64,000 bases of DNA, taken from a virus. Location: positions 1 through 64,000 of the IMG/VR virus record IMGVR_UViG_3300046665_000434; one strand, written 5' to 3'. A program made the translations under genes and the position numbers. Positions within the stretch are counted from its first letter, which is position 1. Every line of letters starts with the position of its first letter. The notes below the pieces were generated by a model. That model ran no database searches. It saw only the letters and a list, made by a program, of their open reading frames with translations, and was not told where the DNA came from. This document shows, piece by piece, positions 1-64,000 of the stretch.

Positions 1-712
1 AGATAGACCGAAGGAACAGATCCAGCATGTCAGTAAACGTAGGCAGCTTAGTCTTGACGACGCCGGCGAGCGTGTCCAGATCTTCATGCAAAGCTTCAGG
101 TTTGCTGAGCTGCATGTTCTTGAACGTGTTCCACTTACCGGAGAGATTGTGAAACTCATTATTGAAAGCACCTTCACGGACTTTCTTGAATTCCTCAGCC
201 TGGGACGAGCCTGCGATGATGCGATCAACTTCTACCACGTACATTTGACATGCACGGAGTTTAGCAGACAGATCATCCACTGCTGCGGTCTTCTGGCCAG
301 ATTTGGTCAGGAAGTCCCACATCGAACGTAACGTATCCGCGATGTAGTCGATCACATCACGCAGGGCTTTGACTACTGCCTCGTAAGCGGTCCTGAAGAC
401 GCCTTCGGTCGACACGTCGTAGTTGATACGACTTGGCTCCTTACTGAAGCTATTGACCGGGTGTTTCTTGAGCAGCTTTTCGAGAGATGGGTACGTACCA
501 GCCAATTTCTTGACTTGCTCCATGTCGTCACGACAGACATGTTTACGTACGGTGATGTTATTCCAGATCCCGTATACCGTCTGCATATCTTCAAACGGTT
601 TGCCGAAGGTCGGGTTATCCGCTTCAGCTGTCAGCTCATCACCCGGCGCTGTATCGAAGTCGATCTCGCTGGATTCGAACGACAGGTTGCTCAAATCGAT
701 GGTAGTAGTCAT
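1..712 (-). CDS. Putative virion head protein (partial, runs off window start)
   Basis: Not in ORF track. ATG at 712-710 preceded by AAGGA; open frame MTTTIDLSNLSFESSEIDF... to the edge; acidic N-terminus with SFE and STE motifs typical of phiKZ-like processed head proteins. Confidence 0.7.
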   Translation of the reverse strand, partial: MTTTIDLSNLSFESSEIDFDTAPGDELTAEADNPTFGKPFEDMQTVYGIWNNITVRKHVCRDDMEQVKKLAGTYPSLEKLLKKHPVNSFSKEPSRINYDVSTEGVFRTAYEAVVKALRDVIDYIADTLRSMWDFLTKSGQKTAAVDDLSAKLRACQMYVVEVDRIIAGSSQAEEFKKVREGAFNNEFHNLSGKWNTFKNMQLSKPEALHEDLDTLAGVVKTKLPTFTDMLDLFLRSI

Positions 713-744
713 TTCACGTCCTTCAGTTGCGCGGTGTGTTGGTC

Positions 745-1182
745 TTAATCGGTAGCGAGACATTCGCGCAGGAAGTCTACAACCTTGCTCAGATCGCCGT
801 TACCGGTGAGGTTAAGATCGATCGATTCCGGAGCTACCTTATCCAGCGCAGCTTTGAACGGATTCGTCGAGTCAATGAACCAGCCTTGCTGCGGCCGATA
901 CGCCATGTTGTAACGTTCGGCGAACAGTACGTAACCGATCTCAAGAGCCCGGTCGACGTTGAACGTGACGGCTTCATTGATTTGGAAGTACTGGTCACGT
1001 ACGCCAGCGGCGTTTTCGAAGAAGTAGCCGCGGACAGCGTCGTTCTCGACAGGAGTGCCCGGCAGCTGGATTACCGTAGCCGCTGCGATCCCGAACAGTA
1101 CGGTGAGGCGCATGCTACGTTTATCGAAAGAAATACCTTCCGGTACTTCGCCAAGCAGAGCGTTGATTTTGATTGGGTTCAC
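745..1182 (-). CDS. Hypothetical protein, virion gene block
   Basis: 145 aa ORF with GAGGA RBS, packed between co-oriented genes. Confidence 0.7.
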   Translation of the reverse strand: MNPIKINALLGEVPEGISFDKRSMRLTVLFGIAAATVIQLPGTPVENDAVRGYFFENAAGVRDQYFQINEAVTFNVDRALEIGYVLFAERYNMAYRPQQGWFIDSTNPFKAALDKVAPESIDLNLTGNGDLSKVVDFLRECLATD

Positions 1183-1186
1183 GGAG

Positions 1187-2518
1187 TTATCCTCTCAGAG
1201 ATGCTGCAAGTTCGTACAAACGATTGTTCGCGAGCTCTTCTTTCTCGATCTCGCGATGGTTTTCATTCCTGACGCCGCTGAAGACATCAATCGCATAACG
1301 AGTGATAGTGCCCCAGATATCAGAGAGGTTGTGGACTTTGTCGAGCTCTTTATCGATCGTATCGATATCAGTCAGAGCCCGCTTTACTTCAGCATCGCTG
1401 AGTGACTTGTCGCGGAGCAAACCTACCAGCTCTCGGCGCTGCTGAGCGACCCGTTGAAGGGTAGTGTTGTAACCCTTCTCGCTGATACCGAAGATCAACG
1501 TATTGAGACCTAATGAAACACCAAATGACCACATCAGGTTTTTCACAGCCTCGAACACGACGATGCTAACGCCCTTACCGATGGAGCTGAACGGAAACGC
1601 CACCACGTTCAGGAAGTTGGTAGTGACGCCGATCCATACTGGATCATAACCCGCTTCAGCGAACAAGCCTTTACCGCGCTCAAGTTTACCGAGTGCTGTA
1701 GCGAGAGCTGACCCCATCATCCAACGAGAGACGTATTGGTCAGAGATCACTTCAGCCAAACGGATGTCGTACCAGCGACTACCCGCACGGTTCTGCATAC
1801 GCGTCCCCTGAGCCTTCACCAGCAACGCAAAGACTTCTGCGGTGTTGATGTCTTTAGGAACGTTGGGGTTAGCGCCAGTGATCTTCATCGCGGCCTGGAC
1901 AAACTCGAACCGCTTGTCGACGGTCTCTTGAGTATCCATTCGGCCAACGATCTCAGCCAGTACTACTGACGTCGATACAGTCTCGCCCATGAACTCACAC
2001 ATGGTCCAGAAGTGGCCAAGTTCGTGCAGATACAACGCACAGATCTCAGCACCGCTGAATGCGCCGTGCATGAACCGGTCACAGAACGTGATCTCAACAC
2101 CGATGGTGCTGAACCAGCCGCTCATCTTCCCGGTCTTACGATCAAGCTTACCATCGATCAAATCGATGAGCGTGACGTTGGCGAAGTCCATGGCCTCAAG
2201 GCGTTTAATAGCGCCACGGTTGAGAGGACTGAACGCATTAAAATCAGGCATCTTGATGCTGGCGCGATACGGTGCAGTCTTGCCCGGAGGAGCCTGAGTG
2301 ACGATGAAGGTAGACATCACGCCGGTGACATCGTACGTCAGGTCGGCGATCTTCTGAAGAGTCGGCACCATTTCGTGAACCTGCTCAGTAGCAATGAGTT
2401 CTTCGAAATAACCGGTCAACAGAGTGGGGAATTTAAGATCACGTTGGAAGGCAATCGCCTCCATGGATTCCTGTAAGGACATCATACGTTGCTGCTCCGA
2501 GTGTGGTAGCGGTCTCAT
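1187..2518 (-). CDS. Zincin (M48-like) metallopeptidase-domain virion protein
   Basis: LHELGH (HEXXH), downstream E..SD...G.ALATALGKL pattern, hydrophobic segment near C-terminus, SME motif near N-terminus. Confidence 0.7.
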   Translation of the reverse strand: MRPLPHSEQQRMMSLQESMEAIAFQRDLKFPTLLTGYFEELIATEQVHEMVPTLQKIADLTYDVTGVMSTFIVTQAPPGKTAPYRASIKMPDFNAFSPLNRGAIKRLEAMDFANVTLIDLIDGKLDRKTGKMSGWFSTIGVEITFCDRFMHGAFSGAEICALYLHELGHFWTMCEFMGETVSTSVVLAEIVGRMDTQETVDKRFEFVQAAMKITGANPNVPKDINTAEVFALLVKAQGTRMQNRAGSRWYDIRLAEVISDQYVSRWMMGSALATALGKLERGKGLFAEAGYDPVWIGVTTNFLNVVAFPFSSIGKGVSIVVFEAVKNLMWSFGVSLGLNTLIFGISEKGYNTTLQRVAQQRRELVGLLRDKSLSDAEVKRALTDIDTIDKELDKVHNLSDIWGTITRYAIDVFSGVRNENHREIEKEELANNRLYELAASLRG

Positions 2519-2597
2519 AGCAATTCCCCCGGTATTCGGGAGTGTAGTTTTTCAGTTCACAACACTATGCTCTAGAGGATTTGATTACACGAGGTAC

Positions 2598-4433
2598 ATG
2601 ATGTCAACCCAGTTAAGTCCAGCCGAAATTGATACCATCCTAAGGAAAGTTCCAAAGGATAAAATCCTCGCTAAGGAATGTAAACACGCCACGTATTCGA
2701 TGCACCGTGATGGCGAAAACCACGACATGCTCACCATCAAGGAATGGGTGACTGTAGAGATTGATGGGAAGGTCGAACGGTTCCCAACCGTACGTACCAA
2801 GCAAGATTACGAACGTCCCTATTGGTTGACGAAAGAACACTTGCGTACCCATCCTGACAAGATCGAATTCGAGGACATTGAAAACCTTGAGATGATCAAG
2901 GTGACGCAGATCATGCTGAAGCGCGATCTGGTTACCCGTCTCAAGAAAGGGCGTGCTAACGACCCTATCAAGATGATCGCTCAGAGCCCGTATGTGTACG
3001 GACTCGATACCAGTTCTGAAGTCTTCATGAAGCAGGCTTATCAGAACCGCTGGCCTGGACAGTTCGAGCCAAACAAAGTCAGCGTGGTCGACGCCGAGAC
3101 TGATGTAACCTGCATGCTGGACAAATCAGCCCAGTTGCCGATTCTGTGGTCCCTGGTGTCCGATACAGAGATCGTTCTCTATGTCAACAACGATTGGGCA
3201 GGGGATGTCTATAACTACGCTGAGAAAGTCACTGAAGAGTATTACGACGCTCTGCCTCAGTGGATGCTCGGTATCAAGAAGACGCTGTCTAACAAGAAGG
3301 GTGAATATCCTGCTTGGGTAGATGAGCTGGAGAAGCTGCCACTTCGAGTGGAGATGCACTCTAACCACTTCGATAATACCAAGGCGATGGTAGATCGGCT
3401 GCATTATACACAGCCAGATATCGTCACCGGTTGGAACGCCTTCTTCGACTTCAAAGTCATGGCGCTTTCTGCTGAGTACGCTGGATACGATCCTGCTGAT
3501 GTTCTTTCTGATTCTCGTGTTCCTTACGAGTACCGCGGCGCCCTGCTGCGCGAAGGTCAGAAGGTGAAGAAGATGTCGTCTGGTCGTGAAATGCGGCTGG
3601 AACCGCAGGAGCGTTGGAACGTCTTCATGAACACCGCTTCCTGGAAGGGCCAGGACGCCATGCAAGCCTATTGGCAGCTTCGTAAAGCCAAAGGTAAGGA
3701 ATCGGGAGGGTACGGCCTAGCAGCGGTCCTAGAACGCCACATGGGAGCTAGTAAGCTCAAGTACAAGACCGAAGATACAACCATCCCTGAAGGTACGCTC
3801 CACTGGCACATGGAGATGCAGCGTAAGTATAAGGTACGGTACGGTAACTACAACATCTTCGACTCCTTGAGTGTTAAAGTTCAGGACATGAAGAACCAAG
3901 ATCTTAGCAGCCAGATCAGTGCACTGGCGGGATCTCTGGATTATTCAAGTTTCAACTCGCAGCCAAAGATCAACGTGACCGACATGTTGTTCAGTGTTGC
4001 GAAGAAGCGCAAGAAGATTATCTGCTCGACTTCAAACTCGATGCGAGATGATCACGATAATCTCCTCTCCTCAAAGGAAGGATGGATTGTCACGTTCCCA
4101 TCGCACAACGTTGTTGATTCTGGACTGTTCCTGTTTCACGATATGCCGACCATTCGTTCTGTCATCCACATGTACGGCGCGGATGCTGACGTGGAGACGA
4201 CGTATCCTCGAGCAGAGATCATCCAGAACCTCTCGAAAGAAACAACGATGTTCGAACCATGTCAGGTGTACGGTATCGATCGCGAGACATTGCGGTTGGC
4301 ATCTATCAACTTGACTGGCGGTCGAGTCAACTCGATCGAGATCATGGAATCGGTTTGCGGCTGGCCTACCCTTGACGACATGCTTGCTTTCGCCAATGAA
4401 GAAATGACCACTGTACTTGAACACGCAGCATAA
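2598..4433 (+). CDS. Split family-B DNA polymerase, N-terminal part (3'-5' exonuclease plus motif A), phiKZ gp82-like
   Basis: ExoI VVDAETD, ExoII VTGWNAFFDF, ExoIII YNIFDS, motif A DADVETTYP; no motif B/C; start placed at ATG 2598 after GAGG RBS. Confidence 0.85.
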   Translation: MMSTQLSPAEIDTILRKVPKDKILAKECKHATYSMHRDGENHDMLTIKEWVTVEIDGKVERFPTVRTKQDYERPYWLTKEHLRTHPDKIEFEDIENLEMIKVTQIMLKRDLVTRLKKGRANDPIKMIAQSPYVYGLDTSSEVFMKQAYQNRWPGQFEPNKVSVVDAETDVTCMLDKSAQLPILWSLVSDTEIVLYVNNDWAGDVYNYAEKVTEEYYDALPQWMLGIKKTLSNKKGEYPAWVDELEKLPLRVEMHSNHFDNTKAMVDRLHYTQPDIVTGWNAFFDFKVMALSAEYAGYDPADVLSDSRVPYEYRGALLREGQKVKKMSSGREMRLEPQERWNVFMNTASWKGQDAMQAYWQLRKAKGKESGGYGLAAVLERHMGASKLKYKTEDTTIPEGTLHWHMEMQRKYKVRYGNYNIFDSLSVKVQDMKNQDLSSQISALAGSLDYSSFNSQPKINVTDMLFSVAKKRKKIICSTSNSMRDDHDNLLSSKEGWIVTFPSHNVVDSGLFLFHDMPTIRSVIHMYGADADVETTYPRAEIIQNLSKETTMFEPCQVYGIDRETLRLASINLTGGRVNSIEIMESVCGWPTLDDMLAFANEEMTTVLEHAA

Positions 4434-4437
4434 GAAT

Positions 4438-4469
4438 ATATCCACTCACCCGCAAGGGTGAGTGGATAT
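4438..4469. terminator. Perfect hairpin between convergent genes, likely bidirectional terminator
   Basis: ATATCCACTCACCC-GCAA-GGGTGAGTGGATAT, 14 bp stem. Confidence 0.8.
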
Positions 4470-4477
4470 CTAACGCA

Positions 4478-7435
4478 TCAATCTTGGTCAGAGTGGCGCT
4501 TGAAGTTCACCTCGATACCATCTACCACTGCGTAGGTGCCGTCGGGTTGTGCCTGCATTGCTTTTGCAAGACACAGTCTCGAAGACTCATCCAGAAGTGT
4601 GATGACATCAAAGTCGTTATCACGTCCACCAAGGCCAGTCAGCTTGATACCAACCGCGTCGATACCGACGTTGTTACGTACCAGATCTACCAGACCATCC
4701 CGAGCCACGACAGTGCTGTCAAGGCCGACCAGGATCTGTTCTTTACCAGTCGCCTCAAGAGACGCACGCAGATCAGCATCCTTGTAGACCTCGGCAGTGA
4801 CGAAGAACGTCAACACGAGATCCTGAGCGGTCAGCAATACCTTCTTCTCGCTATCGTCGACCAGACACTCGACGTACTTCAGCGTGTTGCGAGGCTGGAA
4901 TAGGATGTCCGTCTCTTCAAGGCACAGCGATGCAACGCCGGCCAGGGTTTCATTGATCCACGTTGCCAAGACTTTAGGCACCGCATCAGCGTAGGTTTTA
5001 TCAGGCGCGTATGTCGCGTACCGATAGACTGCGTCAAACAGACACATGTCCCACCAGCGCATGACGCTACGGCCAGTCTCAACCGTCGCTTCACCAGTCT
5101 CCGGATTAATGATGACCTGTCCTTTGTGATAAAGGATAGTCTTGTTACCGTCCCCATCCAAGATGAACGATCCTTTCGGATATTTGATCTTGAGCGATTT
5201 GTTGCCGTTCCCGTCGTCGACGATGATCGGCTTGCCCTCAGCATCCTTGTCGTAGATGTTACGATCGTACGTAGCGTATACGTCAGCAGGATAGGTGATG
5301 TACTTCGCCTCACCCACCATTCCCCGTGCACGAGTCCATAGACCGTAATTGATATCATCATCGATACCAAGCGAGTCGCCCAGTTTGACAGTGATCAGCT
5401 CATGGTAGAGACCGATCGATCCAGCAGGCAGCAGGAAGTCGCCAATGACGTCATCCACCTCAGTACGCTCAGCACCATCGACAGTATAGTTACTCACCGA
5501 CCAGATCAGCGAGAAGTCATTCTGAAGAGGTGTTGGGTAATCGCGTTCGATAGGCTCGAACATGTTGAAGTTGGTAGTCGTCAGTTGATGGTCTTTCGAC
5601 AGGTCCCAGTTTGTGTTGATTTGGAACTGGAAGATCCGCTCGCCAGACTTTGCAACCTGTACACCGTTGACGTAGGCGTAGTTACTTTCACCAACAGGTT
5701 TGAACGCCAGCTGGACATGCACCTGATCGTCGTTCAGCGCTTGCCACGCTTGGTTAGAGCTTGACTTGATCTGGATGACATACCCGTTCTCATTTTTGAT
5801 GATGGATCGAGTAGACGACGTACTGGCGGTCAACCCCAACGTATCGTTACTGGCAACGAAGGAGGTGACATCGAACGTCGGAGACGTCAGGTAGTACGGA
5901 CGGGCCTGGAACTCGTTGTTGCTGATGTCCAGGACGTAGTGCAGCGGGGTGTACAGATAACCATTACCGCTGATGGTGTTGACAAAGCCGTCCCCAGTCA
6001 TCAACTCCAGCGCTTTGCGATCATCGTCAGACACGATCTGCAAGACACCATCGACGTTGCGGAACAACGTCTTAGGCAGCACGGTGTAATGATCGCCATT
6101 GACAATCACTGTTTCAAGACCAACCAGATCCCTGATCGCATACTTGGCAGTCAGCACAGCAGCATCAATACCGGCAGTAGAACGACCACTTGCATTGTTT
6201 GGCATTGCACGACTGGCGAGATAGGTACGTTCCGTCACCATGTCCACAACCATCTTCGAATCAAACCCAAGATCTGCAAGCGTAGTGTTCATCTGCGCCG
6301 GAGAAATAGGAATGACCGAATCGCCGACCGAGTTTGTCAGCATCCGCTGACGACGCACGTCAAAGCTTGGGCGAGTAACACCGCCGGTGATTTCGTCACC
6401 ACCGATACTGATAGTCGACATCGAAGACAGTGGGGCTGAGTAGATCAGGTTATCTGACTCATCAAGGTCGATGTACTCACCCACGAAGTTATCCGCCGGC
6501 AGAGTGCTGATATCCATTTCAATTGGACCATCGCAGGTGTAGACATCAACCCGCAAATCACCGCGCACCAGACTGGTCGCAAAGTACACGTACGGCAACT
6601 CGATAGTCAACGTATCGTCGATTACCTTGAGCAGCAGCGTTGGGTCCTGTGCATCAAACACCTGGAGAGAGTGAGTGGTCTTGATCTCAGTCCATTGACC
6701 GCCCGGAGGACGACGGAAGGCACGAGTGTAGTAATAGTCGCTGTCGAGCGCCAACACTTTCTTCAGTGTCTTGGCACCAGTTAGCGAATACTTGTACGAG
6801 GTGTTCTTCATCTGCTTGAGGAACGTTCGCACACGGATCATGCGAATCGCACCGGCGTTGTTATCTGTCACGACCCTCGTGGTGTACGTGCCCCAGTCAA
6901 CTTTGTTACCGGCCAGGACTTGCAGAGGCGATGTTTGAGTGCCGTCATAGACAACATCCACACTGCCGTGCTTCTTGACGATATAGTTGATCGGATACTG
7001 GAAGGTAAAGATCTTACCCTGTACGGTGATCCGTGTGTGACGCGGGATGGTGAGCTTCTTGGTCCCCGTAGTGCCGACTTTGACTGCGAAGGTAAGAATC
7101 TCTTCCTCACTCATCCAGATGTCAAACCAGCAGCCTGCGGGAGAGCCGAACATCCCTTCGTATTCTTTATCAGAGAGGTTGGCGTTGAGGTCTTCTTCAG
7201 ACGCGGCCATTACCGGATATTGCTGATTGTTCAGCAAACGGTTCTCATCGATTGCACCAGCTGTCAGAATGACCTGAGCTTCTAGCAACTGAACGAAGGG
7301 GTTCGACGCATCTACCAGCAAGTTCTCGCCATTGAAAGCTGATTCGAGCTGAGTGGCCATGATCGAGATAGTACGAGTTGGCTCGTATTGTACTGCGACC
7401 ATCTGAGCCTTGATGTCATCAGATGTTAATGCCAT
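4478..7435 (-). CDS. Large virion structural protein (baseplate/tail type, phiKZ gp87-like by size and position)
   Basis: 985 aa ORF, GGAG RBS, beta-rich composition, position in the structural block. Confidence 0.65.
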   Translation of the reverse strand: MALTSDDIKAQMVAVQYEPTRTISIMATQLESAFNGENLLVDASNPFVQLLEAQVILTAGAIDENRLLNNQQYPVMAASEEDLNANLSDKEYEGMFGSPAGCWFDIWMSEEEILTFAVKVGTTGTKKLTIPRHTRITVQGKIFTFQYPINYIVKKHGSVDVVYDGTQTSPLQVLAGNKVDWGTYTTRVVTDNNAGAIRMIRVRTFLKQMKNTSYKYSLTGAKTLKKVLALDSDYYYTRAFRRPPGGQWTEIKTTHSLQVFDAQDPTLLLKVIDDTLTIELPYVYFATSLVRGDLRVDVYTCDGPIEMDISTLPADNFVGEYIDLDESDNLIYSAPLSSMSTISIGGDEITGGVTRPSFDVRRQRMLTNSVGDSVIPISPAQMNTTLADLGFDSKMVVDMVTERTYLASRAMPNNASGRSTAGIDAAVLTAKYAIRDLVGLETVIVNGDHYTVLPKTLFRNVDGVLQIVSDDDRKALELMTGDGFVNTISGNGYLYTPLHYVLDISNNEFQARPYYLTSPTFDVTSFVASNDTLGLTASTSSTRSIIKNENGYVIQIKSSSNQAWQALNDDQVHVQLAFKPVGESNYAYVNGVQVAKSGERIFQFQINTNWDLSKDHQLTTTNFNMFEPIERDYPTPLQNDFSLIWSVSNYTVDGAERTEVDDVIGDFLLPAGSIGLYHELITVKLGDSLGIDDDINYGLWTRARGMVGEAKYITYPADVYATYDRNIYDKDAEGKPIIVDDGNGNKSLKIKYPKGSFILDGDGNKTILYHKGQVIINPETGEATVETGRSVMRWWDMCLFDAVYRYATYAPDKTYADAVPKVLATWINETLAGVASLCLEETDILFQPRNTLKYVECLVDDSEKKVLLTAQDLVLTFFVTAEVYKDADLRASLEATGKEQILVGLDSTVVARDGLVDLVRNNVGIDAVGIKLTGLGGRDNDFDVITLLDESSRLCLAKAMQAQPDGTYAVVDGIEVNFKRHSDQD

Positions 7436-7446
7436 ACATCACTCCG

Positions 7447-8520
7447 TTATAGACCTTTGGTCAGTTGGGTATAGGTGGCATCATCCAACCACCATTCGAG
7501 CTCCATGGTAGCAGGCTCGATGCGAGGATAGCCGTTGTAGTTGGTCGCGACCAGATACTGGTTTGGGATCTTCTTGTATTTCTGCGACCGTACAGCATCG
7601 GCCATGCCGGAGTTGTAACGTTGAATGCGTTCGTTGAACTCGATAATCTGGATAGGGTCGTTATAAACGGCACCGACCGAGGCGAACTGAACCGAGATTT
7701 GTTTGTTCTCGTATTCCAGAGCTTCCTCACGGTTAAAGCCAAAGCCTGCACCAATAGAAAGGTTAGTAGGAAAGCTTGCTCCGGTGTGGAACCATTGCTC
7801 TACCTTACGTCCAGTCACATCGAGTTTGTACCGTTCAATACGAGTGAAGTAATCCATCTCGTTTTGAATACGTTGCTGAGGGTGAGGAACGAGAGGACCC
7901 ACTCGCAAACCACTGATGTAGATGATCCAGGCGTGCAACATCGCAAGTACCGGATTACCTTTTGGGTTGTTGAACGTGCAGGTGATGTCGTACTTGCCGT
8001 TGTACTCAGCAATACTGTCGTTCATCATCCACGATTCTTTACGCGCTCCTTCTGGAGAGACGTACGTGTTCAACCCGATATCAGGTGGAGCACTCATCGT
8101 GGAAATGGTGTTTGTCAGCAACGTGATGTACGGGTTATAACGATCCACCAATGGCGACGGTTTCGCACCAGATCCGTAGGTAATTGGATCGAGCATCATC
8201 CTTACAGCGTATTGATATGTTGACGGGTCCTGTGTCATCAATGCCGCAAGAGTCCGCACGTTACTGATGTTGTCGTAAGAAAGATTCAAGTGAGGGCGGG
8301 TAAATAATACAAGCCCTTGTGACTCTCGATGAATAGGCAGAGGCGCCAATCCCGGCAATCTGTTGATTCCGTAGAAGATGTCACTGTAGCGACTGTACTC
8401 AGCACCAGCACCCATTGTCCTCGAGATGTTGTCCATGAGGGCATACTGGTCGTCAAGACCACCAGTGTCGGCGACATGTTTCATGATGTCGGCATAAAGA
8501 AAATCGGTTGAAGCTCCCAT
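7447..8520 (-). CDS. Virion structural protein (phiKZ gp88-like by position)
   Basis: 357 aa ORF, GGAG RBS, divergent from head protein operon. Confidence 0.6.
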   Translation of the reverse strand: MGASTDFLYADIMKHVADTGGLDDQYALMDNISRTMGAGAEYSRYSDIFYGINRLPGLAPLPIHRESQGLVLFTRPHLNLSYDNISNVRTLAALMTQDPSTYQYAVRMMLDPITYGSGAKPSPLVDRYNPYITLLTNTISTMSAPPDIGLNTYVSPEGARKESWMMNDSIAEYNGKYDITCTFNNPKGNPVLAMLHAWIIYISGLRVGPLVPHPQQRIQNEMDYFTRIERYKLDVTGRKVEQWFHTGASFPTNLSIGAGFGFNREEALEYENKQISVQFASVGAVYNDPIQIIEFNERIQRYNSGMADAVRSQKYKKIPNQYLVATNYNGYPRIEPATMELEWWLDDATYTQLTKGL

Positions 8521-8600
8521 GGCTACTCCGTAATCAAACAGTTATTAAGCCTGCGCAGATACAGCAGGCAGTATCCCTCTCGCATTACCAGGAGATCGTA

Positions 8601-9794
8601 ATGAGTATTGGTGCTATCTTCAAGGCCGCAGGCATCATCGCAGGAGGGGCTATCCTTACCAAGGTTGTCGATAAGGTCGCCGACGGTTTGGCTAACTCCT
8701 CGCTGAACAAAGTGGCGAACGCTCTCAACACGGCTTGGCAAGCAGGCGCTGGTCAGAACTACGTATCGAAAACCAAATCGGTACGTGTCGAACCCTATTG
8801 CCTGATCGACAGCCGTGCAGTTCGTCTGCCGTTCATCAAAGACGTCATGAACGTCGCCCAGCGACAATTCACCAGCCTTTATCTGCTCTCCGTGGCGAGC
8901 GACAACACCATCAGTGGTGTGAAGGTTTCGAAGTACCTCGACAAATTCGCTCCTGACCGGGATTTGAACGCGGCCACAGCTAACTTCCTTTCCACCGAAT
9001 CATATCAATTAGGCTTGCCTTTTGTCGGCGAAGCTGCTGGTCTGAAACGCTGGGGTACTTACAGTACCGAAGACAATAGCCCGCTCTCTTCTGACAGCAA
9101 GTCGGACAGTGGCAACGCCTTCGGTGGCGGTACATCGAAGTTGGTCCAAGACATCGGTAACCTGGCTATCGGTCAGATCGTCGACGTTACCATGACCGAC
9201 GGCCAGAACAAGGCAACCATCCCTGTCCTGATCAAGCTGCGCCCTCTGGGCATGGAACCGGTTACTCTGGTCGAGATGCTGTCCCTGTACGGCCCAGACA
9301 GTCGTAGCGACGTGCGGTGGCGCAAGTATCGCCTAGGCGAGATCGAGCTCCTGCGTGATCTGGTAGCAGGTCAGGATCGCATCGATGCGTATCGTCGTGC
9401 AGCCATGGCCGACAAGTCGGGTTACTTCCGCAAAGCTCACCAACGCGCTGACAAGAGCCTGTTGGCTACTCTGCTGACCGGCACTCCATCGATCGGTGAC
9501 GTATCGTCGATCTGCATCATCGGCAAGGAAACCCAGCGTGAGCTGGAAGAGAAGATGGGTGGCCGTTTCACCGACTTCAACCTGCGCCAGCGAATGTTCG
9601 AAGGCGGCATTCTGTTGCTGCTCTATGTCGTGGACTCGGATATGGAAACCGTTACCGTGTATACCCGCGATATCGAGGACTACGGTATCTACACCCTGCG
9701 TGACATCAAATCGGCAGGTCCACAAACCGGTAACGGCGATCTGACCGACGTCATGAAGAGCTACCTGGAAGGCCGTATTCCAGGTCGTCTGTAA
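8601..9794 (+). CDS. Inner head/inner body protein (phiKZ gp89-like by position)
   Basis: ATG 8601 after AGGAG; two STE motifs; strong codon bias. Confidence 0.65.
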   Translation: MSIGAIFKAAGIIAGGAILTKVVDKVADGLANSSLNKVANALNTAWQAGAGQNYVSKTKSVRVEPYCLIDSRAVRLPFIKDVMNVAQRQFTSLYLLSVASDNTISGVKVSKYLDKFAPDRDLNAATANFLSTESYQLGLPFVGEAAGLKRWGTYSTEDNSPLSSDSKSDSGNAFGGGTSKLVQDIGNLAIGQIVDVTMTDGQNKATIPVLIKLRPLGMEPVTLVEMLSLYGPDSRSDVRWRKYRLGEIELLRDLVAGQDRIDAYRRAAMADKSGYFRKAHQRADKSLLATLLTGTPSIGDVSSICIIGKETQRELEEKMGGRFTDFNLRQRMFEGGILLLLYVVDSDMETVTVYTRDIEDYGIYTLRDIKSAGPQTGNGDLTDVMKSYLEGRIPGRL

Positions 9795-9818
9795 CCCTGC
9801 CTAGAGAGTCCTCACGAC

Positions 9819-10727
9819 ATGAGTATCCTTTCCTTCATCGCCAATCTCATTCCTTCGTTTGGACGAAAGGATGTGAAAGGTAAGATCAAGATCATCGCCA
9901 AGAAACTGATGGACCACGTCCTTCCGTCTCTGAAGTTGGTCGAGCAGGACTTGAATCCTGCGGCGTTCAAAACCACGTACGCTCGTGACTTCCACAAGGA
10001 TCTCGCAAGCGTGCTACCTCCTGGCCTTCGTAACGCTCCGGGCGTGGCTTACTTCAAGCTCACAGCCATTGCTGTCGAACATGCTCGTAAGCTCTTGGAT
10101 CTGCTCGATCAATACGTTGACAAGAACGTAAACGATCAGATCCATGTGGAAGGGATTACCTATCAGAAAGCCTCCATCCTGCGGCTGATCGATCTACTGG
10201 ACTTCTTCGCGGAATACAGTAGCCGACATCTGTCGTTCTTGGTGGCGTCTGAAACCAACATCGAAGCCTTCGGCCTCGGCGACGGTAACCCGTTCACGCC
10301 AAACGATCTCAAGTATCTGACTTCGAACCGGGGATCGTATTTGAGGCTATTGAATCTGCTCAATGGTGATCCCAAGAAGGTCCTGGGCGATATCGAAAAG
10401 ATCCCCGAGATCTTGGTTGCCGAGACGGACATGTCCGCTGTGCCTGCATTGGCCGGCGCTGCCTCCGATCCTCTGCAACTGAACGCCATCCCGATCATCT
10501 CCGGCCTGTTCTACTATCAGGGCATCCGGAGCACCGATTGGGATATCGAGAAGTTCGAGTGCATGAAGAGCGATGCTCGTTTGATCGAGCTGCGTTTGGA
10601 AGCACTGCGTAACCGTCGGTCTCGTGGCGCTCCTGATGCCCAGGAAGAAACAATCATTCATGGTTACGAAGGCGAATTGACGTTGGCCCGTCAGCGCATC
10701 AAGACCATGGAGGAGAAACTACGATGA
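9819..10727 (+). CDS. Head protein (phiKZ gp90-like by size and position)
   Basis: 302 aa helical ORF in head operon. Confidence 0.6.
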   Translation: MSILSFIANLIPSFGRKDVKGKIKIIAKKLMDHVLPSLKLVEQDLNPAAFKTTYARDFHKDLASVLPPGLRNAPGVAYFKLTAIAVEHARKLLDLLDQYVDKNVNDQIHVEGITYQKASILRLIDLLDFFAEYSSRHLSFLVASETNIEAFGLGDGNPFTPNDLKYLTSNRGSYLRLLNLLNGDPKKVLGDIEKIPEILVAETDMSAVPALAGAASDPLQLNAIPIISGLFYYQGIRSTDWDIEKFECMKSDARLIELRLEALRNRRSRGAPDAQEETIIHGYEGELTLARQRIKTMEEKLR

Positions 10728-11236
10728 GCATCATTTACACTCACCGCGGTTTCCCAACCGAGATGGATATTCAAGCGACGCCGGGCTCAGTATATGAAGC
10801 GCCGGAAGTTAGCGATATCTATCGTGACCGCATGGACCAGTCTCGGCCAGGCTTCGCTGAAGAAACCGACCAGATTGCTATCTTGCTCCGTGAGTGGAAA
10901 GCGACACAAGGCTTCTTCATTCCGTCTCTGATGCCAAACGTGCGTCTGGGTACGAGTGTTCAAGCCTTCATCGCAGAGTCTGCTCTGTTCCTGACCAAGC
11001 GCATCACACGTCGACGTGTGTCGTTCCAGGACAGAGCACTCATCATGAAGCATGATATCCAGGTGGCTACACGTCTCCCGGTTTTCAGTGCAGAAGAACG
11101 TGAGGCGATTGTTGAACTCGCCAATCTGACTCCTGAAGCGCTTATCCAGAAATGGGTAGTCTTGCTCGGCGTAGACGACTTGTCGTGTACGATGGAGCTT
11201 TACGTGGGTGACCGTTCGGTTTCTCAGTCCATGTAA
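10724..11236 (+). CDS. Hypothetical virion-block protein
   Basis: 170 aa, ATGA overlap with upstream stop, GGAGG RBS. Confidence 0.7.
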   Translation: MSIIYTHRGFPTEMDIQATPGSVYEAPEVSDIYRDRMDQSRPGFAEETDQIAILLREWKATQGFFIPSLMPNVRLGTSVQAFIAESALFLTKRITRRRVSFQDRALIMKHDIQVATRLPVFSAEEREAIVELANLTPEALIQKWVVLLGVDDLSCTMELYVGDRSVSQSM

Positions 11237-11295
11237 TAATGTGCGTATACGCCGTCGGTCGCACCGACGTCATCTTTACTCCTTAGGAGCTACAC

Positions 11296-12681
11296 ATGTC
11301 TTTCACATCCTTGAACGATGCCCTCTTCCAGTACGGCGTCGAGTCCGGCGAGATCGAGCTGGAAGTTACCCACCCGGCCGGTGAAGAAGAAATCACCGTC
11401 ATCACCGACGCCACTCAGTCGGACCTCGAAGAAGCTGTCGAGGACATGGGTGAGAAGGTCGAGAAGCTGCAAGAACACGACGCCAACGCCGAGAAGGTTG
11501 TTGAAGTCGTTGAATCCCTGGAATCGTACGTCGGTCAAGTGCAAGCCATGTCGGCTCGTGGCGAGAAACTGGGTGCACAAGGCGCCAAGTTCCTGATCCA
11601 GGCGATGACCGCTTCGATGGAAGGCCGTGGCATGCCGGTTCAGCTGTTCGGCAGCGACATGGTCATCATGAGCGAATCCTTCGAGAGCAACCAACTCGAA
11701 GACTACTCGCAAGAAGCTGAAGAGAAAGGCGAAGGCCTGCTCTCCAAGTTCGTCAAAATGCTGCAAGCTGCTGCGTCGGCGATCAAAACCGCCATCATGG
11801 AATTCTTCGCCACCATCGGTAAATCGGCTGCTGCCATCAAGGCTGCCGGTGCGAAGCTGAAACGCGTTGGCGCCGCTGCCAAAGGCACTCCAAAAGTCAA
11901 AGAGCTGTCCGGTGGTAGCTACAAGACCCTGGTCGTCGGTGGCAAGGTTGCTCCTGCCGCTGCTCTGGACGCTTTGAAGAAAGCCTACAACAACGACGTC
12001 GTCAAAACTTCGGTCGCCATCATGCGCGCTCTGAAGCCTGTGACCGCCGCTCTGCAAAGCCCTACCGCTGCCAGCCTGAAATCGGCGGCCGGTGCTGTTG
12101 ATACCAGTTCGCTGAATGACCACTCCGGCGAACTGCCTGGTGGTTTCAAAGCTGTCTGGAAAGTCGGTCAAGGCGAAGGCCTGTCCCGTCTGTCCGGTGC
12201 ACGTTTCGGCATCACCAAACCCGAGAAGAGCCAGGCACCTGAAAAGGCTGAAATCCTGACTCCATCGGAAATCGTCGCCCTGGGCGGCAAGCTGGACGAA
12301 ATCAGCACCCTGATGACCAGCGCCAAGAAAGACGGCGACACCGTGATCAGCGCCAACGAGCAGGCTGTTGCTGCTGCTGCGAAGGCTGTTGGCGGTATTG
12401 CTGCTCGCATCAAAGCCAAAGTCACCGGCTCCAAGTCGGATGCGGACAAGGACGACGATCACGCCGCCCGTGAACTGCTGAAGACCGTGAAGGCGATCAT
12501 GTCGGCGAACAAGAATATCGTTCCTGACTTCATTCGCCACGTCGGCACTGCTGCCAAAGAAGCCTATAGCTTCGGCGCTGCATCTGCCGGCAAGTACGGC
12601 GGCAAGGTTGAAGCAGCTCCGGATGCTGATGCCAAGCCGAAAGATGACGACAAGAAAGACGATGACAAGAAAGGCGAGTAA
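11296..12681 (+). CDS. phiKZ-type internal head protein
   Basis: Acidic propeptide with SLE, SME, SFE, SQE motifs followed by Ala/Lys-rich mature part; very strong codon bias; AGGAG RBS. Confidence 0.8.
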   Translation: MSFTSLNDALFQYGVESGEIELEVTHPAGEEEITVITDATQSDLEEAVEDMGEKVEKLQEHDANAEKVVEVVESLESYVGQVQAMSARGEKLGAQGAKFLIQAMTASMEGRGMPVQLFGSDMVIMSESFESNQLEDYSQEAEEKGEGLLSKFVKMLQAAASAIKTAIMEFFATIGKSAAAIKAAGAKLKRVGAAAKGTPKVKELSGGSYKTLVVGGKVAPAAALDALKKAYNNDVVKTSVAIMRALKPVTAALQSPTAASLKSAAGAVDTSSLNDHSGELPGGFKAVWKVGQGEGLSRLSGARFGITKPEKSQAPEKAEILTPSEIVALGGKLDEISTLMTSAKKDGDTVISANEQAVAAAAKAVGGIAARIKAKVTGSKSDADKDDDHAARELLKTVKAIMSANKNIVPDFIRHVGTAAKEAYSFGAASAGKYGGKVEAAPDADAKPKDDDKKDDDKKGE

Positions 12682-12703
12682 TCGTCCTTCCTGCGTCGGT
12701 TAA

Positions 12704-12732
12704 ATACAGCGGGGCCTCGCGCCCCGCTGTAT
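12704..12732 (+). terminator. Hairpin of the ATACAGCGGGGC family
   Basis: ATACAGCGGGGC-CTCGC-GCCCCGCTGTAT directly after stop codon. Confidence 0.75.
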
Positions 12733-12777
12733 GCCGTAGATAATATAGCGTCCCCTAATTAACCTCACAGGTGTCTC

Positions 12778-14076
12778 ATGTCCCGATTCAGTGACGACCT
12801 TTCCGCTGCCCTACTCGGGACAGCCAACTTCGAATCATCGATCGTTGAAACCAACGATGTCGTGGTTGAGCAAGATGTAGTAACTCGCGAACTCGTTGAA
12901 GAAGTTCGTGAAGAACGTGCAGAGCTTTCTGATTCCTTGGATTTTGTTGATGAGATTGGTGATGACCGTAACGATATCGATGCCGCCGCCAAAGTGGCCG
13001 ACATTGTGGCCAGTGCTGCTAACGCTGTTGATACTGCTGCCCCTTCTGCGGTAGAAGGTGTTGTAGGTCTGGCTAACTGTGCTATCGCCGATGCTGAACG
13101 CATTATCGATACCGAGATCCCTCGTCTGGAAACTGACCTGCACGGCGCTGTCACCGAAGTCTCCATGGAAGGCCTGGGTGACTGGTTCAACAGCACTGTG
13201 AAAGCCTTTGGCGCAGCAATGGGTTCGTTCGGTGCTCGCGTGGCCCTGGGTCTGTCTCGTCTGAACGACAGCTCGGCTGGTCTGACCAAACGTTCGATGC
13301 GCGTTCGTGGTCTGATCATCAAGCGTGATCCTGAAGGTGGTAAGCCACTCAAGCTGTCGTCCGGCACCCAGCGTCTGCTGGTACTGAACAACACCTACGC
13401 GACTCCTGCGGCGATTGCAGAAAGTCTGACGGCGTTTGCTGCAACCAACATCGCCCTGACCAAAGCTGTCGAAGTGTACCACACTCGTCTGGCTGATCAG
13501 ATCAAGAACCGTGTGATCGACGCAGTCAGTAGCGGCAAGGCCAACCTCGATGGTCTCGTCCAGATCCAGGGTGATGATCTCATCAAACAGATCAGTGACA
13601 TCATCAAGGAACAACCTGCACAGTTCCTGGGTAACCAGCGGTACGAGTTCAAAGAGCATCGGTACAACAAAGTGCTGACCGCCCTACTGACCACGACTGA
13701 CCCTGATGCCAAAGAGCTGATCCGCCATCTCGACGCACCTACCAGTCTCAGCAATGAAGACTTGGGCAAGCTGTTGCTGGTCGTCGAAACGATCGTCTCC
13801 GAAAGCCTGAAGACGCTGGAGCGCATCTCGTCCTCCACCAAAGGGTCGTTCAAGGCTCTGGAGTCGGTTGTCTCCAAACTCAACAACACGACTGAAAGTG
13901 ATGACGAAGTCGATCTGGATGACGGCGTCAATAAGTTCGAGCTGATGCGTATCGAATCGCAACTGGTGTCTGAGCTGGGCCGTGTGGTTGACCGTCTGGT
14001 CGATTATCAGCGCGATCTGGTCACTCGTCTGGATGCGGTACTGTGCTACGCCGAGGAATCTGTGTTCCAAGGGTAA
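12778..14076 (+). CDS. phiKZ-type internal head protein paralog
   Basis: Acidic N-terminus ending in VSMEG, helical mature domain. Confidence 0.75.
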   Translation: MSRFSDDLSAALLGTANFESSIVETNDVVVEQDVVTRELVEEVREERAELSDSLDFVDEIGDDRNDIDAAAKVADIVASAANAVDTAAPSAVEGVVGLANCAIADAERIIDTEIPRLETDLHGAVTEVSMEGLGDWFNSTVKAFGAAMGSFGARVALGLSRLNDSSAGLTKRSMRVRGLIIKRDPEGGKPLKLSSGTQRLLVLNNTYATPAAIAESLTAFAATNIALTKAVEVYHTRLADQIKNRVIDAVSSGKANLDGLVQIQGDDLIKQISDIIKEQPAQFLGNQRYEFKEHRYNKVLTALLTTTDPDAKELIRHLDAPTSLSNEDLGKLLLVVETIVSESLKTLERISSSTKGSFKALESVVSKLNNTTESDDEVDLDDGVNKFELMRIESQLVSELGRVVDRLVDYQRDLVTRLDAVLCYAEESVFQG

Positions 14077-14082
14077 CGCACT

Positions 14083-14109
14083 ATGGAGAGGGGTAAGACC
14101 CCTCTCCAT
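14083..14109 (+). terminator. Intergenic hairpin
   Basis: ATGGAGAGGGGT-AAG-ACCCCTCTCCAT. Confidence 0.7.
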
Positions 14110-14141
14110 GTATGCTGTGATCTATTTCGGGTATCAAAATC

Positions 14142-15800
14142 ATGCCAAGAAAAATTGTTGATCTGGTGGCTAATTATGATGCCATCAGTCGTCCAGTGGC
14201 GATGGGAATTGCACGAGACGTAGCGACGTTGTGTGGCCTTGGTCAGGTCCCGGTTTACATGACCAACGAATTCGATCGGGTGAAACAGAACAGCGGCGTG
14301 TTAGGAGATGATGACGAACCTCAATGGTCCGGCATGTCAAAACTGCGCGTAAGGGCAACTGACTCCACTCGTAATGAGGCTGTGCTCAACCAGATTACCA
14401 GACAGGCCGAAATGCCCGCTGTCTTCGATGATAGAAAGCTTGGGATTAGCCTGCGTCCGATCTACCAGTACTCTGATATCGAACTCGAGTTCAAGTACAC
14501 TTCAAAGTCTCGCCAAGACGCAACGCAGTGGCGTGACCGTCTGGTGACCAAGTTCGCTGAGAACATGACCAGTGTGCAACATGAGGTGTATTACGAGATC
14601 CCTATCAACGAAGAGATTCTCCAAACCCTCGCCTACTTTCATGAATTGAGAGAGAACATCGCTGGGTATGGGGATACGCTGTCGGAGTACATCGCCTCTA
14701 TTCAGAGACGTCAGTTGAAAGTGATCGGCACTACCAAGGACGGCGACTTCAGCAGGACCACGGTGGTTATCCCTGAGAAACAAGCCCAAGCGCAAGGATG
14801 GTTTGCATTCAGTGAAGTGCCGAAGGAAGTAAAGGAAGACGGTCTGTCCACTTGGACGATCGATTTTACTTACAAAGCGGTATACCATCGCTGCGTGCAG
14901 CTGTACTTCGTATACCCTCTGATGATCCATCAGCAGCATGTGAAGCGTCCGCTATTCGATGACCGGCCTCGTTTTGCTGTTGATGAGCTGCCTAAACATG
15001 GCGCTATCGGTATCAGAGCGCTTGATGTGATCCAGGGTAACGTCGACTACTTCCCAGCGCCGGCTGACGGCATGCGGGTTCCTGCTTACGATGAGTGGAT
15101 CCCCGGCTACCGCAATCAGCCTCAGTATTCTCTGCCTGGCATCAGCTGGATGATTCAGTTGGATCCGAACGATCCTCAGGACATCCTGAACCTGACGCAG
15201 ATCCCCACTTATCGTTTCACGAAAGAGATGGATGATTACTTCAGGGAGTATTACGCTGGACTGATCACGATTGGAGGCGCGCCGATCTTCTTCACGCTGT
15301 ACAACGAAGATACTCGGATGAGTCAAGATATGCTCTCGATCGACAAGGATCTGAACATCAGGGCTAAAGTGCCGTTGGATTTGAGAAGATCGTATCACCT
15401 ACGTCTTAACTTCCCGACGCTCTACGGCCAGTTTACGGATAAGGCTATCCGGAGCATGCAGCTTAACTGGAAAGCCACACTCCAGATCTTCACGTCGATC
15501 TTCCCACGTTTAGATGTAAGCTACGCCATCTCTATCCTGATTGATGATCTGTATGTACCTAAATCCTACATCAAGTGGTTCTACAAGATGTTGGAGGATA
15601 AGAGCATTGGATTTCAAGACGGGACGGGTGGTGTCGGCGGTCCTATCAATCGAGGCGAGGCTGGTGGGTTGCCCGGAGGCGGTAAGTCTCCTGGCGATGG
15701 AACTGGCGACTGGGGTTATCAAGACCCTTGGGCTCGCGAAGGCGATGGACACATCAAGTACCTACAGTGGCTGAGCATTATCGCGCTGAGGGTGGATTGA
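14142..15800 (+). CDS. Virion structural protein (phiKZ gp98-like by position)
   Basis: 552 aa ORF, Gly-rich segment near C-terminus. Confidence 0.6.
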   Translation: MPRKIVDLVANYDAISRPVAMGIARDVATLCGLGQVPVYMTNEFDRVKQNSGVLGDDDEPQWSGMSKLRVRATDSTRNEAVLNQITRQAEMPAVFDDRKLGISLRPIYQYSDIELEFKYTSKSRQDATQWRDRLVTKFAENMTSVQHEVYYEIPINEEILQTLAYFHELRENIAGYGDTLSEYIASIQRRQLKVIGTTKDGDFSRTTVVIPEKQAQAQGWFAFSEVPKEVKEDGLSTWTIDFTYKAVYHRCVQLYFVYPLMIHQQHVKRPLFDDRPRFAVDELPKHGAIGIRALDVIQGNVDYFPAPADGMRVPAYDEWIPGYRNQPQYSLPGISWMIQLDPNDPQDILNLTQIPTYRFTKEMDDYFREYYAGLITIGGAPIFFTLYNEDTRMSQDMLSIDKDLNIRAKVPLDLRRSYHLRLNFPTLYGQFTDKAIRSMQLNWKATLQIFTSIFPRLDVSYAISILIDDLYVPKSYIKWFYKMLEDKSIGFQDGTGGVGGPINRGEAGGLPGGGKSPGDGTGDWGYQDPWAREGDGHIKYLQWLSIIALRVD

Positions 15801-15810
15801 TCAAAATTAA

Positions 15811-15831
15811 GATCATACATCATCGACGTGT
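15811..15831 (+). promoter_or_regulatory. Putative early promoter (ATACATTA family)
   Basis: GATCATACATCATCGACGTGT after AT-rich tract, upstream of a small membrane gene. Confidence 0.5.
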
Positions 15832-15854
15832 CATGCAAAGAAAAGGAGTTAATC

Positions 15855-16145
15855 ATGACTCATGACGCGTTCACGTTCACGTACTACGGATTGGCAGTGA
15901 CTTTCCTGGCCGTGCTCTTCAGTGTCGCATTATACGTCTTGGCGATTTGTATCCGCCTTGATAAGGAACATCCTCATTGGTACGAGCGGTACGTCTTGTA
16001 CTCGAGGTTCTGGTTGGTAATACTGGCATTGGCATCAGCGATTGCGTGGTTCGTCAGTGATACTTACGTCTGGTTAGTCATGTTGTTGGGATCATTAGTT
16101 CTGTACCTCGACACAATGTTTGCACGACGGTATGTACGCAGATAG
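15855..16145 (+). CDS. Small membrane protein (about 3 TM segments)
   Basis: AAGGAG RBS before ATG 15855; hydrophobic stretches. Confidence 0.7.
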   Translation: MTHDAFTFTYYGLAVTFLAVLFSVALYVLAICIRLDKEHPHWYERYVLYSRFWLVILALASAIAWFVSDTYVWLVMLLGSLVLYLDTMFARRYVRR

Positions 16146-16154
16146 CGAGTAAGA

Positions 16155-16196
16155 GACAGCTGGGGAAACCCAGCTGTCATCTCGTTCTTTTTTTTT
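16155..16196 (+). terminator. Rho-independent terminator
   Basis: GACAGCTGGG-GAAA-CCCAGCTGTC followed by T tract. Confidence 0.8.
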
Positions 16197-16236
16197 GTCT
16201 GAGTCCTATGAGCGTACAATTTCAGAGGGTTTTATC

Positions 16237-17607
16237 ATGCCGGTTGCAGAAACACCAAAAGACCAAGGTCCTATCAAACCTAACGTCAGGATCAGCGATA
16301 GTCAGTATGTTTCTCAGGTCGTCGATACCAGAAAGACTGACATCAACACGCTGTCTTCTTATCTGTCTGGTCAGAAGTGGCAGGTCGATTACTACCGTCA
16401 AATATTGGGCCGTGATTCTGCGGGCGCTTCCTATCAGGATGGCTTGCCTCCGGCCTACGGTCAGTACGAACTGATCCGAAACTTCCAGTTGGTGGTGACC
16501 GATGACCTGAAGACGGTTCAGGATACTCAGGATACCAACAACTACCGCACCACCGGCGCGGGCCTGATCTACAACTGTCTGCCGGTACAGGACGGCGACA
16601 TGTTCATTGCCGACATCGGTAACGGCATGAATGGTATCTTCCAGGTCAATGAATCGACCATCGGCGGGTACTACCCGGAAGCCGCCACGGCGGTTACCTG
16701 GACACTGACCAGACAGGTCACTCGCGACTTCCTCGACCGGTTGAACAACAATCGCGTTGAAACGGAAAGCTACTTCTCGCTGGAGAACTTCCGTTCCGGC
16801 CTGAAACCTATCCTGACCCTCGATGACATGAACGTCATCAAACGCCTGGCCAACGCTCGTAGTCGTCTGCTTCACTTGTACTTCAAAGACTTCTTCGACG
16901 ATGCTCGTGAAACGTTCGTCGTTCCGGTAGTTCCGAGTCTCGGCGGTTTGTTGACCTATGATCCGTACGTAGTACGGTTTATGAAGTCGATCCTTGAAAC
17001 CCGAGATCATGTTCAGGTCAGTGCAATTACCGCGCATGGTGTTTCGGCTGACCTGTATTCGAACCAAGTGTCCTTGTTCGATGCATTGGCTCAGCGTGAT
17101 CCAGGGCTTCTGTATAGCGCCTCTCGCAAGATGGGACTCAGTCCTATTCGTGCGTTCCGCCAACGTCCCCTGTTCGCTGGTATCGCCTTCAGTGGCATCA
17201 AACAGGTGGTGACTGCTATCGATGCTGCCTTCAACGTCAATACGGGCTACCACGCACCTCACGCTGCCGGTAAATTGGCTAAAGCCGATGTGCGTCAAGA
17301 CGACATGCGTTCGCTTCTACCTCAGCTTGACCTGACAGGTGAAGAGCCTCGGGGCGGCGCAGCCGCTTGGATCAAGCGAGTAGTGGTCGATGACTACTAC
17401 GTGTTGAGTGAAGCATTCTACGAGGGCAATACTGCCCAGATGAGTCGACTCGAGTTCATGATCAATGAGCGCCTGAACAACCGACCTATCGACTTGAAGG
17501 AATTGGCAGACCTTGCCGACTACGCCCACAAGTACGACAACCTCGAACGCTTCTACTACACGCCGCTGATCTTGACATTGATCAAGCTGGCACCTGGGGT
17601 GCTGTAA
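16237..17607 (+). CDS. Virion structural protein (phiKZ gp99-like by position)
   Basis: ATG 16237 after GAGG; GDMFIADIGNG motif; structural gene context. Confidence 0.65.
   Translation: MPVAETPKDQGPIKPNVRISDSQYVSQVVDTRKTDINTLSSYLSGQKWQVDYYRQILGRDSAGASYQDGLPPAYGQYELIRNFQLVVTDDLKTVQDTQDTNNYRTTGAGLIYNCLPVQDGDMFIADIGNGMNGIFQVNESTIGGYYPEAATAVTWTLTRQVTRDFLDRLNNNRVETESYFSLENFRSGLKPILTLDDMNVIKRLANARSRLLHLYFKDFFDDARETFVVPVVPSLGGLLTYDPYVVRFMKSILETRDHVQVSAITAHGVSADLYSNQVSLFDALAQRDPGLLYSASRKMGLSPIRAFRQRPLFAGIAFSGIKQVVTAIDAAFNVNTGYHAPHAAGKLAKADVRQDDMRSLLPQLDLTGEEPRGGAAAWIKRVVVDDYYVLSEAFYEGNTAQMSRLEFMINERLNNRPIDLKELADLADYAHKYDNLERFYYTPLILTLIKLAPGVL
16361..16428 (+). repeat. 68 bp direct repeat, copy A (copy B at 61603-61670)
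   Basis: 64/68 identical by manual alignment. Confidence 0.95.
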
Positions 17608-18218
17608 TGAGATCATCCACTGCTGCCGAATCTGGCTTCAAGATCCCTAAACGTAAGTACATCGAACGTGATACGGCTGATTACATCTTCAGTAAAGATG
17701 AACAGCTGAACTTCAACGTCGACACTGCTCACTTCAGGGCAAAGAACCGATCGCTCCACCGCCCTACAGTGACAAGTAATCCCGTCGAAGAAGAAATGAA
17801 CTGGATCGCCAACCAGCCGGTTAACACGTACGGTTGTGTCTGGGACATGGTCGAGTACTTCATCGACGGCGCAACACTTGGCTTCAATGACAAGTCCATC
17901 GCGGAGATCGCCTACAAACGAATCCTCGATCACTTCAATGCGCACATCAAAGCGCAACGCAGTGACAAGATGTACATGCCGCCGGATATCGAAGACTTCC
18001 GGATGATGGGTGAATTCGCCACGGCTATCCGTACGATCGTGGTCGACATCAACCCATTGATCGACAAGCCGATCTTCGCCAACCCTCTCGATGGTCTGCG
18101 TGTACGTCCTACGTTCAGCAAATCTATCATGGAAGAGAAGAAGGAAGAAGGCGTCGTCGCCAAGTCGATCGAGCAGATGGACATCATCGAGCAATACATG
18201 GAGATGTACCATGGCTAG
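17607..18218 (+). CDS. Hypothetical protein, virion block
   Basis: 203 aa, TAATG overlap with upstream gene. Confidence 0.7.
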   Translation: MRSSTAAESGFKIPKRKYIERDTADYIFSKDEQLNFNVDTAHFRAKNRSLHRPTVTSNPVEEEMNWIANQPVNTYGCVWDMVEYFIDGATLGFNDKSIAEIAYKRILDHFNAHIKAQRSDKMYMPPDIEDFRMMGEFATAIRTIVVDINPLIDKPIFANPLDGLRVRPTFSKSIMEEKKEEGVVAKSIEQMDIIEQYMEMYHG

Positions 18219-19626
18219 TGAACTACAGTCATCGGCACTGTTGTTGGAGTTACAGCGAATCATTGCTGGTGACGGTAGTCCTTACTTCAACTTCGATGTC
18301 ATCATCCACAGCGCTGGGAAAGAGATCTCCCCCCTGCAAGTGATCCGATATGACATTGGGCGGGATTACCGGACAGCGTATACTGATGCGCTGTCGCTGG
18401 TACTCAGTCTTGGGGTCGGCACGGTGATGAACGATATCGGTCCTTTTCAGGACGATCTCAGAATCACTGTTAATATCAGCAACGCCGATGGTCGAGGCAA
18501 TCAACGTACAGCAGAAGCTGTTCTGTCCTCGACCTACGTCGCGTACCTTGCTGATGAGATCCCGCGCCCTACCGACTCCGGTTACGATCCGTCCCTTCAA
18601 GATACTGAAACGGCTAACCGTAATGGCATTCGTCATGTGGCGTTTGTTCTGGAAGAGGTAGCGGTGTCCCAGCTGCGCAAATCGTATCTGGGATTCATTG
18701 GCAGATCGTCGCCACCGTTTGAAGTCATGCGTGCTCTGTTGGTTCGTTACTCACAGGCCATCAAGTTGGCTGCTGATGAAGCTATCCGTGGGTTCGATCT
18801 GGTAGCACCGAACAACACAACGCCTCGCAACCACGTCATGATCCCTGACGGAACTAACTTCTTCTCGATCCCTGATCTGATCCAGAACAAGCAGGGTGGT
18901 ATCTATTCGACAGGTCTTGGCTTCTACATCCAGGACAGGATGGTCTACACCTGGCCGATGTACGACACCGCTCGTCAGGACTCTGCTAGCCGGATGCTGC
19001 AAGTGATCATGGCTCCTAACCGGCAATCGGTTGCGGTGGACAAGACGTGGATCAATGAAGACAGAATGCTGAGTGTCTATTCCGCCGGGATCTCAAAGAT
19101 CGAAGACGATACCTTAGGTAAGCTGAACCAACAAGGTAACGCCGTACGTTTTAACCGCGCAAGCAAATTAGTTGATGGAGTCGTGTCTGTTGGTAACAAC
19201 AAGATGGTGGCTTCAAGGTCAGCTAACAACAGTGAGTTCTCGACTACTGTGGTCGGTAACGCCCAGAACGTTGCTCCAGTAAGTTCTGCTCCCGTGACGG
19301 ATAATATCTATCTGGAAGCCAGTAAGCTTGCCATGCGTTCTGGCGCTATCTTGTACCTGCCCTGGTTGCGCAGTAACCCCGCACTCATCACTCCTGGGAT
19401 GGCTGTAGAGATCCTGTACGACTATGGCGGCATTATTCGGACAATCAAGGGATCTCTTTTGATGGCTCCGAGTTCTTACGAGATGGAAGGCTCGGGGATG
19501 ATGTCAGAGAGGATCTTTGCCAAGACGACTCTGGTGGTGTTCGTCGACCGTAACGATCCTGATTACCTTGCTTACATGCAGGGTGGCGGTACAGTGAGCC
19601 CGACTCCACAGATCGATACTCTATGA
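18211..19626 (+). CDS. Virion structural protein, possible baseplate hub (phiKZ gp101-like by position)
   Basis: ATG 18211 after GGAG; GIYSTGLGFYIQD and LITPGMAV segments. Confidence 0.55.
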   Translation: MASELQSSALLLELQRIIAGDGSPYFNFDVIIHSAGKEISPLQVIRYDIGRDYRTAYTDALSLVLSLGVGTVMNDIGPFQDDLRITVNISNADGRGNQRTAEAVLSSTYVAYLADEIPRPTDSGYDPSLQDTETANRNGIRHVAFVLEEVAVSQLRKSYLGFIGRSSPPFEVMRALLVRYSQAIKLAADEAIRGFDLVAPNNTTPRNHVMIPDGTNFFSIPDLIQNKQGGIYSTGLGFYIQDRMVYTWPMYDTARQDSASRMLQVIMAPNRQSVAVDKTWINEDRMLSVYSAGISKIEDDTLGKLNQQGNAVRFNRASKLVDGVVSVGNNKMVASRSANNSEFSTTVVGNAQNVAPVSSAPVTDNIYLEASKLAMRSGAILYLPWLRSNPALITPGMAVEILYDYGGIIRTIKGSLLMAPSSYEMEGSGMMSERIFAKTTLVVFVDRNDPDYLAYMQGGGTVSPTPQIDTL

Positions 19627-19632
19627 TTCTTT

Positions 19633-19653
19633 GGTAATACATTACTACCATGA
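19633..19653 (+). promoter_or_regulatory. Putative early promoter (ATACATTA family)
   Basis: GGTAATACATTACTACCATGA, followed by a GC hairpin. Confidence 0.55.
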
Positions 19654-19735
19654 CCGACTGGGGCGACGGCCCCAGTTATTTCTGCAATCGGTGTAAGGGA
19701 ACACCAGATGAATCAATTCAACAAGGCGGTGCTTT

Positions 19736-20452
19736 ATGAATGTAATGCTGACCCCAGAAAAGTCCCTGGTTGATCCAGGCCTACTTTTAAATCTGATCGT
19801 CCGCAAACAACACGGCGTCGAAGCAAAGCCGTTTGTTGTGTCCAAACAGTTCAACATTTCCACTTATCTGTCTCTCATTCGAAGCGAAGGCTACTACAAG
19901 TCCGAGGATGTGCTCTTAAAGCTCGCAGAAGCTCTTGAGAGAGACGGAATCATTGTTCCTGTTGAATCGTATACCTTAGACGTCGGAGAGCAAGGGCGGC
20001 CCTCTGAAGCGCTCGAAGAACACTACCGATATTCTCTGAACACCAGCGCGTGGACAGGGCGATCGATGGTAGCGTCACTGGAACAACTGTACATGCAGTT
20101 CATGGGCGAGCAAGGCGATCTCCATCTGTTGAAAACAGAAGAAGGTCGAGTACTAGCCCACGCCATGATCCTCATCGATATCTTCGATGGCGATCAGTAC
20201 CAATGCGAATTGGACATTGTAGGTCCTGACGAATCTACACTGCCCAAAGACCTGTCCTCACAGATTGAAGTTGAGCTGATCGACTGGTTAAAGAATAATC
20301 ACCCTGATACCGCTTTTGATCTCAAGGTGATGTTGCGACGTTCTGACCTGTTGGTCGCAATGGAGTCGCTTCATGAACAGCCTCACCAACCGTATATCGA
20401 AACTTGGGCCTTCGGCAACAAACGTTATCGAGGACATCCAGACACTCATTAA
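19736..20452 (+). CDS. Hypothetical protein
   Basis: 238 aa ORF. Confidence 0.7.
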   Translation: MNVMLTPEKSLVDPGLLLNLIVRKQHGVEAKPFVVSKQFNISTYLSLIRSEGYYKSEDVLLKLAEALERDGIIVPVESYTLDVGEQGRPSEALEEHYRYSLNTSAWTGRSMVASLEQLYMQFMGEQGDLHLLKTEEGRVLAHAMILIDIFDGDQYQCELDIVGPDESTLPKDLSSQIEVELIDWLKNNHPDTAFDLKVMLRRSDLLVAMESLHEQPHQPYIETWAFGNKRYRGHPDTH

Positions 20453-20636
20453 CAGGAACGATTCAGAAGCTGCATTATTGATTTCACTCGTTATCCAGTT
20501 TTACCTACAGACAGGCCCGCTAGACGATCTCACGTCTGCGCTCCAACAAGAGAACTTCAGCTTTACCGTAAGTCAGGACAGACTGATCCTCTCAGTCAGT
20601 GACACAAACCTCAACATCCCGATACCAAACTTTTAA
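20373..20636 (+). CDS. Hypothetical protein
   Basis: 87 aa ORF, GGAG upstream, fills gap but overlaps previous gene by 80 nt. Confidence 0.45.
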   Translation: MNSLTNRISKLGPSATNVIEDIQTLINRNDSEAALLISLVIQFYLQTGPLDDLTSALQQENFSFTVSQDRLILSVSDTNLNIPIPNF

Positions 20637-20656
20637 GGAGCCACGATTTATGTCGT

Positions 20657-21142
20657 GTGTCAGCTATGAAAACATCTTCCTCCACTCAGTCGATGCCTCC
20701 TGATGTAAAGAAGGACATCTTCACCGTCCTGGCAATCGCTGCACTGCTCCATGGCACCAGTCGAGCCGTACAGCAAACGGCCAAGAAATTGGCAGAGACA
20801 GCGCCCCGTGCGTTCTGCCGTAATACACTCCTCCCGCTGTCGAAGGCAGCTGATGCTTACGACATCATCATGGAACTTGCCGTCTTCCCCGTTGAAGAAC
20901 ACCTGATGGGGATTGCACACATCGGCGAGTCTGAGTATGACGTGGTGCTGAAGATCACGGACCACACTCTGTACAACAATGAAACAGCTGTTACCATGAT
21001 GGCTGGAGAGTTCCTGCGTAAAGGTATCATTCAGGGGCGACTGTACTTTGACCTCACTCATCCATTCCTGCGTCGTCGATTCAAATCCAGTATCGACATG
21101 GCGCGGTTTGCTAATGAGGCCGCCTTTGGCGTGGCAGCATAA
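20657..21142 (+). CDS. Hypothetical protein, true start uncertain (possible frameshift near 5' end)
   Basis: 161 aa ORF; the best RBS points to an out-of-frame ATG at 20650. Confidence 0.6.
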   Translation: MSAMKTSSSTQSMPPDVKKDIFTVLAIAALLHGTSRAVQQTAKKLAETAPRAFCRNTLLPLSKAADAYDIIMELAVFPVEEHLMGIAHIGESEYDVVLKITDHTLYNNETAVTMMAGEFLRKGIIQGRLYFDLTHPFLRRRFKSSIDMARFANEAAFGVAA

Positions 21143-21148
21143 GCGGCA

Positions 21149-21192
21149 TACAGCGGGGCTCACGCCCCGCTGTAGCTTCTTTCTTTTTTTTT
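21149..21192. terminator. Hairpin of the ATACAGCGGGGC family between convergent genes
   Basis: TACAGCGGGGC-TCAC-GCCCCGCTGTA plus T tract. Confidence 0.8.
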
Positions 21193-21195
21193 GCA

Positions 21196-22305
21196 TCAGT
21201 GCTGCAAGCTGGCATTTGCATGCCGGAATGCGTTCTGGCAAATACTACCGGTAATCGGCAGTAGAGTGCGAGGACCAGCAGCGATTTGACGCACAGCCTT
21301 TGACAAGACCTGAGGTCCTACCATAGCCGTTTTACTGTTGATCCTTTTGCGCAGTGACTTGAGTTCAGCCACACCGCGCCTGAGCGCCAACTCCACGTCA
21401 CCCATGCTGTCAGCTACATCATCAAGCGCATTAGCCACTACGATGATATCGCTAGCACTCAGGAGAGGTGGACGATCGACAAGCACTGGCGTCCGGGTCA
21501 CGACAATCGATTGCTCAAGTGCCGTAGCTCCATCAGACAAGGTGATATCGTATCCTCCTGGCCACGGAGAAGTTCCTTTAGGGAAAAATACCCGATGGTT
21601 TTGCAGCCAAGCCTGATCGACAATCTCACCATGGTCTACACTGTAAGCGATTTCTCGGCCGAGTTTGTCGAACACATCTACCCAGTCTGTACCCAACGTC
21701 TTAATCAGATCGCCAGTGACCTTGAGAGCTCGCTGAGCAGACAATGTCACGCCATCTTGACGAAGGTAAGACGACCACGATGGAGAGCCTTGCATGTTGG
21801 ACTGGTAGCTTGTAGGAGGATTCGCCTTAACTCGCTCACGAAGCGTTACCGCCATCCTCATAACCGTCGCTCGAGTTTTACCCCAGCTGTTGATCAGATT
21901 GATGACGATATCAACCAACTTACCAAGCCCTTCCTTGAAAGCGTCCCACAGACGAACCAACAGATCCCGCCCTCGTTGTACCAGGGTAGGTCCGTTACTT
22001 TCCGCAGAGTAGTCTAGCGTAGACTTACTCAAGGTAAACCCATTCGCAGAGAAGATGGCATTGACACCACTCTCGTACTGACGGCGTGCTTCCACACTCC
22101 ACTCAGCATCCCCGATGGTATCGACGAATCGAGCATTCAGGGACTCGAGAGATTCTACAACATTGCCAATACTGACTACGGACTCAGAGACCTTATCGAA
22201 CTCATTATAGTCCACAGCCTCAGTCAGACCGACCTCATCTTCGAATGGAGTGACCTCCTCGATCTCGCCCGCATCGATTGCGTACTGTTCGAGAATGTCA
22301 CCCAT
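21196..22305 (-). CDS. phiKZ-type internal head protein paralog
   Basis: Acidic propeptide, SLE and SAE motifs, amphipathic helix LLVRLWDAFKE. Confidence 0.75.
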   Translation of the reverse strand: MGDILEQYAIDAGEIEEVTPFEDEVGLTEAVDYNEFDKVSESVVSIGNVVESLESLNARFVDTIGDAEWSVEARRQYESGVNAIFSANGFTLSKSTLDYSAESNGPTLVQRGRDLLVRLWDAFKEGLGKLVDIVINLINSWGKTRATVMRMAVTLRERVKANPPTSYQSNMQGSPSWSSYLRQDGVTLSAQRALKVTGDLIKTLGTDWVDVFDKLGREIAYSVDHGEIVDQAWLQNHRVFFPKGTSPWPGGYDITLSDGATALEQSIVVTRTPVLVDRPPLLSASDIIVVANALDDVADSMGDVELALRRGVAELKSLRKRINSKTAMVGPQVLSKAVRQIAAGPRTLLPITGSICQNAFRHANASLQH

Positions 22306-22308
22306 GAG

Positions 22309-23601
22309 TTACTCCTTACCGTCTTCTACGGTAGACTCGACGTCAGGGATGTGTTCGGCATGCTCTTTGGCGTCCTTGTCGTGAGCGCCACCACCAGCCT
22401 TGTGAGCTGCAACGCAGGCTTTGCCGTGAGCGAACGCCATCTTACCGGCGGAGCCCATGATACCTGCCAACTTCTGCGGATACAGGTTGGTGTTGGTGAT
22501 GATCGAAGTCATCCCCTTCAGGTCGCCTTTGTTCAACTTGCCGGCACTTGGCTCTTTCGATTTGGACTTCTCGGCAACGACCTTGACCAAGTCTTCGATC
22601 TTGGTGACACTCTTACTCACCAGATCCTCGATGTGCTTCATCGATTCGGCTACTTTACCGAGAGCAGTCGCCACGGACTTGATTTCGGCTACCGACATAA
22701 CGGCGATATCTTTAACCTTCTCGCCGCCGTCGTTCTTGACCTCGACCTTGACGCTGCTGAGCTTATCGACAGTACCAGCAAGACCAGCTGTACCGATACT
22801 GGAACTGACGACAGTTTCAACGCCACCCGCCCACTTCTTCTCGAACTTTTCCCAGTCGGTAGAAATGTGAAGTGTTTCGCCCAGAGGCTTGCCTTGCTGA
22901 ACCGTAGTCTTCACGGCAGTGGCAGCGTCCTCGAACAGTTTCAGCCATTCGCCGACAGAGACGAGTGCTGTAGCACCCAGGGTGTTCAGAGCTGATGCGC
23001 CATTGGTGGTGCCATTCAGATAAGCGAGATAACTCCCACCGACCTTACCTGGGGTCTTGGCATCACTCAGACCGGCGCATTGAGCCGACAGGTTCTTACC
23101 GGCCAGGGAGATGGCATCAGCCGACTTACCAAGCATGGTGAACCAGTTACGCGCTGATTTGATCCAGCTCTTGATGGCCTCGACGAATGCCTGATAAATA
23201 CGAGTCAGGAAGTTACCGGACTTCTCTTTCGATTCAGCGCGGTTTTCTTCGTTGGTCTGAGTCGTACTGGCGTCTTCGAACGAGGCGCAGTACATGCCGC
23301 GAGGAACACCGAGGCCAGCGGCGCCCAAGATGTTACTCATACCGACTTCGAATTGACGAGCAACGCGAGGGTTCCAGCTTTCAGCCGACACGGTATCGAA
23401 TACCGTACTGACGTAGGACTCGAGCGACTCGGTGATACCAGCCACCTGGTTAGCATTGCGAGACAAGCCATTGCATTCCACTTCAGCCGCAGTCAGATCC
23501 TCGTCGGTATCGGACAGTTGTTGCACCACTTCTTCAGTGGGTGATTCGTCGAGGATGACGGCAGATGCCGCCACCTGTAGCAGATCGTCATGAACGTTCA
23601 T
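22309..23601 (-). CDS. phiKZ-type internal head protein paralog
   Basis: ESLES, SFE, FLTRIYQAFVEAIK pattern shared with neighbours. Confidence 0.78.
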   Translation of the reverse strand: MNVHDDLLQVAASAVILDESPTEEVVQQLSDTDEDLTAAEVECNGLSRNANQVAGITESLESYVSTVFDTVSAESWNPRVARQFEVGMSNILGAAGLGVPRGMYCASFEDASTTQTNEENRAESKEKSGNFLTRIYQAFVEAIKSWIKSARNWFTMLGKSADAISLAGKNLSAQCAGLSDAKTPGKVGGSYLAYLNGTTNGASALNTLGATALVSVGEWLKLFEDAATAVKTTVQQGKPLGETLHISTDWEKFEKKWAGGVETVVSSSIGTAGLAGTVDKLSSVKVEVKNDGGEKVKDIAVMSVAEIKSVATALGKVAESMKHIEDLVSKSVTKIEDLVKVVAEKSKSKEPSAGKLNKGDLKGMTSIITNTNLYPQKLAGIMGSAGKMAFAHGKACVAAHKAGGGAHDKDAKEHAEHIPDVESTVEDGKE

Positions 23602-23619
23602 GATCTGTCCTTGTTGGGA

Positions 23620-24849
23620 TCAGGAATACCGACCAGCGGAGATATCGATATATCGAATACCTGCTCTGACCGTCTTCAGGAAATACGGAATAGTGGTGGT
23701 CCAACCCCAGGCGCTAATGGAACAGGCCTTGCTGAGGGACTGCATGGCTTTGCGCAACTCTGCCGCATCGGTGGTCTTGTCATTGGAGACATTGACACTC
23801 TTGGACAGTTTGCTGACTTTATCAGTCATGTTGGTGATGACGTCGATTTTCGTCTTGAGCTCTTTCATGACATTCATGGCAGAGACAGCCGTATCGATAC
23901 CGTGTTTCATCTCGTCTTTGGTCAAGATAGGAGCCATGTGGCTTTTGCTATCATTACCGCTGACGATATTCGTAGTCGCCGACAACAAAGGAATATCTCC
24001 CTTACCGCCTTTGAATTCGAGATAGTGATTCACGATGAACTCGATTCGGTTGTCAGAGGAATTCAGCACTGTTTTAGCAGCAGCCTCTTTCAACTTACCG
24101 ATGATGTCTTCGATTTGAGCCGTGCTACTCATTGACCAGCGCAGAGGAAACTCGACGACAGCTTTCCACTTGTTGCCCCATTCGGTAACGAAGTCCTCGT
24201 ACCGAGCAACCGTGTCGACCAGATGGCGATCCGGCGCCACCACTTGGTCATTCTTGCCGAGCATCCACTGAGTCTGACCACCGAGGTTCAATACGGCTTT
24301 AGGGTCTTTCAATTCACCCTTGACCGCACCTACCTTAGCCTTGACTTTGGTAGCGTACTCTTCGATAGCTTCAGCACTGACAGTGAGTTTGTTCCAGAAC
24401 GCTGTCAGCGATTCGACGATGGATTTCAGCGCATTGGCCAGCCACGTCATGATGCGCTTGATGAAACTCTCGGAGTTATCCTTGAGCTCAGTACTGTAAT
24501 TAGCACCAGACTCGAAAGACGGCACAACAAGAGATGCAGGGACCGGGATACCGGCCGCACGAAACAAGTTCTCGGTAGATACCTGAATGATTCTGGCAGC
24601 ATCTTCCGTGACGCCGTCCTCACCGAACGTTGCGATCGTCTTATCGACGATGTTTGACAGGGACTCAGATACACGGACACCTTTGGACACGTCATGTACT
24701 TGCTGATTGATGTTGTAAGCCACCCCATCAAGATCGATGAGGTGGTCACTGACGTCATCAGCCGACACAAGCTGTCCTTCGAAACTCAAGGCTTCGACAG
24801 GGCCAGGTAAATGAGCGTGTCCTGCCGGCTTTAGCAATACACTGCTCAT
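23620..24849 (-). CDS. phiKZ-type internal head protein paralog
   Basis: IPVPASLVVPSFE...YSTE...FIKRIMTW; clearly similar to 24864-26237. Confidence 0.78.
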   Translation of the reverse strand: MSSVLLKPAGHAHLPGPVEALSFEGQLVSADDVSDHLIDLDGVAYNINQQVHDVSKGVRVSESLSNIVDKTIATFGEDGVTEDAARIIQVSTENLFRAAGIPVPASLVVPSFESGANYSTELKDNSESFIKRIMTWLANALKSIVESLTAFWNKLTVSAEAIEEYATKVKAKVGAVKGELKDPKAVLNLGGQTQWMLGKNDQVVAPDRHLVDTVARYEDFVTEWGNKWKAVVEFPLRWSMSSTAQIEDIIGKLKEAAAKTVLNSSDNRIEFIVNHYLEFKGGKGDIPLLSATTNIVSGNDSKSHMAPILTKDEMKHGIDTAVSAMNVMKELKTKIDVITNMTDKVSKLSKSVNVSNDKTTDAAELRKAMQSLSKACSISAWGWTTTIPYFLKTVRAGIRYIDISAGRYS

Positions 24850-24863
24850 TTAGAGATCTCCTG

Positions 24864-26237
24864 TTAGGCGGCGTTCTTGTCGTTACCCAGCTTTTGCTGA
24901 TCGTCTTTCGACCCAGCAACGACGGTTTTCAGCTCACTTGGCTTGCCTTTGTACTGCGCAGCCGAAGCCGAGATGTAACGGATGTTGTTCTTCAGAACGT
25001 CGTTGTACGAGCTGATAACACTCGACCAGCCAGCCGAAACGATCGATGCGCTCGACACCATGGTCTGCGCGAAGCCACGGAGCTTCTTGGTGCCTTCAGG
25101 CGTGAAGCCTTGAGCGAAGCGGATGCTCGAACCGAAGTTGCGGACGCGGACAACAACTTTGTCCCACTCTTTGGTCTTCGTCTCGATGGTGTCAGACAGT
25201 CCCAGTCCGCGGATCACGTCATCGATACCCTCATCCATGTCTTTCAGGGACAGGGTAGGACCTTCTTTAGGGCCCTCGCCTTCGTTCTTGACCAGACGAT
25301 ACTTGGCGCCCGCCATTGGGTACTGGCCGTCGCTGCCGGTTTTGAATTCGACAGTGTGGGTCACGGTTGGCTTCAGGCCATTCAGGTGCTGGACACCGTT
25401 CTTGAACGCCGAGCTTCCGACAGCTTCGTTGAGGAAGCTATTCATGGCTTCAGGCGAAGCGAACGAGCTAGGAGCATTCAGATCACGAATAGCACCGAAC
25501 GCGCCGTCCCATGCCTTGGTGAAGGCTTGCAGCATGGTGGTGTTCTGCTTGATGTTCTCGCGAGGAGTGTGGACCGATTTGCCGTCGGTGGTGCAAGCAG
25601 CGCCCCAGATGGTCATCTTGACCTTGGCTTCCGTCGGATGACCTTCCAGACCATCGACCTTGGCCTTGACGCGTTCAGCGTAGGCTTTGAGCAGTTTGTT
25701 ACTGGCAACGATACGCGCCCAGAAGTTCTTCAGAGCTTCAACCATGGAGTTGAACGCTTTGACGATCCAGTCGACGATGCGTTGAATGAAGCCTTGTTTC
25801 TTTTCTTCGGCTTCAGTGCTGTACTCGATGCGAGTCTTGCCTTCGAACGACGGGACGACCATGCTTGCTGGGATGTTGATACCGGCAGCGATCAGGATCG
25901 ATTCAACCGACACGGTCAGCAGCGCAGCGCCTTGCTCGTCGATGCCGTTGTCGCCGTAGGCAGCGATGGTTTGGTCAACCACGTTCTCGACCGCACCGGC
26001 GACGTCAGCACCCTTGGCGATGTCGGCTGCGTGATCTTCGATCTCGTTGGAGATACTGGCGATGATCTCGGCATCGTTACTGACAGCTTCAGCCAGCTCT
26101 TCGGTTTGTTCGTGAAGTTCCTGGGCCGAAGTCGGCAGCGGCATTTCTTCGGTTTCAGTGATCGACGCAGGTGGAGTGTAGGTAACTTCGGCAGACTCTT
26201 TGCTGAGCCCGGCAAGCTGTTTCAGGACGGATGTCAT
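24864..26237 (-). CDS. phiKZ-type internal head protein paralog
   Basis: INIPASMVVPSFE...YSTE...FIQRIVDW; start moved to ATG 26237 after AGGA. Confidence 0.8.
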   Translation of the reverse strand: MTSVLKQLAGLSKESAEVTYTPPASITETEEMPLPTSAQELHEQTEELAEAVSNDAEIIASISNEIEDHAADIAKGADVAGAVENVVDQTIAAYGDNGIDEQGAALLTVSVESILIAAGINIPASMVVPSFEGKTRIEYSTEAEEKKQGFIQRIVDWIVKAFNSMVEALKNFWARIVASNKLLKAYAERVKAKVDGLEGHPTEAKVKMTIWGAACTTDGKSVHTPRENIKQNTTMLQAFTKAWDGAFGAIRDLNAPSSFASPEAMNSFLNEAVGSSAFKNGVQHLNGLKPTVTHTVEFKTGSDGQYPMAGAKYRLVKNEGEGPKEGPTLSLKDMDEGIDDVIRGLGLSDTIETKTKEWDKVVVRVRNFGSSIRFAQGFTPEGTKKLRGFAQTMVSSASIVSAGWSSVISSYNDVLKNNIRYISASAAQYKGKPSELKTVVAGSKDDQQKLGNDKNAA

Positions 26238-26373
26238 GGGTGTTTTCCTATGCTGGGGTACGGTCAAAATATACGTCGATCGTCAGTTATATGAAAACTA
26301 AAAATAACCGACCTTATAAACGTTCGGACTACGCCATTAAAATTGCTGAAACGCCGTCCACATAGGATCGATC

Positions 26374-26985
26374 ATGATTACCAAACGGGTAGCGGTCATC
26401 GGGTCAAGAGAGACCCCAGATTTCGAATTGAAGCTAACAAAAGCCTTCGTCAACATCCTGGTAGAATGTGGATACGCCATCTATTCAGGAGGATGTCCCA
26501 AGGGAATGGATAAAGCTGCCCTAGAAGGCGCCTACAAACACAAGACCTCCGACAAGTCGAAGAACCGTATCTATATTCCTTGGCAAGGCTCGGCAGGCCT
26601 CAAACACAATCCTGCGATGGGTATCTACGATGCTACCGCGTTTGATAACCATGACGTAGCAGTCATCATGGCGACTCTGGCCCGCGGATCGTTTGAAGGC
26701 TTGAATGAATGGGGACAGAAACTCCACGCACGAAATCCCTACCAGGTCATGGGCGATGATCTGGCTACTGCCGTAGACTTCGTTCTGTGTTACGCCAAAC
26801 CAACCGGTAAGGGCGGTCATGTGAAAGGCGGTACTGGCACCGCTGTTCGGATCGCCATTGAGCATGGTATCAAAGTCTACAATCTGTACTATCAAGATGT
26901 GCGTGAGCGCGTCGAAGAGATAGTTCTCAACGTAAGGCTGCATCAGAGAGACAAGGCTAAGAAGGAAACGCGTAATGTTGCGTGA
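26374..26985 (+). CDS. SLOG-superfamily (DprA/Smf-like) protein
   Basis: VAVIGSRETP, SGGCPKGMD, LHARN, GGTGTAV motifs. Confidence 0.8.
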   Translation: MITKRVAVIGSRETPDFELKLTKAFVNILVECGYAIYSGGCPKGMDKAALEGAYKHKTSDKSKNRIYIPWQGSAGLKHNPAMGIYDATAFDNHDVAVIMATLARGSFEGLNEWGQKLHARNPYQVMGDDLATAVDFVLCYAKPTGKGGHVKGGTGTAVRIAIEHGIKVYNLYYQDVRERVEEIVLNVRLHQRDKAKKETRNVA

Positions 26986-27427
26986 AGTCAATGGCGACTT
27001 GTTGAAGTCAACGCCACATGGCAGTCTGTTAGGCATCCCTGTCAATACGGTAGGAGTTGCCGGCAAGGGCTTGGCATGCTACATGAAGATCGCTTGGCCT
27101 GAACAGTATAAACGGTACTGCAAAGACTGTAAACGCGGCCGTATAGCGACTGGAGAGCTCTGTGTCTACGATCATCCCAAGTTCCAGCTGGCGATGCTAC
27201 CAACCAAGTTCTACTGGGGTAATCCGTCAGACCTGGACCTGATCAAGGTGACGCTTACCAGATTGCTCAAGCACATGAAAGATCATTCCATCTCGGTCTG
27301 TTATCTACCACAGATCGGATGCGGTGAAAGAACGGGAGGGTTGGATTACCTGACCGAAGTCAAGCCCGTCATCGAAGAGGTCTTTGGTAGCGAAGAGAAA
27401 TTCGATGTCGTGGTCTATTCCTGGTAG
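26975..27427 (+). CDS. Macrodomain (DarG/Poa1p/TARG1-like ADP-ribose glycohydrolase)
   Basis: GDLL, PVNTVGVAGKGLA, LPTK, PQIGCG..GGLD. Confidence 0.85.
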   Translation: MLREVNGDLLKSTPHGSLLGIPVNTVGVAGKGLACYMKIAWPEQYKRYCKDCKRGRIATGELCVYDHPKFQLAMLPTKFYWGNPSDLDLIKVTLTRLLKHMKDHSISVCYLPQIGCGERTGGLDYLTEVKPVIEEVFGSEEKFDVVVYSW

Positions 27428-27454
27428 ACTTTACCAACACTGAGGTAAGTATAA

Positions 27455-27961
27455 ATGTCAAACAAGGTCGAGACACTCTACCGTTATGGAGAGGTTGTGC
27501 GGACATTGACAGAAGCTATGGTTAGGGCCAAATCCAACGGCATTAACTTTAAAGAGAACTACCCGCCGATCCACTGGCTCCAGGACTACTGTACGATTGG
27601 GTTTACCGCCGTGAGACAGAGCGGTAAGTCGCGAACAGGGCTACATCTGCTCGAAGAAAACCCAACCGCTATCTTAGTGGTTAGAGACCAGATCACTAAA
27701 CAATGGATGTTGGACAAGTTCTTCCGAGAAGAGCACAACGGAAAAGTCAACAAATCCTTGGCAGACAGGGTCCGAATTGTTTATCAGTTACAGCGAGAAA
27801 TAAATCGTACTGTAGATGATGTGAAAACGCCATGGCCATTCTTCGATTACATCATCGTCGAGGACAGCTATATAGCTTTCGAGAAAGTAAGGCGTAACAA
27901 ATTCTACGGATGGTTAGTAAACAGGAACATACCTGACCCGACCATCCTTCTGATTAGTTGA
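27455..27961 (+). CDS. Small P-loop-like protein
   Basis: RQSGKS Walker A-like and YIIVED Walker B-like motifs. Confidence 0.55.
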   Translation: MSNKVETLYRYGEVVRTLTEAMVRAKSNGINFKENYPPIHWLQDYCTIGFTAVRQSGKSRTGLHLLEENPTAILVVRDQITKQWMLDKFFREEHNGKVNKSLADRVRIVYQLQREINRTVDDVKTPWPFFDYIIVEDSYIAFEKVRRNKFYGWLVNRNIPDPTILLIS

Positions 27962-27975
27962 GGGAGCGAACGTTC

Positions 27976-28320
27976 ATGTCTTCTGTCAGTAGCACTATTC
28001 CGCTGGTCAGCCACACTGCTATCCCGTTTCCATCGAAGTACTCTTCATTGCGAGGCGATCGGTCTAACCTACCATCCCCTAGCCAACAGTACCTGTCTGG
28101 CCCTGATGCTGAGAAGTATCGAGTCGAATACAAACAACCGGGTCCTGGAAAGAACGTCAGTGTAGAACGGTTCGTAGTGTTCGGTGCAGAGGAAGATACT
28201 CTGTACGCAGAAGTGCTACTGTCTAGAAGCCGCTCCAACTTCTACATCAATCTCGGACTATTCGAGCCTGATGTTAAGCGGAAGATCAGCGAGCTCAGCC
28301 TCAACCTCGTCTTCGAGTGA
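27976..28320 (+). CDS. Hypothetical protein
   Basis: ATG 27976 after GGAG; ends before hairpin. Confidence 0.6.
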   Translation: MSSVSSTIPLVSHTAIPFPSKYSSLRGDRSNLPSPSQQYLSGPDAEKYRVEYKQPGPGKNVSVERFVVFGAEEDTLYAEVLLSRSRSNFYINLGLFEPDVKRKISELSLNLVFE

Positions 28321-28325
28321 TAGAG

Positions 28326-28355
28326 CATAGACGGCGGGTAATCCCGCCGTCTATG
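28326..28355 (+). terminator. Intergenic hairpin
   Basis: CATAGACGGCGGG-TAAT-CCCGCCGTCTATG. Confidence 0.75.
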
Positions 28356-28377
28356 TCGTCGTATAATCAAAAATTCT

Positions 28378-28400
28378 ACAGTCATACATTGTCGCCATGA
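28378..28400 (+). promoter_or_regulatory. Putative early promoter (ATACATTA family)
   Basis: ACAGTCATACATTGTCGCCATGA after AT-rich tract. Confidence 0.6.
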
Positions 28401-28429
28401 ACCAACATCAACCACCGACTGAGTCAGTC

Positions 28430-28708
28430 ATGAATAAGTTCAAACATGAGCTCCCTTACGTAGAAGCTATCGTGAATGCGGTAATGCGTAAGGGCGTACA
28501 ACACGCCCGCATTATCAAGAACGGTAAGCTGGGTATCTACAAACTCGATCGACTGACAGTTGTCGGTTATATCGACCGCGAAGACGTTGTCTACGAGATT
28601 GTCATGCGCAACGGTTCCCCGATCACTACCGATCTTCTGATCAAACAATTTCAAGCGCTGGTAGAAGAAGTAAAGTTCTCGGTGAACAACACTAACTACC
28701 TTAGCTAA
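28430..28708 (+). CDS. Hypothetical protein
   Basis: ORF downstream of promoter motif; start uncertain (28397 or 28430). Confidence 0.6.
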   Translation: MNKFKHELPYVEAIVNAVMRKGVQHARIIKNGKLGIYKLDRLTVVGYIDREDVVYEIVMRNGSPITTDLLIKQFQALVEEVKFSVNNTNYLS

Positions 28709-28731
28709 CCTTATTTCTGGAGTATCGAAAT

Positions 28732-28875
28732 ATGAACATCAAACAATTTCGTCTGTTGTTGATTGGCATGGTCATCGGCATTGCACTGACCTGCGGTTTG
28801 ACTTCCGGTATTTTCAATGAAGCCGGTCAATACAAAGAATCCCTCACCGCGTGGTGTGGTATCAGCTGTAAGTAA
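28732..28875 (+). CDS. 47 aa membrane peptide
   Basis: Below ORF-track cutoff; GGAG RBS; MNIKQFRLLLIGMVIGIALTCG... Confidence 0.55.
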   Translation: MNIKQFRLLLIGMVIGIALTCGLTSGIFNEAGQYKESLTAWCGISCK

Positions 28876-28912
28876 AAACGTGGTGCGCTGTAGAAACGTA
28901 ATCAAATAAACT

Positions 28913-28935
28913 ATGCCGATACATTATTAGCATAG
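28913..28935 (+). promoter_or_regulatory. Putative early promoter (ATACATTA family)
   Basis: GATACATTATTAG after AT-rich tract. Confidence 0.55.
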
Positions 28936-28974
28936 ATGTGCGCCATCTTTTATATCCCAATTCGGAGAAACGCC

Positions 28975-29070
28975 ATGAAAGGTTTCCTGATTCAATGCGC
29001 TGTAGGTATTGTGGTAGTTGTAGCTTCCTCCCTGATCATGGATGAGATCAATCGGCGCCGTAGCCGCTGA
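28975..29070 (+). CDS. 31 aa membrane peptide
   Basis: GGAG RBS; MKGFLIQCAVGIVVVVASSLIMDEINRRRSR. Confidence 0.55.
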   Translation: MKGFLIQCAVGIVVVVASSLIMDEINRRRSR

Positions 29071-29112
29071 TCCTCCACTGTAAAACAAATCCCCCACGCA
29101 AGGAATATTGAA

Positions 29113-29457
29113 ATGAAAACTCTCGGTAAAGTAGTTCTCGCTATACTCGTCGTTGCTGCAAGCATCCGCTTCCTGTCGTTCATCACCAGCTTCGACTGGG
29201 CCGTCGCGATCTTCATCGCCGTCTGCGCTGTGGCTAGCTACGGCTGCCTTTACTACATCGTCGGTGATTACCAGCAGTCGCTCACTGTCCTCGCTGAAAG
29301 CCTGACGGGCGACTGGATCAAAGACTGGGGTAGCACTATTCTGGTCGTTGGTATCTTCCTCGGCCTCGGCATGTACTGGTCGGTGGTCACTATGCTCATC
29401 GGCTCGGCCGTGTTCTGCTACATGATCAGCACTCGCCGTATAGCGGCGTTCGGGTAA
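29113..29457 (+). CDS. Small multi-pass membrane protein
   Basis: 114 aa, several hydrophobic helices, AAGGA RBS. Confidence 0.7.
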   Translation: MKTLGKVVLAILVVAASIRFLSFITSFDWAVAIFIAVCAVASYGCLYYIVGDYQQSLTVLAESLTGDWIKDWGSTILVVGIFLGLGMYWSVVTMLIGSAVFCYMISTRRIAAFG

Positions 29458-29466
29458 AGATATGTA

Positions 29467-29506
29467 GAGGGGTCAAACGACCCCTCGTCACTCTTTCTTT
29501 TTTTTT
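29467..29506 (+). terminator. Rho-independent terminator
   Basis: GAGGGGTC-AAAC-GACCCCTC plus T tract. Confidence 0.7.
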
Positions 29507-29524
29507 GTTCTGGGGAACGAGAAG

Positions 29525-30586
29525 ATGCCTAGCAAAAGTAAGGCTCAATACAAATTGATGCAGATCGCATCCTACAACAAAGACTTTGCTGAGAACCGCG
29601 GCATCGACATGGACGCTGCTAAAGAATGGCACGCTGAAGATAAAAAGAAAGAAAAAGAAGATCCGGCGTGGTTCAATAAACTGCCCGAAAAGGCTGAGTC
29701 TGAAACTGCTAAAAAGAAGAAAAAGAAGAAGCGTAAGAAACGCACTGCGGCGCTGTCTACCGAAAGCCGCAAGATCTACGATCTCCTGGGCTGGGGACAA
29801 GCTACTCCGTCGATGGAAGGCGGCCTGATCAGTAAGCTGGTCGGTATCTTCAAATCGGTGGAGGATCAGGACAAAGATCCTGAAGAGCTCGGTAAGCTCA
29901 GCCGTGACCCTAAACTGTTCACTGGCGATGATCTCAAAGCCGGCAAGATCAATATCGGTAAGGCGGCAAGTCATCTGTGCATGCCTAACTTCAGTGGCAG
30001 TTGGCTTAACGATCTGGAAGCCGGGGTTAAGGAAGTCAACGACTACTTCCAGAAGTTCACCAAGGCTCGTGGAGCTTACTCGGTCGCTCTGGAACGCATC
30101 TACAACAAGTGCAAGACCATGGAGCCTAAAGCTGCCTTAGAGTACGCCAAAGGCGCTGTGGAAGCCGAGAAGACCAAACTCGACAAGGTTGCCCCTCCGG
30201 TATTCAAACATACCAACCTGACTTCGAATCTGGCCGGTGAACACGGTTATAAGTTCGAGAAGAAGGGCGAGGGAGTTGGACCATCTGAGATCGATGCTCT
30301 CACTGAACCAGAACTGCGTAAGGCTATCGCGTTACTCGATCAGTTGTTTGAGATCGATGTCTGGAGTTTCGATGCTGATGAAGACTACTGGACACTCGAC
30401 GATACCGACGACTATCGTTGGTGGGATCACAATCATCCTGATGATGAAGCTGTTTGGGGCAAGCTGTTGAACCTGTTCCCGGCCGCCGGCGAGTACTTCG
30501 AGTACGATTACGAGAAGTGGATCAATCCAATGATCGAATCTCGTCGTAATGGTTTGTTGTCTATCATTCGTTCCAGTGTGAAGTGA
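29525..30586 (+). CDS. Putative processed head protein with basic N-terminal region
   Basis: Poly-Lys/Arg tract followed by STE and SMEG motifs. Confidence 0.6.
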   Translation: MPSKSKAQYKLMQIASYNKDFAENRGIDMDAAKEWHAEDKKKEKEDPAWFNKLPEKAESETAKKKKKKKRKKRTAALSTESRKIYDLLGWGQATPSMEGGLISKLVGIFKSVEDQDKDPEELGKLSRDPKLFTGDDLKAGKINIGKAASHLCMPNFSGSWLNDLEAGVKEVNDYFQKFTKARGAYSVALERIYNKCKTMEPKAALEYAKGAVEAEKTKLDKVAPPVFKHTNLTSNLAGEHGYKFEKKGEGVGPSEIDALTEPELRKAIALLDQLFEIDVWSFDADEDYWTLDDTDDYRWWDHNHPDDEAVWGKLLNLFPAAGEYFEYDYEKWINPMIESRRNGLLSIIRSSVK

Positions 30587-30587
30587 T

Positions 30588-30620
30588 ATAAGGCGGGGCG
30601 TGAGTCCCGCTGTATGCCGT
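30588..30620 (+). terminator. Imperfect hairpin of the ATACAGCGGGGC family
   Basis: GCGGGGC-GTGA-GTCCCGCTGTATGCCGT. Confidence 0.65.
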
Positions 30621-30628
30621 AGATAATT

Positions 30629-30651
30629 TAAATGATACATTACAGTACTGC
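30629..30651 (+). promoter_or_regulatory. Putative early promoter (ATACATTA family)
   Basis: TAAATGATACATTACAGTACTGC. Confidence 0.6.
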
Positions 30652-30687
30652 ATTATGAAACATTCATCCAACCAAGAGAGATCAACC

Positions 30688-31110
30688 ATGACTATCGCCA
30701 CCACAGCTAGTGTCAACCTCCCAACTACCCTACTTGACAAAATCAAAAGCTCCCGTACCACGTTGGGCGACCAGCTCACGTTGGAAGCTGAAATCGCCGG
30801 TCGCCTCGAAGCCTCTCTGAAACACGACGAGTCGTTGAAGATCATTCGCGATTCGATCCCCGGTGAGGTCATGACGTTCGTTCCTAAATGGACACCGCAG
30901 ACCGGTATGTTCGTACTGGTCAAGGAAGAACTTCACACCGCAGTTTACGCGACCCTTACCAGCGCTGACATCGACCTGACAGTTCCATTGCAGATCGTTG
31001 GCATCGGGTATAACCTGGACGAAGTCGTGTTTAATCTTCGGACTATGTCCGGGGGTAACCTCTACATTGATTACACCGCCGTTGTTCCATGGCAGCTTGA
31101 CGCCGAATAA
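30688..31110 (+). CDS. Arc-like ribbon-helix-helix protein paralog
   Basis: SVNLP..LLDKIK...LEAEIAGRLEASL and WTPQTGMFV, resembling next gene. Confidence 0.55.
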   Translation: MTIATTASVNLPTTLLDKIKSSRTTLGDQLTLEAEIAGRLEASLKHDESLKIIRDSIPGEVMTFVPKWTPQTGMFVLVKEELHTAVYATLTSADIDLTVPLQIVGIGYNLDEVVFNLRTMSGGNLYIDYTAVVPWQLDAE

Positions 31111-31132
31111 CCGATTGGCATAGGACGGATTT

Positions 31133-31525
31133 ATGGCTTCCGATAACTTTGCTAAGATCCCGTTAGAACTCCCGGCGGATATATGCAGGCAGGTGTCACT
31201 CCAGGCGCAAGCCAGAGGACGGTCCATGAATGGCGAGATTGTTGTTCGTTTGGAACGTAGCCTCGAACACGATAAACTTCGAGAAGCGGCAGCTGATCGG
31301 CCTGTGCCTTCAGTGGAACGCACCTGGATTCCTCGGGAAGGCATGTGGATTCAACTAAAAGAGTCAGAGAACGAGTCTGCGGCAGATGTGTTGAAAGATC
31401 GCATCTTTCAAATCGAGGCACTTCACCGCGAACACGGCGAGATGGTGTTTTACGCCCGAAATAACTTCGGCACTACCATGGTCGTCAAAGCCGCTGCGTT
31501 CCAGCCCGTCGTTCTGACCTATTAG
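31133..31525 (+). CDS. Arc family DNA-binding protein with C-terminal beta domain
   Basis: IPLELPADICRQVSLQAQARGRSMNGEIVVRLERSL matches the Arc repressor pattern. Confidence 0.8.
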   Translation: MASDNFAKIPLELPADICRQVSLQAQARGRSMNGEIVVRLERSLEHDKLREAAADRPVPSVERTWIPREGMWIQLKESENESAADVLKDRIFQIEALHREHGEMVFYARNNFGTTMVVKAAAFQPVVLTY

Positions 31526-31575
31526 TAAATAATCACCATCATGACTTATCGTGTAGTTAACTAACTAGGTAAGTC

Positions 31576-32226
31576 ATGATGCGTGGTGTATTCATTGCTT
31601 TAGAAGGTATCGACGGTTCTGGTAAGACTACGGTCCGAGAGACTATCGCTGCTTATATCCGACTCAAGAACCTGACGCCCGTACTGACTCGCGAGCCTGG
31701 CGGCACGCCGTTTGCTGAACGTGTCCGTGATCTGATTCTCAAGGATCGTGACGAGCCCGTCAGCGATAAGGCAGAAGTGCTGCTGTTTTTCACATCCCGT
31801 GAGATCCATCTGAATAACGTGATCCGTCCCCATCTTGAGGAAGGTTCTGTCGTTATCTCAGATCGGTTCGTTGATTCGACCTACGCCTATCAGGCGGCTG
31901 GCGGGAGTGTTGATCAGGGTTTCATCGACGCACTCACTGCAAGCGTGGTGGGCGACAACCATCCGGATATCACGTTTTTATTTACCGTCGATCCGCAAGT
32001 CGGCTTTGACCGGGCCTTGAAACGCGGCGTTGTCAACGTGATGGACAGTAAAGGTATTGCGTATTACGAACGTGCTCAAGCTGAGTATCTTCGTCGTGCC
32101 GCACTGGCCCCTGCGCGATATCGAGTCATCGATGCCAACCGTCCGTTGCAAGACGTCCAGAACGAGGTCATCGACCAGCTGGAAGTCTTCATCAATGACC
32201 GCTGGAAAAACACCTACCTGAAATAA
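31576..32226 (+). CDS. tmk: Thymidylate kinase
   Basis: FIALEGIDGSGKTT, TREPGGT, SDRFVDSTYAYQ. Confidence 0.95.
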   Translation: MMRGVFIALEGIDGSGKTTVRETIAAYIRLKNLTPVLTREPGGTPFAERVRDLILKDRDEPVSDKAEVLLFFTSREIHLNNVIRPHLEEGSVVISDRFVDSTYAYQAAGGSVDQGFIDALTASVVGDNHPDITFLFTVDPQVGFDRALKRGVVNVMDSKGIAYYERAQAEYLRRAALAPARYRVIDANRPLQDVQNEVIDQLEVFINDRWKNTYLK

Positions 32227-32235
32227 GGAGTTACC

Positions 32236-33675
32236 GTGACTGACCCAATTGATCAAGACGTGTACGAAGCGTATCCTTACGAGAAGCAGCTCGAGACCAT
32301 TTTCTGTGTCGACAAAGCTTCCGTGTTTTACAACCTCCCGGCCCAGGCCAACGGCGTCATCCCGATCGAGCTGAACGCAGTTTGCACTGCTCTGCGCTGG
32401 GCTGTGAGCTGGATGCCTCGCAAGATGGCCGAGATGTCTCAGTCGGTCCTGCATTGGATTCCGTACGGCCCTATCCTCAAGATGTCCGCCACTGGTGACT
32501 TCGATCTGGCCGTGTATCAGCGCCCCACCAAGAACAATGGTGAAGCACGCCTAGCTGGCAAGTACTCGTGCGGCTGGGCAGGACATGTCGATGTTGCTGA
32601 CCAAGTGATTGACCATCGCTCCGTGGTCAATGTACAACACACGCTGACCAAATCGTTCCTGCGCGAGATCAGCGAAGAAGCGGTCTTCACTCTGAATGGT
32701 GAAGTGATCACGGTGGAATCCCGCCCTGATATCTTCCGCATCGTGGTGATGGGCCTGATCTACGACAACACCGACAACGTCGGTCTGACTCACCTGGGTG
32801 TCGCCTACGCGATCATCATCAATAATCCTGACGTGCAGATCTCGAGCGTCCGGCCTGATGAGATCGTCAACCCTCACTTCATCGACCTGAGCCTCGTCGA
32901 AAGCAAAGGCTACGACTTCGAAAACTGGTCGAAGTTCCTGGTGGCGGAGCTTAGTAAAGACTATCTGTCGAAGCCGCAGACAAGTGTGTTTACGGCGACC
33001 TCTCTGGGTGAAATGGCGGGTGAAACTGACCTGGCGATGGACGACTTCATCGCCAAGTATCGTTCCACCGAACCTCAGACCTTCTGGACTCAGGTTGAGC
33101 GTGACGGCAAAACGGTCTGGGAACATCCGGCGCTCAAAGCACTGATCGACGGCGATAAACCGCTGACCGATGCTTACGACTTCGACACAGAAGAAGGTCG
33201 GGTCGAGTTCACTAAGCTGGTAAAAAACACGACTGCCGCAGCTGATGTCGCCGCCGCATTGACCAGCGCCAATAACACCGTTCGCGGTCGGAAAGGACCT
33301 ATCACTCCGGTTGATGGCTCACCTTATCTCTCTGGCGCCGCTGCTTACAAGACCACCGCTGTCGATGAGTCTCCGGAAATCGACAAACGGATGTTCGAAA
33401 TCGAACTGGCGGCTGAAGATGAGCAGAAGGTTCAGACAGCGCTCTGGCTGAAGAACCAATACTTTACTCAACTCGAGCAGAAGTATCCTGAGGTCGCCGA
33501 ATCTATTCGCGAGGCCTCTTCCCTCATGGAAGATATCATCAAAGTTGACCCTCGCCTGGCGAAGCAACCTGATGATCAGCCTCGTGCGACGGTTTCCGTT
33601 TCTTACGAATTTCGTATTAACGGCATTCCTCTCGATGCTACCAGCGCCATCCTCAGAGTCCGTCCGCCACAATAA
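32236..33675 (+). CDS. NUDIX-family phosphoesterase with long C-terminal extension
   Basis: GEARLAGKYSCGWAGHVD...LREISEE, GLIYD...VG..HLG, FENWS. Confidence 0.75.
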   Translation: MTDPIDQDVYEAYPYEKQLETIFCVDKASVFYNLPAQANGVIPIELNAVCTALRWAVSWMPRKMAEMSQSVLHWIPYGPILKMSATGDFDLAVYQRPTKNNGEARLAGKYSCGWAGHVDVADQVIDHRSVVNVQHTLTKSFLREISEEAVFTLNGEVITVESRPDIFRIVVMGLIYDNTDNVGLTHLGVAYAIIINNPDVQISSVRPDEIVNPHFIDLSLVESKGYDFENWSKFLVAELSKDYLSKPQTSVFTATSLGEMAGETDLAMDDFIAKYRSTEPQTFWTQVERDGKTVWEHPALKALIDGDKPLTDAYDFDTEEGRVEFTKLVKNTTAAADVAAALTSANNTVRGRKGPITPVDGSPYLSGAAAYKTTAVDESPEIDKRMFEIELAAEDEQKVQTALWLKNQYFTQLEQKYPEVAESIREASSLMEDIIKVDPRLAKQPDDQPRATVSVSYEFRINGIPLDATSAILRVRPPQ

Positions 33676-33735
33676 CGCGTAAGCCTAGGTGACCCTACCG
33701 AAAGGTGGGGTCTCTATGTCCCTTGGAGACTATGT

Positions 33736-35268
33736 ATGTTAAACGCTGTTGATCAAACGTTCCATGACCTCTATTCCAACATCCTTGAAAATGGCCACTT
33801 CAAAGGTGACCGTACGGCAGTCGGTACGTTGATGCTGCCGGCACAGATGATGCGATTCGATACCAGTAATGGGCAGATTCCGATCCTGTCGACTCGCTAC
33901 GTGCCTACCAAAGCGTTCCGTCGTGAAATGCTCGATCTCTTCGTTGCCGGTACGTCGAGTATCAAGGAACTGCGCGCCAACAAAGTCGGTATCTGGGACA
34001 GCTGGTTTATCAAAGGTACTGATCGGTACGAAGAAGCCGTATTGCACACGGTAACTGAAATGATGGATCTTGCCAAAGAAAAGGTAGGGTGGGCGGAAGT
34101 AACTAAATTGGTCGACCCGCTGGCAGGTAACGGCGAACAGTCCATCAATCGGCCATACCGAGCAATGAAGATCCGTGAAGCTTTGGCCAAAGAATTCGGC
34201 ATCCCTCTTTATAAATCAACCCCAACACCAATCTCGATCCAGCGCCGCCTGGCCCGTGTATCGAAGAATAACCTAGTAGCGTGGGGAGCTATTGCCGCCA
34301 CAATCGACGGCCTGGGCACTCCTGACGTTGAACACACGGTCATCAAACTGGTGGTGTTCAGCCCTACTGAGAAAGTCTTCGGGGAACTTGACTTCCCTGA
34401 GCGCTGGTTGCCGCAGCTGGAGGCAGTGCTCGATCTGCTGAAGATCCCCAAATACGAACTGGTCGATGCCGACATCGGCAAAGGGTCGTACGGTATCCAG
34501 TGGCGGAAGTGGAAGGACACTCAGGTTGTCCGTGCTGACGAGAACCTGATCGACTGGACCGACCGGGGCTACAAGGTTCTCGGCGTGGTCAACAGCCCTG
34601 ATTTGCCGCGTGGTACTGTGGTCGTTGAACGGGAGATCGATCAGCTGCAAAATATGATCGATCAGCTGAGATACGAGCCCGATGACCGCCGCATCATCGT
34701 CAGTGCGTGGAACCCCGGCCGTATCTGGCAAGCTGCACTGCCTCCTTGCCATCTGTACTTCCAGTGCGTCAGCTGGGAACTCAGTACTCGTGCTGAATTC
34801 GAAGAACAAATCAACAAGGCCAATCTGGGTAAAGACTACCTAGTGGCGTTGATGGAGACGGATTACGATCCAGACTCTGACGAAGAATCGGTAGAGTTTG
34901 CGCGCAAGTTCTGCGTAGAACATCAGCTGCCTATCCGCACGATGACCATGTTCGTTGTCCTGCGTTCCAGCGATACTCCCCTCGGCGCCGTCTTCAATGC
35001 AGCCCAGTACGCGTACCTGCAACACATGATCGCTCATGTTACCAACCATGCTACTTCTGAATTGGTAACGGTAGGTGTAGACTCCCACATCTACACGAAC
35101 CAGATCGAGAAGGTCAAGGAACTCCTTACCCGGGAAACCCCAGAAGGTAGCAATCCTCGAGTCGTCTTCAACCGCAAGGTTACTGACATCGATGATTTCA
35201 AACTGGAGGATATCGACATCGTCGATTACTTCCCTGGTCCGAAGCTGGATATTCCGGTAGCCGTGTGA
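33736..35268 (+). CDS. thyA: Thymidylate synthase with large insertions
   Basis: DRTAVGT, YGIQWR, IDQL, RRIIVSAWNP, ALPPCH, RSSD..LG..FN, DSHIY. Confidence 0.95.
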   Translation: MLNAVDQTFHDLYSNILENGHFKGDRTAVGTLMLPAQMMRFDTSNGQIPILSTRYVPTKAFRREMLDLFVAGTSSIKELRANKVGIWDSWFIKGTDRYEEAVLHTVTEMMDLAKEKVGWAEVTKLVDPLAGNGEQSINRPYRAMKIREALAKEFGIPLYKSTPTPISIQRRLARVSKNNLVAWGAIAATIDGLGTPDVEHTVIKLVVFSPTEKVFGELDFPERWLPQLEAVLDLLKIPKYELVDADIGKGSYGIQWRKWKDTQVVRADENLIDWTDRGYKVLGVVNSPDLPRGTVVVEREIDQLQNMIDQLRYEPDDRRIIVSAWNPGRIWQAALPPCHLYFQCVSWELSTRAEFEEQINKANLGKDYLVALMETDYDPDSDEESVEFARKFCVEHQLPIRTMTMFVVLRSSDTPLGAVFNAAQYAYLQHMIAHVTNHATSELVTVGVDSHIYTNQIEKVKELLTRETPEGSNPRVVFNRKVTDIDDFKLEDIDIVDYFPGPKLDIPVAV

Positions 35269-35309
35269 ATAAATAGCCTCAAGGATGAGGCGTTTACGGA
35301 GATTAGATC

Positions 35310-35480
35310 ATGGAGCGAGTATTCCTCGTCGCCGATAAACGCGATGGTCAGCAATTGAAAGTGGCTGGCGTTGATCGGCTTGCAGATCTGTTGCAGATAA
35401 AGGTGGAAGAGATCCCGGAACTCCGACTGTATAAATGGAGTGTTGATCCTTACGTCGTCGTCGAACTCAATCAGGAATAG
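35310..35480 (+). CDS. 56 aa hypothetical protein
   Basis: Below cutoff; GGAG RBS; fills gap on + strand. Confidence 0.5.
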   Translation: MERVFLVADKRDGQQLKVAGVDRLADLLQIKVEEIPELRLYKWSVDPYVVVELNQE

Positions 35481-35485
35481 AATTA

Positions 35486-35887
35486 ATGGCAACTCCAGAA
35501 ATTACACTGACCAACCCAACTATCGGCAAATGGGTAATGGAAGACGGGATACCGGTAGCTAAGGACCTCATCACGTTCACTGGACCGATGGTTCTGGTTT
35601 GTCATCGCGATGATGGTAATCTGTTTAATGGACGGTATTCCTACGTGGACCAACACGTAACCATCGAGGTCCAGCTGTTTCACAAAATCCGTTCAGGTGA
35701 ACTTGAACTCAGTTTGGTAAAACTGGAATTCGCTCCCGGATACCAGAGCCAGGAAGAAAGTGGGTACTCGCTAGTCTCAGTCACCCCTGTGGCGCAGACC
35801 GGCGATGCGGCTAATGTATTACCTCAATTGCAAATTACGCCATTAGCTTCTTGGGCTGTAGGGTCTGTTAAGATCGAAGCTGTCTGA
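35486..35887 (+). CDS. Hypothetical protein
   Basis: 133 aa, AGGA RBS. Confidence 0.65.
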   Translation: MATPEITLTNPTIGKWVMEDGIPVAKDLITFTGPMVLVCHRDDGNLFNGRYSYVDQHVTIEVQLFHKIRSGELELSLVKLEFAPGYQSQEESGYSLVSVTPVAQTGDAANVLPQLQITPLASWAVGSVKIEAV

Positions 35888-35950
35888 CAGTAAATCCTCA
35901 CAAACAATCCTTTTAGTGTGAACAAGATCAATTAAACCAGGAGAAGTACA

Positions 35951-37588
35951 ATGACTGACGTCCAAGACCCTAACGCAGCTTCTGCTGCTAGCCCTTACGC
36001 CAAAGAAGCCGTTAACGACCGCTTCACCCACGTCGGTGCGTTCGTGCGTCAGACGTTCGATGAGCGCCTCAAGGAACACAAGGGCCAACTGTTCCACACC
36101 AAGACCAAAGGTCTGTCCACCGCTTACCTGGATAGCTTCGAAGATCCGGCGTTCAAGCAGTCGGTCAACTGTGTGTGCTGTCAGCAGTTCATCCGCAACT
36201 TCGGTGGCTTGTGCTTCATCACCGACACCGGCGAGGTCGTCTCGGCTATCTGGGATGCCACCAACGTCTCTGACGAGTACAAGGTAGCCTTCGGTGCACT
36301 CGAGAAAGAAGTCTCCTCTCGGCGCCCAGTAGGTCGTTTCTGGGGCCCTCTGGAACCTTGGGGTCGTAGCGAAGTCAACGGCTGGAAACACTTCAGCCTG
36401 CCGATGATGGAAGAGTTCTCGCACGCCGCTCCTTCTGGCCGTAACGGCGCTTCGCGTACCGCAGCCACAACGCTCAACCTGGCTCTGAACGACTTCTCGC
36501 TGGAAGACTGCAATCGTGCCATGCACGTCCTGTCCTCCGGTGCGCTGAACAACCAGAAGAAGTTCGTCCCGATGATGCAGTTCCTCATCGACCTGCATCA
36601 AGACATCGTCAAGTACGGCAACCGTTCTGAACTGGTAGTGAAAGCTGCCGGCTACTGCCCGGACGGCTGGTCGACTCCTCGTGACTCGATGATCGGTAAC
36701 CTGATCGGTTGGGTACGTGAAGGCAAGAACGGTACGTGGATCACCCGTAACTGGAACGACCGTGTCCGTCCTGAAGTGTTCAAACGTCCAACCGAAGCGC
36801 CAGCGGCTGGTCAGATCCGTTCTGCTGAGAAGCTGATCGAAGAACTGGGTCTCAAGGAATCGTTGAAGCGTCGTCTGGCGACCTTCGACGAAATCAAACC
36901 GTTCGCTCTCTGGGTCAAACCTGAAGCGGTTCCTGAAGAACCAGCAGCTGACGGCGGCGTATTTGGCCATCTGACGCCTAAGGGTAAGGCTGAGGCCACC
37001 AAGCAAGAGATCGAACTGCCTCCAGTCGGTGTGTCGCTCAATGAGTTCATCTCGGACATCTTGCCGAAAGCCAAGTCGATCGAGGTCAGCTTGCTGCGCC
37101 ACCAGAAGTTCCGCTTCTCTGGCTTCATGACGGCTGTCGATCCTGAGGCACCGCCAATCCTGAAGTGGGACAGCGAGACTGACCGTAACCCGTTCAGCGG
37201 CTGGGCGATTCGTGGTACTGACGATGCCGGTATCCATCCGTATCACCGTGGACTGCCTAACCAGCAGTGGCACGAGATCAGCGGGTTCTTCGCTCCATGC
37301 TCCGACTGGTCAGACTACGGCCGTTCTATCAACCAGGGCGGTGCAATGATCGTTACTGTACCGGGCCAAATCCCGTACACCGATCTGGGTCAGGCGTTGT
37401 TCCCTGACTGCGTCACCAGTAAGTTGCATGCGGTTCGTGCCACCATCGAATCGTACAGCAACAACACTCCATGCCCTAACCCGGATGAAGTGTCTGGCCT
37501 CGGTTTGGTATTGGGCGTTAACTCGGTCCTGCGCGTCAAGACGGAGTCTGGTTCTGTCACCTACCACATCGCTTACGTAAACCGCTAA
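35951..37588 (+). CDS. Hypothetical protein with NCxCC motif
   Basis: 545 aa, strong codon bias, AGGAG RBS, NCVCCQQFIRNFGGL, GWKHF, RNPFSGW. Confidence 0.8.
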   Translation: MTDVQDPNAASAASPYAKEAVNDRFTHVGAFVRQTFDERLKEHKGQLFHTKTKGLSTAYLDSFEDPAFKQSVNCVCCQQFIRNFGGLCFITDTGEVVSAIWDATNVSDEYKVAFGALEKEVSSRRPVGRFWGPLEPWGRSEVNGWKHFSLPMMEEFSHAAPSGRNGASRTAATTLNLALNDFSLEDCNRAMHVLSSGALNNQKKFVPMMQFLIDLHQDIVKYGNRSELVVKAAGYCPDGWSTPRDSMIGNLIGWVREGKNGTWITRNWNDRVRPEVFKRPTEAPAAGQIRSAEKLIEELGLKESLKRRLATFDEIKPFALWVKPEAVPEEPAADGGVFGHLTPKGKAEATKQEIELPPVGVSLNEFISDILPKAKSIEVSLLRHQKFRFSGFMTAVDPEAPPILKWDSETDRNPFSGWAIRGTDDAGIHPYHRGLPNQQWHEISGFFAPCSDWSDYGRSINQGGAMIVTVPGQIPYTDLGQALFPDCVTSKLHAVRATIESYSNNTPCPNPDEVSGLGLVLGVNSVLRVKTESGSVTYHIAYVNR

Positions 37589-37599
37589 ACCGCATATAG

Positions 37600-37625
37600 C
37601 CACAGGTGGGATGTCCCACCTGTGG
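37600..37625 (+). terminator. Intergenic hairpin
   Basis: CCACAGGTGGGA-TG-TCCCACCTGTGG. Confidence 0.7.
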
Positions 37626-37655
37626 TCTATTCTTTTATAGAAGGATGATCTACCG

Positions 37656-37898
37656 ATGGCCAAGAAGAACCATGTACCGAACTCCCTGCAATTCGGTATG
37701 AGTAACCGCGAACTCAAACGCCGCCAAGCCGAAGAGTTCAACCGTAACTACAACACCAGCAAAGCCCTCGACGCCGCAGTGAAGATGCAGCACAACATGC
37801 GTTTCGTTAATGGCGAAGCATCGCATCCACAACTGACCCCTCCGCCGGTCCCTATCGATGAAACTCCGATCCCTATCGGCGAAGTAGTCCTGGAGTAA
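37656..37898 (+). CDS. Hypothetical protein
   Basis: 80 aa, AAGGA RBS, biased codons. Confidence 0.65.
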   Translation: MAKKNHVPNSLQFGMSNRELKRRQAEEFNRNYNTSKALDAAVKMQHNMRFVNGEASHPQLTPPPVPIDETPIPIGEVVLE

Positions 37899-37902
37899 CG
37901 CC

Positions 37903-38751
37903 ATGTTCCACGATATCATCAAAGCTGGCCCCATCGTGGAACGCGCTCTGCTCTTTGCTGCCGCAGCTCATGCGGCAGTTGAACAGAAGCGTAAGTACAG
38001 TGGCGAAGACTACATCAATCATCCGATGGAAGTATGCCGCATCCTCATGCACCACGGCGTTCACAACCAGACGATTTTGGCAGCTGCTTTACTCCACGAT
38101 GTCATCGAAGATACGGGCGTTACAGAAAAGCAACTGCGGATGTATTTCAGTAAAGACGTGGCCGATGTGGTCATGGACCTTACCGATGTGTCGAAACCTG
38201 AAGACGGTAACCGAAAGACCCGTAAAGACCTCGATCGCCAACATTCGGCAAACGGTTCCTGGGAAGCTCAGACGGCCAAGTACGCCGACTGTATCAGTAA
38301 CGCCAGGTCAATTCGAAAAGACGATCCTGATTTCTGGAAAGTCTATCGTCACGAAATGCTGGCGCTGCTTGACATCATGACTGATGGCGACCATGTATTA
38401 CGTCATTTCGCGCTCCTTGAACTCGGGGCTGCACCACCTATCAGTGTATCGTACCGCGAACACCGTTGGGGTTGGGAAGGTCGCGAGGGTGAGGAACCAT
38501 TGGTCGAAGGGACTGTCAGTTCTCTGGAAGAGTTGATGAAAGTGCCCTTCATCAAGCGCCGGCGGGAAGGAAAGGGTTTTCATCAGTTTAGCGTCGCAGT
38601 CCCCGGGGACTCGAAGCTTATCGACACCGCCGTCTCTCACTTGATGGTGGAGTCCGGTAGCCCACGGGAGAGTAAGGTCATCGGGATCTTGGTAGGTGAC
38701 TTTAAGCTACTGGGTCTCCCGTACTGGGATGATTGGCAGATTCAGGCGTGA
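37903..38751 (+). CDS. RelA/SpoT-type HD-domain small alarmone hydrolase (Mesh1-like) with C-terminal extra domain
   Basis: AH...QKRKYSGEDYINHP, AALLHDVIEDT, LTD, KYADCISN. Confidence 0.88.
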   Translation: MFHDIIKAGPIVERALLFAAAAHAAVEQKRKYSGEDYINHPMEVCRILMHHGVHNQTILAAALLHDVIEDTGVTEKQLRMYFSKDVADVVMDLTDVSKPEDGNRKTRKDLDRQHSANGSWEAQTAKYADCISNARSIRKDDPDFWKVYRHEMLALLDIMTDGDHVLRHFALLELGAAPPISVSYREHRWGWEGREGEEPLVEGTVSSLEELMKVPFIKRRREGKGFHQFSVAVPGDSKLIDTAVSHLMVESGSPRESKVIGILVGDFKLLGLPYWDDWQIQA

Positions 38752-39023
38752 CAGCCGCGACCGATAAATGGACAAAGCCCGAAGATCTCACTGAGGAACA
38801 GGAGGCTTTGTCCATCGTGGCGCAGTGGAAGTACATCGAAGTGCCAGACGTCGGAGATGGTAAAGCCGTCAATCTCAAGACCGGTACACTTGCGCCGATT
38901 ACTGGCACTGTACTCAAACTTCAAGAGATACAGGTAGGTGATGTCTCTGAAGTGCGAGAAGGAGATACTCGGGACAAGGATGTTGTCGTCCATTATAGAA
39001 ACGGAACCCCAGAATGTCCTTGA
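38748..39023 (+). CDS. Hypothetical protein
   Basis: GTGA overlap with upstream stop. Confidence 0.55.
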   Translation: MTAATDKWTKPEDLTEEQEALSIVAQWKYIEVPDVGDGKAVNLKTGTLAPITGTVLKLQEIQVGDVSEVREGDTRDKDVVVHYRNGTPECP

Positions 39024-39238
39024 TGCGAAAGTTTACATGGGTGTTGGTGATCACCATCGCCACGCTTTTCTTTTCTGTCGTTCTGCCAGAATGGCGCAAG
39101 CATGAAAACAAGGCGGCAAATGTTGTCAAACGGATGGATGATTGCGTATCGTCCGAGAAACAGAAGGGGGTAGGACAAGACCATTTGGATTCGGTCTATC
39201 GAATTTGTTGGATGCGGGCACAACGCAACACTAACTAA
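39014..39238 (+). CDS. Small membrane-anchored protein
   Basis: N-terminal TM helix, two Cys. Confidence 0.6.
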   Translation: MSLMRKFTWVLVITIATLFFSVVLPEWRKHENKAANVVKRMDDCVSSEKQKGVGQDHLDSVYRICWMRAQRNTN

Positions 39239-39259
39239 AATACTGGAGAACTAACTAAC

Positions 39260-40075
39260 ATGACTACAGTCGTATTTGATGGGAAGATTCTGGCAGCCGA
39301 TTCGCGGTGTACTGTTTTTCACAACACTACCGAAGAGGTCTGCACAAACTGTGCGACATCAGCTAACCGTACTATCAAGTCCTACGTGAAACTCCGCGTA
39401 CCGAAGAAGCCGGTGAAGTTCAAAGGCCAGACAGTGGCGGCAGTTACCGGCGCCGGTGCGACTGACTGGACGCACGGTATTCTCCACTGTATCGAGAATG
39501 AACTCGATATCGCAGCAACCCTCACGGCCATGTCGATGTTCGTCGCCAATACGTCCAGACCGCGACTGGTCTTTTCGGGGCGGGTGATGGTGGTTACTGT
39601 AGACGGCGCTTGCTGGCTGCTGGAAACCGAGGGTAATAAACTCAAAGAGACTGAAATCAAGGAGTTCCCGATCTCCATCGGCAGTGGTAGCAAAGCCGCA
39701 ATGACTGCCATCAAGTTCATGGGCCTTTCTCCTGTCGAAGCGGTCATGGTGGCCTCAGACATTGATGAAAGCACCGGCGGCGATGTGTCGTGGATATCGC
39801 TTGACGCTCCTGAGAAATTGGAGACCGTGAAGTTCAAACCTGGTTTCGCTGATAAGTTCAAGAAGGCCAGCAAAACTCCCACTGCCGCCAAGACACCTGC
39901 GGCTACACAGTCATCGGCCCCCAAGCGCTCAAACCCAGCGGCTGCTACCACCGCCAAAGCCCTCGACGCTGTTATCAAACACACCAAGGAGAATGTGAAA
40001 CCGAAGCAACTCGCTAAGAAACCACTTCGCCGCGGTGAAGCTGGACTCAAATCAACGCAGGAGACTAAGAAATAA
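39260..40075 (+). CDS. HslV/proteasome-beta-like Ntn peptidase with basic tail
   Basis: N-terminal MTT, LAADSR, SIGSG, EAV..A..ID.STGG. Confidence 0.8.
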   Translation: MTTVVFDGKILAADSRCTVFHNTTEEVCTNCATSANRTIKSYVKLRVPKKPVKFKGQTVAAVTGAGATDWTHGILHCIENELDIAATLTAMSMFVANTSRPRLVFSGRVMVVTVDGACWLLETEGNKLKETEIKEFPISIGSGSKAAMTAIKFMGLSPVEAVMVASDIDESTGGDVSWISLDAPEKLETVKFKPGFADKFKKASKTPTAAKTPAATQSSAPKRSNPAAATTAKALDAVIKHTKENVKPKQLAKKPLRRGEAGLKSTQETKK

Positions 40076-40776
40076 TGCGCCCATCGCCATTAACGATTCG
40101 TTTCTTGGCCCATGATGACTACGCTTACGAGGTGGTCAGATCGGAAGTCAGTAAGGTCACCTTTGATCCGGAGTTTGCTGAGCGATTCACTATCCAGATT
40201 TATTCTGGCGAGTTGGATCGTTCGATGGTAACTTCTGTCGATGCGGTAGCTTGTCCAGGCAATACGTTCGGCGTTATGTCTGGCGGTTTGGATCTGGCGA
40301 TTGCTGATCTGCTGCCTGGCCTGAGTGAGGGTGTCGCCAAGTCGGTAAGGCTTACGGCTGTCGGCGAACTCAATATCGGCGACTGTCGAGTCATTCCTCC
40401 GGTAGTGTGGGCGAATGAAGAATCCGTCGAGTTTGGTGTCTGTCTACCGATAGTTATCTACGCACCTACTATGCGATACCCTGGGCCGCTGCCGCAGCCT
40501 AACGATACCGCATACGCCGCGATGACGGCCGTACTGAATGCGATTTGGGATTATAACTACCCAACTCGACCTCTGCGCTATCGAGCAACTGGTAAGGACA
40601 TCACCAGTGTACTGATCCCACTGTTCGGCGCAGGTACTGGAATGGTCCCTGTCCGTACTGCCATCAGGCAACAGTTGCTGGCACTCACCAACACAGTGAA
40701 GAAGCCGATCGTTCGAGATGTCCACGAATACGCCAAAGCGCGTAATGACGAAATCGCTGCTACTTGGAGAATCTGA
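40075..40776 (+). CDS. Macrodomain protein (second, different subfamily)
   Basis: DAVACPGNTFGVMSGGLDLAI, YAPTMR, PLFGAGTG. Confidence 0.82.
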   Translation: MRPSPLTIRFLAHDDYAYEVVRSEVSKVTFDPEFAERFTIQIYSGELDRSMVTSVDAVACPGNTFGVMSGGLDLAIADLLPGLSEGVAKSVRLTAVGELNIGDCRVIPPVVWANEESVEFGVCLPIVIYAPTMRYPGPLPQPNDTAYAAMTAVLNAIWDYNYPTRPLRYRATGKDITSVLIPLFGAGTGMVPVRTAIRQQLLALTNTVKKPIVRDVHEYAKARNDEIAATWRI

Positions 40777-40777
40777 C

Positions 40778-41047
40778 ATGCATCACGGTGTTCTCTTCTA
40801 TAATGGAAAGCTTCCCGAATACGGACGCCTGTTAGAGCTCGGAGAAGTTGAGTTCGAAGCATTGAAATCGACGGGGATCTTTTCGTTACCGACCTGTAAC
40901 GCCGATGATGGTCAGCGAGTGATTGATCTCAAGATCTTCTGCGTCCGAGTGACTCAGATGACCCAGTGGCACCATCTCGCGAATCAGTTCTCTGAGCTAA
41001 GTAAGAAATACAAATACTTGGCGATTGACTGGGAGAGCCTCGGCTAA
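40778..41047 (+). CDS. Hypothetical protein
   Basis: ATG 40778 after GGAG. Confidence 0.6.
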   Translation: MHHGVLFYNGKLPEYGRLLELGEVEFEALKSTGIFSLPTCNADDGQRVIDLKIFCVRVTQMTQWHHLANQFSELSKKYKYLAIDWESLG

Positions 41048-41136
41048 GGCTGAGGTTTTTCCTCCGTAACTTTTTATGCCCTATCGGAATGGTAGGGATT
41101 CACAATGCAAGTCCATTAAAGGAACGGGGAATCAAC

Positions 41137-42177
41137 ATGCATACTGGTTTTGAAGAATATCTCAACGAACGTCAAAACAACCAACTGAAAGGCATTCTGC
41201 GTTGCCGCTCGATAACGAGTTTTACTGCTGAAGAAGAGATTGCCTTCGATCTCCTCAAGCATGATTTCTTCTACAGTTTCTCCGACTCCGGTAACACACT
41301 GCGTACCGGCGCCATCAACGAGAAACGTCTGCTCGACTACATCCACATCTCTACCGCTATTAGCGAAGAGGCGCGGGCCAACATGGCTGCCTTGTTTGAA
41401 GTCTCTCCTGAGCAGGCTCTGCAATGGCTGGACCTCAACTACGGCTACTTGAACGGTCGTCACTATCTCGAGAAGAACCCGACTGGCATCGTCGGCGCTA
41501 TCCTCGACGGCCTGACAATTGAAGAGTACAAATCGTTTCGTATCGTTAACGAGCGTCTGCTCGAGATCCACGATGCGCTCGATAAGGCCGGCCTGTTTGG
41601 CCGTATCCTGGATACTACTGACCTGCCAGACTTTGGCAAACTGCGCACGCTTGCGGCTAACCGGTTTATCGAAACCAAGAGCCGTTACTATTTCGGCATC
41701 CTACTGCCGCTCAGTATCCAGGCTATGGTCGATGACCTGGTTCGCTTCTACAAGCAGGACCTGCTGACTCTCTCGAAGAAATGGGGCGATGTACTCTTCC
41801 CTGAATTCGAGACCGTCAAGTGGGAACATGACGAACGCATCATCGAGTTGCGTATTGCGGTGACTGGTGACTTCTCGAAACACTTCGGGATCTTCCTGAA
41901 CGTCAACGAGTCTCGTCCTCGCCGTAACTCCCAGCCCGCAGCCTACAAGCCAAAACCTCACGTACCGGCCGTAACGCCTGCACCTGAACCAACACCAGTC
42001 GCCGCTGCTCCAAAGCCTCCTGTGGGCAAACCACGGCCCCTGGCACCTTCTAAACCGAAGCCTCTGGTAACGGAAACGGCTGCCAAGAAGCCTACTCCTA
42101 AAGTAGCTCCCAAGAAGCGCGAAGGTCGCGTGGTACTGGGCAGCGGGTTCGAAGCGCTGAAAGCCCTTCAAGCCTAA
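41137..42177 (+). CDS. Hypothetical protein with Pro/Lys-rich tail
   Basis: ATG 41137; LKHDFFYSFSD motif; low-complexity C-terminus. Confidence 0.7.
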   Translation: MHTGFEEYLNERQNNQLKGILRCRSITSFTAEEEIAFDLLKHDFFYSFSDSGNTLRTGAINEKRLLDYIHISTAISEEARANMAALFEVSPEQALQWLDLNYGYLNGRHYLEKNPTGIVGAILDGLTIEEYKSFRIVNERLLEIHDALDKAGLFGRILDTTDLPDFGKLRTLAANRFIETKSRYYFGILLPLSIQAMVDDLVRFYKQDLLTLSKKWGDVLFPEFETVKWEHDERIIELRIAVTGDFSKHFGIFLNVNESRPRRNSQPAAYKPKPHVPAVTPAPEPTPVAAAPKPPVGKPRPLAPSKPKPLVTETAAKKPTPKVAPKKREGRVVLGSGFEALKALQA

Positions 42178-42190
42178 GCCGCACGAACAG

Positions 42191-42237
42191 CATACAGCGG
42201 GGCGTTGAGCCCCGCTGTATGTCTCATCTTTTTTTTT
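42191..42237 (+). terminator. Hairpin of the ATACAGCGGGGC family plus T tract
   Basis: CATACAGCGGGGC-GTTGA-GCCCCGCTGTATG. Confidence 0.82.
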
Positions 42238-42250
42238 GACGTAAATTAAC

Positions 42251-42273
42251 ACAGATATACATTATCATCATGG
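42251..42273 (+). promoter_or_regulatory. Putative early promoter (ATACATTA family)
   Basis: ACAGATATACATTATCATCATGG. Confidence 0.6.
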
Positions 42274-42321
42274 GACTGGACGCAAGTCCTAATAACTAGA
42301 ACTCAATTAGGGGTGCAGCAA

Positions 42322-42807
42322 ATGTCGTATCACAATCCAAAGACGGGGAAACCAGTTTCACAAGAAGTCGCATTGCTTAACATCGGTGTACCTAACGCCT
42401 CCGGCACGGTATACAAGCTCAACAATGAGCTGCGCCGCCAAGTACGCGAGATGGCATTGAAGGAGGTGTTGGTCGAATACACCACCGGCAAGCGACTCGA
42501 AGGGGCCGCTCTCTCACCTAATCCCGATCGGATCTGTGGGAAGATCAATGACCTTCGTTTGGTCGAATCGATCATGGATAAGGATCTTGCGTCCATCGTA
42601 GGCACCATCCATCCGTACGGTCCGTACGCAGTATATTTGCGCGACACGCTACTCGGCATCAATTCAAGTCCGGCGAAGTTCACGGTCAGGGCTCGGATTA
42701 CCCACATGGACCCTGAGAACCCAGGCCATCTGGTTGAACAGTCTGGTAAGAAACAGGTGTCTTTGGCCAAGATCATCTGCTGGGAGTTGACCTATGGCGA
42801 ACAGTAA
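42322..42807 (+). CDS. Prohead-protease-fold protein, probably inactive
   Basis: PNASGTVY, ICGKI, G.IHPYGPY...LRDTL, FTVRA, IICWE resemble T4 gp21/phiKZ gp175-type protease; expected His and Ser not seen. Confidence 0.55.
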   Translation: MSYHNPKTGKPVSQEVALLNIGVPNASGTVYKLNNELRRQVREMALKEVLVEYTTGKRLEGAALSPNPDRICGKINDLRLVESIMDKDLASIVGTIHPYGPYAVYLRDTLLGINSSPAKFTVRARITHMDPENPGHLVEQSGKKQVSLAKIICWELTYGEQ

Positions 42808-43582
42808 GCGTGAGCTACCGCACTACATCCACAAGATCACCCATTCCAGCGGGTACTACCATCTGGCGGTCAGCAAAGACTCATCCTACAATCTGAGTGC
42901 GTTCATTGCACGGCTGAAGGTCTTGCGTAACCAGAGCCCCGCAACGCGGGTCAGTAACTTCCCGTTGAAACTGTTTGTGCACAAGTATCCTGACTTGACC
43001 CACTCAGACTTCAAGGTGGACGTGCTCAACAAAGGCGTACCATTTGACAGTTACGCTACGGCCAGTACGAACGCCGTTATCATCCTCACGGTGTTAGGGA
43101 CAGATATGCTGTTGACCACGGGGTATATTCCGCCCCTGAAGTGGCCTGCGTATCAGAAGGCTCGGTATGATTACGAAAACTGTACAGAACTAACGCCTGC
43201 GAAGCCTGAGCGTGAACACACGTTACATGAGATTCTCACTTCATGGGGCGGTACTGATACGTTTCGAGTCGATATCGCGATGTGTCCCATCGCTGATGTG
43301 ATCAGTTATCAACAACTCGAGATGTCGTATATCGACACCCCGACTGTGGATCTTACCCTGGACCGGGATCAGGTGTTAGTTGACATCATCCGCGCTCGAA
43401 CGCTGGTTGTTTGTAAGATCACTGCGGAACTGCCTCGCAGGCGTCGCACATCGGATGTCGGTGAGATCGACTTCATCGTCTTTGGCTCGATGATCTACGA
43501 GACCGTCCGTCAGATGGATCAAGAGTTGCGGAAGAAGATCTCCGAACATACTCCAACTACCCAGTACAAGTATACCCAATAG
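42794..43582 (+). CDS. Hypothetical protein
   Basis: 262 aa, GGAG RBS. Confidence 0.65.
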   Translation: MANSKRELPHYIHKITHSSGYYHLAVSKDSSYNLSAFIARLKVLRNQSPATRVSNFPLKLFVHKYPDLTHSDFKVDVLNKGVPFDSYATASTNAVIILTVLGTDMLLTTGYIPPLKWPAYQKARYDYENCTELTPAKPEREHTLHEILTSWGGTDTFRVDIAMCPIADVISYQQLEMSYIDTPTVDLTLDRDQVLVDIIRARTLVVCKITAELPRRRRTSDVGEIDFIVFGSMIYETVRQMDQELRKKISEHTPTTQYKYTQ

Positions 43583-43590
43583 GTGAGCGC

Positions 43591-43833
43591 GTGAGCCTTA
43601 GTCCTAAGATGGCGTTGATCAGGCTTGACATCTATTCGAAGACCTACGGGATATTCAGAGATGTCAAGCCGCTCGATAACCGATTGACAATCCTTGAGTT
43701 GAGGTTACATCAGATCAGCCCGTATAGCGCTGAGGCCCGAAAGCTGAATAAGGAATTCATCGATCTTACGAGGTATCGTGAGGCCGTCTGTTCGTTGTAC
43801 GAACTAAACAATCAAACCTTACCGCAATGGTAA
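43591..43833 (+). CDS. Hypothetical protein
   Basis: 80 aa, AGGT RBS, GTG start. Confidence 0.55.
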   Translation: MSLSPKMALIRLDIYSKTYGIFRDVKPLDNRLTILELRLHQISPYSAEARKLNKEFIDLTRYREAVCSLYELNNQTLPQW

Positions 43834-43845
43834 ATAGGAGTTATC

Positions 43846-44103
43846 GTGAGCAGAGCAGGTCAGCGCCAGCGCGCTCATCACCAGCAGAACCAAAAGTTCT
43901 ACGAGCTCGGTGTCAAGTTCGGCAAAAATGAAATCCCTTACGAGAGTATCGAGGGGATGAAAGCCACGAAATACGCTTGGAGTCGTTTCTATCTGGGCAT
44001 CAAGCACGGCATGAAGGAGGCCGGGGACATTGATCCTACCCGCCAGACCCATACGCCTGTACCTCATCACGGCTTCCAATCCAAGACTGATCCGCACATT
44101 TAA
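43846..44103 (+). CDS. Hypothetical protein
   Basis: 85 aa, AGGAG RBS. Confidence 0.6.
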   Translation: MSRAGQRQRAHHQQNQKFYELGVKFGKNEIPYESIEGMKATKYAWSRFYLGIKHGMKEAGDIDPTRQTHTPVPHHGFQSKTDPHI

Positions 44104-44117
44104 CTAAGGGGAATACC

Positions 44118-44780
44118 GTGGGTAAAGCAAGCCGTCTCAAGAAAGAACGTAAACAACCAGGTTACGTAGAACCGACCAAACCCGTTCAGCGGTTGGGCAA
44201 CTCGCGGCAGTCCGTGACGACTCAGTGCATGACTCCCCAAAAACAAACCACCGCCACATTCGAAACCGATCCTGAAGCCTTCGGCCCCGGTACTATCGGC
44301 TGGTGTTCTCGGGAAACGATCCAGGGCCTGATGGTCTCTACCAACGTGATCAGTATCGGGTTTGACTATCAGGTAACTCCCGCATTCCCGGTCACCCACA
44401 AACGGGTCCTGCGCGTATCGCTCCCGGTGTTGGAACGCGGTGACATTCTTGATCAAGGAGTGGCCAAAGCGATCTATGACTTCGTTATCGCCTGTGGTCA
44501 AGAGAACATCGTTGTCCACTGTGGCGAGGGTCGGATACGCTCCCCGGCGGTAGTCAACGCGATTGCCGCAGAGTTTGACCGTGTGCCTACACCTCGTCGG
44601 ATGTTTGGTGGCGGCTCTCTCAGCGATACCAACATGGACCGCGAACTGTTCTGTCAGTTGTCTGAGTATTTCGAGACCATGATCGCGATGGATGCTGACG
44701 GCATCGGCGTTGCTTCGGCCGAAACCCATGCTGCAATCGAGACCGCTCTGGACGCCGGCCAGATCATCGATAACCGTTAA
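44118..44780 (+). CDS. Protein tyrosine/dual-specificity phosphatase-like protein
   Basis: IVVHCGEGRIRSPAV = HCX5RS. Confidence 0.75.
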   Translation: MGKASRLKKERKQPGYVEPTKPVQRLGNSRQSVTTQCMTPQKQTTATFETDPEAFGPGTIGWCSRETIQGLMVSTNVISIGFDYQVTPAFPVTHKRVLRVSLPVLERGDILDQGVAKAIYDFVIACGQENIVVHCGEGRIRSPAVVNAIAAEFDRVPTPRRMFGGGSLSDTNMDRELFCQLSEYFETMIAMDADGIGVASAETHAAIETALDAGQIIDNR

Positions 44781-44788
44781 ACGGCAAA

Positions 44789-44816
44789 TACTCTGTCCCG
44801 ATAGTGGGACAGAGTA
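44789..44816 (+). terminator. Intergenic hairpin
   Basis: TACTCTGTCCC-GATAGT-GGGACAGAGTA. Confidence 0.65.
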
Positions 44817-44839
44817 GCTAACTAACAAGAGCCTACAAC

Positions 44840-45469
44840 ATGATAATTCGTAGTCGTGCTAAACCTGTCGGCATTATCCCTCTCTGGCCAGAGTTCACAG
44901 GTATTCAAGTACAGATGATGGAGTTCAGCCCGCGCAGGCAGCAGCTGGGTAAGGACCTCTTGCCTTATAAGGACATCATCGCTGGACTGTGTAAGTACTT
45001 CGTTAGCCTCGATCAGAAATTGTTTCTGACGATCGATGAACGTGAACTGGTCCCAGGCGAAACCCATCGCCGCGCTGGCGCGCACATCGACGGTTGGTAT
45101 TTGAAGGACCCTAAAGCCGGTGAACTGACTGAAGGTTGGAGGCCAGGAGGTTATTGGGGAACTGATCGTAATCCAGGCATTACCTACGATTCGAAGTTCC
45201 CAGATGCTGGAATGTTGATCGCCAGTAACTATCCGGCCTGTGATGTCTGGACAGGTGATGTCGAAGGCGAGGTTGGTAAAGGTGGTGATTGCGAGCACCT
45301 GCGTGACCAGTTTGGTGGCATGGAGAAATTCACCATGCCCTCTGATATTGTCTACGCCACAAACGCGATGTGTATTCATGAATCGCGGCCAGTTACAAAA
45401 CCCGTGCGGCGTCAGCTTATCCGCATCACCACTTCAAACCTCCCCCATGTGAGGAATCTGTTTCTATGA
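44840..45469 (+). CDS. 2OG-Fe(II) oxygenase-like protein
   Basis: HRRAGAHIDG (HxD), distal IHES and RQLIR. Confidence 0.65.
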   Translation: MIIRSRAKPVGIIPLWPEFTGIQVQMMEFSPRRQQLGKDLLPYKDIIAGLCKYFVSLDQKLFLTIDERELVPGETHRRAGAHIDGWYLKDPKAGELTEGWRPGGYWGTDRNPGITYDSKFPDAGMLIASNYPACDVWTGDVEGEVGKGGDCEHLRDQFGGMEKFTMPSDIVYATNAMCIHESRPVTKPVRRQLIRITTSNLPHVRNLFL

Positions 45470-46032
45470 AATCCAAACCAATCCTTGCTTTGCTCGTCGC
45501 TGCCACACCTGCTGGCGAGATCGGCTACCGTAACACCATCCCTTGGCGCCTCAAAGGCGATCTGCCGCGTTTCAAGCAGTTGACTGAGGGTAACGTGATC
45601 GTCAGTGGCCGTAGCACTCACGAGACACTCCCGGCGGTAATGGGAGGTCGTATCCGTATCGTGATGTCCAGATCTCCCGAGTATGTTTCTCAGGTCCATG
45701 ACCCGGAGAACAACATCTACGGCGTGGCAAATTTCGACGAAGCGCTGGAATTGGCCCGTACGTTCAAGACGGAGGCCATCTTCTTTATCGGAGGTGCCTC
45801 CGTCTACGAGGACGCTATGAAGTTTGTTGACAAGGCGTTCGTTACGCTGGTCCACAAGACCGCACCGAAGTACGACACCGTCATCAAAGGTTTTACGTTC
45901 GCCCCTGAAGACTGGGTAGTGGTGTCTGAGCGCCACATCACCGAGCCTGATTCACTCCACCCCCAAATCAACCTGCCTTCTCACACGTACTACGTGTTTG
46001 AGCGCATCGAGAATAAGGTAACGAAATCGTGA
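45466..46032 (+). CDS. folA: Dihydrofolate reductase
   Basis: IG....IPWRLKGDLPRFKQLT, GRSTHETLP, FIGGASVY. Confidence 0.93.
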   Translation: MKSKPILALLVAATPAGEIGYRNTIPWRLKGDLPRFKQLTEGNVIVSGRSTHETLPAVMGGRIRIVMSRSPEYVSQVHDPENNIYGVANFDEALELARTFKTEAIFFIGGASVYEDAMKFVDKAFVTLVHKTAPKYDTVIKGFTFAPEDWVVVSERHITEPDSLHPQINLPSHTYYVFERIENKVTKS

Positions 46033-46946
46033 TCACGCTCACCAAGAAACTGAAAGACGACTATTCGACGGTCTACGAGTTCCTCGATGACCTGTTCCCG
46101 GCTACCGGACAGATCCCCGTTGCTCTTTTCAGCGCCGGTAGTAGTAATGGCGTCCTCATGTACGACGCCGTGTTCACTTATCCGGCAGCTCCAATGGAAC
46201 GGGAAGTGCCTCCACCAGCGCCTAGCACCGGGCGTAAAATCGCCCAGTTCTTAGGTATGATCAAACCCCGTCCATCTACATTCACACCTGTCGAAAGGAC
46301 TGATAAATCCAACTGTCATCAGTTCAAGAACTTTACCGTAACTCTCCTCGAGCTGTCAGCCGTCGTAACTCTTCTGCTGGATAACGTCTGGTCAGCCCAT
46401 TACGCCGTCGCTGGGATCAACCTGGCCTCGGACTGGTGGTCAGAATCTGTCCACAACGATGACGAGCAGTTTGCAGCGCTCTACGATTACGCAACTCGCG
46501 GCTTGCAAGAACTGTCGCGCGAATGGGCAGATCACCTGGTTATCGAGAAGCAATTGCTCGAAGATCTGGCAGATTGCAAACGACGACTCACCAACGCCAT
46601 CGGCGGTAGCTTAGCGACAGTAGGCCCAACGATCGAGTACGTAAGCACGGCCTACCTTGCCCGCAGCTGGCGATTCGGTAATAGCCTGTACGCCGACTTC
46701 GACAATCTGGCTACGACCTACCATCCGCCTGAGATCATTGCTGAGATCAGTGCGTATCTGTCGCAGACGAAAGAAGCTACCATACCGCCGTCCCAGGCGT
46801 TCAACAGCTTCATCGATAACGTCCTCGAGATCGGCCCTGATTTCGATAACGTCAAGCCGCCTGTACCGAAGACGATTCGCCCTGAGAAGAAGCTTGAAAA
46901 CTTCCTCGGTGCAATCAACGATCAGGTCAACCAGATGTACAAGTAG
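46029..46946 (+). CDS. Hypothetical protein
   Basis: 305 aa, GTGA overlap. Confidence 0.7.
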   Translation: MITLTKKLKDDYSTVYEFLDDLFPATGQIPVALFSAGSSNGVLMYDAVFTYPAAPMEREVPPPAPSTGRKIAQFLGMIKPRPSTFTPVERTDKSNCHQFKNFTVTLLELSAVVTLLLDNVWSAHYAVAGINLASDWWSESVHNDDEQFAALYDYATRGLQELSREWADHLVIEKQLLEDLADCKRRLTNAIGGSLATVGPTIEYVSTAYLARSWRFGNSLYADFDNLATTYHPPEIIAEISAYLSQTKEATIPPSQAFNSFIDNVLEIGPDFDNVKPPVPKTIRPEKKLENFLGAINDQVNQMYK

Positions 46947-46955
46947 GGACACTGC

Positions 46956-47063
46956 ATGAACTTGAAGAAAGCAGCCATTGAATTTGCAGTGGCTGCGCTG
47001 GCAACTCTCGTAGCGTACGTTATCGTAAACGTGGTCCTCACTGTGATCTCTGAATACTTCTAA
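46956..47063 (+). CDS. 35 aa membrane peptide
   Basis: Below cutoff; MNLKKAAIEFAVAALATLVAYVIVNVVLTVISEYF. Confidence 0.55.
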   Translation: MNLKKAAIEFAVAALATLVAYVIVNVVLTVISEYF

Positions 47064-47074
47064 GGATATCTGCA

Positions 47075-47281
47075 ATGGTAGAAACTCTGTCGATCAACAA
47101 ACCAACCACCCTCCCCGAAAAAGGCCAGACTTGGTATCGCAACAAGAACAAACGCAATGAAGTCGTTTATGTCGACGAAGTCAAGAAGTCGACAGTGAAA
47201 GTCAAGCGTGATGTTGACGCTAAAGACTCTCGCACCATCGCTCTGCCGGCCTTCCTTAAAGAATTCAAGTTGAGGTCGTAA
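47075..47281 (+). CDS. Small basic beta-barrel-like protein
   Basis: 68 aa, AAGGA RBS. Confidence 0.6.
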   Translation: MVETLSINKPTTLPEKGQTWYRNKNKRNEVVYVDEVKKSTVKVKRDVDAKDSRTIALPAFLKEFKLRS

Positions 47282-47556
47282 TGGAGTATCTAACGGTATT
47301 CCTTATTGTATTCGGCGTAATCGGTCTGCGCGCCTTCCAACAGAAAGTGGTCAATGCCAACAAGTACCCTCTCATGGGGATTATTGGCATGTGTATCTAC
47401 GCTGGGGAAGGTTCTGCAATCTTGCTCATCGCCAAAGGAACTATCGTCCACGTCTTGTTCGGCGCCTTAGGTGCCGGGCTTGGCGTGATGACTTTCGTTT
47501 ATGTCTATAACCGCATCTTCATCCCCGCACAAATGCGAAAGGATCATTACCGATGA
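47281..47556 (+). CDS. Small membrane protein (3 TM)
   Basis: Hydrophobic, TAATG overlap, GAGG RBS. Confidence 0.65.
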   Translation: MEYLTVFLIVFGVIGLRAFQQKVVNANKYPLMGIIGMCIYAGEGSAILLIAKGTIVHVLFGALGAGLGVMTFVYVYNRIFIPAQMRKDHYR

Positions 47557-48311
47557 ACATTGATCTCCGCCAAGTTTTCAAAGACTCCCCGTTTGACCAC
47601 ATTGTCGTCGAGATTAACAACTCGCGTAATCATGGCAGTATGATGAATAGTCGTACAGCAATCGTATCGGCCATGGCTGATCAGGGTTACACCTGTGTCT
47701 CGGTTTCTGTTCACGACACAATGGTCCAGCTCGGTTTCCTGACCAATGCCGATGCAGAAACCTATCGTGAGAGCATCGTGGCCTCGTGCCGCAACTCGCT
47801 TGGCGGATCTACTGTCCCCGAAGATCCAGACCGTATGACCACCAGTCAGCACACTCAGTATTTATTGGAGTTGATGGGCAAAGATCACGTTGATCTGGAA
47901 GACGTCCCCATGGGCTTGTTCTTCGAGAACTTAGAGCACTTGCTGACATACCCGCAACCTGTACTCCTCGATACTCTCGCGGCAAAGACGGCATGGTTCT
48001 ACCGAGTATTGGAAGCTATTGAAGACAAGCCACAATGGCAGGTCCGGGCCAAAGAAGGGCTTGCTAAAATCGAGGAGATCATTGGCGCTAACCGCCTCGA
48101 AAGCTTCAGAAATAGTGCGCTTTACAAAGCCACTAAACCTTTCGGTAAATTTGACTGGGCGACATTACGTAGCCGCGTTATAGCACCTCGATCGATTGCC
48201 GAATACATGGAGCAGCAAGATCGCCCACCATCCCCAACTGCTGTAAAGCGGAACGAGGATGATGACGAAGATATTCATTACCGCCTTCGTCGTGCCGCTG
48301 AAGAAGAGTAA
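47553..48311 (+). CDS. Hypothetical protein
   Basis: 252 aa, ATGA overlap. Confidence 0.7.
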   Translation: MNIDLRQVFKDSPFDHIVVEINNSRNHGSMMNSRTAIVSAMADQGYTCVSVSVHDTMVQLGFLTNADAETYRESIVASCRNSLGGSTVPEDPDRMTTSQHTQYLLELMGKDHVDLEDVPMGLFFENLEHLLTYPQPVLLDTLAAKTAWFYRVLEAIEDKPQWQVRAKEGLAKIEEIIGANRLESFRNSALYKATKPFGKFDWATLRSRVIAPRSIAEYMEQQDRPPSPTAVKRNEDDDEDIHYRLRRAAEEE

Positions 48312-48317
48312 TTTCCC

Positions 48318-48545
48318 ATGTCTCAAATCGACTATATGGTCATGTATCGAGCCAATAGAAATCAGCCAGCTGATGGGAAAGTGATGGTGGAATCGACTGA
48401 TTCTTCATACCGCCTCTATGAACTCGGATTAGAGAAACTGGAAGCTCGGATCAAAGAAATGAATAGCCTGCCTGATCCTCCCCGGTCTCTTCTCGATGGT
48501 CTGTTGTTCCTTGGCGTAAATGTAACTTCCAACAAACCTTCCTAA
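48318..48545 (+). CDS. Hypothetical protein
   Basis: 75 aa. Confidence 0.55.
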   Translation: MSQIDYMVMYRANRNQPADGKVMVESTDSSYRLYELGLEKLEARIKEMNSLPDPPRSLLDGLLFLGVNVTSNKPS

Positions 48546-48624
48546 TTAGATGCATTGAAACTGGTGATGGTCACACATTACCCAACTAGCAACACCTCCC
48601 ATTAATGCGAAAAGGTAAGTCAAC

Positions 48625-48915
48625 ATGCAAATCTCCACCGCTGATCTGACCAAACTGAAATCTGACGACGTAGGCACCTTTGCCATCATGGCGCTGCAAA
48701 GCGAAACCACCGCCGTCCTGCTGGGCGAAGGCGATGTGCAAGTTACCGCGACCCTGGATGCTGTGAAAGAAGGCGAAACCCCGGTTATCACCGCTCCTGG
48801 CACCAAGGTCTACTTCAGCGCCGACGGCGTCGTCTTCCAGACCCATGCTCCAAAGTACTCGGCTCCTAAGGCCAAAGCTGCCCAGGGCTCCGTGACGATG
48901 CGTCAACAAGGCTAA
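48625..48915 (+). CDS. Hypothetical protein, likely highly expressed
   Basis: 96 aa, strong codon bias, upstream ACACATTAC variant at 48573, hairpin downstream. Confidence 0.7.
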   Translation: MQISTADLTKLKSDDVGTFAIMALQSETTAVLLGEGDVQVTATLDAVKEGETPVITAPGTKVYFSADGVVFQTHAPKYSAPKAKAAQGSVTMRQQG

Positions 48916-48940
48916 ACCCTATCCGGCCGTAAGCGCCTAA

Positions 48941-48971
48941 ATATAGAGCGGGTCGATGACCCGCTCTATAT
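48941..48971 (+). terminator. Intergenic hairpin
   Basis: ATATAGAGCGGGTC-GAT-GACCCGCTCTATAT plus T-rich tract. Confidence 0.75.
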
Positions 48972-48997
48972 GTCCTTTTATTTTGCGGAGACGTGCA

Positions 48998-49567
48998 ATG
49001 TCGTTGGTTCTCTACCATAATGGCCAATTGGCTGGTGACCGTTTAGGTCGGTTGTTTGCTCACAGTCATCTTGAAACTTGCGAAGACATGCAGAAGATCT
49101 TCGTCAATGATGCCAAGACGATCGCGATCGGTTACTGTGGTAACGCGGTGGATAGCGCATCTATCTTTGCCGTCATGGAAATCCTCAAGATTCGGATGAT
49201 GAGCCGAGAGGCCGAGTTATCAGAAGAAGGGTTCCTAAACGATGCTGAGGTTGATTGGGGGCCGATCAACAAACTGCCGACTTCGATGATTGCCATGACG
49301 CATACCCAGGCCTGGCATTTCGATAATGTCAAGGATAAACAGTTCACCGACATCACCGATGCTCGGGTAGCCATGGGGAATGGGTCGTACATGGGCTACG
49401 TCTGTCTTGCCCATGGCCTTACTCCTCACGATGCGGTGATCGAAGTGAGTAAGCTGTCTACTGACGTAGGTTACGGTGTTGACTCGGTCAAGATGTCAGA
49501 CCTCAAGCCTCTGAACCCTGCGGTCAAGAGAAAGCCTACCCCGCGCCGTAAAGGAACTCAAAAATGA
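48998..49567 (+). CDS. HslV/proteasome-beta-like Ntn-fold protein (Ser at position 1)
   Basis: ATG 48998 after GGAG; MSLVLYHNGQLAGDR, QKIF, AMGNG, GLTPHDAV..VSKL..DVG align with 39260-40075. Confidence 0.68.
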   Translation: MSLVLYHNGQLAGDRLGRLFAHSHLETCEDMQKIFVNDAKTIAIGYCGNAVDSASIFAVMEILKIRMMSREAELSEEGFLNDAEVDWGPINKLPTSMIAMTHTQAWHFDNVKDKQFTDITDARVAMGNGSYMGYVCLAHGLTPHDAVIEVSKLSTDVGYGVDSVKMSDLKPLNPAVKRKPTPRRKGTQK

Positions 49568-50109
49568 GTAATCTCGTACTGATGCAGGATGATCGAATCT
49601 CAATCCCCACTACCCTCATGAAGACCAACGAACTACCAACCCGGATTGCGGTCGATACGTTGATGCTTCCGGCCGGGTTGGTCATTCCGTTGGAGTGGAA
49701 CTACGGCAGTGTTGTGGACTATCTCGAAGGTAACTACAATACCGAATGGCAGGCACGGTCTGTTCCGGCGTTACTTGTTACGCCAAGTGGTAAGCTTTAT
49801 GAGTTCTTCATTGCCGAATCAAGGGAGCCGTTAGGCAACGAGGATTGTATCTATCCGATCACTGCCAGACGGTTGCTGCATGGTAAGGGTACGCGTTACG
49901 CTCGTGCTCAAGATATTAAACATGAAGAGATCGGCACCATGGCTCTTCACCTAACCGGAGACATTGACAAAGCGTTTGCGTTGGCAAAGAAGGTTGAGAC
50001 AAGACTTCAGTGGAGTTACGAAGTCTGGTCCATCGAAGAGATTACGAAGGCCCTGCATGCTAAGGGCTATACCGAAGACAAACCCTGGGGAAGGATGTTT
50101 AAACAATGA
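49564..50109 (+). CDS. Hypothetical protein, possible degenerate Ntn-fold paralog
   Basis: ALLVTPSGKLYEF and MALHLTGDIDKAFALAKKVE echo segments of the HslV-like genes; ATGA overlaps at both ends. Confidence 0.5.
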   Translation: MSNLVLMQDDRISIPTTLMKTNELPTRIAVDTLMLPAGLVIPLEWNYGSVVDYLEGNYNTEWQARSVPALLVTPSGKLYEFFIAESREPLGNEDCIYPITARRLLHGKGTRYARAQDIKHEEIGTMALHLTGDIDKAFALAKKVETRLQWSYEVWSIEEITKALHAKGYTEDKPWGRMFKQ

Positions 50110-51257
50110 GTATCGATACGCTGATCATTGATGAAGGGCGCCACATCACCATCGACTTACTCGACCTGTCCAAACGGATCGATAAAGTTCCTGCCATGGT
50201 CTATCACATTCGGATGACCGCCGATGGTCGCTCGGTTCTGGCGAAGTCTCGTGATAAGTTTGTCGTCCCGAAGAAACGGTTCGGTAAACACGAGCTCTAC
50301 AAGAAAGAGATCCTCGCTCGTTATCTCGAGTGTAAGGACTCCATGGGCGCTCTGTTCAACGGCCTGAAAGGTGCCGGTAAGTCGATGCTTGCAGAAGATC
50401 TCTGCAACGAAGTGATCAAGATGGGTTATCCGATCATCCACATCGACAGCGAACTCCCGCCGAGTTTGATCCGCAAGTACATGAAGTTCATCGGGCCGTG
50501 CGCATTGTACTTCGACGAGTTCGGCAAGTACTACAAAGAAGAGCAGCGTAACGGCATGCTGACCTTCTTCAGCGACACTTCGCACGAGAAGGTTCTGTTC
50601 CTGGTGACCTCGAACACCACCATGGAGTTGAATGACTTCATGATTGATCGACCTAGTCGGTTCCTGTTCCGTATCAACTTCGATGGCGTGGACGCCGAGC
50701 TGATGACTGAGATCATCGAGGACTGGAAGCTTGAGCCAACTATCAGCGAGTATTTGATCGAGTACTGTAAAGTACATCGGGTCTCGTTTGATGTGATCAA
50801 TGCTATCTCCAGGCCAGCAATGGACAGCCGTACGGTCAAGGAGTTCGCCGATAAACTCAAGGTACTCAACGTCCCTCAGGCGATCTTTCCTCGCATCCGT
50901 GTTCGCAGTGTGATTTACAATGGCGAACCTTGGAAGGGCGATTACAAGGTCGATGAAGAGAACGGGAAGCTGTCTATCCAGCTCTTCAAACTGGGTGAAG
51001 TTGAGGCTGAGTATTCCGGCGAAGTCGAATGGCTGACCGCCAAGAAGATCATGCTCTCCACCGGCGTGTACAACGTCGAGTTTGATGCGGCGTTGACTGT
51101 CAAGCTGAACCGGTCATTCGCACCGTACAAGTTTGCCGCGGAACGCGAGTCGCCGGATTATGATTCTGAAGAAAAGGGTCCGCGGCGCCGTGGCGGATAC
51201 CTGGGTGACGGACACATGCCACCACCGATGATTTCGCCATTCACTAACGGGGGTTAA
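50106..51257 (+). CDS. AAA+ ATPase (classical AAA clade)
   Basis: Walker A GLKGAGKS, Walker B LYFDE, sensor-1 LVTSN, Arg finger DRPSRF. Confidence 0.9.
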   Translation: MSIDTLIIDEGRHITIDLLDLSKRIDKVPAMVYHIRMTADGRSVLAKSRDKFVVPKKRFGKHELYKKEILARYLECKDSMGALFNGLKGAGKSMLAEDLCNEVIKMGYPIIHIDSELPPSLIRKYMKFIGPCALYFDEFGKYYKEEQRNGMLTFFSDTSHEKVLFLVTSNTTMELNDFMIDRPSRFLFRINFDGVDAELMTEIIEDWKLEPTISEYLIEYCKVHRVSFDVINAISRPAMDSRTVKEFADKLKVLNVPQAIFPRIRVRSVIYNGEPWKGDYKVDEENGKLSIQLFKLGEVEAEYSGEVEWLTAKKIMLSTGVYNVEFDAALTVKLNRSFAPYKFAAERESPDYDSEEKGPRRRGGYLGDGHMPPPMISPFTNGG

Positions 51258-51263
51258 TTGACC

Positions 51264-51656
51264 ATGACCAAATACGTCAAAGGTGACATCATAGTTCACC
51301 GTAAAGGTGGGCGGTACGTCGTCGCCTACACGCCAGACGACGGGTTTCGTCTGGAACACAATAATGAGCCAGCGTATGCCTATCGTCGAGTGACTTCGGC
51401 GGGGGTTGTAAACGATACCTGGTTGCGTGGACAATCGGAAATTGAAGACGAAGCTCGTTTTCGTCATCTGTTCCTTAAAATCAATATCCCGGTGACCAAG
51501 AGTCCTCCCGGCCAGTTCGTTTTCATGACCCTCGATATCCTCGGAGCGTTGAAGCAGGTTCTCGATCCGATCCATATCGGCACTCTGATGGGCGATTTCG
51601 TACCAGCCGACGACGGAGCGAATCTCTCGTTCATGGAGGCTCCTGCTCCGGTGTAA
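51264..51656 (+). CDS. DUF1653-like protein
   Basis: G....HRKGGRYVV...E.AYAYR...WLR...F pattern. Confidence 0.55.
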   Translation: MTKYVKGDIIVHRKGGRYVVAYTPDDGFRLEHNNEPAYAYRRVTSAGVVNDTWLRGQSEIEDEARFRHLFLKINIPVTKSPPGQFVFMTLDILGALKQVLDPIHIGTLMGDFVPADDGANLSFMEAPAPV

Positions 51657-51667
51657 CATAGACGATA

Positions 51668-51710
51668 CCATGGAGGGGCTTGCGCCCCTCCATGGATCTA
51701 CTTTCTTTTT
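51668..51710 (+). terminator. Rho-independent terminator
   Basis: CCATGGAGGGGC-TTGC-GCCCCTCCATGG plus T tract. Confidence 0.8.
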
Positions 51711-51728
51711 GTTTCAATGAACTTTATT

Positions 51729-51751
51729 TCAGTCATACATAACGCACATGA
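51729..51751 (+). promoter_or_regulatory. Putative early promoter (ATACATTA family)
   Basis: TCAGTCATACATAACGCACATGA. Confidence 0.55.
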
Positions 51752-51776
51752 ATACACATATCCCCTGGAGATAGTC

Positions 51777-52163
51777 ATGTCGTACCTGAAGATCGCTCTT
51801 GCTGCCGTTGGCGTTGTAGTTGTAAGCGCCGCCGCTATCAAGGCGGTCAAGGTTTACAACGAAGAACTCTCTGAGAGTAAGGTCAAAACTAAAACAACTG
51901 CCGAACAAGCAGAACAGGATATTGCTGACGCTAAAGCTGAGACTGAAAAAGTCAGAGAAGAATGCGAACGCAAGATGAAAGAAACTGCCAAGAACATGGC
52001 GGAAGATAGACGCCAACATGAAATGAAAATGGAGGAGTTGGCTAAGCAAGCAGAAGAGCAAGCCCGTAAGACGGCTATCCGCAAACAAGCACTCACCGAT
52101 TGGGAGGACAGTAAACTCAGTACAGCCGAACTCAATAAAATTCTCATGGACACAACACTCTAA
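51777..52163 (+). CDS. Membrane-anchored coiled-coil protein
   Basis: GGAG RBS, N-terminal hydrophobic helix then charged heptads. Confidence 0.7.
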   Translation: MSYLKIALAAVGVVVVSAAAIKAVKVYNEELSESKVKTKTTAEQAEQDIADAKAETEKVREECERKMKETAKNMAEDRRQHEMKMEELAKQAEEQARKTAIRKQALTDWEDSKLSTAELNKILMDTTL

Positions 52164-52181
52164 TACGTACAGGACATTATC

Positions 52182-52499
52182 ATGTCAGCCATCAAAGTCG
52201 TTTGCCATATCCTCGGGTATGGTGCTGTAGCCGCAGGTTCCTACTACCTCGGACGTTATCAATCCACTGTCCAGCATGATCGGGATGCTGAGAAGTATCT
52301 CAAGTCGAAGTTGGACAAGTTGGCTACCGAGTATGCCGATCTACTGGTGCTGGTCGAGAAGGCCAGTGACAAGAAGCGCGAAGCTCTCAAAGATCGGATG
52401 GAAGCGCTGAAAACAAAGATGGCCGGTCGTCGCGATACGCTGCGTACCGTAACTGAACTTCGCGACGAAATCGTCGCCATCCTCATGGAGTTGACTTGA
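52182..52499 (+). CDS. Membrane-anchored coiled-coil protein
   Basis: AGGA RBS, N-terminal hydrophobic segment. Confidence 0.65.
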   Translation: MSAIKVVCHILGYGAVAAGSYYLGRYQSTVQHDRDAEKYLKSKLDKLATEYADLLVLVEKASDKKREALKDRMEALKTKMAGRRDTLRTVTELRDEIVAILMELT

Positions 52500-52898
52500 A
52501 TGAAATACGTACTGGGCTTCCTCGCAGTTATCGCACTGTCGTTCTCGTCGATGGTCAGTGCCAAGATCATCGAACCTGATCGATTGTCGGCAAAGAACAT
52601 GGGCGTCGACATCAAGATGCATACCGTCAATACCAGCGATTGTGAAAAGTACGCTGATCTGATGCGCGCCTCTGCCGGTCTGCGTGACCAGGGCGATAGC
52701 AAGGACTTCGTAGTCCAGGCTCTGCTCTCCAACGCAGACATCTCCCGCTCTGCCTACCGCGCCCTGCTGCCAATGCTGCTGGTCGATATCGGCGACATCT
52801 TTCGTACATCGGCCATCAAGCCAAATGAAGTACGCGAGATTTACAGCCGTTCCTGCAAAGCGCATATCGGCCAGGAGCTGATGTACGTCGAAGAGTAA
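52500..52898 (+). CDS. Exported protein with signal peptide
   Basis: MKYVLGFLAVIALSFSSMVSA signal-like N-terminus, two Cys. Confidence 0.7.
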   Translation: MKYVLGFLAVIALSFSSMVSAKIIEPDRLSAKNMGVDIKMHTVNTSDCEKYADLMRASAGLRDQGDSKDFVVQALLSNADISRSAYRALLPMLLVDIGDIFRTSAIKPNEVREIYSRSCKAHIGQELMYVEE

Positions 52899-52905
52899 CA
52901 AACGC

Positions 52906-52946
52906 CAGGTGGGGATTCGTCCTCATCTGGTACTTTCTTTTTTTTT
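52906..52946 (+). terminator. Rho-independent terminator
   Basis: CCAGGTGGGGA-TTCG-TCCTCATCTGG plus T tract. Confidence 0.7.
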
Positions 52947-52982
52947 GTTACGATGGCCCGATAGTGTATGGACAACTGAAAT

Positions 52983-53005
52983 ACAGTCCTACATTACAGT
53001 GATGA
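52983..53005 (+). promoter_or_regulatory. Putative early promoter (ATACATTA family)
   Basis: ACAGTCCTACATTACAGTGATGA. Confidence 0.55.
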
Positions 53006-53046
53006 ATCTATCCATCATGAATGTACCAATGACCGAGGAGGTCGAC

Positions 53047-53949
53047 GTGGGTGATCGAGAATCTGAAGCCCCCAACCTTACCCCCGCTGAACTTAGCGAG
53101 TCGATGCAGGCCGTCCGAGCACTCATCCGTCCAGAGGTAATTGGGTCCACCTCGGAATACACCAATAGGAAGCTAATTCTGATGGGAGTGAATGGCGATT
53201 TCGATGGTAACTACCTGTCTGATTTCACTGATGAAGAGGATGGTAGTAACCGTAACTGGAGCGACCAGACTTACGAAGGCACAGCGTACCCGGTTGCTAA
53301 GTTGGTTAATCTTCCGCGATTCATCATGGAAGATACCAAACCGTTCGAGTTCGCACTCTCGTCACAATCTGTACCGGACAACCTAAGGGTTCCTTACGAC
53401 AAGATGTTGTTTGAACTGGGACCTGAGGACGATCGTCATCTGATCGTAATCCACCAGATCGATGAACGCGCAATCGTTCTTTATTACCTACAAACTGACC
53501 AACCTAATCCATTCACGATCGGCATGCGCGCGAATACTTACTTACAGGCAGACGGCTCGCTTGTCATCAAGCTGGCAAAGAAGGTGTTTGATCGAGCGAT
53601 CTCTGAACGTTGTGTCAATACGATCATTGGTTTCATTGCAGAGTTCAGCGTAGGCAATACCATCATTGGTACGCAACCTCGGCCAAAGCCTGAGAACGTA
53701 CCTAACGCTCGTGACGGTCATGCGTATCGAATCGTGCGAGTAGTGATGGGTGTGAAGACTATCGCTCAGCCTTGGCAAGGCGGCACTCACGCAAGTCCTC
53801 GAGAACACGAACGTCAAGGTCACTGGCGGCGCGTCAAAGGCGAGCGGCGTTGGTTCGATGCCGTAACTGTAAACAAAGGCGTACCTGGGCGAGTCGATAA
53901 AGCCTACTACGTCAGCAAAAACAACCCCTCTCCAACTGAGACCCTGTGA
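53047..53949 (+). CDS. Hypothetical protein with HASPREH.R.GHWR motif
   Basis: GTG 53047 after GAGGAGG; C-terminal His/Arg motif. Confidence 0.7.
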   Translation: MGDRESEAPNLTPAELSESMQAVRALIRPEVIGSTSEYTNRKLILMGVNGDFDGNYLSDFTDEEDGSNRNWSDQTYEGTAYPVAKLVNLPRFIMEDTKPFEFALSSQSVPDNLRVPYDKMLFELGPEDDRHLIVIHQIDERAIVLYYLQTDQPNPFTIGMRANTYLQADGSLVIKLAKKVFDRAISERCVNTIIGFIAEFSVGNTIIGTQPRPKPENVPNARDGHAYRIVRVVMGVKTIAQPWQGGTHASPREHERQGHWRRVKGERRWFDAVTVNKGVPGRVDKAYYVSKNNPSPTETL

Positions 53950-54215
53950 TGACGCAAGACACTGAAACAGCCAGCCGTGAAGATCTCGAAGACCGATTCT
54001 TTGAAATCGGCGATACGTTCGGATATCAGCCAGTTGATGACAGCATCCCCGAAGCGACAGTCATTGTCCTCAAAGAGTTCTACGTGTCGGAAACGATGGA
54101 AGCGGCAGACGTAGAACTCAACGATGACGGAACCATCCTCGGCGGAGACCTCAATCGCTGGATCGAATACCTGCTCGAAAAAGGCTTTATCGAAAACGCA
54201 ACTTCTGTCCATTAA
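53946..54215 (+). CDS. Small acidic protein
   Basis: 89 aa, very Asp/Glu-rich. Confidence 0.6.
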   Translation: MMTQDTETASREDLEDRFFEIGDTFGYQPVDDSIPEATVIVLKEFYVSETMEAADVELNDDGTILGGDLNRWIEYLLEKGFIENATSVH

Positions 54216-54249
54216 CTGAAACACCACTACCCACCAAAAGGAAGTACCC

Positions 54250-55149
54250 ATGAAACGAATGCTCCTCTCCCTGTGTCTTCTGCTCACGGCATCGTTTGCC
54301 TTCGCAGATACCGCTCCCCTGAAAACCATGTCGTTCTGCGGCGGCGCTACCGGCGGCTTCTACGACGCCGTTGCCAACCAGATCGGCTACACGCTGAACA
54401 AGACCAACAAAGTCAAAGTCAACGTGGTCAGCACCAACGGCAGCCTCGACAGTGCCAACAAACTGAAAGACGGCGATTGCGATATGGCCATCCTCCAGTC
54501 TGACGCCGTCATCAGTCGTCCGATGCCGATCAACATCACCGTCATCGACGGTCATGAAGAAATGATCTTCTGGCTGCACAGCAAGAAGGGCGTCAAAGAC
54601 TTTGCTGATCTGACCGACAAGGACAACATCAACAAAGGCGTAGCCGTGATTGAGAAGGGCGGCACCGAGATTACCATCCGTAACTTCGGCCGTTCGGACA
54701 AGGCTCTGGAAAACCTGAACGTCATTCCGTTCGATTCGTGGTGGGATGCGGCGCGGGCCGTGGTCGAAGGCACTGCTCGTAACTCCGGCAAACAGATCCC
54801 TATCGCAGGCATGCTGTATATCGGTCGTCCAGGCACCATCCCTCAGGAAATCCTGGCTGACTACAAGGCTGATCTGATCGTCGGTTCGACGTCCGTTGAT
54901 TCTCTGAAGTCGCTCAAGGACGCTAACGGCCAACCTCTGTATACGAACTGTTCGGTTGACGATAAGGCTTCCAACGGCATCACAGTGCCTGGCATGTTCA
55001 CCAACCCGTCGACGTTCTGCCTGAAGGCTCAGGTGGTCTACAATAATGACTTCTTCGCAGGCATGCCTGACAAAGATGCACGGGAGTTGCGTAAAACCGT
55101 TGATCAAACGGTGGTCCGTACATTTCGCATCCAGCAAGGCGCGAAGTGA
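54250..55149 (+). CDS. TAXI-family TRAP solute-binding-like periplasmic protein
   Basis: Signal peptide; GGATGGFY, STNGSLDS...L..G.CDMAILQSDA, E.IF. Confidence 0.78.
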   Translation: MKRMLLSLCLLLTASFAFADTAPLKTMSFCGGATGGFYDAVANQIGYTLNKTNKVKVNVVSTNGSLDSANKLKDGDCDMAILQSDAVISRPMPINITVIDGHEEMIFWLHSKKGVKDFADLTDKDNINKGVAVIEKGGTEITIRNFGRSDKALENLNVIPFDSWWDAARAVVEGTARNSGKQIPIAGMLYIGRPGTIPQEILADYKADLIVGSTSVDSLKSLKDANGQPLYTNCSVDDKASNGITVPGMFTNPSTFCLKAQVVYNNDFFAGMPDKDARELRKTVDQTVVRTFRIQQGAK

Positions 55150-55382
55150 GCGATTCCGCGGAAGATGTAATTCCCCAATATGTCGCCGGTTTGAGACGAC
55201 TACTTCTGTCATATCGCCGACTCACCAACTGCGACATGCCAACCTGGATTAAGTTATCCCAAGTTGGCATGCAGACACTGGCTGACGGTGGGGAAGTAAA
55301 GATGGTGGTGGATTCTAACGGTCCCCGTATAGAGTTCATCATCAAACCTGCCCCCAAGAAACGGGTCAGGAAGAAACCGTAA
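55146..55382 (+). CDS. Hypothetical protein with basic tail
   Basis: 78 aa, GTGA overlap. Confidence 0.55.
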   Translation: MSDSAEDVIPQYVAGLRRLLLSYRRLTNCDMPTWIKLSQVGMQTLADGGEVKMVVDSNGPRIEFIIKPAPKKRVRKKP

Positions 55383-55385
55383 CAT

Positions 55386-55420
55386 CTCGGGGTGGGGAAA
55401 CTCACCTCGAGCTTTATTTT
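55386..55420 (+). terminator. Intergenic hairpin
   Basis: CTCGGGGTGGG-GAAA-CTCACCTCGAG plus T-rich tract. Confidence 0.6.
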
Positions 55421-55454
55421 CAGTATGCTGCACTTTTATAACGGAGTATAAAAC

Positions 55455-55613
55455 ATGGCTAAGAAAAGCAAGCAGGCTATCGCAATTTTGATCATCCAGT
55501 TACTGCCGGTGGTCTTGCTCATCGCTGCATTTATTTATCAAGCCGCTACACGAGAAGCCTCTCTCGGCGATAAGATCGGCGAACAAATCCAACTAAGAAT
55601 CAGCAACCGCTAA
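55455..55613 (+). CDS. 52 aa membrane peptide
   Basis: Below cutoff; GGAG RBS; one TM helix. Confidence 0.55.
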   Translation: MAKKSKQAIAILIIQLLPVVLLIAAFIYQAATREASLGDKIGEQIQLRISNR

Positions 55614-55622
55614 GGAGTAGTT

Positions 55623-56138
55623 ATGATTACCTACAGTACAATTCGAGACGACGGTATACCTGGCATCAATCTCTGGACCATTGAGAAATCACTCAAAGTC
55701 TTACTCGAGTGTGAGATCGCCTTTGGCGGTACGATAACTCGTCTTGATGAGACTGTGGTCTGTATCGAGACCAATGTAATGGGCTGTGTCGACAAGTCTC
55801 AATTCTCAGGCAGTCCTGAAGACATGAAACTACTGGTAACTGCTGCGATATATGCAGCCGAAGTGCGCCACCACTTTGTTCACGGCGAAGGCCGCGCCGA
55901 GGTTGTAAAAGAAGCCATGGAATTTACCGAAGGTAATCCGCGACTGCTGGATCTCAGCGCTGAGATGATACTCGGCGGTAAGCTCATCAACATCGTCGTC
56001 GTTGCTGTCCTGGCCGATGGGGAGATGGACCGCGTTGCAGAGCTGAGGAATATTCCTCTGGGTACTCTGTACGCCATGTTGTATCTGCGTGCCAGCGAAG
56101 GCTGTTCCTACGAGGAGCTGATGGAGCTGGCTGCATGA
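55623..56138 (+). CDS. Hypothetical protein
   Basis: 171 aa, AAGGAG RBS. Confidence 0.7.
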   Translation: MITYSTIRDDGIPGINLWTIEKSLKVLLECEIAFGGTITRLDETVVCIETNVMGCVDKSQFSGSPEDMKLLVTAAIYAAEVRHHFVHGEGRAEVVKEAMEFTEGNPRLLDLSAEMILGGKLINIVVVAVLADGEMDRVAELRNIPLGTLYAMLYLRASEGCSYEELMELAA

Positions 56139-56581
56139 ATAACCCAGTACGGAAGTATCGTGAGGTGACGGTAATCGCTAAGCGTAATGTCAGTATTTGG
56201 GGGAAAGTGTATCCGACCGTACGCCAGGCTGCGAGGGAAACTCGTATCAGTCCCAACTCTATCTATCGCTACATAGCGGACCCTAATAAACCGGCGTTCT
56301 TCTTTGTTGATCTCGGCATGCCAGTTACTCACCGGGTCGCCAACAACGAAGGAAGGGAGCATTCGCCGGAAATAAGGGAGAAGTATCGTAAAGCAGCTCT
56401 GATGCGAGAAGCCCGCAAACGGAACGAGGCTATACCGATCAGTGTCAGGGGCGGGATCTATCAAACTACTCAGCTTGCAGCAGATGCTACAGGCTTGAGC
56501 CCTAGGACGATCAATCGGTATCTTCGAGATCCGAGTAAAATAGACTTCTTTTACGTGGGCGGCTACACCCCAGTTGTCTAA
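56135..56581 (+). CDS. Tandem NUMOD1-like HTH protein with NUMOD3-like linker, no nuclease domain
   Basis: Two repeats (VSIWGKVYPTVRQAARETRISPNSIYRY / ISVRGGIYQTTQLAADATGLSPRTINRY) flanking HSPEIREK. Confidence 0.7.
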   Translation: MNNPVRKYREVTVIAKRNVSIWGKVYPTVRQAARETRISPNSIYRYIADPNKPAFFFVDLGMPVTHRVANNEGREHSPEIREKYRKAALMREARKRNEAIPISVRGGIYQTTQLAADATGLSPRTINRYLRDPSKIDFFYVGGYTPVV

Positions 56582-56638
56582 GTTGATGATTGATGTGTAC
56601 CAATGCCGTTTTTATTATTCACTAGCGGAGCAATATTC

Positions 56639-57139
56639 ATGGACACTTTCAGCATGTACGCCAACTATTGCGCCTATCTGTTAATCGGTAAGCCAGTACT
56701 GACCGTCTACGAGTTCCTGAAGTCCCTCAGCCTGAAATGGCGGATGAACTACCTGATGAAGAAGTACGGCGGTATCGAGAGTACGCCCGATTCGAAGTTC
56801 CCAACCATCAGCACCTCAGGCCTTGGCGATATCGTGTTCCACCACGCCATGAAAGAGATGGCTAAGCTCACCGGAATCAACCTTGAGACCCATCCGGTAG
56901 GTTACGTGATCTGGCGCTGCCTGAGCTATAACTTCGCAACACCTCTAGCGCTCAAGGAAGCGATGGATCTGCTGCGCGCCAAGAACATCAATAGGGCCGT
57001 GTACGACCACTTCTACCGGTACGAAGCTATCCCGCCTCACGTACTGGTCGATATCTCTGCTGAACAAAAGCAAGAGTTCGACGACTGGTTCGCCGGCAAG
57101 ACCACCGTTATGTTTACCCCAACCCAAAAGGATGCATGA
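56639..57139 (+). CDS. Hypothetical protein
   Basis: ATG 56639 after GGAG. Confidence 0.65.
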   Translation: MDTFSMYANYCAYLLIGKPVLTVYEFLKSLSLKWRMNYLMKKYGGIESTPDSKFPTISTSGLGDIVFHHAMKEMAKLTGINLETHPVGYVIWRCLSYNFATPLALKEAMDLLRAKNINRAVYDHFYRYEAIPPHVLVDISAEQKQEFDDWFAGKTTVMFTPTQKDA

Positions 57140-57732
57140 GTATGTTGAACCGCCTGTATTTTCCAATCTCCAAGGATGATGATGTCGCGCTGAACGTCCT
57201 CGAACTCGAACGCATGGGACGCAATTCAATGCCTACCATGGCCGCCGATGGTTACAGCGCAACGGCCTTGGGTAATGGCTGGCATGTCTTCCAGCAAGAT
57301 CCTGAGCTGTACAAGAAAGATATCACCGAGCATCTGACCCTGGTGAACGGCCGCACCGGCCAGCAGATCCAGATCAAGCTGGATATCAAGGCACCCAAGC
57401 CTCGGACGATGATCGATATCATGCCGGACTTCGATACCTTCAGCTCAGAGCTGGAACAGATCTTCACTTGCGATGAAGACGGTTACGCCCTGAGCTGGCA
57501 GGGCCTGACCAAGGAGGCTATCGCTAAAGGTCAGCAATTCCACTACATGCGTATCGAGAACAAGATGTTCTCGGTTGACGCCATCCGGCGCCTGTCCGAA
57601 AGCCACGATATCAAGATCGGGGCCGGTACAGGTGGCGCTGATTACACCCGGTTCCCTGAAATGGCGGAGGAGTGTAAGAAACTTATCTCGGCCTACGACG
57701 CGATGGTCTCTACGCTGAAGGGGGTGGAATAA
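57136..57732 (+). CDS. Hypothetical protein
   Basis: 198 aa, ATGA overlap. Confidence 0.7.
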   Translation: MSMLNRLYFPISKDDDVALNVLELERMGRNSMPTMAADGYSATALGNGWHVFQQDPELYKKDITEHLTLVNGRTGQQIQIKLDIKAPKPRTMIDIMPDFDTFSSELEQIFTCDEDGYALSWQGLTKEAIAKGQQFHYMRIENKMFSVDAIRRLSESHDIKIGAGTGGADYTRFPEMAEECKKLISAYDAMVSTLKGVE

Positions 57733-58286
57733 TGACAATGATTGACGGTTCCATCTCCATCGAGAAATGGAGCGACGCTCACCCGGAGTTGGATGTAGGC
57801 TCTGTTGTCAGTAGCCCGACGGATGCAGGAGCAGCAGCCCGTGAACGGCTCGCTGCTCGCGCTCTGCGTAAAACCAAATGGTTCCTGAAATGGACCTTCC
57901 TGACTACTATGTTACTGGCAATTGCGGTAGTAACAGGGTCAGGTTGGTGGGTGTATGAGCACCGTCATCAAGGCTACGACATCGTCTACCGCAACTGCAA
58001 ATGGAAACTGGGCGATTCGGAACTCACCGGCACGCGCACCTACAGTTATCCTTACCAAGAGTATCTAGGCTACCGACTCATACAGCGCGATGGCGTTGAA
58101 GAGAAGACAGTCGTTACAGTCAATGGCGGCGGACTTACCGTCATCGGACTCAAAGATACTGACTTCTGGGTCAACAACGTGAAGGAAGGCGAGCGGGGTC
58201 CTGTCACCCTGAAGGACGCCAACAACTACGTCTTCCAACAAGGTAAGAACTGGGCAGCGGCGAAGTATTCCGAATTCTGTAAATAG
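57732..58286 (+). CDS. Single-pass membrane protein with periplasmic beta domain
   Basis: TM helix about residues 52-74. Confidence 0.7.
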   Translation: MTMIDGSISIEKWSDAHPELDVGSVVSSPTDAGAAARERLAARALRKTKWFLKWTFLTTMLLAIAVVTGSGWWVYEHRHQGYDIVYRNCKWKLGDSELTGTRTYSYPYQEYLGYRLIQRDGVEEKTVVTVNGGGLTVIGLKDTDFWVNNVKEGERGPVTLKDANNYVFQQGKNWAAAKYSEFCK

Positions 58287-58311
58287 AACAACTTATAACG
58301 ATAGGTTAGCA

Positions 58312-58536
58312 ATGGAACGTTTTGTTGGAGCGGGTGTAGTCTCTGCGCAAATCATCGCAATGCACGTCACCCATCAACTCACTTGGGAGATCACGCAATT
58401 TCTGCTGGATTGTATTAACACTAGCCTCAAGTACCCTACGCTTGAGATCATCAATTGCAACAGTCGCGAAGAACTCTGCCTGACCTACGGGAAAGGTAAA
58501 GCTGTCTTCGTCCCTATAGAGGTCAGTAATGCCTAG
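58312..58536 (+). CDS. Hypothetical protein
   Basis: 74 aa, AGGT RBS. Confidence 0.55.
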   Translation: MERFVGAGVVSAQIIAMHVTHQLTWEITQFLLDCINTSLKYPTLEIINCNSREELCLTYGKGKAVFVPIEVSNA

Positions 58537-58930
58537 CGATATCAAGACATTCATTGGCGACAAGTTTGACAGAGAACTCCGTCAGCGGTTTGAAGTTCTG
58601 GTTGAAGAGAATCAGATCCCTCTCGACCTGTTCCGTAATGAGCCTAACCAGCAAGTATTGGCGCGGTTCATTACCGGACAAATGGCTGAGGTACTCACTG
58701 ACATCGGCCGCCCCAATGCCCACATCGATGGTGCCATCTACATGTTCATTCTCCATGTACTGGGGTCTGAAAGCATCGGTGACATGCTTGATGGTGGTCG
58801 CACTGCCGAAGTGAAGGCTACCGGTCTTGCAGAGGCCTATGCCTTTGACATCGGTGAAGAAAACGAACCTCCCCGTAATGAAGCACCTAAGGTGCTCTTC
58901 GGCGGAATCAAAGATGAGACTAAACCATGA
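58529..58930 (+). CDS. Hypothetical protein
   Basis: 133 aa, GAGG RBS. Confidence 0.65.
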   Translation: MPSDIKTFIGDKFDRELRQRFEVLVEENQIPLDLFRNEPNQQVLARFITGQMAEVLTDIGRPNAHIDGAIYMFILHVLGSESIGDMLDGGRTAEVKATGLAEAYAFDIGEENEPPRNEAPKVLFGGIKDETKP

Positions 58931-59037
58931 TCGCCACATTCATCGGTACAATCTTTATCGCACTACTGGCTATTCGCGGCCTGTTCGCCTTTGGTGGCGA
59001 CATCCTGCGGATCATCACTCGTAAGAACACGAAGTGA
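58927..59037 (+). CDS. 36 aa membrane peptide
   Basis: Below cutoff; ATGA overlap; ends right before hairpin. Confidence 0.5.
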   Translation: MIATFIGTIFIALLAIRGLFAFGGDILRIITRKNTK

Positions 59038-59079
59038 CATAGGGCGGGGCGAAAGCCCCGCTGTATGCCTTCTTATTTT
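59038..59079 (+). terminator. Hairpin of the ATACAGCGGGGC family
   Basis: CATAGGGCGGGGC-GAAA-GCCCCGCTGTATG. Confidence 0.75.
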
Positions 59080-59082
59080 GTT

Positions 59083-59105
59083 ACAAACATACATTATCGT
59101 ACGGA
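59083..59105 (+). promoter_or_regulatory. Putative early promoter (ATACATTA family)
   Basis: ACAAACATACATTATCGTACGGA. Confidence 0.55.
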
Positions 59106-59132
59106 TACCACACACTTACTAGGGCACGCAAT

Positions 59133-59786
59133 ATGGGATTCGACGCACAGCACGCACTACTGGTGCTCGCACTGATCGCCACTAATGTCACTGACAAGAA
59201 GGAGTTCAAGAAGCGGGCTATTAAGGTATCGAAGAAATGCGATCCGCTCGTAGCTGCCGGAATAATGAATGACATCATCAATTCACCTACTCCTCGTCAG
59301 GCAGTGTTTGACCATCTTGATGGCCGCGACAACCTCGCTGAAGTGACAGCTCAGCTACGGGCCGAAAGGTTCCCAGGTATGGTTGTCTATAAAGGAGAGG
59401 CTTACGGCGTCCAGATTGAAGTACCGAACGCTGAGACGCGCTTTGAGCTAGACCCATCCAAGACTATTGCTGAGCATAAGCTCGCAATCGCAACGGACGG
59501 CAAATGGGCCATGGCTAACGAAGATGAAATGACTGTGGCGTTCGCGCATGCTGTCATGAACCATCTCAATCTCAACCGACTTAAAGCTAAAGTGCTGCTC
59601 TTCAAGGAGGCTGGCTTTTCAGGCGTGATCGTCGAGCGAGAAATAGAACGAGGGGCGATGAGACACTTTGATGTTAAGGTGAACAAAAGCTCCAACTATC
59701 ATGTCACTCCTATCACCATCCCGGTACTGACCGATTCGTCTGAAGGTCTGTCGGTAAAAGAAACTGTTTTCGTCTCAAAACGTTAA
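59133..59786 (+). CDS. Hypothetical protein
   Basis: 217 aa ORF. Confidence 0.7.
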   Translation: MGFDAQHALLVLALIATNVTDKKEFKKRAIKVSKKCDPLVAAGIMNDIINSPTPRQAVFDHLDGRDNLAEVTAQLRAERFPGMVVYKGEAYGVQIEVPNAETRFELDPSKTIAEHKLAIATDGKWAMANEDEMTVAFAHAVMNHLNLNRLKAKVLLFKEAGFSGVIVEREIERGAMRHFDVKVNKSSNYHVTPITIPVLTDSSEGLSVKETVFVSKR

Positions 59787-59795
59787 GGAACCAAC

Positions 59796-60314
59796 ATGTC
59801 CCGCAAGAAGAAAAAGTTTTACATGTCTCTGTCCCGTAAGAACAACGATCAAGCCTGGGCATACTTCGAATGTCAGAACTACAACCTGCTCGAACGTTCC
59901 CTGACTCGTAACGCCAAAGCTCTCCTCGGTGCCTGTGAGTTCCGTCTGGTGCGTATTCTGGTCGATGATCCACAGACCTGGTATCTCGACATCAACACCG
60001 GCGATAACCAGTGGCGCACCATCATGCTGAACGACCCAGCGGCTGATGAGAAAGCCAAACAGTTCTACATCGAACCTCCTGAGTGGGAAGGGATGTCTGA
60101 TGAACAACTGTTGGAGCAGATCGCTCCGATGCGTCTGGGTGCTAGCGATGCCGAGCTGCGCGAACATCTGAATAAACATGCCGCAGGTATGGATATCGAC
60201 AAGTTCAAGGAAGCTTTCGGTATCACAGATGTAGTCAGTCAGCCCCTGCAACCACACATCTCCGATTGGACTGTCAATGTTCCGACAGACGGTACTTCAC
60301 TGAGGAATACCTGA
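59796..60314 (+). CDS. Hypothetical protein
   Basis: 172 aa, AAGGA RBS, biased codons. Confidence 0.7.
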   Translation: MSRKKKKFYMSLSRKNNDQAWAYFECQNYNLLERSLTRNAKALLGACEFRLVRILVDDPQTWYLDINTGDNQWRTIMLNDPAADEKAKQFYIEPPEWEGMSDEQLLEQIAPMRLGASDAELREHLNKHAAGMDIDKFKEAFGITDVVSQPLQPHISDWTVNVPTDGTSLRNT

Positions 60315-60817
60315 TGAAGAAGAAATTCCAGATCGATAACGACATGCCTACTGTCACTGAAAAACTCGTAGCCGTCTCGCAAGAACTGGCGGACGAGTTC
60401 GAAACATTGGTGCGGGGTATCTTGGGGCGTCTCGTAGCCAACGGGCTTAACCTCAACTATCTCACCAGTATGTTGTCGAATAACGTCGTATTGATCAACG
60501 GGGTGCACCGAGGAGCGAAGCCCCTTAACGGGAAAGAGACTTACGTCTTTCAGCTCCTCACCCTCAACGCTCGCCGTAAGCCGGTAAAGTTGCATGCTCA
60601 GATACTCATCAATGTAGATGAGAAGAAGATCTGGCACGTTACCGACAATACCACCGCGTTACCTGACCCTTGGTCCGAAGATCTAACTGAGGAACAGAAG
60701 AAGTCGATCACGACGTTGTGTCAAAATGATCCAGAGTACTTCTTCAATGAAGTCGCCAGAATCACTGCTGGTCAGGATAGCCTTCAGCCACCAGATACCA
60801 AACCTACGGTGCATTAA
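60314..60817 (+). CDS. Hypothetical protein
   Basis: TGATG overlap, GAGGA RBS. Confidence 0.65.
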   Translation: MKKKFQIDNDMPTVTEKLVAVSQELADEFETLVRGILGRLVANGLNLNYLTSMLSNNVVLINGVHRGAKPLNGKETYVFQLLTLNARRKPVKLHAQILINVDEKKIWHVTDNTTALPDPWSEDLTEEQKKSITTLCQNDPEYFFNEVARITAGQDSLQPPDTKPTVH

Positions 60818-61522
60818 ATGACCAGGCGTCTGATCATGGATACGGTAGAACTTATCTCGCACAAGAGCCTTGACAAAGAAGGCTTATCTGCTTTGGAAGA
60901 TCTGGTCGGTATCCATCGATCAGATATTCTCTGCGCGGCGCTACTGTGGGTGCTGTATCGTAAAGGCGGCCCTCTCTGCCGGCTGGACACGTATCGTGAA
61001 CTAGGCGAGACTGGGAGGTCCGCTAAGACGGGTCCAATCATCGAGAAGTGGGTGACCAAGAATGCGGCTGAGTTAGCTGAGGCATTCAGCCCACTGCTCG
61101 AGCACGAAGGATTGATCCTGGATTACGTGACGTTCGATAGTATCTTCGTCATGTGTTCGCTGAAGCCTGAACCGATAACGTATCCCCCGATCGTCATCAT
61201 CCGCAATAGCATGTCGGTCAATGACATGACCGTCAGAGCGAGGAACGCGATCAAGGGTAGCATTAACCTTGCCGTGCCGTGGTACTTGTCAGCGAGTTTC
61301 GCTTATTACAAGGAAGATGTTTCGCTAATGACCGACACGTATTACGATGACATCTGTATCTTACTCAATGAGCGTTGGGACGATATAACACATCGTCATA
61401 AATCGCTCATTGAACGAGATGCACTTTCAGCAGGGACTGGTTATAATCTCAAGTACGATAAATGGCCACTCATTCTCCAATCAGCTACCAGGCAGTTGAT
61501 GTCTGAACTCAACACACTGTAG
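60818..61522 (+). CDS. Protein with C-terminal NAD-dependent DNA ligase domain-Ia-like module
   Basis: AYYKEDVSLMTDTYYDDI resembles LigA Ia YY..D.P.ISD.EYD.L. Confidence 0.55.
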   Translation: MTRRLIMDTVELISHKSLDKEGLSALEDLVGIHRSDILCAALLWVLYRKGGPLCRLDTYRELGETGRSAKTGPIIEKWVTKNAAELAEAFSPLLEHEGLILDYVTFDSIFVMCSLKPEPITYPPIVIIRNSMSVNDMTVRARNAIKGSINLAVPWYLSASFAYYKEDVSLMTDTYYDDICILLNERWDDITHRHKSLIERDALSAGTGYNLKYDKWPLILQSATRQLMSELNTL

Positions 61523-61529
61523 GTGACCT

Positions 61530-62027
61530 ATGAATAACCGAGGTAATATATTGCAGCCGCCAGTGGTCGTTACCACTGGCAGCATTCTTGATATCGCTGG
61601 ACATCTGGCTGGCCAGAAGTGGCAGGTCGATTACTACCGTCAAATACTGGGCCGTGATTCTGCGGGTGCTGATCCTCAGGTGATATCTCTGTCGATCTAC
61701 GATACCGTCGGGGATGACGACAAAACTAAACTACTGGCGGAGTGGGCTAACCGTCACGTAGTTACGGAGAACAGTGACTTCTACAAGAACTTCATGCAGG
61801 TCCTGGTCGATGTTGAGGCCAGGATTGACGCCATTAAAGATCCGGCCAGGTTCAAACAGTTCAGTGAAGGATTGATGGTGTTTGACTCAATATCGAACAT
61901 GGAGCCTGATCTCCGGTTCTCGAAGAAAGGTCAGCGTTGTTACGACCGCCCTATCTTCGCTTCTCGATCTGAGCGTATACCGCACATGCAGCGCTCTGGC
62001 CAGCGTCTTCGTAAAGGTCCTAAATAG
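61530..62027 (+). CDS. ORFan carrying a copied 22-codon piece of a structural gene
   Basis: 165 aa, AGGT RBS; GQKWQVDYYRQILGRDSAGA identical to 16237-17607 product. Confidence 0.7.
   Translation: MNNRGNILQPPVVVTTGSILDIAGHLAGQKWQVDYYRQILGRDSAGADPQVISLSIYDTVGDDDKTKLLAEWANRHVVTENSDFYKNFMQVLVDVEARIDAIKDPARFKQFSEGLMVFDSISNMEPDLRFSKKGQRCYDRPIFASRSERIPHMQRSGQRLRKGPK
61603..61670 (+). repeat. 68 bp direct repeat, copy B (copy A at 16361-16428)
   Basis: 64/68 identical. Confidence 0.95.
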
Positions 62028-62058
62028 TCAGTATTGAACAAAATAAGGAGTATTAGCT

Positions 62059-62487
62059 ATGCATTTAGTCAATGTTGACCAACAACACCTTGCTGTCGAC
62101 GCTATGAAGCACCTCAGAAATCGTGTGGTGATTCGTAGTAACCCAGGTCAGCCGGTGACGTTACAGCTCCTGACGAGTCTGAAAGAAGCTGGCTGGACCG
62201 TGATCTCTGGCGATTACGACAGCCTGTTAGTTGTCGACGAGTCCGGTAATCCGATGACGCCTGATCAACTTGAGGGGCTCGTCGTAATTGACAAGTCGGT
62301 AAAAGTCATGACAAGCGGTATCATCGAGTACCAGTATCAGGACACCGATTTGTTCTCGGCAGTAATGGCCAGCAAACATCGTCACTACTACAGTTCTCGA
62401 ACAGTACTCAGTAGCAAATCTCGTAGTGAGCGGGTCCCTCACAGACTCCGATCGGGCGAGGGTAATCGTAAGGGACCTATGGGATAA
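62059..62487 (+). CDS. Hypothetical protein sharing a C-terminal motif with the upstream gene
   Basis: 142 aa, AAGGAG RBS; SRSERVPH..RSG...RKGP. Confidence 0.7.
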   Translation: MHLVNVDQQHLAVDAMKHLRNRVVIRSNPGQPVTLQLLTSLKEAGWTVISGDYDSLLVVDESGNPMTPDQLEGLVVIDKSVKVMTSGIIEYQYQDTDLFSAVMASKHRHYYSSRTVLSSKSRSERVPHRLRSGEGNRKGPMG

Positions 62488-62492
62488 TCGCC

Positions 62493-62768
62493 ATGCCGCA
62501 ATACGAAGTTGGTGATGTGGTCTATGCGATTAAGGAACTCAGAGATCCGCCTTCTGGAGATAGTCCGGGCGGGTATCTGTGTGACTTTGCAGATAAGCTG
62601 ATCATCCGTGATGTATTCCTCCCCAAGAATGGAATGCACTCGTATCTGGTGTCTCATGAGCCTAGGGTAAAACCGCCTTGGTTTCAGATATACGGTAACG
62701 AGATCAGCACCATGAAACATTTCTCCCACAACAAACCTTTTCACTGGACAAGGCCCAATGGATATTGA
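62493..62768 (+). CDS. Small SH3-like hypothetical protein
   Basis: 91 aa, YEVGDVVYA start. Confidence 0.6.
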   Translation: MPQYEVGDVVYAIKELRDPPSGDSPGGYLCDFADKLIIRDVFLPKNGMHSYLVSHEPRVKPPWFQIYGNEISTMKHFSHNKPFHWTRPNGY

Positions 62769-62889
62769 AGAACAATGCGGTTGTAATGACGAACGTATGT
62801 GTCGCGGCCACACTCAGGAAGGTCTGATCGGACTGAGTTTCCTGCTGGTCGGTTTGCTCGCCGGACTTTACCTGACCTTCTGGAAGTAA
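62758..62889 (+). CDS. 43 aa tail-anchored membrane peptide
   Basis: Below cutoff; MDIEEQCGCNDERMCRGHTQEGLIGLSFLLVGLLAGLYLTFWK. Confidence 0.45.
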   Translation: MDIEEQCGCNDERMCRGHTQEGLIGLSFLLVGLLAGLYLTFWK

Positions 62890-62954
62890 TAACACACCAG
62901 CCCTTACAGGCTGGTGTGTATTTCATTTGTGCCGTAAAATATATAGGAAAGGTA

Positions 62955-63533
62955 ATGAACGATATTCGTAAAGCTAAGGCAAAACGTCATGAACAACAAT
63001 GGCACACCGCTGTAGAGTCCCTGCTACCAATATTGCCTACTTTGGAGAATGCTGGCGATACGGTAGCAAAATATCTGCTACTGTTTATTCGAAACGCCAA
63101 GGAGGTTGGTATCCAAGAGATGCGAAAGCATTGTAACTTTGACTGGAAAGTTTCTGATGTAGGTATGGACCGAATGTCGGTCTTCCATCAGTCCCGGACA
63201 ATGAAGACACCGTACTTCTCTATCGAACGTATCTACGTCGAGAAGGGTACTTACGATGGCACTAACAATGTGTCAGCTGACGAGAAATTCAGAAAGGTTA
63301 TCCTCGACAGAGTGCGCGGCTACGATGTGGTGAAAGATTCGGCTATGGCGCTCACGATGCTGATACTTGGCCCTATGCTGAAACAGCTAGCGCCAGACAC
63401 AGATAGTCGAATCGTTGAATTCAAAGAAGACGCTGGATTACATTTAGTGTTCCAGGAAAGTGATAACCCTAACCTGTTCCTCAAGGTGTTTATTGGCGTA
63501 GCTTTCGAACACCCAAATTCGACCGGTAATTAA
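62955..63533 (+). CDS. Hypothetical protein
   Basis: ATG 62955 after AGGAAAGG. Confidence 0.65.
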   Translation: MNDIRKAKAKRHEQQWHTAVESLLPILPTLENAGDTVAKYLLLFIRNAKEVGIQEMRKHCNFDWKVSDVGMDRMSVFHQSRTMKTPYFSIERIYVEKGTYDGTNNVSADEKFRKVILDRVRGYDVVKDSAMALTMLILGPMLKQLAPDTDSRIVEFKEDAGLHLVFQESDNPNLFLKVFIGVAFEHPNSTGN

Positions 63534-63594
63534 TTACCGCCGATCAATGTGTTATGCAACAGAGCCCCACATCTACCAACAGTAAGGAAACGAC

Positions 63595-63858
63595 ATGGGA
63601 AGCTTTGAGCTACTCTTGTTTGTTCTAACATTGGTTTGGGTGGAAGTCCTCATCGCACTGGTCAACCTCATCGTCTACAAGAGCTTAACGTTCGAAGTGG
63701 GCGGCAAGTCTGAGTTCTGGCTGGCAAGTAAGGTGCGTAGCCGCACGGTAGGTTTCCAGGACCTACACGACGGCGTTGGCCCTTTGATGAGAACTAACTT
63801 CATTCGACCACATCTGGCCACGTCCGACTACAGCGCAGGGCATTGGCCCCTGGTCTAG
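63595..63858 (+). CDS. Small membrane protein
   Basis: AAGGA RBS, N-terminal TM helix. Confidence 0.55.
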   Translation: MGSFELLLFVLTLVWVEVLIALVNLIVYKSLTFEVGGKSEFWLASKVRSRTVGFQDLHDGVGPLMRTNFIRPHLATSDYSAGHWPLV

Positions 63859-64000
63859 CCATAGTCGCTTGGGGATAATCATCGTCTGACGTGCCACTAT
63901 GGGTACGCCACCCCAACCACAACCGATGCTCCCAACACGGGATAACCGTGACGATCGTACGGAAGAATTGTCCGTACACACTCCAGCCGGTTCTTACTCG

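Follow-up and report, generated by a model that had tools for sequence, protein, structure and literature searches.

A giant-phage operon with an HslV-like peptidase gene, a predicted dead paralog and a lineage-specific classical AAA ATPase

Layout of the locus

The window (i.e. the whole 64,000-nucleotide stretch of virus DNA analysed here) contains an operon of a giant, phiKZ-like phage in which three ATGA-coupled genes on the plus strand are followed downstream by a fourth. Gene 1 (48998..49567) encodes a protein of 189 aa that we annotate as an HslV-fold N-terminal-nucleophile (Ntn) peptidase, based on a match to phrog_1040, a structure match, and conserved residues. Gene 2 (49564..50109) encodes 181 aa and matches phrog_8172, a family of unknown function; its model and its lack of catalytic residues point to a catalytically dead proteasome-fold paralog. 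Gene 3 (50106..51257) encodes a classical-clade AAA ATPase of 383 aa, with matches to PF00004 (6.8e-7) and phrog_2376 (1.6e-50). A blastn search of the whole operon against phage records returns no match.

The stop/start overlaps lie at 49564-49567 (gene 1/gene 2) and 50106-50109 (gene 2/gene 3), and the starts of genes 2 and 3 are each preceded by their own AAGGA/GAAGGA. Two terminator-like hairpins on the plus strand border the operon: the upstream one (48941..48971) forms a stem of 14 bp ahead of a T-rich tract, and the downstream one (51668..51695) is GC-rich and pairs over 12 bp before its T-rich tail. Both the overlaps and these strong bounding stems had been described in the earlier note, and both are present in the sequence. 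The whole scan yields 10 terminator-like sites, a count that does not differ significantly from the 7.3 +/- 3.2 expected; the two border hairpins have the longest stems of all these sites. For gene 1, an alternative ATG at 48956 was rejected because it falls within the loop of the upstream hairpin, which leaves 48998, with GGAG 9 nt upstream, as the correct start.

Two small genes flank the three. A 96-aa gene (48625..48915, plus strand), separated from gene 1 by the hairpin in this window, is kept immediately before gene 1 in most relatives. Specifically, jackhmmer places it there in lineages L004, L007, L009, L012, and L013, in the L005 clade, and in the Erwinia phages AH06 and PhiEaH1. Because of this conserved position, the 96-aa gene may belong to the core module as its third member. 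Its match to phrog_11059 is weak, and its Atlas model is of low confidence and gives no lead. Erwinia phage RAY has counterparts of this small gene and of the gene 1-gene 2 pair in gp55-57, which the preprint on this phage does not mention. Downstream of the ATPase lies gene 4 (51264..51656, plus strand; TTG 51258 is an alternative start), homologs of which follow the ATPase or lie close to it in L004, the L005 clade, and L013. Gene 4 matches no family in Pfam (E <= 1) or PHROG, which leaves the label "DUF1653-like", given to it earlier, unsupported.

The predicted peptidase and its proteasome-fold partner

Gene 1 carries a Met-Ser start, AGD, Lys33, CG, and GNG motifs, and a basic C-terminal tail. 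It has no propeptide, and the Ser is exposed once the Met is removed. Across 13 lineages, which share 20-41% identity, position 2 is S in 9 and T in 4, while D14, K33, G48, G127, and G129 are invariant; in the G-x-G loop the middle residue is N or T instead of S. The catalytic set of the proteasome family consists of Thr1/Ser1, Asp17, Lys33, and Gly47 (Fuchs et al. 2021, PMC8665760), and CodW provides a precedent for Ser as the N-terminal nucleophile (PMC7468587). The Ser, AGD, Lys, and GNG landmarks that the earlier note had pointed out are thus present in gene 1.

Among PHROG families, gene 1 matches only 1040, annotated as "peptidase HslV family" (8.7e-13), and 11389. Searches of Pfam (including PF00227) and NCBIfam (including HslV) return no family at E <= 1, and a gene 1 profile run against PDB sequences finds HslV only at E 0.097. 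Matches to TAL effectors in the PDB were discarded as spurious, multi-repeat hits that arise through a short CxAHGLTP-like motif in H3/H4. The AF2 model (pLDDT 78.5) finds HslV as its best Foldseek matches (E 3.8e-9 to 1e-7), so that the structural check proposed for this gene puts HslV on top. Superposed on E. coli HslV (VIA Z 15.6, rmsd 2.9 A, 152 residues aligned), the model places residue 2 on chain residue 1 of HslV (Thr1), and its predicted helices occupy the H1-H4 positions. Judged from its model and conserved residues, gene 1 is a predicted HslV-like Ntn hydrolase whose catalytic set is intact.

Relatives of the two proteins are hard to reach with single sequences: a word-index protein search returns 0 relatives for gene 1 and 1 for gene 2, and scans of IMG/VR for related loci with either gene as a single query find none. 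The relatives used here were recovered with a full HMMER search and a six-sequence alignment instead. Some of them are already annotated in similar terms, e.g. AH06 gp60 as "proteasome-like hydrolase" and the PhiEaH1 protein as "peptidase HslV family".

For gene 2, 26 relatives were found among 1.84 billion representatives, and no sequence family was detected beyond phages. A sequence search of the PDB gives no match, and BLASTP detects no similarity between genes 1 and 2; hhalign gives a weak local match (E 0.034, reported probability 1.5%) that pairs the GKG-helix region of gene 2 with the GNG-H3/H4 region of gene 1. With the AF2 model of gene 2 (pLDDT 89.4), an unbiased structure search of 48,161 chains returns proteasome beta, HslV, Anbu, BPH, or connectase in all of the top 16 (Z 7.7-5.8, 129-140 residues aligned), and Foldseek ranks proteasome beta, BPH, and HslV first (E 5e-3; probability 0.98 for BPH). 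The earlier note had seen echoes of an Ntn fold in gene 2, and the structure searches, for which a non-Ntn fold would have been the opposing outcome, agree with it. We are confident, and short of certain because the Z scores are only middling, that gene 2 adopts the alpha-beta-beta-alpha Ntn sandwich of the proteasome family.

The catalytic residues of gene 2 are lost, as judged from the alignment. Among the 26 sequences, there is no conserved Ser/Thr1, Asp, or Lys; position 2 is variable (S/A/K/N/T/R/P), and some members carry N-terminal extensions. Only G38 is invariant, and N22, P42, R103, and G107 are conserved in at least 90% of the sequences. In the model, the H1/H2 region is shortened to one short helix (45-54).

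Genes 1 and 2 are neighbours in each of the 13 lineages, nearly always overlapping or abutting. In Pseudomonas phage DT01, hhalign identifies the gene downstream of the gene 1 homolog as a remote relative of gene 2 (93%, E 2.6e-7). Structure prediction of the two proteins as a complex gives a score of 0.73, against 0.11 for the best control. In calibration, 58 of 80 solved complexes came up to this mark, as did 2 of 110 mismatched pairs; these rates apply only roughly to the score of 0.73, which was obtained with alignments built for this analysis. Memory of the ring contacts in solved HslV and proteasome structures may also have contributed in part to this score. Three runs agree on 100% of contacts, and the partner pLDDT is at least 79. 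The predicted interface consists of gene 1 residues 129-153 and gene 2 residues 119-144, i.e. H3/H4 in both, and the H3 segment is among the best-conserved parts of both proteins. These results suggest that gene 2 probably binds gene 1.

In HslV and in proteasome beta subunits, the H3/H4 contact is the one made between beta and beta' rings (PMC8665760). The contact predicted here is thus of the ring-to-ring beta-beta' type, not alpha-beta; it was modelled with two chains, for which stacked homomeric rings and mixed rings look alike. The earlier note had likened gene 2 to an inactive alpha subunit in a heteromer with gene 1. The heteromer is favoured by the syntenic pair and the predicted binding, whereas the alpha-type analogy is not: the gene 2 model opens with a strand at residues 2-8, with no room for the N-terminal gate helix H0, and the predicted contact does not involve the H1/H2 face. 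As modelled, gene 2 is like a beta subunit that has lost its activity, or like a second ring, rather than an alpha subunit.

The ATPase and its linkage to the pair

The PF00004 match of gene 3 passes the cut-off, and the GAGKS, FDEF, SN, and DRPSRF motifs line up with Walker A/B and the SRH of p97 D2, in agreement with the features first assigned to this protein (Walker A/B, sensor 1, and DRPSRF). GxxGxGK, DE, the sensor 1 N, and RPxR are invariant in 7 of 7 family members. The best PDB matches of the family profile are p97/Cdc48 D2, VAT, NSF, and PEX1 (1e-10 to 1e-6), with p97 D2 first; HslU, a ClpX-like ATPase that has an I domain and a C-terminal docking tail, is not among what gene 3 matches. 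Outside the AAA module lie an N-terminal region (1-70) and a C-terminal region (approximately 260-383). The protein ends in FTNGG and has no HbYX motif, as had been cautioned, and C-termini are not conserved across the family.

In the profile alignment to p97 D2, the family has neither pore loop 1 nor pore loop 2: the "mwfg" and the 12-residue pore loop 2 of wild-type p97 appear as insertions relative to the phage proteins. The top PDB entry is 6g2v, which we take, from the alignment, to be a loop-deleted p97 D2 construct. ATP-driven unfolding into the peptidase is doubtful because these two loops are missing.

Linkage between the ATPase and the gene 1-gene 2 pair is found in four lineages, once with a different gene order. 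The genes are coupled by ATGA here and abut in L004, in the same order and with a shared base; the ATPase also adjoins the pair in the L005 clade, L021, and L023, and in phage DT01 it lies upstream of the pair. By contrast, the complete genomes of AH06 and PhiEaH1 keep the pair without such an ATPase, and phage RAY is a cultured relative that also does without it. The expected synteny of all three genes thus narrows to a subclade and phage DT01.

The converse also occurs. The same genome encodes a second ATPase paralog at 140246-141562, and neither this copy nor the jumbo-clade ATPases of L031-L034 have the pair within the examined 3-5 kb flank; for the second paralog, no pair of its own was found anywhere in the window's own contig. 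The records of relatives that were searched for the second paralog are fragments, 9-30% complete. In the ATPase tree, the protease-linked copies are not resolved as a clade apart from the second paralog, and the wider family is located among nuclease and recombination genes.

A candidate heteromeric peptidase and its relation to known systems

Given the folds, the conserved residues, the synteny, and the layout of the operon described above, we infer, with somewhat better than even confidence, that the core of the locus is a heteromeric HslV-like peptidase of active and dead subunits, with the ATPase as an uncertain, lineage-specific accessory. Gene 1 would be the active subunit, with Ser1 exposed by the host methionine aminopeptidase and acting with the equivalents of Asp17 and Lys33, in the manner of HslV and beta subunits. 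Gene 2 would be an old, very divergent duplicate of the gene 1 fold that has lost the nucleophile, Asp, and Lys, and that binds gene 1 through H3/H4, the surface on which HslV and beta rings stack. Drawing on this predicted contact, the most likely particle would be a double ring in which active subunits face dead ones, i.e. a half-active chamber and not an alpha-beta stack. The 96-aa protein may be a third component.

Gene 2 could alternatively be a regulator, i.e. a dead mimic that keeps the peptidase inactive, by capping or poisoning oligomers of gene 1, until infection reaches a certain stage or place, or a transient chaperone of ring assembly. Its predicted position, where a second active ring would otherwise stack, is consistent with this, as are the remodelled H1/H2 face with its one short helix (45-54) and strict co-inheritance despite the loss of all catalytic residues. 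However, overlapping or abutting genes suggest coupled translation, which would favour a stable complex, and conservation of H3 in both proteins is what a permanent interface is expected to show, so we regard a regulatory role as improbable. We give still less credence to gene 1 being a connectase-like ligase/transpeptidase, or an amidase that acts on a small molecule or modified nucleotide, with the ATPase as an unrelated neighbour. Connectase has the same fold and appears among the gene 2 structure matches, and the neighbours in relatives point to nucleotide metabolism (DHFR, thymidylate synthase, ribonucleotide reductase, and DHH phosphoesterase). Yet gene 1 itself best matches HslV proper (Z 15.6), and its helices fall in the H1-H4 positions, whereas connectase lacks H1/H2 (PMC8665760), and a partner predicted on the ring-ring surface suits a compartmentalised protease better.

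The fullest version of the machine would make gene 3 a dedicated hexameric unfoldase that feeds host or defence proteins to the pair, as HslU does for HslV or PAN/Cdc48 for the 20S proteasome. Translational coupling of the three genes, a gene order shared with L004, and the placement of the ATPase next to the pair in the L005, L021, and L023 clades speak for it, as does membership of the classical clade that includes the proteasome partners Cdc48 and VAT; the different order in DT01 argues against mere inherited synteny. We nevertheless find it unlikely, given that both pore loops are absent across the phage family, whose best PDB match is itself a loop-deleted p97 D2, and that neither HbYX nor an HslU-like conserved C-terminus is present. 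Complete genomes with the pair and no ATPase, ATPases with no pair (L031-L034 and the second paralog here), and the lack of a resolved protease-linked clade weigh in the same direction. Returning to the heteromeric peptidase, we lean against the ATPase acting on the pair at all. If it does, it would be a factor for assembly, activation, or delivery and not a canonical unfoldase, because the loops that thread substrates are missing. The complete picture would be an asymmetric jumbo-phage particle in which a Ser/Thr1-active ring is stacked on one made of the dead paralogs, perhaps together with the 96-aa protein, and which in one clade has a classical AAA ATPase of its own that lacks pore loops. 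We regard this picture as speculative and unlikely.

Among the closest known systems is HslVU (ClpQY), including CodWX of B. subtilis, with which the operon shares the HslV fold of gene 1, its N-terminal nucleophile and Asp/Lys/Gly set, and an AAA+ gene in the same operon. It differs in that gene 1 has only ~12% identity and no match to the HslV families of Pfam or NCBIfam, and in that the phage ATPase is a classical, p97-D2-like AAA, not HslU, with neither pore loops nor a docking tail. The phage locus also has an obligatory dead paralog, while HslV has none. Active and inactive paralogs share one particle in the 20S proteasome, where the inactive beta subunits are eukaryotic beta3/4/6/7. The phage pair is similar in that it combines predicted active and inactive paralogs of one fold, and the predicted H3/H4 contact corresponds to that between beta and beta' rings (PMC8665760); the duplication behind genes 1 and 2 is, however, independent and phage-specific.

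Phage-borne group I proteasome homologs with a Thr1/Ser1-Asp-Lys set (PPH, AAH, and CPH) have been reported (Fuchs, Alva & Lupas 2021, PMC8665760). These are known from sequence surveys only, with no function, partner, or context found; the 2021 survey describes their gene context as uninformative, with "no co-occurring AAA+ interactors" (PMC8665760). Gene 1 differs from them in its strictly co-inherited dead paralog and subclade-coupled AAA gene; it also differs from PPH, which has ~140 aa and lacks H2, against 189 aa in gene 1, the clusters being compared here by their descriptions. Gene 3, for its part, resembles p97/Cdc48 D2, VAT, NSF, and PEX1 in its Walker A/B, sensor 1, and two-arginine SRH, but the absence of pore loops 1 and 2 makes its core ~20 residues shorter. 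It also differs from these classical AAAs in having one AAA module, flanked by N- and C-terminal domains specific to phages, and in belonging to a family restricted to viruses.

The compact operon of three to five genes is a system suited to direct expression and assay, and cultured relatives are available for genetics both with the ATPase (DT01) and without it (RAY, AH06, and PhiEaH1). If gene 3 works with the peptidase, its missing pore loops would be mechanistically unusual, and it would be the first AAA+ partner for any "new" proteasome homolog, by a non-threading mechanism. A strictly co-inherited dead paralog on a predicted ring-ring surface is a candidate quaternary structure and, if true, would represent an independent viral re-run of the split between active and inactive subunits behind the 20S proteasome.

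An HslV-like peptidase gene in a jumbo-phage operon

The 154-kb virus record that contains the window is related to phiKZ-like jumbo phages, whose families are matched by the large genes of the window. For example, one 985-aa protein has homologs of ~33% identity in 290 jumbo-phage records (Pseudomonas, Erwinia, Xanthomonas, Klebsiella, and others). The operon studied here consists of gene 1 (48998–49567, an HslV-like Ntn peptidase), gene 2 (49564–50109, a putative dead paralog with the proteasome fold), gene 3 (50106–51257, a classical AAA ATPase), and a small fourth gene (51264–51656). As the earlier note had read them, the first three are coupled through ATGA overlaps, and the block is bordered by a 14-bp hairpin upstream (48941–48971) and a GC-rich 12-bp hairpin downstream (51668–51695). 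In most lineages a 96-aa gene, here at 48625–48915, lies directly upstream of gene 1. The start of gene 1 at 48998 (Met-Ser, with GGAG 9 nt upstream) is correct, because the ATG at 48956 sits inside the hairpin loop. By contrast, the "DUF1653-like" label proposed for gene 4 finds no support in Pfam.

Gene 1 has no family match in Pfam or NCBIfam. It matches PHROG 1040 ("peptidase HslV family") at 8.7e-13, and the annotations of its Erwinia jumbo-phage relatives read "proteasome-like hydrolase" or "peptidase HslV family". The best match of its AlphaFold model (eight homologs as input; pLDDT 78.5) is HslV (Foldseek E 3.8e-9), and superposition on Escherichia coli HslV (VIA Z 15.6, rmsd 2.9 Å, 152 residues aligned) places residue 2 over Thr1. 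Across 13 lineages with 20–41% identity, position 2 is Ser in 9 and Thr in 4, while Asp14, Lys33, Gly48, and the G-N/T-G loop are invariant. This is the same catalytic set as in the proteasome-like family, i.e. Thr1/Ser1, Asp17, Lys33, and Gly47 (PMC8665760), and the Ser nucleophile, shared with CodW, has a precedent in that protein (PMC7468587). The reading of gene 1 as HslV-like with a Ser nucleophile is thus upheld, and its product is very likely active as an Ntn peptidase. The H3–H4 segment of gene 1, CLAHGLTPHDAVIEVS (49394–49450, residues ~133–151), resembles the TAL-effector repeat core, LCQAHGLTPEQVVAIAS; this likeness, which we take as chance, gives rise to spurious summed PDB matches of gene 1 to TALE proteins.

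The dead paralog and its predicted contact with gene 1

Gene 2 has no sequence match in Pfam, NCBIfam, or PDB, and among 1.84 billion representatives a full HMMER search recovers only 26 relatives. The model built from these relatives is confident (pLDDT 89.4), and in a Foldseek-independent search the top 16 of 48,161 chains are all proteasome beta, HslV, Anbu, BPH, or connectase (Z 7.7–5.8, 129–140 residues), followed by other Ntn hydrolases. Agreement from Foldseek is weak (E 5e-3, BPH probability 0.98). In a viral structure library, gene 2 matches uncharacterised Erwinia and Ralstonia jumbo-phage proteins (TM 0.72–0.85) and, more distantly, phage proteins named proteasome beta or HslV. When the profiles of gene 1 and gene 2 are compared, the alignment is confined to the GKG/GNG loop and helices H3/H4 (E 0.034, reported probability 1.5%). 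None of Ser/Thr1, Asp, and Lys is conserved across the gene 2 family, where G38 is the sole invariant residue, and the model has a single short helix in place of H1/H2. A fold previously assigned by eye is now backed by structure searches that rank proteasome-family folds first, and we read gene 2 as a dead paralog with a proteasome fold.

Homologs of gene 1 and gene 2 adjoin in every lineage examined (Erwinia phages AH06, RAY, and PhiEaH1, Pseudomonas phage DT01, and nine metagenomic lineages), overlapping or abutting in nearly all; DT01 has a remote gene 2 in the downstream position (hhalign 93%, E 2.6e-7). Their predicted complex scores 0.73 compared with 0.11 for the best control. Of 80 solved complexes, 58 attain that mark, as do 2 of 110 mismatched pairs, a calibration that is only rough here because our own alignments were supplied; resemblance to solved proteasome contacts may contribute to the score. 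The runs show 100% contact agreement, with partner pLDDT of at least 79. The predicted interface joins residues 129–153 of gene 1 to residues 119–144 of gene 2, i.e. H3/H4 of both models, and two beta rings touch each other mainly through H3/H4 (PMC8665760). Gene 2 had been likened to an inactive alpha subunit; given this predicted beta-ring type of contact, it does not look like an alpha-type cap but like a beta-type partner, itself inactive, on the far side of the ring equator. The locus is a real, conserved HslV-like module that looks heteromeric.

Partial linkage of the AAA ATPase

Gene 3 encodes a classical AAA protein (PF00004); among PDB entries its profile matches p97/Cdc48 D2, NSF, PEX1, and VAT best. 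Of the landmarks read from its sequence, the family keeps Walker A/B, sensor 1, and the SRH arginines. The HbYX motif is absent, and the C-terminal tails show no conservation. In the alignment with p97 D2, the wild-type protein has two insertions relative to the phage family, pore loop 1 ("mwfg") and pore loop 2 (12 residues). The top PDB match of the profile is a p97 D2 construct, which we take to be one without pore loops 1 and 2.

Linkage of gene 3 to the pair is partial. The proposed three-gene synteny holds in the window, where gene 3 is translationally coupled to the pair, and in the metagenomic locus L004, where the ATPase abuts gene 2 with one base shared. In the clade of L005, L021, and L023, and probably in L007, a DHH/DHHA1-type phosphoesterase gene (L005:4690–5532, L007:3017–3766; weak Pfam matches) lies between gene 2 and the ATPase, and in DT01 the ATPase is upstream of the pair. 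The synteny fails in the complete AH06 and PhiEaH1 genomes, which have no gene 3-type ATPase though the pair is kept, and several other pair loci have none within the 2.5–4 kb downstream flank examined. The wider ATPase family (PHROG 2376, 357 phage records) occurs among nuclease and recombination genes. A tree of the ATPases resolves no protease-linked clade. That gene 3 is functionally linked to the pair is conceivable, if on balance doubtful, and that it is a canonical unfoldase is unlikely; a machine that includes the ATPase is mechanistically doubtful and unproven.

A second ATPase paralog (438 aa, canonical NRPGRF motif) lies outside the window on the same contig (G000:C1:140246–141562, equivalent to L025:1747–3063), following a 957-aa gene, with no pair or HslV-like gene nearby. 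Its L034 ortholog has a similar layout, after a 958-aa gene. The jumbo-clade ATPase relatives L031–L034 have no pair in the flanks fetched. In two of these fragments (L031:1523–3052, L032:2481–4010), the ATPase homolog lies beside, and divergently oriented to, a 509-aa Peptidase_S8/Pro-kuma_activ (sedolisin-like) gene, i.e. a different protease adjoins the same ATPase family.

A third proteasome-fold gene and what the locus adds

In addition to gene 1 and gene 2, the window has a second, more canonical HslV-family gene with Thr1 (39260–40075; phrog_1040 at 1.8e-20), so the phage carries three proteasome-fold genes. Its protein begins with Met-Thr-Thr and carries AADSR, GSGS, and a CTNC insert; among phage records, Pseudomonas phage Noxifer alone has relatives of it. 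The gene abuts another of 233 aa (40075–40776; phrog_2613/14717), for which Pfam gives no macrodomain match. Basic tails end both HslV-like proteins: ~75 aa rich in Lys/Ala/Pro in this one (39860–40072), and a tail in gene 1 (49510–49564), which members of the ATPase-linked clade have in a long form but which several other relatives have only in a short form or not at all. These tails may serve nucleic-acid binding or act as a targeting signal. Elsewhere in the window, the thymidylate synthase gene (33736–35268) encodes 510 aa against a 335-position profile, and that of locus L009 encodes 477 aa, which hints that ThyA of jumbo phages contains a large insertion.

The phage proteasome homologs PPH, AAH, and CPH are known from a survey that explicitly reports neither an informative gene context nor AAA+ interactors that co-occur with them (PMC8665760), and in the jumbo-phage literature HslV-like genes appear as annotations only. 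What is new from this locus is the predicted H3/H4 geometry of gene 1 and gene 2, the conserved 96-aa neighbour gene, and the partial linkage to an AAA ATPase in which the pore loops are missing.
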